The notes under the pieces were generated by a model. That model searched no databases, was not told the origin of the DNA, and saw only the letters and a list, made by a program, of their open reading frames with translations. 25,496 nucleotides of DNA from a candidate division WOR-3 bacterium (GTDB lineage: Bacteria > Hydrothermota > Hydrothermia > B15-G9 > WFZT01), in NCBI GenBank assembly GCA_026986235.1, contig JALSOY010000241.1, forward strand, positions 1-25,496, in the 5' to 3' direction. Shown here piece after piece: positions 1-25,496 of this stretch. Positions within the stretch are counted from its first letter, which is position 1. Each line of letters begins with the position of its first letter. The translations under genes were made by a program, and so were the position numbers.

Positions 1-1
1 C

Positions 2-1264
2 GCCCCCTTCGACGGCGTGGTCGAGTTTGTTAACCTGAAAACCGTTAAGCGCAATAACGGCTCTGTTGTTTCCCTTTCAAAGAAAGGAAAAATACTTGTT
101 AAACACGACGAAGTTGTAAGGGAGTTTGGCGTCCCTTATGGTGCCAACATTCTCGTTGAGGACGGTCAGAAGGTAAAGAAGGGACAGGCCCTCGTGGAGT
201 GGGAGCCGTACTCTCTCCCGATCCTGGCAACGAGATCCGGTAAAATTAAGTTCAGAGACCTCGTTGAAGGAATAACTTTAAGGGAGACCTTTGAGGAAGG
301 TAAGATCGAGAGGGTCATAGAAATCGATAAGCATAAACGCTACTTCCCCACTGTTCTCGTGGTTGATCCTCAGACAGATGAGGTTCTTGAAGAGATTCCT
401 CTTGTTCACGAGGCAAGACTTGCTGTGAAAGAGGGAGAGACCGTGTATCCCGGTGAGGTCGTGGCAAGGGTGCCAAGGGAGGCGGGAAAGACGAAGGATA
501 TTACAGGTGGCCTTCCGAGGGTCGAAGAGTTATTTGAGGCCAGATCTCCGAAGGACAAAGCCATCGTTGCAGAGATTGATGGAACTGTTGAGATCAATCC
601 ACCTGAGAAGGGATACTTCAGAATAAGGGTTATCCCTGATGCCGGAGAGCCCAGGGAATATCTTATCCCCTTCGGAAAGTATCTACTCGTGGGTAACGGT
701 GAGAGGATACAGGCAGGTGAGCCCTTGACCACCGGACCCGTTGATCCCCACGACATTCTGAGGATCAAGGGTAAGGACTATGTTCAGGAGTTCCTCCTCG
801 ATCAGATTCAGGAGGTTTACAGACTTTCAGGCGTGAAGATAGACGATAAGCACATAGAGATTATCGTGCGTCAGATGATGAGAAAGGTGAAGATTGAGAA
901 TCCGGGTGACACCAAATTTATACAGGGTGACATCGTTGACTTCATCAAGGTGATAGAGGAGAACGAGGAGGTCAGGAAGAGAGGTGGAAGGCCCGCACAG
1001 TATGAGCCTATATTACTTGGTATAACCCGTGCGTCACTTGCCACGGATAGCTTTATAGCGGCTGCGTCTTTCCAGGAGACGACGAAGGTGCTCGCCAATG
1101 CTGCCATTGCCGGAAAGGTGGACGAACTGAGAGGGTTGAAGGAGAATGTGATTATAGGTAACCTGATACCTGCAGGGACAGGATTGAGGGAGTACAGAGA
1201 CATAGTTGTTGGAGAGGTACCGGAGGAAGAAGAGAGGGGAGAGGAACTTCAGGCAGCAGGATAG
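2..1264 (+). CDS. rpoC: DNA-directed RNA polymerase subunit beta', 3' part (truncated at window start)
   Basis: Frame is open from position 2. Motifs TKDITGGLPRVEELFEAR, KHIEIIVRQM, LLGITRASL, SFIAAASFQETTKVL, LRGLKENVIIGNLIPAGTG. The SBHM-repeat insertion precedes the trigger-helix motif. Confidence 0.99.
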   Translation, partial: APFDGVVEFVNLKTVKRNNGSVVSLSKKGKILVKHDEVVREFGVPYGANILVEDGQKVKKGQALVEWEPYSLPILATRSGKIKFRDLVEGITLRETFEEGKIERVIEIDKHKRYFPTVLVVDPQTDEVLEEIPLVHEARLAVKEGETVYPGEVVARVPREAGKTKDITGGLPRVEELFEARSPKDKAIVAEIDGTVEINPPEKGYFRIRVIPDAGEPREYLIPFGKYLLVGNGERIQAGEPLTTGPVDPHDILRIKGKDYVQEFLLDQIQEVYRLSGVKIDDKHIEIIVRQMMRKVKIENPGDTKFIQGDIVDFIKVIEENEEVRKRGGRPAQYEPILLGITRASLATDSFIAAASFQETTKVLANAAIAGKVDELRGLKENVIIGNLIPAGTGLREYRDIVVGEVPEEEERGEELQAAG

Positions 1265-1273
1265 GATAATAAT

Positions 1274-1314
1274 GGGGGCGGGCATTTTGCGGAGCAAAAT
1301 GCCCGCCCTTTTTT
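1274..1314 (+). terminator. Intrinsic terminator after rpoC
   Basis: Perfect 15-bp stem GGGCGGGCATTTTGC-GGA-GCAAAATGCCCGCCC (1276-1308) followed by TTTTTT. Confidence 0.9.
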
Positions 1315-1349
1315 GCCCGCCAGTATCCCCCTCTCAAGCGGGCTTTTAC

Positions 1350-1378
1350 TTGACAGTAACTGAAAAATCGGTTAATTA
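1350..1378 (+). promoter_or_regulatory. Candidate sigma70 promoter for the str/S10/spc operon
   Basis: TTGACA at 1350-1355. At 17 bp spacing there is only a weak AT-rich -10 (TAATTA) inside a 16-bp palindrome. Strong SD AAGGAGG at 1399-1405. Confidence 0.4.
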
Positions 1379-1411
1379 ATTAACCTTACTTGAAGGTAAA
1401 GGAGGAATTAT

Positions 1412-1786
1412 ATGCCAACAATCAATCAGTTGATAAGGCATCCGAGAAAGCCCAAGAAAAAGAAGTCTAAATCACCGGCTCTTGAGGGAAACCCTCAAAA
1501 ACGCGGGGTGTGTATCAGGGTCTATACCACAACCCCGAAAAAGCCGAATTCCGCTCTCAGAAAGGTGGCGAAAGTGAGACTGACCAACGGGAAAGAGGTC
1601 GTGGCCTACATACCTGGCGAAGGACACAATCTGCAGGAGCACTCCGTCGTTCTGGTAAGAGGCGGCCGTGTTAAAGATCTTCCTGGAGTGAAGTATCACA
1701 TCGTAAGAGGAAAGTACGATGCCGCAGGCGTCGAAGGAAGAAGAAATTCAAGATCACTCTACGGAACCAAAAGACCTCGTTCATAA
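1412..1786 (+). CDS. rpsL: 30S ribosomal protein S12
   Basis: [31 protein letters not shown]. Confidence 0.99.
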
Positions 1787-2272
<486 letters not shown>

Positions 2273-2278
2273 TCATTT

Positions 2279-4363
2279 ATGAGTGGTGGCACTAAACCGC
2301 ATAATGAATATGAACTCAGTAAGATCAGAAATATCGGTTTTGCCGCTCACATCGATGCGGGCAAAACCACAACCACGGAGCGTATTCTTTATTACACGAA
2401 GAAGGTTCACCGCATAGGTGAGGTTGACGAAGGGAGTGCCACCACTGACTGGATGGTTCAGGAAAAGGAGAGGGGGATCACTATTGTCAGTGCCGCTACC
2501 ACAGTTTACTGGAAAGGTTACAGAATCAACATAATCGATACCCCGGGACATGTTGATTTTACCGCTGAAGTGGAAAGATCCCTGAGAGTGCTTGACGGAC
2601 TTATCGTTATTTTTGACGGCGTTGCAGGAGTGGAACCACAATCAGAAACCGTATGGCATCAGGCTGATAGGTACAGGGTCAGGAGAATCGCATACATCAA
2701 CAAGCTCGACAGGCTGGGCGCAGATCCTGATAGAGTCGTCAAAATGATCCAGGATAGATTCAAGGTTAACACACTCCTCCTCGAGCTCCCTGTGGGTATA
2801 GAAAGTTCTTTTACCGGTGTCATAGACCTCGTAGAACTCAAAAAATACACATGGAGCGACGAGGTTGATCCCACAGGTGAAAAGTACGGGATCGAGGAAG
2901 TGGAGCTCTCTGGAGATCTGGCTGAAGCCTATGAAGAGCTGGTTTACCAGCTATCTGACATAGATGAGGGAATTCTCGATGAATTTGAAGAAAAGAGAAG
3001 GGTGAACCCGGATAGACTCCGGAGGGCAATAAGAGTCGGAACCCTTGAGCAGAAGTTTGTCCCGGTTTTGATGGGCTCATCACTGAAAAATAAGGGAATA
3101 CAGCCCCTGATTGACGCTATCGTTTACTACCTGCCATCTCCACTGGATATGCCTCCTGTTACGGGAACAAATCCCGTAACAGGTGAGAAGCTGGAAAGAC
3201 ACCCTGACCCTGATGAACCCTTTACAGCTGTTGTTTTCAAAATTCAGCTTGATAAGCATGCCAATAAGTTGTTTTTGACCAGGGTTTACTCTGGAACCCT
3301 GAGGGTTAACAAAAAGGTTCTGGTCAATAACAGCGGGGAGATCGGGAGAGTCACGAGAATTTACCTGATGCATGCCAACAAGAAGGAGCCAGTAAACTAT
3401 GCGAGGGCAGGAGAGATAGTGGCGCTCGTGGGGCTGAAAACTGCCAAGACAGGAGATACTCTTTCCGATCCGGATCACCCCATTCTTCTTGAGGGCATGA
3501 GTTTTCCTGAGCCTGTTATCTCCCTTTCAATTGAACCGAGATCTGCACGAGACGAAGAGAAACTCGAGTTAACTTTACAGGAGATGTCCATTGAAGATCC
3601 CACTTTCAGGATTGAGAGGGACAGGGAAACGGGTCAGCTTTTAATTTCAGGAATGGGAGAACTTCACCTCGACATTATCGTTGACCGCCTAAAGAGGGAG
3701 TTTGGACTTGAGGTGAGAACTGGAAAACCTCAGGTTGCCTACAGAGAGACCATAACACAGCCTGTGCGGATTGAAAGAAGCATTGATAAGGAAATCGGCG
3801 GCGTGAGACACAGGGGGAGTGTTGAAATCGAGATATCGCCCAGAAAGATGGGTGAAGGTAATAAGGTTGAGATTCTTGCTGAGGGTATCCCTGGTGAGAT
3901 TCAGGAGGTTTTAAGGTCGGCCATAGAAGAGGCACTTTACTACGGTCCTTTAATGGGCTACAAAGTTGTGGATGTTTGCATTAAAATATTAAAGGTATTA
4001 ATAGGTGAGGAATATACTCCCCTGGGAACCAGGCTTGCGGTCCTGCGGGCTATGCAGGACGGATTGAGAGAGGGTAAGCCTATTTTACTTGAGCCTGTTG
4101 TTGATCTGGAGATAATCCTTCCCCAGGACTTCGTGGGGAATGTTGTCGCAGATCTTGGTGCCAGGGGTGGAGAGCTTGTTAAGATAGAGGCTCTGGGCGA
4201 TGTTTTGCAGAAGGTAGTTGCAAAAGTCGCCCTGAGGAAGATTTTTGGCTATTCAACCACTCTCAGGTCTCTGACACAGGGGCGTGGGAACTTCTGGATG
4301 AAGCTTTCCCACTTTGCGCCTGTGCCAGAGGAGGAGCTGGAAAAAATTTTAGTATTACAATAA
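2279..4363 (+). CDS. fusA: Elongation factor G-family GTPase, divergent domain IV (spdEFG2/mtEFG2-like)
   Basis: [42 protein letters not shown]. It sits in the str-operon position. Domain IV loops are degenerate. Confidence 0.95.
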
Positions 4364-4381
4364 GGAACGGAGGTGTAAGAT

Positions 4382-5578
4382 ATGTCTAAGCCAAAATTTG
4401 AAAGGAAGAAGCCACACATAAATGTTGGTACAATCGGTCATGTTGACCATGGTAAGTCCACTCTGACGAGTGCTATAACCAAGTACCTGTCCTTCAAGGG
4501 ACTTGCGGAGTACATTCCCTTTGACGCCATCGACAAGGCACCTGAAGAGAAGGCCCGTGGAATCACCATCAACCTCGCTCACATAGAGTACGAGACAGAG
4601 AAAAGACACTACGCACACATAGACTGCCCCGGTCACGCTGACTATATTAAGAATATGATTACAGGTGCAGCACAGATGGACGGTGCCATCCTCGTTGTTG
4701 CTGCAACTGACGGACCCATGCCCCAGACGAGGGAGCACATCCTCCTCGCGAGACAGGTTAATGTGCCTTACATCGTGGTTTTCATGAATAAGGTTGACAT
4801 GGTTGACGATCCCGAGATTCTCGATCTCGTTGAGCTCGAGATCAGAGATCTTCTGAATCAGTATGAGTTTCCCGGTGACGAAGTGCCCATCATCAGAGGT
4901 TCTGCCCTTAAAGCCCTTGAATGCGAAAGCGAGGATTGTGAGTGGAACAAGGCTATCAAAGAGCTCCTCGACGCCATGGACGAATACATTCCTGAGCCCA
5001 AGAGGGAGATCGACAAGCCATTCCTCATGGCAATCGAGGATATCTTCTCAATTACAGGTCGTGGTACAGTGGTCACAGGCAGGGTGGAGCGTGGAATTCT
5101 CAAGCCTGGAGAGGAAGTGGAAATCGTCGGATTCAGAGACAAACCTCTCAAGACCGTGGTTACATCCATTGAGATGTTCAGAAAGATCCTTGATGAAGCA
5201 AGGGCAGGTGACAATGTGGGTCTCCTCCTCAGAGGAATAAAGAAAGACGATGTGGAAAGAGGGATGGTTGTAGCGAAGCCCGGTTCAATCACACCTCACA
5301 AGAAGTTCAAGGCTCAGGTCTATGTCTTGAAGAAAGAGGAGGGTGGTAGGCACACTCCATTCTTTACAGGTTACAGACCTCAGTTTTACTTCAGAACGAC
5401 GGATGTGACAGGAACCATAAAACTTCCGGAGGGTCGTGAAATGGTGATGCCTGGTGATCATGTGAACCTTGAAGTTGAGCTCATCGAGCCGGTTGCTCTC
5501 GAGGAAGGACTGAGATTCGCCGTTAGAGAAGGTGGAAGAACGGTGGGTGCTGGTGTAGTAACCGAGATAATCGAGTAA
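4382..5578 (+). CDS. tuf: Elongation factor Tu
   Basis: [50 protein letters not shown]. Confidence 0.99.
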
Positions 5579-5579
5579 A

Positions 5580-5891
5580 ATGATCGAAGGAAAGATCAGG
5601 ATCAAACTAAAGTCATTTGATCCGGCCCTGATAGACAGGTCGGCAAAGAGGATAACGCTGACTGCCAAGAGAACGGGGGCTGAGGTGTCTGGTCCCATCC
5701 CTCTTCCCACGAAGAGGACGCTATTTTCAGTTATCAGGTCACCTCATGTCCACAAGCGTTCTCAGGAGCAGTTTGAGCTAAAAATACACAAGAGACTTAT
5801 AGAGATCAGGAAGCCGACACAGGAAACTATTGACAAACTATCCAGACTGGACCTGCCAGCTGGAGTAGATGTTGAGATAAAGGTGGTATAA
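5580..5891 (+). CDS. rpsJ: 30S ribosomal protein S10
   Basis: [38 protein letters not shown]. Confidence 0.99.
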
Positions 5892-5893
5892 AA

Positions 5894-6595
5894 ATGAACG
5901 GAATAATTGGTAGAAAGCTGGGAATGACCCAGATCCCTACCGAAGACGGCTCAATAACGGCTGTTACCGTTATTGAAGCCGGCCCCTGTTATGTCCTTCA
6001 GGGGAAGACCGTTGAGAAGGACGGTTACAACGCAGTCAAAGTGGCTTTTGGAGAGGTTCCCAAGAAGAGGCTTTCAAAGCCTCTTCTTGGTGAACTTGTT
6101 AAAGCCCTGGGTAAAGATAGAGAGACTTACCCCGCTAAAAAAATCACTGAATTCAAGGTGGAAAATCCATCCAAGTTCAAACCAGGGCAGGAGATAAAAG
6201 TCACCGATGTCTTTGAAGAAAACGAGTTTGTGGATGTAACAGGGACATCAAAAGGTAAGGGATTCCAGGGTGTTATGAAAAGATGGGGCTTCCACGGAGG
6301 CCCCAAGACACATGGATCCAAGTTCCACAGAGCTCCAGGTTCCATAGGACAGACCACTGACCCGGGAAGAGTGTGGAAAGGTAAAAAGATGGCCGGTCAC
6401 ATGGGTAACAGACGCGTGACAGTCCAGAATCTCCAGATAGTTAAGATTTATCCTGATAGAAACATAATCCTCGTTAAAGGCGCTGTTCCAGGTGCTAACG
6501 GTAGTATTGTGGTAATCAGGAAAGCGAAGAGGCCCAAACCCAACAGGCCTGTCGTTTACGCCCTTGGTTCCAAAAAAGAGGAGAGTAAAGAATGA
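5894..6595 (+). CDS. rplC: 50S ribosomal protein L3
   Basis: GRKLGMTQ, SKGKGFQGVMKRWGF, HRAPGSIG, KMAGHMG, KGAVPG. Confidence 0.99.
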   Translation: MNGIIGRKLGMTQIPTEDGSITAVTVIEAGPCYVLQGKTVEKDGYNAVKVAFGEVPKKRLSKPLLGELVKALGKDRETYPAKKITEFKVENPSKFKPGQEIKVTDVFEENEFVDVTGTSKGKGFQGVMKRWGFHGGPKTHGSKFHRAPGSIGQTTDPGRVWKGKKMAGHMGNRRVTVQNLQIVKIYPDRNIILVKGAVPGANGSIVVIRKAKRPKPNRPVVYALGSKKEESKE

Positions 6596-7218
6596 AGGCG
6601 CCACTTTTTAATTCCAGCGGCGAGAAGGTAGACATGATCGAACTCCCCAGAGAGGTAGTGGGTGAGAAAAAACCTAAAAAAGCTGTACTCTGGGAAGTGG
6701 CCCGCATGTACCAGGCAAACAGGAGAAGAGGAACCCACAAGACGAAGTCCAGAGGTGAGCTCGCTTATTCCACAGCCAAACTCTTCCCTCAGAAAGGCCT
6801 TGGCAGGGCACGCCATGGATCCAGATCTGCAAACATATTCGTTGGTGGATACAAGGCCTTCGGCCCGAAACCCCGTGACTACAGCTACAGCGTTCCAAAA
6901 AAGGTCAAAAGACTCGCCCTCAAAATGGTACTCCACGACAGAGCAATGGCTAATAGAATCTACCTCGTTGAAAGTATAGACTTCGAGACCCCGAAAACGA
7001 AGAACATGGTGGCTCTTGTTAATAAACTCGGTCTGGAAGGTAAAAAGGTGATCTTTGTACTCGGTGATTATAAGAAAAATGTCTATCTCTCCGGCAGAAA
7101 CATTCCAAAAGTTGATGTGAAACTTGCAAAAGACATAAACGCCTTGGATGTGTTGAACCATGACTATGTGGTAATGGAACAGGATGGCCTTAAGAAGCTT
7201 GAGGAGAGGTTGACATGA
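6592..7218 (+). CDS. rplD: 50S ribosomal protein L4
   Basis: RRGTHKTKSR, QKGLGRARHG, FGPKPRDY. ATGA overlap with rplC. Confidence 0.98.
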   Translation: MKAPLFNSSGEKVDMIELPREVVGEKKPKKAVLWEVARMYQANRRRGTHKTKSRGELAYSTAKLFPQKGLGRARHGSRSANIFVGGYKAFGPKPRDYSYSVPKKVKRLALKMVLHDRAMANRIYLVESIDFETPKTKNMVALVNKLGLEGKKVIFVLGDYKKNVYLSGRNIPKVDVKLAKDINALDVLNHDYVVMEQDGLKKLEERLT

Positions 7219-7508
7219 AGGACCCGAGAGATATTATTATACGCCCTATTCTAACGGAAAAAATGACCTTTCTGAGGGAAAAACTCGGAAATTACTACGC
7301 CTTTGAGGTCGCAAAGGATGCCAACAAACCTCAGATAAAGAAGGCTGTCGAAGAACTCTTCAGGGTTAAGGTGGAGGATGTGAAGATCGTGAATGTGAAA
7401 CCCAAACCGAGGAGATTGAGAAGGGCACCGGGTTATACGCGCTCGTACAAGAAGGCCTATGTCAAACTAAAGAAAGGTGAAAGAATAGAAGGATTGGAAG
7501 GAGTGTGA
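7215..7508 (+). CDS. rplW: 50S ribosomal protein L23
   Basis: [29 protein letters not shown]. Confidence 0.98.
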
Positions 7509-7515
7509 TTTAAAA

Positions 7516-8355
7516 ATGGGAATTAAAAAATACAAACCATATACCCCGTCAAGGCGATTCATGACAACAGTGGATTACAGCGAGTTGACAAAAAAGGAGC
7601 CGGAGAAGTCACTCACAATCGCCATTCCGAAAACAGGTGGAAGAAACAACCTGGGGCGTATCACCGTAAGATTTAGAGGTGGCGGAAATAAGAGGAAGTA
7701 CAGAATTATTGATTTCAGAAGAGAAAAGTTTGGAATCCCTGCAAAGGTTAAGTCCATAGAATACGATCCATTCAGGACAGCATGGATTGCTCTCCTGCAG
7801 TATGTTGATGGTGAAAAGAGGTACATTATAGCGCCTGACGGATTAAAAGTCGGAGATACAGTGGTTTCCGGTCCCGGATCGGAGCTCAAGGTTGGCAATG
7901 CCCTTCCACTTTCGGAGATTCCCGAGGGCTGGGAGATACACAATATTGAGCTCGTTCCAGGGAAAGGAGGTCAGCTCGTGAGGTCAGCTGGAACAGCAGC
8001 AGTCATTCTATCAAAGGAAGGCAAGTATGCCCATGTCCAGCTGCCCTCAGGTGAAGTGAGACTTATTAATCAGAAGTGCCTTGCCACGATAGGTAGAGTT
8101 TCTAATGTTGATCACGAGAATGTGGACATAGGTAAGGCCGGTAGAAAGAGATGGATGGGAAGACGCCCACATGTGAGAGGAATTGTTATGAACCCGGTAG
8201 ATCACCCACTCGGCGGTGGTGAGGGAAGATCAAAGAGTGGTCGTCCACCCAGCAGTCCGTGGGGCCTCGTTGACGGTAAGAAAACCAGGAAAAAGAGGAA
8301 ACCTTCTGACAGATTCATCGTTAAAAGACGCACTGCCAGGAAGCGGAGGAAATAA
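7516..8355 (+). CDS. rplB: 50S ribosomal protein L2
   Basis: [37 protein letters not shown]. Confidence 0.99.
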
Positions 8356-8357
8356 TT

Positions 8358-8645
8358 ATGGGTAGATCCGTTAAAAAAGGACCCTATGTGGATCCCAAAC
8401 TTCTCAAGAAGATTCAGGAACTTAACGAGAAGGGCGAGAAAAAGGTAATAAAAACCTGGTCGAGACGCTCTACCATACTGCCCGAATTCGTAGGACACAC
8501 AATTGCAGTTCACAACGGAAGAAAGTTTATACCGGTTTACATCCATCAGGACATGGTGGGACACAAGCTTGGTGAGTTTGCCCCTACGAGAACCTACAGA
8601 GGACACAAGGACATGAAAAAAGCTCAGAAAGGGAAGGTGAGGTGA
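8358..8645 (+). CDS. rpsS: 30S ribosomal protein S19
   Basis: [27 protein letters not shown]. Confidence 0.99.
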
Positions 8646-8649
8646 AACC

Positions 8650-8979
8650 ATGGTGGGTAGAGCTATTCTGAAATATCAGAGGATTTCACCCAAGAAGGTA
8701 AAACCGGTCATGGATCTCGTTAGAGGAAAATCAGTACCCCAGGCTGAAGCTGTTCTTGCATTTTCCAGAAAGAAAGCGGCGAGGTTTATTGAAAAGGCCC
8801 TCAAGGCGGCTGTTGCATCCTATACCGAGAAACACCCTGTGGATAAGAATAGCCTCAGAATCGTGGTGGCAAAGGTTGATAAAGGACCGACGATGAGAAG
8901 AATTAGACCTGCCTGGCGTGGCAGGGCTGTGTTAATCAGGCACAGGACATCCCACATAACCATTCAGGTTTCTGAATAG
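8650..8979 (+). CDS. rplV: 50S ribosomal protein L22
   Basis: RISPKK, VDKGP, GRA...RTSHIT, plus gene order. Confidence 0.97.
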
Positions 8980-8987
8980 GAGGAACT

Positions 8988-9650
8988 ATGGGTCAGAAAG
9001 TTCATCCGATTGGATTTAGATTGGGAGTTACCAAAGACTGGAAGGCTCACTGGTTTGCCGAAGGGAAAGATCTTGAGGCAAACCTTCAGGAAGATCTTAA
9101 GATAAGACAGTACCTGAAAACGAGATTGAAGGATGCTCAGGTTGCAAATATCGTTATAGATAGGGCTGCAGAAAAGCTGAGTATCAACATCTACACCTCA
9201 AGACCCGGTGTGGTCATCGGGAGAAGGGGCTCTGAAGTTGAGGTATTAAGAAGGGAGCTCATGGAGCTTACCGGTAAGAGGGATATAAACATTAATGTCC
9301 ACGAGGTGCGGATACCAGAAATTGAGGCTGAACTGGTTGCCCAGTCCATAGCCCAGAAGATAGAGCAGCGTGTCTCTCACAGGAGAGCCATGAAAAGAGC
9401 GGTGGACATGGCGATGAGAATGGGAGCCAGGGGTATAAAGGTTCAGACCAAAGGAAGACTCGGAGGTGCCGAAATCGCCAGGAAAGAGTGGTACAGAAAG
9501 GGCCGTGTTCCCCTTCAGACCCTTCGTGCAGACATTGACTATGCCGAGGCAACTGCTTTCACAAAATACGGTACGATAGGCGTTAAAGTATGGATATACA
9601 AAGGTGAAATCCTGCCCAGGAAAGGTGGAGAAGAGGAGGAGGTGTATTAG
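8988..9650 (+). CDS. rpsC: 30S ribosomal protein S3
   Basis: [47 protein letters not shown]. Confidence 0.99.
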
Positions 9651-9652
9651 TT

Positions 9653-10072
9653 ATGTTGATGCCAAAGAGGACAAAGTACAGAAAGCAGCACAGGGGAAGG
9701 ATGAAAGGAAAGGCGATGTCTGGTAATTACATCGCTTTTGGTGAATACGGATTAAAGGCGCTGGAGGCGCACTGGATCACAGGTAACCAGATAGAAGCCG
9801 CCCGTCTCGCCATTACGAGATACCTTAAAAAGGGCGGTAAACTCTGGATCAGAATTTTCCCGGACAAGCCTGTGACCAAGAAACCTGCCGAGACTCGAAT
9901 GGGTAAAGGAAAGGGTAATGTTGACCACTGGGTTGCCGTAGTTAAACCCGGAAGGATACTTTTTGAACTTGCAGGCGTGACGGAAGAGCAAGCAAGAGAA
10001 GCCTTCAGAAAGGCATCCTTCAAACTGCCCATTAAGACCCGTTTCGTGTCTCTTAAGGAAGGAGGAATGTAA
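9653..10072 (+). CDS. rplP: 50S ribosomal protein L16
   Basis: [29 protein letters not shown]. Confidence 0.99.
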
Positions 10073-10278
10073 TGAAGGCGAAAGAACTCAGAGAGCTGAC
10101 AGACGAAGAACTCCGCCAGAAGCTGAGCGATCTCAAAGAAGAACTTTTCCAGCTCAGGTTCCAGCACGCACAGAAGGCCGAGGTGAAGTCCCACATGTTC
10201 AAAATGATCAAAAAGGACATCGCGAGGATACTCACCATTTTAAGAGAAAGAGAGCTTCAGGGGAGTGAGACGAAATGA
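10072..10278 (+). CDS. rpmC: 50S ribosomal protein L29
   Basis: [26 protein letters not shown]. Confidence 0.97.
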
Positions 10279-10571
10279 AAGAGAGGCGCGGTTTCAGAAA
10301 GGAAAGGGTTGGCAGGGTCGTTTCAGATAAGATGAACAAGACCCGCGTTGTGGTCGTTGAGAGGATAGTTAAGCACCCTCTTTACAAAAAGTACATCAAG
10401 GTCAGAAAGAAATACTATGTACACGATGAGCACAACGAATCCAGAGAGGGTGATATTGTGAGGATAATGGAAACAAGACCCCTTTCAAAGACAAAGAGGT
10501 GGAGACTCGTTGAAATATTAAGAAAGGCTGAGCGACCGGAAGATCTGCTGAACAAGGAGGAGGAAAAATGA
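10275..10571 (+). CDS. rpsQ: 30S ribosomal protein S17
   Basis: [30 protein letters not shown]. Confidence 0.99.
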
Positions 10572-10936
10572 TCCAGGATTTTACGAGGTTAAAGATAGCA
10601 GATAACACAGGCGCCCAGGAGGCAATGGTTATCAAGGTCCTTGGAGGCTCCAGAAGGAAATACGCCTATGTTGGCGATGTCGTTGTTGTAACTATCAAAG
10701 AGGCAGTTCCAGGGTCGCCTGTAAAGAAGGGTGATGTTCTTAAAGCCGTAATAGTCAGAACGAAGAAGGAGATGAGAAGACCGGATGGAACATACATTAA
10801 ATTCGACGATAACGCCGCCGTTCTCATTGACCAGTACAACGATCCCAAAGGAACCCGCGTGTTCGGTCCCGTTGCAAGGGAACTCAGAGACAGGAAGTTT
10901 ATGAAAATCGTCTCACTTGCTCCGGAGGTGGTCTAA
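10568..10936 (+). CDS. rplN: 50S ribosomal protein L14
   Basis: [28 protein letters not shown]. Confidence 0.99.
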
Positions 10937-11263
10937 ATGGCTGCGAAGATAAAAAAAGGTGACACAGTCCTGGTTGTTAAAGGCGACCACAACCGAACCC
11001 GGGGCAAAATCGGTAAAGTTATCAAGGTTTTCCCGGAAACCAACAGGATTATCGTCGAAGATGTTAACAAAGTGAAGAAGCACCAGAGGAGAACTTCACC
11101 AGAACAGCCCCATGGAATCATAGAGATGGAGGCACCTATTCATGTTTCCAATGTCAGACTCATCTGTCCAAACTGCGGGAATCCTACCCGTGTGGGCTTT
11201 AAATTTCTCGAAGACGGTAGAAAGGTGAGATACTGCAAAAAATGCGGTGAGGTGATCGAGTGA
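10937..11263 (+). CDS. rplX: 50S ribosomal protein L24 (Zn-ribbon type)
   Basis: [20 protein letters not shown]...CKKC. Confidence 0.98.
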
Positions 11264-11808
11264 TGTCAAGGTACATGCAGGAATACAACGAGAAGATAAG
11301 GCCGAAGTTGATGAAGGAACTGGGATACAAAAATATTCACCAGGTTCCGAAAATTGAAAAGATTGTGATTAATGTGGGTGTGGGCGAAGCTGTTCAGGAT
11401 CCTAAGGTGCTGGATGTTATTGCTGAGGATCTGGCCATGATCACCGGCCAGAAACCTGTGATAAGGAGGGCAAGGAAAGCGGTTGCCGCCTTCCACCTCA
11501 GGAAAGGAATGCCCATAGGTTTAAAGGTTACACTGCGCGGCAGAATGGCTCACGACTTCCTTGATAGACTCATCAACTTTGCCCTGCCCCGCGTGAGAGA
11601 CTTCAGAGGGTTACCAAGAGATTCCTTCGATGGAAGAGGAAACTATAACTTTGGACTTAACGAACACACGGTTTTCCCGGAGATCGACATTGATAAGGTG
11701 AAAAAAGTTTTCGGAATGGATATTGCAATTGTTACAACAGCGGAGACCGATGAGGAGGCAATGAGACTCCTTGAGGAGTTTGGTTTCCCATTTGAGAGGA
11801 GGTCGTAA
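11263..11808 (+). CDS. rplE: 50S ribosomal protein L5
   Basis: [30 protein letters not shown]. Start moved to ATG 11263 (TGATG coupling, SD GAGGTGA upstream). Confidence 0.98.
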
Positions 11809-11996
11809 TGGCAAGGAAGGCGAAAGTTGTAAAGACATTTATGAAAGAGCCCAAGTTTAAAGTGAGACACAGAAACAGATGCAAAAGATGCGGCAGACCC
11901 CACGGTTACATAAGAAAATTCGGACTCTGTCGTATCTGTTTCAGAGAGCTTGCACTGAGGGGAGAGATCCCCGGTGTTAAAAAGGCAAGCTGGTGA
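11808..11996 (+). CDS. rpsZ: 30S ribosomal protein S14, type Z (Zn-binding)
   Basis: 62 aa, RCKRCGRP...LCRICFRE...PGVKKASW. Confidence 0.98.
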
Positions 11997-12008
11997 GGAG
12001 GTTGGAGA

Positions 12009-12407
12009 ATGAATACTGATCCAATTGCCGATATGCTCACCAGAATCAGGAATGCCGTAAGAATCAAGAAAGAGGATGTAATTATCGAGCCGAAATCGAA
12101 GCTAAAGCTCGAGATCCTGAAAATTTTGAAGCGTGAGGGATTTATTGAAGACTACCAGGTCATATCTGAAGAGAAAGGCGGTAAAATCAGGGTGGTTCTT
12201 AAGTACGACGAATATGGTGAACCGGTTATTGAAGACCTGCAGAGAGTTTCTAAACCTTCGAGAAGGATATATGTGAGTTCCGATAGCATCCCCTGGGTTA
12301 AAAACGGTATGGGTATTGCCATTATCTCTACCTCTCAGGGACTCCTCACTGACCGTGAAGCCCGTATGAAAAAAGTCGGTGGCGAGCTCATGCTATTTGT
12401 ATGGTAA
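12009..12407 (+). CDS. rpsH: 30S ribosomal protein S8
   Basis: DPIADMLTRIRN, RVSKPSRRIY, ISTSQG, GGEL. Confidence 0.99.
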   Translation: MNTDPIADMLTRIRNAVRIKKEDVIIEPKSKLKLEILKILKREGFIEDYQVISEEKGGKIRVVLKYDEYGEPVIEDLQRVSKPSRRIYVSSDSIPWVKNGMGIAIISTSQGLLTDREARMKKVGGELMLFVW

Positions 12408-12419
12408 GGAGGTGTAAGA

Positions 12420-12962
12420 ATGTCAAGAATAGGAAAGATGCCCATACAGATTCCAGATGGTGTCACAGTCGAGTATAAAGATGGTTTGATCACCGTTAAA
12501 GGACCGAAAGGCCAGCTGGAGTTCAGACCTCACCCTGACATGATAATCGAAATGAAAGATAAAGAGATTCTCGTAAAAAGGCCGTCTGACAAAAAGTTTC
12601 ACAGAGCACTTCACGGAACCACGAGACAGATTATAAATAACATGATCATCGGGGTAAAAGAAGGATTCAAAAAAGAGCTTGAAGTTCAAGGCACAGGTTA
12701 CAGGGCAAAGATGGAGGGTAAGAATCTCGTTTTGCAGGTCGGTTTTTCTCACGATGTCGTTATAACTCCACCTGAAGGTATTACGGTGAAGGTTGAAGGA
12801 CAGAATAAAATTATCGTAGAAGGGATTGACAAGCAGAAGGTGGGGCAATTTGCTGCCGATGTGAGGGCGGTAAGGCCGCCAGAGCCCTATAAGGGTAAAG
12901 GTATCAGATATGTTGGTGAACATGTTAGAAGGAAAGCAGGAAAAGCCGGCGTTAAAGCGTGA
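12420..12962 (+). CDS. rplF: 50S ribosomal protein L6
   Basis: MSRIGK, GTGYRA, RPPEPYKGKGIRY. Confidence 0.99.
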   Translation: MSRIGKMPIQIPDGVTVEYKDGLITVKGPKGQLEFRPHPDMIIEMKDKEILVKRPSDKKFHRALHGTTRQIINNMIIGVKEGFKKELEVQGTGYRAKMEGKNLVLQVGFSHDVVITPPEGITVKVEGQNKIIVEGIDKQKVGQFAADVRAVRPPEPYKGKGIRYVGEHVRRKAGKAGVKA

Positions 12963-12971
12963 GGTGAGAAT

Positions 12972-13349
12972 ATGAGACCAGAGATTAAGGTTTGGAGAAG
13001 AAAAAGGAGACATTTGCGGGTTAGAAAAAAGGTCAAAGGGACGGAAGAGAGACCCAGACTCGTCGTTTACAAATCCAATAAACATATCTGGGCACAGATC
13101 GTTGTTGATCCCCCTATTGGACCATCCCGTGTGATTACAGGTGCATCTTCCCTTTCTCCCGAGATAAGAGATGCCATAAAGGAGATGAAAGGAAAGATCG
13201 AAAAAGCGAGGGAAGTGGGTAAGCTCATAGCAAAGCGGGCACTTGACAGAGGAATCAAAAAAGTCGCATTTGATCGAGCCGGATACAAGTATCACGGTAG
13301 GATCAAGGCTCTGGCCGACGGAGCCAGGGAAGGCGGCCTCGAATTTTAA
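12972..13349 (+). CDS. rplR: 50S ribosomal protein L18
   Basis: [39 protein letters not shown]. Confidence 0.98.
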
Positions 13350-13361
13350 AGGAGTGAAACT

Positions 13362-13940
13362 ATGGCAGAAAGAGGCGTCACAGAACTTACAGAAAGCGTG
13401 GTTGTCTTAAAAAGGGTTACAAAAGTAACAAAAGGTGGTAGAAACTTTAAAATTTCTGCCTGGGTTGTCGTGGGAGACGGACAGGGTAGAGTGGGGATAG
13501 GTCACGGAAAAGCGCAGGAAACACCCGAGGCGATACAGAAGGCAACGAGGAAAGCAAGGAAGAATCTCGTCAAAGTACCCATTCTGAACGGTACACTTCC
13601 ACACGAGGTTATAGGTCGTGAGGGTGCAAGCAAGATACTCCTTAAGCCGGCAGCTCCCGGTACGGGAATCATTGCATCCCAGCCTGTCCGTGCCATCCTC
13701 GAGGCAGCGGGTTACGAAAACGCTCTGACAAAATCCCTCGGTTCAAACAATTCCATAAACATGCTCAAGGCTACCCTGAATGGACTTCTAAAACTCAAGA
13801 ATCCTGAAAGAGTTGCCAGGGTAAGGGGTGTACCATTGAGAAGAATTTTAAGGAGGTATGGCCGTGAAAGAAAGGTACTTGAGGATCACACTGGTGAGGA
13901 GCAGAATAGACCAGAACAAGAAGGCCAAGAGAACTCTTGA
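13362..13940 (+). CDS. rpsE: 30S ribosomal protein S5 (C-terminal tail overlaps rpmD)
   Basis: [31 protein letters not shown]. Confidence 0.97.
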
Positions 13941-14061
13941 TGCTCTGGGTTTGAGAAAACTTAACAGGTCCACTGTTAAAAAGGACACTCCCCAGATCAG
14001 GGGTATGATTGAGGTTGTAAAGCATCTTGTGAAAGTCGAAGAGATAGAAAAGGAGGAATAA
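13864..14061 (+). CDS. rpmD: 50S ribosomal protein L30
   Basis: LRITLVRS...TLDALGLRK...IRGMI..VKHLV. GTG at 13864 lies 7 nt after SD AGGAGG (13851-13856); ATG 13858 is too close to the SD. Confidence 0.95.
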
Positions 14062-14064
14062 ACG

Positions 14065-14529
14065 ATGTTTGACCTTTCCAACCTGGCACCTGCAAATGGT
14101 GCAGTTAAAGAGAAAAAGAGGAAGGGCAGGGGTCCGGGATCAGGACTCGGAAAGACTGCCGGATACGGTCACAAGGGCCAGAAATCGCGCTCCGGAGGTG
14201 CAAAGCCCAGATGGTTTGAGGGTGGTCAGATGCCCCTCTACAGAAGACTGCCCAAGAGGGGTTTTTCCAACTATCCTTTTAAGGTCGTTTATCAGGTGGT
14301 CAACCTTGATAAGTTAGAGGCCAAATTTGAGGCGGGTGAGAGGGTTACCAGAGAAGAGCTTGAAAAGAGGAGGCTCATTCGCTCAGCTAAAAAGCCGGTT
14401 AAGATCCTTGCCCGGGGTGAGATCACCAAGGCACTGGAAGTGGAAGTAGATGCCGTTAGCGAAAAAGCAAAGGAGAAGATTGAAAAGGCAGGTGGTAAAG
14501 TCATTTTACCCGAAGCAAAAGAGGAATAA
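14065..14529 (+). CDS. rplO: 50S ribosomal protein L15
   Basis: RKGRGPGSGLGKTAG.GHKGQKSRSG, FEGGQMPL.RRLPKRGF. Confidence 0.99.
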   Translation: MFDLSNLAPANGAVKEKKRKGRGPGSGLGKTAGYGHKGQKSRSGGAKPRWFEGGQMPLYRRLPKRGFSNYPFKVVYQVVNLDKLEAKFEAGERVTREELEKRRLIRSAKKPVKILARGEITKALEVEVDAVSEKAKEKIEKAGGKVILPEAKEE

Positions 14530-14532
14530 GGA

Positions 14533-15843
14533 ATGCTTCAAAGTGTTGGAAACATAGTAAAAATCAGTGACCTGAGAAAGAAGATAATCTACACACTCCT
14601 GATCATCTTCGTCTATCGAATTGGAACTCATATTCCCCTACCCGGTGTTGACGCAAGGGCACTCGGTGAATTCTTCAACCAGCTGAGAGGCACCGTTTTT
14701 GGGTTATACGACATCTTCGTTGGTGGCGCCCTCTCGAGAGCCGCCATTTTTGGGGTCGGGATCATGCCCTACATCTCCGCTTCGATCGTCATACAGCTCC
14801 TGACGACCGCCTGGCCCTATCTTGAAAGACTCCAGAAAGAAGGCGAACACGGAAGGAGGAAGATCAACCAGTACACCCGCTACCTTACCATACTCATTGC
14901 AGGTATTCAGGCCTTTGGCGTATCCATTTTTCTCCAGAGGCTCACAAGTCCCACGGGTGCACCTGTTGTCCCCAACCCTGGCCCGGGATTTATATTCCTG
15001 ACAGTTATTTCCCTTGCCGCCGGCTCCATCTTCCTCATGTGGCTCGGCGAACAGATCACGGACTTCGGAATAGGTAACGGAATCTCCATCATAATATTCG
15101 CCGGCACGCTGGACTCCGTCCCCAACGAGATAATGAATACCATCAGACTCCTGAAGAGTGGTGGTATTTCTCCGATAACCCTTCTTTTCGTATTCATTGT
15201 GATGCTGGGTGTAACTGCTGCTGTTGTGGCCGTTACCGAAGCCCAGAGAAGAATACCCATACAGTATGCAAAGAGGGTCGTTGGTAGAAGGGTTTATGGT
15301 GGCCAGTCGTCATATCTGCCCCTGACAGTCAACACCGCAGGCGTGATCCCCATCATTTTTGCCCAGGCTTTATTGATGTTTCCAAATACTGTTACGACAT
15401 TCGTTTCTGCCCCCTGGGCTCAGAACTTTACCAACTGGTTTAGACCCGGAAATCTCATTTATGACCTGATTTATGCCGCTCTTATAATCTTCTTTGCATA
15501 CTACTATACAGCTGTTGTTATGAATCCAAAGGACCTTGCCGATAATCTCCAGAGATACTCAGGATTTATTCCCGGTGTTAGACCGGGACCCAAAACTGCA
15601 GAGTATATCGACACAATAATGACGAGGATTCTCCTGCCCGGAGCTGTTTTCTTCGCAATAATCGCCATTCTTCCCTGGTACCTCATTAGGTGGACGAACA
15701 TACCGTTTTACTTCGGTGGAACAAGACTCCTGATAATAGTTGGTGTTGCCCTTGAGATCATGCAGAAGATTGAGGCCCAGCTTATAATGAGGCAGTACGA
15801 AGGCCTTTTGAAGAAGGGGAGATTGAGAGGATGGCGGTTCTGA
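14533..15843 (+). CDS. secY: Preprotein translocase subunit SecY
   Basis: GIMPYISASI, WLGEQIT..GIGNGIS, RRIPIQY, GVIPIIFA, FIPGVRPG, GGTRLLIIVGV. Confidence 0.99.
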   Translation: MLQSVGNIVKISDLRKKIIYTLLIIFVYRIGTHIPLPGVDARALGEFFNQLRGTVFGLYDIFVGGALSRAAIFGVGIMPYISASIVIQLLTTAWPYLERLQKEGEHGRRKINQYTRYLTILIAGIQAFGVSIFLQRLTSPTGAPVVPNPGPGFIFLTVISLAAGSIFLMWLGEQITDFGIGNGISIIIFAGTLDSVPNEIMNTIRLLKSGGISPITLLFVFIVMLGVTAAVVAVTEAQRRIPIQYAKRVVGRRVYGGQSSYLPLTVNTAGVIPIIFAQALLMFPNTVTTFVSAPWAQNFTNWFRPGNLIYDLIYAALIIFFAYYYTAVVMNPKDLADNLQRYSGFIPGVRPGPKTAEYIDTIMTRILLPGAVFFAIIAILPWYLIRWTNIPFYFGGTRLLIIVGVALEIMQKIEAQLIMRQYEGLLKKGRLRGWRF

Positions 15844-16478
15844 ACTTTATCTTCCTCGGACCTCCTGGTGCCGGTAAAGGCACTCAAGCGGAAATAATTG
15901 CAAAAAAGCATGGACTTGTCAAAATTTCTACGGGTGACATTCTCCGTGAGGCCGTAAAAAACGGGACAGAACTCGGAAAGATCGCCGATGGTTACATGAA
16001 AAAAGGTGAGCTTGTTCCGGACGAAATAATGCTTGGACTCATTGAAGAGCAGCTTGAAAAGATTGACAGAGGATTTATCCTCGACGGTTTCCCCCGGACC
16101 GTGAAACAGGCAGTGGGCCTGGATGAACTCCTCGCCAGAAAAAGGCTTCCCCTGAAGGCCGTTATACTCCTTGATGTTCCGGACGAGGAGATCGTAAAAA
16201 GACTCAGTGCCAGAAGGATATGCCCAAACTGTGGCGCTGTTTATAACATGATTTACAATCCTCCACGGAATGACGAAATCTGTGATGTCTGTGGGACGAA
16301 GCTCGTTCAACGAAAGGACGACAACCCTGAAACCATCAGGAGAAGACTGGATGTTTACAGAGAACGGACGGCACCTCTGATTGGATACTATAGAGAAAAA
16401 GGGTTACTCGTGGAGGTTGACGGAACGGGAGATCCGGAAAAGATCACCAGTGCCATCGAGGAAGTGATTTTTGGATGA
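15831..16478 (+). CDS. adk: Adenylate kinase (Zn-LID type)
   Basis: GPPGAGKGTQA, STGDILR, LVPDE, LDGFPRT, LID CPNC...CDVC, RKDD. Confidence 0.99.
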   Translation: MAVLNFIFLGPPGAGKGTQAEIIAKKHGLVKISTGDILREAVKNGTELGKIADGYMKKGELVPDEIMLGLIEEQLEKIDRGFILDGFPRTVKQAVGLDELLARKRLPLKAVILLDVPDEEIVKRLSARRICPNCGAVYNMIYNPPRNDEICDVCGTKLVQRKDDNPETIRRRLDVYRERTAPLIGYYREKGLLVEVDGTGDPEKITSAIEEVIFG

Positions 16479-17221
16479 TCATCATAAAGACGGATGAGGA
16501 AATAGAAGGAATTAGGAAAGCCTCCCGGATCGTTGCAGAGGTTCTTCAATTTGCACGGGAAATTGTAGTTCCTGGTATTACCACCAGAGAAGTTGACGAG
16601 AAGATCCGTGAGTTTATAGAGAGCAAGGGAGGGCGTCCTGCCTTCCTGGGTTACAGAGGATTTCCTGCCTCAAGTTGTATCTCTCTCAACGACGAAGTGG
16701 TACATGGAATCCCGGGAAGTAGAAGGATAAAGGAAGGTGATCTCGTTAAAGTTGATGTGGGAGTCGTTTACAACGGCTACATAGGGGATGCAGCAATTAC
16801 GATCGTAGTAGGTGAGGTCTCGCCCTCGGTGAAAAAGCTTGTTGAAACCACGGAAAAGGCTCTTTACCGTGGAATTGAAAAGGCCGTTCCGGGGAACCGC
16901 CTTTCCGATATATCACACGCTATCCAGAAAACTGCGGAAGAAGCTGGATTTTCCGTGGTGAGAGACCTTGGAGGTCATGGTGTGGGTTTGAAACTTCACG
17001 AGGAGCCTTTTGTTCCAAATTATGGTCCTCCGGGTAGGGGACCTCTATTGAAAAGGGGGATGACCCTGGCACTTGAACCTATGGTCAACATGGGTCGTCC
17101 TCATGTTAAGACGAAAAAGGATGGATGGACTGTTGTTACAAAGGACGGGTCTCTTTCTGCCCACTTTGAGCATACCATAGCGATACTTGACAATGGTCCG
17201 GAAATCCTTACAAAAATATAA
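16475..17221 (+). CDS. map: Methionine aminopeptidase type I
   Basis: SLNDEVVHGIP, DVG, GDAA, GHGVG..LHEEP, EPM, AHFEHT. Confidence 0.99.
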   Translation: MIIIKTDEEIEGIRKASRIVAEVLQFAREIVVPGITTREVDEKIREFIESKGGRPAFLGYRGFPASSCISLNDEVVHGIPGSRRIKEGDLVKVDVGVVYNGYIGDAAITIVVGEVSPSVKKLVETTEKALYRGIEKAVPGNRLSDISHAIQKTAEEAGFSVVRDLGGHGVGLKLHEEPFVPNYGPPGRGPLLKRGMTLALEPMVNMGRPHVKTKKDGWTVVTKDGSLSAHFEHTIAILDNGPEILTKI

Positions 17222-17235
17222 ACTGAAGGAAAGCC

Positions 17236-17457
17236 ATGGCGAAGAAAAAGAATGTAATAAGGGTTGAAGGAACGGTAAAAGAGGTTTTGCCCAACGCGAT
17301 GTTTCGCGTTGAGCTGGAGAACGGGCATGTGATACTTGCGCATGTTTCTGGTAAGATGAGGATGCACTTTATTAGAATACTCCCGGGAGACAGGGTTACA
17401 GTGGAGCTTTCCCCCTACGACCTGACGAGAGGAAGGATAGTTTACAGGTATAAGTGA
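17236..17457 (+). CDS. infA: Translation initiation factor IF-1
   Basis: [40 protein letters not shown]. Confidence 0.99.
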
Positions 17458-17463
17458 GCGGGG

Positions 17464-19821
17464 TTAAGGAATTATTTTTATATCTAGTACATGGTCAGTG
17501 ATATCTATTATATCGTAGATAATGTTTCTTATTTTATCACAATTATGTTGTCCATATAGCGTCAGTTTTAAATCACTTTTCCCGAGATAAATTTTTGTTT
17601 TGCCGAATTTATTGAGGTAACTTTTTACTCTTTTAATGTCCCAGTAGGAGTTTGCTCCTTTTGAGAATCTTATAAGTATTTCTGGGGATTCTATTGATAT
17701 TTTGTCTGACACACTATTGCCAATAAAGATTCCAGATTCACTGTAAACCACAGGGTTTTTTAAAGTGACGCCGCAATTCATTTGTGAATATATGTTATAA
17801 AGAAGCCGGGATAGACATTCATAGTTTATCTGTTTTTTGGGTTCCAGCAAAATCAATAAATCAAAGGAGTACCAATCCAAAGAACCGAGAATAATGTAAT
17901 TTACATTTTTAATAACTCCATAGTATTTTTGTTTTATTTTATTCTCTATTCTTTTCAAGTTTTCTTGAAACGAAGATAATTGACATTTTTGTTCAAAAGA
18001 GAGTTTAGAAAATATCAGAATTTTATTAGATATAAATTCATCAAAATTAGCAGAATCTAAATCAAAATCTTTAGCTAAAATTACAAAAAAGTTCTCCCAT
18101 GAAAAGTTTTTCAGCATATAATTTTCATTGATATCATACAAAAAGTTCTTTAAAGCATTAGAGTTGTTTGATAAATAACTAATGTTAAGGTCATATAAAT
18201 TTGTATATAAATGCTTAATATTGATATTGATAAAATCTTCACAATTGATAACAAAATTGGTAAGATGATCTTTTAAATTACCAGGATACATTTTTCCTTT
18301 TTTATCAAATCTATGCTTATATGTTAAAACCTTTAGGATTTCTACTGATTTTATCTGAGATCCATTTCCTTTATAATCGGCTCTTGAGAGATAATATATT
18401 AACAGGGAATTTTCTAAAATATTAAGTAGTTCATATTCAAATAGGATATCTTGTTTGTTACCGCTATTCTCCATTTTTAGAAGATTATTTGAAATCTTAT
18501 GATAAGTATCTAAAAAATTTTTGTAGGCAAAGAAGTTTTGACATTTTGCGTGATCGTTTTCTTTGCAATAATTTCCAAAATCTGTAAACGGTTTAATAAT
18601 CTTATAAAAGTTTTTATCATTCAGGACAGAAATCCAGCTGCTAGTAATATATTCATGTATTGTATCCATGAGTTGATAAAAGATTCTTCCTTTAGTCCCA
18701 AGGAAAAAATTTATATGAATTTCTTTGAATTTTTGAATGATATGTTTAAATAAATCAAGGTATTCCATAGAGCCGTTTTGATCAAGCATGTTAATTACAG
18801 ACGACAATCTCAAATACCAAGATGGGTAATTTGAATCCAAGTCAGATAATTCATAGCTATCCATGTTTTGGTCATACATAAAAAGTTTTACAAATACAGG
18901 TATAAAGTAAAAAATACCGAAGGAAGAAGAAAGTAGGAAGTCAATTAGTATGTCAAGTAATAGAGGGGTAGGATTTAACAATTCATTTAAAGGAAAATTT
19001 GAGTAATTAAAAATTTTGTAAATATTCATAATCATAGTCGATAAGTAGTTATTTAAAACCAAACATTCTGGATTTTCTTTAGCATTTTTTAAACAAGAAC
19101 CGAGAGCTGAGTGTAAAATTTCATGGTAAAAAACCATCCATTGAGAATACTGATATTGTGTAAAAAAATCACTACTTATCTTTAAAATTTTTTCTTGTTT
19201 AGGAGGATTATCAACTCCTATTATTTCTGTTTCAATTTCATTGTTAAAAGCCCAATAGAATATGTAATCTTTCGGTATGGTTTTTAATATGTATGAATCC
19301 TTTCTGACATTTTCTTCAATATATTTCCCAAATTCATCAAGTAGACGATGTATATAAATGTAAGCCATGTGAACTTCCCTAAAGGAAGGTAATTTAGGTT
19401 CAGTAAAATAGGTAGGATAAGCATTTACCAAACTTGTTAATTTCCTTTGTAGAAAATTAAATGTATTAAGGCATCTTCTGATACCTGTTGTTGTTTCAAA
19501 GAAATTCTGAAAGTATAATACCCAAAAGGGCAAGAAGTCATTGGAAATTTTTTGGGAATTTGTCAATTCAGAAGAATACCTCTTAAGGTCATTGATCTTT
19601 TTGTTTATTCGGCTTAGGTTTTTTTCCATATTTTTTAGTGCAGAAGAGTATAAGAGGTTAAATTCTTCCTCAAGTTTAAGGTATTCCTTAGAATCTGTGG
19701 AATCTTCTCTATAAAAATTGGTTAGCTTTCTGACGAAGTTAAATTCGTCGTTAAGTAATTTCCACCGGGAAAAAAGATCATAGTTTAACAAATTAAGGAT
19801 AAATTTTATGTCCTTTTCCAT
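17464..19821 (-). CDS. Hypothetical 785-aa protein: HExxH zinc-metallopeptidase-like domain plus probable C-terminal Lrp/AsnC-like (ferredoxin-fold) modules
   Basis: Long ORF. Start reassigned to ATG 19821 after SD AAGGAGG (MEKDIKF). HEILH at 19111-19125, DILIDFLL..FG.FY, YPSWYLRL. C-terminal G/DxxD-hydrophobic strands. Confidence in the ORF is high; the domain calls are lower. Confidence 0.7.
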   Translation of the reverse strand: MEKDIKFILNLLNYDLFSRWKLLNDEFNFVRKLTNFYREDSTDSKEYLKLEEEFNLLYSSALKNMEKNLSRINKKINDLKRYSSELTNSQKISNDFLPFWVLYFQNFFETTTGIRRCLNTFNFLQRKLTSLVNAYPTYFTEPKLPSFREVHMAYIYIHRLLDEFGKYIEENVRKDSYILKTIPKDYIFYWAFNNEIETEIIGVDNPPKQEKILKISSDFFTQYQYSQWMVFYHEILHSALGSCLKNAKENPECLVLNNYLSTMIMNIYKIFNYSNFPLNELLNPTPLLLDILIDFLLSSSFGIFYFIPVFVKLFMYDQNMDSYELSDLDSNYPSWYLRLSSVINMLDQNGSMEYLDLFKHIIQKFKEIHINFFLGTKGRIFYQLMDTIHEYITSSWISVLNDKNFYKIIKPFTDFGNYCKENDHAKCQNFFAYKNFLDTYHKISNNLLKMENSGNKQDILFEYELLNILENSLLIYYLSRADYKGNGSQIKSVEILKVLTYKHRFDKKGKMYPGNLKDHLTNFVINCEDFININIKHLYTNLYDLNISYLSNNSNALKNFLYDINENYMLKNFSWENFFVILAKDFDLDSANFDEFISNKILIFSKLSFEQKCQLSSFQENLKRIENKIKQKYYGVIKNVNYIILGSLDWYSFDLLILLEPKKQINYECLSRLLYNIYSQMNCGVTLKNPVVYSESGIFIGNSVSDKISIESPEILIRFSKGANSYWDIKRVKSYLNKFGKTKIYLGKSDLKLTLYGQHNCDKIRNIIYDIIDITDHVLDIKIIP

Positions 19822-19834
19822 AAATTCCTCCTTT

Positions 19835-20614
19835 TTAAATAGGGAGTAATCTTTTAATACCAATCCAAATTTCAGGTTTTATCCCGTTTTCTAAGACATA
19901 CCTCAGTATATCTCTATAGGAATAAACAAAACTTTTTTGCTGTTGTTGACCCAATGAGTCCAATAATTCTGTTACCATTGAACGGTAAGTTGAGAAGTAT
20001 CTATTAATAATGTAAAGTTTTGTACTTGAGATCATTATGACAATCAATACATAAAACAAGAATTCGAAATTTTTTATCCCGATAATAGTTAAAATAATTG
20101 TAAGGAATACTTCTGGAAACCAGAGAATACTCACAGGATGATTGTTTAGGAAAATCGATAAAACGATAAGTTCCCCAAGTTTAGATAATATGTGTAAATT
20201 TCCAAGTAAAAATTCCCCTGTTCTATTGGTTGGATAACGAAAGATTTCAAAGGATTTTGTGCGTTCTAATCCAAAATTCAGAGGCAGGATAAATTTTGGG
20301 TTGAATTTAACAATCAAAAAATCTTTGTATTTATCTGAAGAGATGGTTATTTTAGGATATAAGACATACAGATAAATGAAATAAATTAAAACAAATATTA
20401 GTGACAATACCTTAAATAAAGCATCATTAGATACAACAAATACAGAGTAAGAAGCAGATAAAATCACAAAAGTGTTATGTTTATTAAGATCAGTTATAAT
20501 TTCGTATAAAGAAATCATATCTGATTTTTTATAAAATCTTCTAAGCGTAAAATACAAAGAAATTGAGAACAAAATAATCAATCCTATTGATAAAACAACC
20601 CTCTCCATCCCCAT
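19835..20614 (-). CDS. Hypothetical integral membrane protein (~5-6 TM)
   Basis: 259 aa with hydrophobic segments (VVLSIGLIILFSISLYFTL, ALFKVLSLIFVLIYFIYLYVLY, VFLTIILTIIGI, FLFYVLIVIMISS). Its stop abuts the SD of the next gene. Confidence 0.75.
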   Translation of the reverse strand: MGMERVVLSIGLIILFSISLYFTLRRFYKKSDMISLYEIITDLNKHNTFVILSASYSVFVVSNDALFKVLSLIFVLIYFIYLYVLYPKITISSDKYKDFLIVKFNPKFILPLNFGLERTKSFEIFRYPTNRTGEFLLGNLHILSKLGELIVLSIFLNNHPVSILWFPEVFLTIILTIIGIKNFEFLFYVLIVIMISSTKLYIINRYFSTYRSMVTELLDSLGQQQQKSFVYSYRDILRYVLENGIKPEIWIGIKRLLPI

Positions 20615-20657
20615 TTTTAAAGCCCTAATGTCACCTTGTCTAAGCTATCTGCTTAGA

Positions 20658-20918
20658 TTAGAATAATGGTTTTTTACCCCATTTTTTCCTTGTTGAGTTA
20701 AAACCTTCTCCAGTTCTTACATAGCCTCCTTTTATATAGTCGCTCTTATTTCCTTCAGTTATATTCGTTTGCACTATCAAAGAGAATATCTTTTCATATG
20801 CTTGAGACTGTAGGGTTTGAAGCCTTAATTGATGCTCAACAGTACCTAATCTTTTATCTAAGTCTAATATTTTTTCTTTGATTTCTTCAAACATTTCGAG
20901 AATGTCTTTATTTTCCAT
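20658..20918 (-). CDS. Small hypothetical protein with N-terminal coiled coil
   Basis: 86 aa. SD AGGAG 7 nt before ATG. Heptad-like ILEMFEEIKEKILDLDKRLGTVEHQL and a basic C-terminus. Confidence 0.7.
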   Translation of the reverse strand: MENKDILEMFEEIKEKILDLDKRLGTVEHQLRLQTLQSQAYEKIFSLIVQTNITEGNKSDYIKGGYVRTGEGFNSTRKKWGKKPLF

Positions 20919-20941
20919 GGTTTAACTCCTGTCTTGAATAA

Positions 20942-20981
20942 AATTTGGACAGGGGAACCATGTTGGTTCCCCTGCCATTTT
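20942..20981. terminator. Hairpin, likely intrinsic terminator of the TAXI gene (or REP-like palindrome)
   Basis: Perfect 11-bp stem CAGGGGAACCA-TGT-TGGTTCCCCTG (20950-20974), extendable imperfectly, with T-rich tracts on both strands. Confidence 0.65.
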
Positions 20982-21020
20982 GTCTTACATCACCTCAACT
21001 TTTTGATTCGCACAACAAGA

Positions 21021-21974
21021 TTACTTAAGTATCCCCTTCTCTTTGTAGAACTTCTCTGCGCCTGGATGAAGAGGAATGGACATTCCTTCAAGTGCCGTCT
21101 CAAGGGTTATGGATTTCGCCCTGGCGTGAGCCTTGTGGAGCAGATCCAGATGGTCAAAGAGGACCGAGAGGAACTTATAGACATCTCCCTCTGGAAGACC
21201 CTTCCTGGCAACCAGGAGAGCCTTCACTGCCACTGTCGGCACAGGCTCGTCAACACCCTTGTAAACTCCAGGCTTGATCTCATCCTTGGCATAGAATGGA
21301 TACTTCTTCTTCAACATCTTGTAGTGGGCATCATCGATGGGAACGATGGAAATGGGTGTGATGATGGAAACATCCATGATGGCCGCCGCACCCTGACCAA
21401 CTGTAAAGAATGCTGCATCAATCCTTCCGTCCTTAAGGAAGTCTGCAGCTTCAGAGGCCTTGAGTCTCTCGGCCTTGATGTCATCAAAGCTGAGACCGTA
21501 AACGCCCAGGATCTGGCGGGCATTTGCCTCGGTCCCACTACCAAGTGGACCAACAGCCACTTTCTTTCCTTTTAGATCTGCAGGTGATTTGATACCTGCA
21601 TCCTTTCTTGCAACAATGTGCACTGTTTCTTTATGAAGGGCCAGAACACCCCTCATGTTTTTCGCCGGCTTCTCCTTCTTAAATACCTCTGTGCCTGTAT
21701 AGGCGTAGTAGGCGATATCGTTCTGAAGGATCGCCATGTCAACTTCCTTATCCCTTATGAGTCTTGCATTGGCAACTGACGCACCTGAGGATTCAACCGT
21801 GAGTTTGAAATCAGGTGCGTACAAATACATTATTCTGGACATAGCCCCTGCAAGGGGATAATACACGCCTGTCACCCATCCTGCACCAAGGGTGATGAAC
21901 TTCTTCTTAGCCTGGACCTGTCCAACACCCAGGATGGTGACCAGTATCACTGCAATGTGCAATACCTTCCTCAT
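21021..21974 (-). CDS. TAXI-family TRAP transporter solute-binding protein
   Basis: Start reassigned to ATG 21974 after SD AAGGAGGT. Signal peptide MRKVLHIAVILVTILGVGQVQA. Motifs G.YYPLAG, ESSGASVAN, LQNDIAYYA, ETVHIV, GPLGSGT, GRIDAAF, PLHPGAEKFYKE. Confidence 0.93.
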   Translation of the reverse strand: MRKVLHIAVILVTILGVGQVQAKKKFITLGAGWVTGVYYPLAGAMSRIMYLYAPDFKLTVESSGASVANARLIRDKEVDMAILQNDIAYYAYTGTEVFKKEKPAKNMRGVLALHKETVHIVARKDAGIKSPADLKGKKVAVGPLGSGTEANARQILGVYGLSFDDIKAERLKASEAADFLKDGRIDAAFFTVGQGAAAIMDVSIITPISIVPIDDAHYKMLKKKYPFYAKDEIKPGVYKGVDEPVPTVAVKALLVARKGLPEGDVYKFLSVLFDHLDLLHKAHARAKSITLETALEGMSIPLHPGAEKFYKEKGILK

Positions 21975-22014
21975 TGTTCTACCTCCTTTTTGATCTCTAC
22001 ATTTAAAATCAAGC

Positions 22015-22023
22015 ATTGTAGCA
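22015..22023 (-). promoter_or_regulatory. Candidate extended -10 promoter for the TAXI gene
   Basis: Minus strand reads TG-C-TACAAT about 40 nt upstream of the ATG. A TTGACA lies only 8 nt upstream of the hexamer, so it is not a matched -35. Confidence 0.45.
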
Positions 22024-22080
22024 CAAACTGTCAATACCCGAACCTTTCTCTTTACAGCTCTTCAACCCGAATTCGATCGC

Positions 22081-23301
22081 TCAGGGCAGATTAATTCCTA
22101 AATCCAACCCTGCCTTTAAGCCTCTGGTTGAATTGAAAATCCCCCTGTAAAAGGCAAATCCCGCATCTATACTGACCTTCAAGAGTCTTAGACCCACTCC
22201 CGTCGTGTAATAGTTACCTCTGTTCGTGAAAGCCATTCCAAATCTCACAGGCAAAAAGGGTATGTACCTCATTTCTGTGGCAAGTCCCAGTTTCCTCTCA
22301 CTGTAAATTTGTCCTGAACGATAGACAAAATCACCAAATACCCTGATTTTATCGCCGAACATGCGGCTCCCCAAACCCATTCTGAACTCCAGTGGAAGTT
22401 TTGAATAGAACGGCTCTGCTGGCTCAGTCCAGATTGTATCCTTGATAATCGTGTCCGGGTTGTCTATCAGTTCACCGATGGTGAAAGAATCAGAATGAAC
22501 CGTGAAGATCACCACGGAGTCCGATTCTGTCCACTTTACCTTCGCACCAATGTTCAGAATACTAATGCCAAAACTCCACCTGTCAGTTTCAAGGCCAAAT
22601 CCTATGTCAAACCCCACACCTGATCCACCCATAGAGGTGATTAAGCTCCCACTTCCATCTATGTAAATATAGTTTGTATCCGTACTTAAAGTAATATCGA
22701 GGTTTTCCAGTCTGGCATAGGCTATACCTCTAATTGCCTTGATACCCGCACCGAGGGAGAGCCTTTTTACCGGTCCGAACAGGTGAATACCAAAACTTTT
22801 ACTAAAAGCAAAATCGAGAGTAATATAGGCGGTTCCATAATTGTTGAGTTTTGTAAAGTGATAAACAGAACCGAGCTGGTTTCCATTCAATACAAGATCG
22901 AAGAGTTTCCCATAGAGGTTGGCGTCCAGATCTGCGAATCCCTCAAGGGAGATGGCGAATCCTGATGTTTTAAAGCCAAAAATGGACACCTCTCCCCTCC
23001 CTGCGGCTTTCAGTTTCGGTCCAATGCGACCCAGCAAATACCGTTTGTCTCCAGAGTCAAGGAGTTTACCTTCCTGGAAGTAATTGTTTATGTCGTTAAC
23101 GGAAAAGGCGCTGTTTCCAGCAAACAATCCGGCGTAGAGAATGTTGAAACAGGTTCCACGGGCTCTTGAAAATGAGAGCATTGCGGGATTGTAATAACCT
23201 GACTGAGGACCGGCGTCTTCGCCTGTAAGGGCTCCTGCAAGTCCAATTCCCCTTGCATTGTATCCGAAAAAGGCAATCGCTGCAAGGATTAAATTCAACA
23301 T
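22081..23301 (-). CDS. Outer-membrane beta-barrel protein, FadL/PorV/DUF5723-like
   Basis: N-terminal ARGIGLAGA...YYNPAML plug motif of the FadL-like superfamily, alternating amphipathic beta-strands (GFDIGFGL, FRMGLG, VRFGMAF, YYTTGVGL), and C-terminal strand LDLGINLP. Confidence 0.8.
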   Translation of the reverse strand: MLNLILAAIAFFGYNARGIGLAGALTGEDAGPQSGYYNPAMLSFSRARGTCFNILYAGLFAGNSAFSVNDINNYFQEGKLLDSGDKRYLLGRIGPKLKAAGRGEVSIFGFKTSGFAISLEGFADLDANLYGKLFDLVLNGNQLGSVYHFTKLNNYGTAYITLDFAFSKSFGIHLFGPVKRLSLGAGIKAIRGIAYARLENLDITLSTDTNYIYIDGSGSLITSMGGSGVGFDIGFGLETDRWSFGISILNIGAKVKWTESDSVVIFTVHSDSFTIGELIDNPDTIIKDTIWTEPAEPFYSKLPLEFRMGLGSRMFGDKIRVFGDFVYRSGQIYSERKLGLATEMRYIPFLPVRFGMAFTNRGNYYTTGVGLRLLKVSIDAGFAFYRGIFNSTRGLKAGLDLGINLP

Positions 23302-23308
23302 GACCTCA

Positions 23309-25243
23309 CTACTCTCCCATCCTTACCGTTATTTCTCCAAAAACATCTATTTTTATGTAGTCGGAAATTCTGACTGATATCGTGTCCGTTCCAGGTATGT
23401 AAATCTCCATCCATGAAGTTTGCTGATCCGCTCCGAAGATCAAAGCTTCGTCGTGGGTAAGACTGAAAACCAGCGTCGTATCCTTTTCCCCCGTTGCAAA
23501 TCCTGCCTCGTCGTGAGGTGCCGCTGGAATGGTAAAGTTTCTCATAAGTGTATCCCCTGCATCAGAGTACATGGTTAATCTGGCACCGAACCCTAAAGGA
23601 ATTCTGTTTCTTAATCTTATGTAAAGACTACCTCGGTTAAATCTATCAAGTATATCCTGGTCAACCTGGATGGAGTCAACGGATGTGTCTGAAACCATGG
23701 TATCCGGTCGGAAAATTACTCTGAATGGCGCATTCAATGTAAATGACCCGGTGATAAAGTCGTCCCTGTAGATTGATCCCCTTCCATCAATTACGGCATC
23801 ACCATCGATGATCACTCGCTGTGGAACTACGCTGAAGATACGCGAAAGGTCGAGGTTAATAGGTGTTACCACCGGGTTGTTGTGCCTGCCGGGATTCAAC
23901 TGTATTTCGAAGGTATCCGTTACAGTATCTTCAGCTCCTATATTTGTTATATACAGTTTAATCAAAGGCGCCAGATTCATCGTCTGACTGAGTTCCCCGG
24001 TGAGGTAAACCCTTGCAAGGCGGAAATTCAGTGTGTCAGGCAGATCGAGGGTGGTATCAATTTCCGGAATTTCTCGGTAAACAGAATCAAATGTGCCGGC
24101 CGCATACCTCAAGGCCACATCTTCTATTGATACATAAACATCGACTGAATCGTATCCCCGGATTTCCAACCACTGGGAATCTATAGTAGAGTTGACAGCA
24201 AAAGAAATTCCCGAGTCTCCAATTATTAGTTTCCTTCCCGCAAGGTTCATGTACATCGTCGTGGTTGAATCCGGTAAGATTCTCAAGGTGGTATCAAAAG
24301 GCATCCCGTTCGTGATCAGATTTTCACTTGACACCTCGATGGATTCATAGATGTCAAGTGGATTGTACAGGCTTATAGACAGTATCCCGGAGTCAAGTAC
24401 GACGGTATCTATGGACCCTTCCTCGAAATTCATGGTCACTCCGAATGTATCCGCTATGGAAAATCCTGGGAAATATGCCCGAGCACTGTCAACCACGATG
24501 GAATCCACAGAGACCCTTATGAAAAAGTTGTTCCTGGAGGAGACATATACACTGTCCCCTCCCGGTACCCCCATGTACTCAACGAGCCTTAAGGTGTTAG
24601 TCGTGTAAACATTAGACACCTCCAGCGTCGTGTCTATGTGTTCATAGGGAGAGATACTATCAATCTCTCCGTGGAAAATCAGGGTGGAATCACCGAAATC
24701 TCCAATACTGTAGATCCAGACGCTGTATGGAGAAATGGTAATCGGAAAGTTATTCTCAAATTGAATCCGGACAGAAGCGTAAGAGATGCTTGCCCAGTCG
24801 AGTTTTGTAAGCGTGTCCGTTGTATCGGTAACCGTGTCAGGTAAAATGGTGGGAAGAAGTATCCTGACAGAGTCGTTAACATGGTTGTTTATCGTATCCA
24901 GTATCGAATCAGGTAATGGAAAATCCTGCCAGCTTATCGTGATTCCCCGGGTAGTGAGATCTCTTACCACGAGTTTACCAAAACCCACCCTTACAGTGGT
25001 GTCCCTGTTCTCAATCCTGATGCTCTCAGCAGGGTAGATGGTATCTATGTCAGATGAGACAAAGAATGTCAGAAGGGAATCAGGCCCTACAATTATGTGA
25101 GTGGTGTCGTCCAGGAGGTCTTCTATTTTTACAGTGTCGTGAAGGATGGGGAATTGATATGTGGAGTACCAGTCTGGAACTCCGGGCTTTTTTATGCACG
25201 ATGTGAAAAGAACAACAACGCCAATTAAAAACAGCCTTTTCAT
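23309..25243 (-). CDS. Large (644 aa) beta-rich outer-membrane lipoprotein, D-S/T-rich
   Basis: Start at ATG 25243 gives MKRLFLIGVVVLFTS-C (lipobox, Cys16). P.W......P motif after the Cys. Acidic and beta-branched rich. 7 nt upstream of the barrel gene. Confidence 0.85.
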   Translation of the reverse strand: MKRLFLIGVVVLFTSCIKKPGVPDWYSTYQFPILHDTVKIEDLLDDTTHIIVGPDSLLTFFVSSDIDTIYPAESIRIENRDTTVRVGFGKLVVRDLTTRGITISWQDFPLPDSILDTINNHVNDSVRILLPTILPDTVTDTTDTLTKLDWASISYASVRIQFENNFPITISPYSVWIYSIGDFGDSTLIFHGEIDSISPYEHIDTTLEVSNVYTTNTLRLVEYMGVPGGDSVYVSSRNNFFIRVSVDSIVVDSARAYFPGFSIADTFGVTMNFEEGSIDTVVLDSGILSISLYNPLDIYESIEVSSENLITNGMPFDTTLRILPDSTTTMYMNLAGRKLIIGDSGISFAVNSTIDSQWLEIRGYDSVDVYVSIEDVALRYAAGTFDSVYREIPEIDTTLDLPDTLNFRLARVYLTGELSQTMNLAPLIKLYITNIGAEDTVTDTFEIQLNPGRHNNPVVTPINLDLSRIFSVVPQRVIIDGDAVIDGRGSIYRDDFITGSFTLNAPFRVIFRPDTMVSDTSVDSIQVDQDILDRFNRGSLYIRLRNRIPLGFGARLTMYSDAGDTLMRNFTIPAAPHDEAGFATGEKDTTLVFSLTHDEALIFGADQQTSWMEIYIPGTDTISVRISDYIKIDVFGEITVRMGE

Positions 25244-25325
25244 GATGTTACAATTATAAAAACTCACCACCCATAATTACAAGCAGTATATGCAGACTGT
25301 TCGGAAAAAGTGAGGGGCGAAATTA

Positions 25326-25352
25326 AAAATCCCCTTTTCCTGAAGGGATTTT
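25326..25352. terminator. Possible bidirectional terminator hairpin
   Basis: AAAATCCC(25326-25333)...GGGATTTT(25345-25352) inverted repeat with A/T tracts. Confidence 0.4.
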
Positions 25353-25496
25353 ACGAGAAGAAATCCACCTCCTCCAGAAAGAAAGGGGTGTAAACCACCT
25401 AAATTCTCTTATGTTAGAGCCGGACTACAAAAGATTTAAGTTATGACGCCCTGATCAACAAGTTCTCTCTGAGTGGCTCTGAAATTGTAAATTTTC

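Follow-up and report, generated by a model that had tools for sequence, protein, structure and literature searches.

A three-gene cassette with a putative zinc metallopeptidase in hydrothermal-vent microbes: a candidate conflict module

The locus and its three genes

The window analysed here is a stretch of 25,496 nucleotides from a hydrothermal-vent bacterium. Three minus-strand genes, termed A, B and C, fill positions 17464-20918 of it, about 3.5 kb. Gene A (20658-20918, minus strand) codes for 86 aa, gene B (19835-20614, minus strand) for 259 aa and gene C (17464-19821, minus strand) for 785 aa. The intergenic gaps measure 43 nt between A and B and 13 nt between B and C. The latter value depends on the start of C. 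A mechanical list of open reading frames places it at a TTG at 19863, overlapping B; the likely start is the ATG at 19821, which has a GGAGG 5 nt upstream and gives the 13-nt gap. This GGAGG (19827-19831, minus strand) is one of two clear Shine-Dalgarno sites. The other, an AGGAG (20926-20930, minus strand), is read from the sequence 7 nt upstream of the ATG of A; that of B is weak.

The cassette has a GC content of 0.282, while 3 kb of DNA on either side have 0.462 and 0.478. In a sliding window the values are 0.24-0.33 within the cassette and 0.44-0.50 beyond, and at either edge the shift is complete in one 250-nt step. A preliminary description of this DNA had reported three co-oriented, closely spaced reading frames, ribosome-binding sites for two of them and an AT-rich composition with sharp edges; coordinates and composition bear this out in every point. 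On the left, a junction of 6 nt (17458-17463) separates the stop codon of infA (17455-17457) from that of gene C (17464-17466). On the right, a GC-rich hairpin with a stem of 13 bp (20948-20976) lies between the stop of the TAXI gene and gene A; on either strand it resembles a terminator, and about 29 nt remain up to the ATG of A. A cargo of 3.5 kb is thus inserted nearly without spare bases, 6 nt from a stop codon and some 29 nt past a terminator, which raises the questions of how the cassette was integrated and how it is expressed. A promoter scan detected no sigma-70-like site from the TAXI terminator hairpin to gene A, and the site count in this region was at the level of shuffled sequence. 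An Rfam scan of the island and a tRNA scan of the window returned no hits.

The product of gene A is soluble and combines an N-terminal coiled coil with a conserved basic C-terminal tail of the consensus V-R-E-G-T-G-F-N-x-x-R-x-K-W-x-x-x-P. In alignments of 16 homologues the C-terminus is far more conserved than the N-terminus, and a single glycine, G72 within the tail motif, is invariant. Hydrophobic segments are absent, and a profile search of the PDB matched generic coiled coils only. Protein B is a predicted integral membrane protein. Besides at least four hydrophobic helices it comprises two soluble parts, a loop of about 70 aa and the C-terminal tail. One of its helices opens with a conserved W-F-P-E motif, in which F166 and E168 are invariant. 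For B no family match was obtained, the PDB profile search was empty and the Protein Atlas gave nothing usable. The motifs of both partners are conserved in the alignments of their homologues. A complex prediction for C with A scored 0.24 against a mark of 0.32, which speaks neither for nor against binding of the two.

The earlier reader had recognized none of the three genes as a member of a named family, and this was confirmed: A, B and C have no match in Pfam, NCBIfam, PHROGs or PADLOC, yet they are strictly co-inherited across at least three phyla. Pfam showed no recurrent family in 19 homologues of C. PADLOC-DB 2.0 assigned no family to A, B, C or P0008, nor to any of nine neighbours of the cassette in loci L017 and L018. 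A literature search on HExxH proteins, anti-phage systems and zincins found no paper describing this gene trio.

Insertion, integrity and distribution of the cassette

In a genome of the same genus (G004) the site is empty. The infA stop, a hairpin and the TAXI stop lie within about 85 bp, and the spacer holds a different hairpin at the same place. The block was inserted between infA and TAXI, in a spacer that is otherwise empty. Gene C was found in 1 of 6 genomes of the genus and in 1 of 272 of the phylum. The marks of a horizontally acquired islet are all found: the composition changes abruptly, a close relative has the site empty and the distribution is patchy. The cassette was acquired horizontally, as the preliminary description had supposed when it pointed to the drop in GC and proposed looking for an empty infA-TAXI site in a sister genome, and it is inherited as a whole.

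At the ends of the cassette we found neither flanking direct or inverted repeats nor a convincing target-site duplication or terminal inverted repeat, and no integrase within the cassette. A comparison of the loci uncovered no end sequence or motif common to them; an insertion sequence adjoins the cassette in L018 only. Two scans of viral contigs and searches of phage genomes and plasmids identified no relative.

The source genome is a MAG of 273 contigs, one contig of run X3 carries W190R at an invariant residue, and the copy in a Crocinitomicaceae MAG contains in-frame stops. One may ask, then, whether the block is a mis-assembled join or a functionless, decaying remnant. We regard this as very improbable indeed. 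Contigs from two studies cross both junctions; single contigs from runs of the two studies cover positions 16900-21500 with 2-4 differences, and the left junction is bridged by contigs of X1 and X2 and by record 4 of X3. Contigs of 40 kb and 104 kb were also seen to carry these proteins. The insertion is therefore real and no chimera. As to decay, all three frames are open in the window, L017, L018 and L019, and the invariant residues of catalytic type are kept across the C family. Judged from the reading frames and from the differences among four runs (6 synonymous vs. 4 non-synonymous), the genes are intact and probably under constraint. The preliminary description had named the observations to which it would yield: homologues that do not co-occur, that are fixed across the lineage or that sit in metabolic contexts, or a chimeric join at 17460 or 20930. 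Each was looked for and none was found.

The cassette is very rare. Among 1.84 billion proteins the C family accounts for 22 representative clusters, and C was found in 3 of 178 genomes of the phylum of G274 (Aquificota) and in 1 of 401 genomes of the order of G272. The cassette is spread over at least three phyla which have hydrothermal habitats in common; named hosts include Aquificaceae, Hydrogenothermaceae and Crocinitomicaceae MAGs. The order A-B-C (small, membrane, large) prevails in all seven loci with readable upstream DNA. The three genes are one unit of fixed order across phyla, and their co-occurrence, which the preliminary description had made a check, holds in all seven of these loci. 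Wherever flanks are measurable (L017, L018, L019), the cassette is AT-rich compared to its host. In the same three loci B and C overlap by 4 nt; by their reading frames the two are often translationally coupled. Strong GGAGG-type sites are present upstream of gene A also in L016, L017, L018 and L020. The neighbours are housekeeping genes in the window, in L019 (purA-like) and in L021 (a BI-1-like membrane protein).

Gene C and its resemblance to known metallopeptidases

C is a soluble multidomain protein, for which AlphaFold2 gave a model with a pLDDT of 73.9 and a pTM of 0.82. All coordinates that follow are on the minus strand. It starts with a three-helix bundle (residues 1-133; 19423-19821), followed by a linker rich in Pro and Tyr (residues 134-150; 19372-19422) with the consensus S-F-P-x-Y-Y-P-x-P-K. 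In the linker Y138 and P142 are nearly invariant; it is modelled as disordered, with a pLDDT below 50 at residues 139-149. The putative active site comes next. According to alignment and model a HEILH motif of the HExxH type (residues 233-237; 19111-19125) is located on a helix comprising residues 230-245, in a block with a pLDDT of about 86-87. A three-stranded sheet (185-190, 197-204, 209-217) is predicted directly ahead of this helix. A DxxxD motif (residues 290-294; 18940-18954), again from alignment and model, is on helix 285-301, which is the helix after next in the model, with a spacer of 53 residues between the two motifs. H233, E234, H237, D290 and D294 are invariant in 19 aligned C sequences. 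D290 is a candidate for the third metal ligand and D294 for the supporting Asp. The label zinc-protease-like, originally given to the window copy alone, rests on this HEILH, which is invariant in 19 aligned members.

The C-terminal part is modelled as three ferredoxin-like beta-alpha-beta-beta-alpha-beta units (residues 490-785; 17467-18354). Residues 491-703 pack in the model like the double domains of chlorite dismutase and HemQ. Residues 709-785 are ACT/RAM-like and have invariant R718, G747, D750 and D780. The ferredoxin-like fold of the ACT/RAM units is evident in the model; in sequence the sole match to a protein of this type is 2zbc with an E-value of 0.042, and Pfam is silent. Comparisons with ACT, Lrp-AsnC RAM and chlorite-dismutase/HemQ domains yielded middling scores, i.e., a likeness at the level of the fold only, with no claim to ligand-binding or haem-enzyme residues.

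The full model of C had no match at E <= 0.001 in Foldseek searches of the PDB and BFVD, and the match lists of Foldseek and VIA were filled by the non-zincin domains; a wide VIA search was taken up by generic helical bundles matching residues 1-133. A domain-only model of residues 134-484 was poor (pLDDT 54; 4 reference sequences) and its fold search uninformative. Feature and structure searches in the Atlas led to clusters of peptidase families U49, M48 and M13, which are to be read as leads only. No significant profile or fold match to any characterised peptidase emerged.

The gluzincins, e.g., thermolysin (M4) and neprilysin (M13), carry HExxH and, on a following helix, ExxxD; the aspzincins are family M35. 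C resembles them in that its HExxH helix is followed by an acidic putative ligand with an Asp four residues on. HExxH is on an alpha-helix and a sheet precedes the active-site helix in the model, as in a zincin of the gluzincin type, where this sheet is a mixed beta-sheet with an edge strand that binds the substrate. The motif spacing resembles that of M13 (about 50-60 residues), and one Atlas neighbour of C was automatically named M13 (score 0.88). Unlike in gluzincins, the first acidic residue of the invariant downstream motif is Asp, not Glu, and no significant match in sequence or fold goes with the likeness.

A comparison with Lit suggests itself. Lit, encoded by element e14 of Escherichia coli and annotated as cell death peptidase or phage exclusion protein Lit family, is a trigger-gated protease which kills by cleavage of EF-Tu. 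Lit and C are both cytoplasmic HExxH proteins on mobile DNA, both have an acidic residue followed by x-x-x-Asp on a later helix (E181/D185 in Lit, D290/D294 in C), and the feature and structure neighbours of C in the Atlas include the U49 (Lit) clusters. An alignment of the Lit family shows H160, E161, H164, E181 and D185 to be invariant. There are also differences. The spacer has 17 residues in Lit vs. 53 in C; the first acidic residue is Glu in Lit and Asp in C; Lit has about 300 aa, whereas the 785 aa of C include a helical bundle as well as three domains of ferredoxin-like fold; and Lit is solitary while C has two obligate partner genes. C is not a member of peptidase family U49: PF10463 was not matched at E <= 1 by any of the 19 members, and in hhalign comparisons, with E. 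coli Lit by itself as well as with a Lit alignment of 6 sequences, only the HExxH helix was paired. In the latter comparison probabilities were 2.3% and 7.0%, over 13-17 columns around HExxH. The layout of Lit, a spacer of about 17 residues, ExxxD and a single domain of about 300 aa, is not that of C either.

Assignment to peptidase family M48 was equally rejected. PF01435 was not matched in the 19 members, and when hhalign compared C residues 134-420 (19 sequences) with 28 M48 proteins drawn from related genomes, the probability was 4.4% over 20 columns around HExxH. To M78, Pfam detected no sequence relation in the 19 members.

Functional interpretation

We propose that the cassette is a self-contained mobile unit which has a new cytoplasmic zinc metallopeptidase, C, at its core and serves as a conflict module, of either the abortive-infection or the addiction type. 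We assign this reading a probability of about 0.4. C would be kept inactive until the C-terminal ACT/RAM-like domains or the N-terminal helical bundle sense a trigger, e.g., a small ligand or a protein of foreign origin. Once active, C may cut either a host protein or its partner A, the latter at the conserved basic tail. B would anchor the complex and may itself be a downstream membrane effector; A, in the view of the preliminary description, might be a small adaptor or antitoxin. The functional model for C is borrowed from Lit by analogy. Because its genes occur together in a few vent microbes that are not related, and resemble none of the families described so far, the cassette is a credible candidate for a new system of conflict or anti-phage defence. 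More tentatively, one may envisage a system of three components by which thermophilic and vent microbes carry out abortive infection. In it, a new ACT/RAM-gated zincin (HExxH...DxxxD) would respond to a phage by cleaving either its coiled-coil partner or a factor of the host, and would free a membrane protein which makes the cell collapse; the whole would be carried as a 3.5-kb cross-phylum cassette without mobility genes of its own. We consider this version less likely than not.

Several observations speak against a conflict module. The cassette stands alone among housekeeping genes, and no defence context or phage link was found. C has no significant profile or fold match among characterised peptidases. 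No sigma-70-like promoter is recognised between the hairpin and gene A, and integrase, target-site duplication and terminal repeats were not found. Of the candidate defence system put forward in the preliminary description, the acquired three-gene unit with an invariant HExxH stands; its defence role did not find support, as PADLOC is empty, a defence island is not present and phage, plasmid and viral relatives were not detected. A role in defence is what we infer from the features of the cassette.

Other functions must be weighed. The systems IrrE/DdrO, ImmA/ImmR and CapP/CapH each pair a zincin of COG2856/M78 with a small substrate partner, and such switches are often found on mobile elements or in defence operons. 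Here, too, a zincin-type protein with a C-terminal sensor-type domain is adjacent to a small dedicated partner. C might then be a sensor protease which cuts A on a stress signal, i.e., a switch of regulatory proteolysis and not an effector of defence; cleavage of A would alter a membrane function of B, e.g., in stress adaptation or in the control of another element. The domain logic, a zincin with a C-terminal sensor of small-molecule type and a small partner with a conserved tail, fits, as does a position among housekeeping genes outside defence islands. Yet A is a coiled coil without a helix-turn-helix or other DNA-binding domain, a third obligate component exists in the membrane protein, the cassette is not accompanied by regulated target genes, and extreme rarity with transfer across phyla suits a selfish or conflict role better than one in physiology. 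We consider a regulatory switch unlikely.

Quite improbable, in our view, is a system for peptide maturation or export in which A is the precursor and C releases or modifies the conserved 20 residues at its C-terminus, with B as export or immunity protein. The small size of A, the far better conservation of its C-terminus and the pairing of an HExxH enzyme with a membrane protein would agree with it. But a long coiled coil as the N-terminal part is atypical for a leader, B bears no signature of a transporter family, no modifying enzyme such as radical SAM, YcaO or LanM accompanies the cassette, and NCBIfam has no match of C to HExxH peptide-modification enzymes. More improbable still is an addiction module of the toxin-antitoxin kind which serves its own retention only, B or C being toxic and A a labile antidote, with no anti-phage benefit. 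A small cassette, a small promoter-proximal gene A, tight coupling and a patchy mobile distribution are in its favor, whereas no known toxin or antitoxin family is matched and 3.5 kb with a 785-aa multidomain protein are large for such modules. Moreover, it overlaps with the leading explanation, and in silico the two are inseparable.

Should the conflict module proposed above indeed be a system of defence or conflict, it would add a new protease-based mechanism and a new family of zincins. It would do so for communities of thermophiles, which are sparse in defence catalogues that rest mostly on cultured mesophiles.

The insertion between infA and the TAXI receptor gene

Contig C241 (25.5 kb, complete in the window) belongs to a 1.85-Mb MAG of 273 contigs which is 85% complete. 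On its plus strand a str/S10/spc ribosomal gene run proceeds to secY, adk, map (Peptidase_M24) and, at the end, infA. Convergent with infA, on the minus strand, are gene A (20658-20918, 86 aa), gene B (19835-20614, 259 aa) and gene C (17464-19821, 785 aa). The stops of infA and C are separated by 6 nt. Intergenic gaps are 43 nt (A-B) and 13 nt (B-C), and ribosome-binding sites precede A (AGGAG) and C (GGAGG). The ORF finder started C at a TTG (19863) which overlaps B; we used the ATG at 19821 because the ribosome-binding site precedes it. On the side of gene A, the TAXI receptor gene (NMT1_3) is followed by its own terminator-like hairpin (20948-20976, 13-bp, GC-rich), which lies about 29 nt from the ATG of A. 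A promoter scan recognised no sigma-70-like promoter between hairpin and gene A. Expression of the cassette may be by read-through or from a promoter type outside the coverage of the scan.

The GC content of the cassette is 28.2% vs 46.2% and 47.8% in the 3-kb flanks, and the shift is complete within one step of the sliding profile at both edges. The ORFs, spacing, SD sites, low GC and sharp edges reported in the preliminary description are correct in every checkable detail. It had also proposed a comparison with sister genomes for an empty infA-TAXI site, and such a site is present in G004, the closest same-genus genome (flank DNA identity 75-81%): from infA stop to TAXI stop it measures about 85 bp and contains a hairpin alone, compared with about 3.56 kb in the window. 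The cassette is a real insertion. Horizontal acquisition, as originally proposed, is supported by the GC drop, the empty site in G004 and a sparse distribution.

Logan contigs from two runs of two studies, one from 2019 and labelled hydrothermal vent metagenome, the other from 2025, each span 16900-21500 unbroken with 2 and 4 differences; one or both of these runs may have yielded the MAG, therefore independent assemblies number two at most. In a third sample, short contigs bridge 17460 and extend past 20930. Further records of the same proteins come from contigs 40 kb and 104 kb long. A joint or loose end at either junction is absent from all contigs examined. Thus, the chimeric join at 17460 or 20930 which had been considered earlier is not supported. 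Across four runs the differences in A, B and C are 6 synonymous and 4 non-synonymous. Contigs of one sequencing run, X3, carry W190R (window 19254) and M152R (window 19367) in gene C, the former altering a family-invariant residue; these changes may be errors, a short contig of this run terminating in Nextera adaptor letters.

In the window's genome and in G004 the ribosomal superoperon ends after infA and the convergent TAXI receptor gene follows. In the same-genus genomes G005 and G002 infA continues into rpsM, rpsK and rpsD. This marks the cassette site as a lineage-specific rearrangement breakpoint common to the first two genomes (window 17236-17457 and 21021-22034; locus L002, 3000-3400; locus L003, 2904-4623), and the position near tuf, fus and infA is therefore probably incidental. 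Downstream of the TAXI gene the window encodes a 653-aa protein without a Pfam match (23309-25270) and a DUF5723/TraF-like outer-membrane-type protein (22081-23301).

A rare three-gene unit with a fixed order

In a set of 1.84 billion representatives the C family comprises 22 representative clusters (E <= 1e-3), with a length of 730-850 aa in nearly all of them. Its nearest relative is 36-42% identical to C, the others about 20%. A profile search detected C in the window's own genome alone of 6 genus genomes; for the phylum the count is 1 of 272 genomes, the only other match being discounted (E 6.7e-4, 71 coiled-coil residues). In Aquificota 3 of 178 genomes carry it, one as a fragment at a contig end; in the order of the Crocinitomicaceae MAG it is 1 of 401 sampled genomes. 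Pattern scans of species-representative genomes delivered three loci, in a Crocinitomicaceae (L016), an Aquificaceae (L017) and a Hydrogenothermaceae MAG (L018), and pattern scans also recovered 4 metagenome contigs.

Wherever DNA upstream of C is available the order is small protein, membrane protein, C (7/7 loci, L016-L021 and the window), so that the co-occurrence implied by the preliminary description is borne out. The partners have 86-144 aa and 242-294 aa, respectively, and the cassette length is 3.4-3.65 kb in all loci. In three loci B and C overlap by 4 nt, which suggests translational coupling. Wherever flanks are measurable the cassette is AT-rich relative to its host: 35% vs 41% GC in L017, within a 7-kb low-GC stretch of a contig of about 53% GC; 22% vs 30%, or 33-42% farther away, in L018; 29% vs 41-43% in L019. 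In L017 the neighbours are a porin and small orphan ORFs; in L018, an IS and rbfA; in L019, the end of a purA-like gene; in L021, a BI-1-like membrane protein. As they differ at each locus, the A-B-C trio moves as a block.

The low-GC stretch of L017 (4000-11000) also contains eight small ORFs, none matched by Pfam or PADLOC. In L018 (3997-5992) the cassette is at a contig end; after it come another orphan ORF of low GC on the opposite strand (283 aa) and the IS with HTH_28 and rve domains. The Crocinitomicaceae C (L016/L025, G272:C294:58-2453) is interrupted by in-frame TAA and TAG; contig coverage is about 3x, and the stops reflect a decaying copy or sequencing error.

Protein families and the protease question

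Even with a cut-off as loose as E <= 1, Pfam, NCBIfam, PHROGs and PADLOC gave no match to A, B or C, in agreement with the initial description, which recognised none of them as a named family. Homologues of A have a coiled-coil N-terminal part, which varies in length, and a conserved tail, V-R-E-G-T-G-F-N-x-x-R-x-K-W-x-x-x-P, or I-S-D-P-R-G-F-N-S-L-R in a divergent subgroup; one Gly is invariant in the alignment of 16 sequences. Homologues of B have in common a W-F-P-E motif that opens a helix, its F166 and E168 being invariant, as well as a G-I-x-P...L-P tail. B has at least 4 hydrophobic helices, A has no hydrophobic segment, and C displays neither a membrane-anchor-like segment nor a signal-like N-terminus. 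Hence, A and C are probably cytoplasmic.

Among 19 C homologues no recurrent Pfam family was found. Their alignment has 15 invariant columns, including W190, H233, E234, H237, D290, D294, W335, W650, R718, G747, D750 and D780. An AlphaFold2 model from this alignment (pLDDT 73.9, pTM 0.82) predicts a three-helix bundle (1-133), a P/Y-rich linker that is conserved but disordered (134-150), and a sheet of three strands (185-217) leading into the HExxH helix (230-245); further helices extend to about 480, and three beta-alpha-beta-beta-alpha-beta units follow (about 490-785). D290 and D294 are placed on one face of helix 285-301.

A protein Atlas search with residues 134-484 returned U49, M48 and M13 clusters (scores 0.80-0.92, TM 0.3-0.59); the domain-only model was too poor for a fold search. 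The phage exclusion protein Lit (U49) was rejected as an assignment: against E. coli e14 Lit plus five plasmid proteins annotated 'phage exclusion protein Lit family', the hhalign alignment is confined to 13-17 columns at the HExxH, with a probability of 2-7%. M48 was likewise rejected (4.4% over 20 columns; 28 sequences from related genomes). Because only short, HExxH-centred stretches align at low probability, C is, by every test applied to its sequence, outside U49 and M48. The motif logic of Lit carries over: its invariant H160, E161, H164, E181 and D185 form HExxH plus ExxxD; in C, HExxH is paired with DxxxD across a spacer of 53 residues. Such spacing is known from M13-type gluzincins. 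C is likely catalytic, a candidate metallopeptidase of a putative new zincin-like family. The earlier label 'zinc-protease-like' rests on the invariant HExxH.

A possible conflict module

The cassette had been proposed as a candidate defence system. Acquisition and co-inheritance of the three genes agree with this. On the other side, PADLOC matched neither A, B, C nor nine neighbours in L017 and L018, a defence-island context was not found, phage, plasmid and viral collections yielded no relatives, and nothing connects the cassette to phages specifically. The cassette is extremely rare, is spread across phyla, has a foreign composition and in one case an IS neighbour, all of which fits a conflict module better than housekeeping physiology. 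Our reading as a conflict or defence module is tentative, with a probability of roughly 0.4. The remainder is shared by a regulatory-proteolysis switch outside defence, a peptide-maturation cassette, a pure addiction module and readings beyond these.

Acquisition, co-inheritance and conserved catalytic-type residues are observed; a mechanism for a conflict module can be borrowed from Lit as a trigger-gated protease and from the zincin-plus-sensor switches IrrE/DdrO, ImmA/ImmR and CapP/CapH. By analogy, C would stay inactive until a signal is sensed, either by the ferredoxin-like domains at its C-terminus or by its helical N-terminus. Activated C would then cleave a host protein or else A, in which the invariant basic tail is the candidate site. 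B would provide the membrane anchor of the complex and might itself act as the executing effector. A small mobile cassette of several genes that includes a protease is a familiar type of package; the families of A, B and C are new to the four databases searched.
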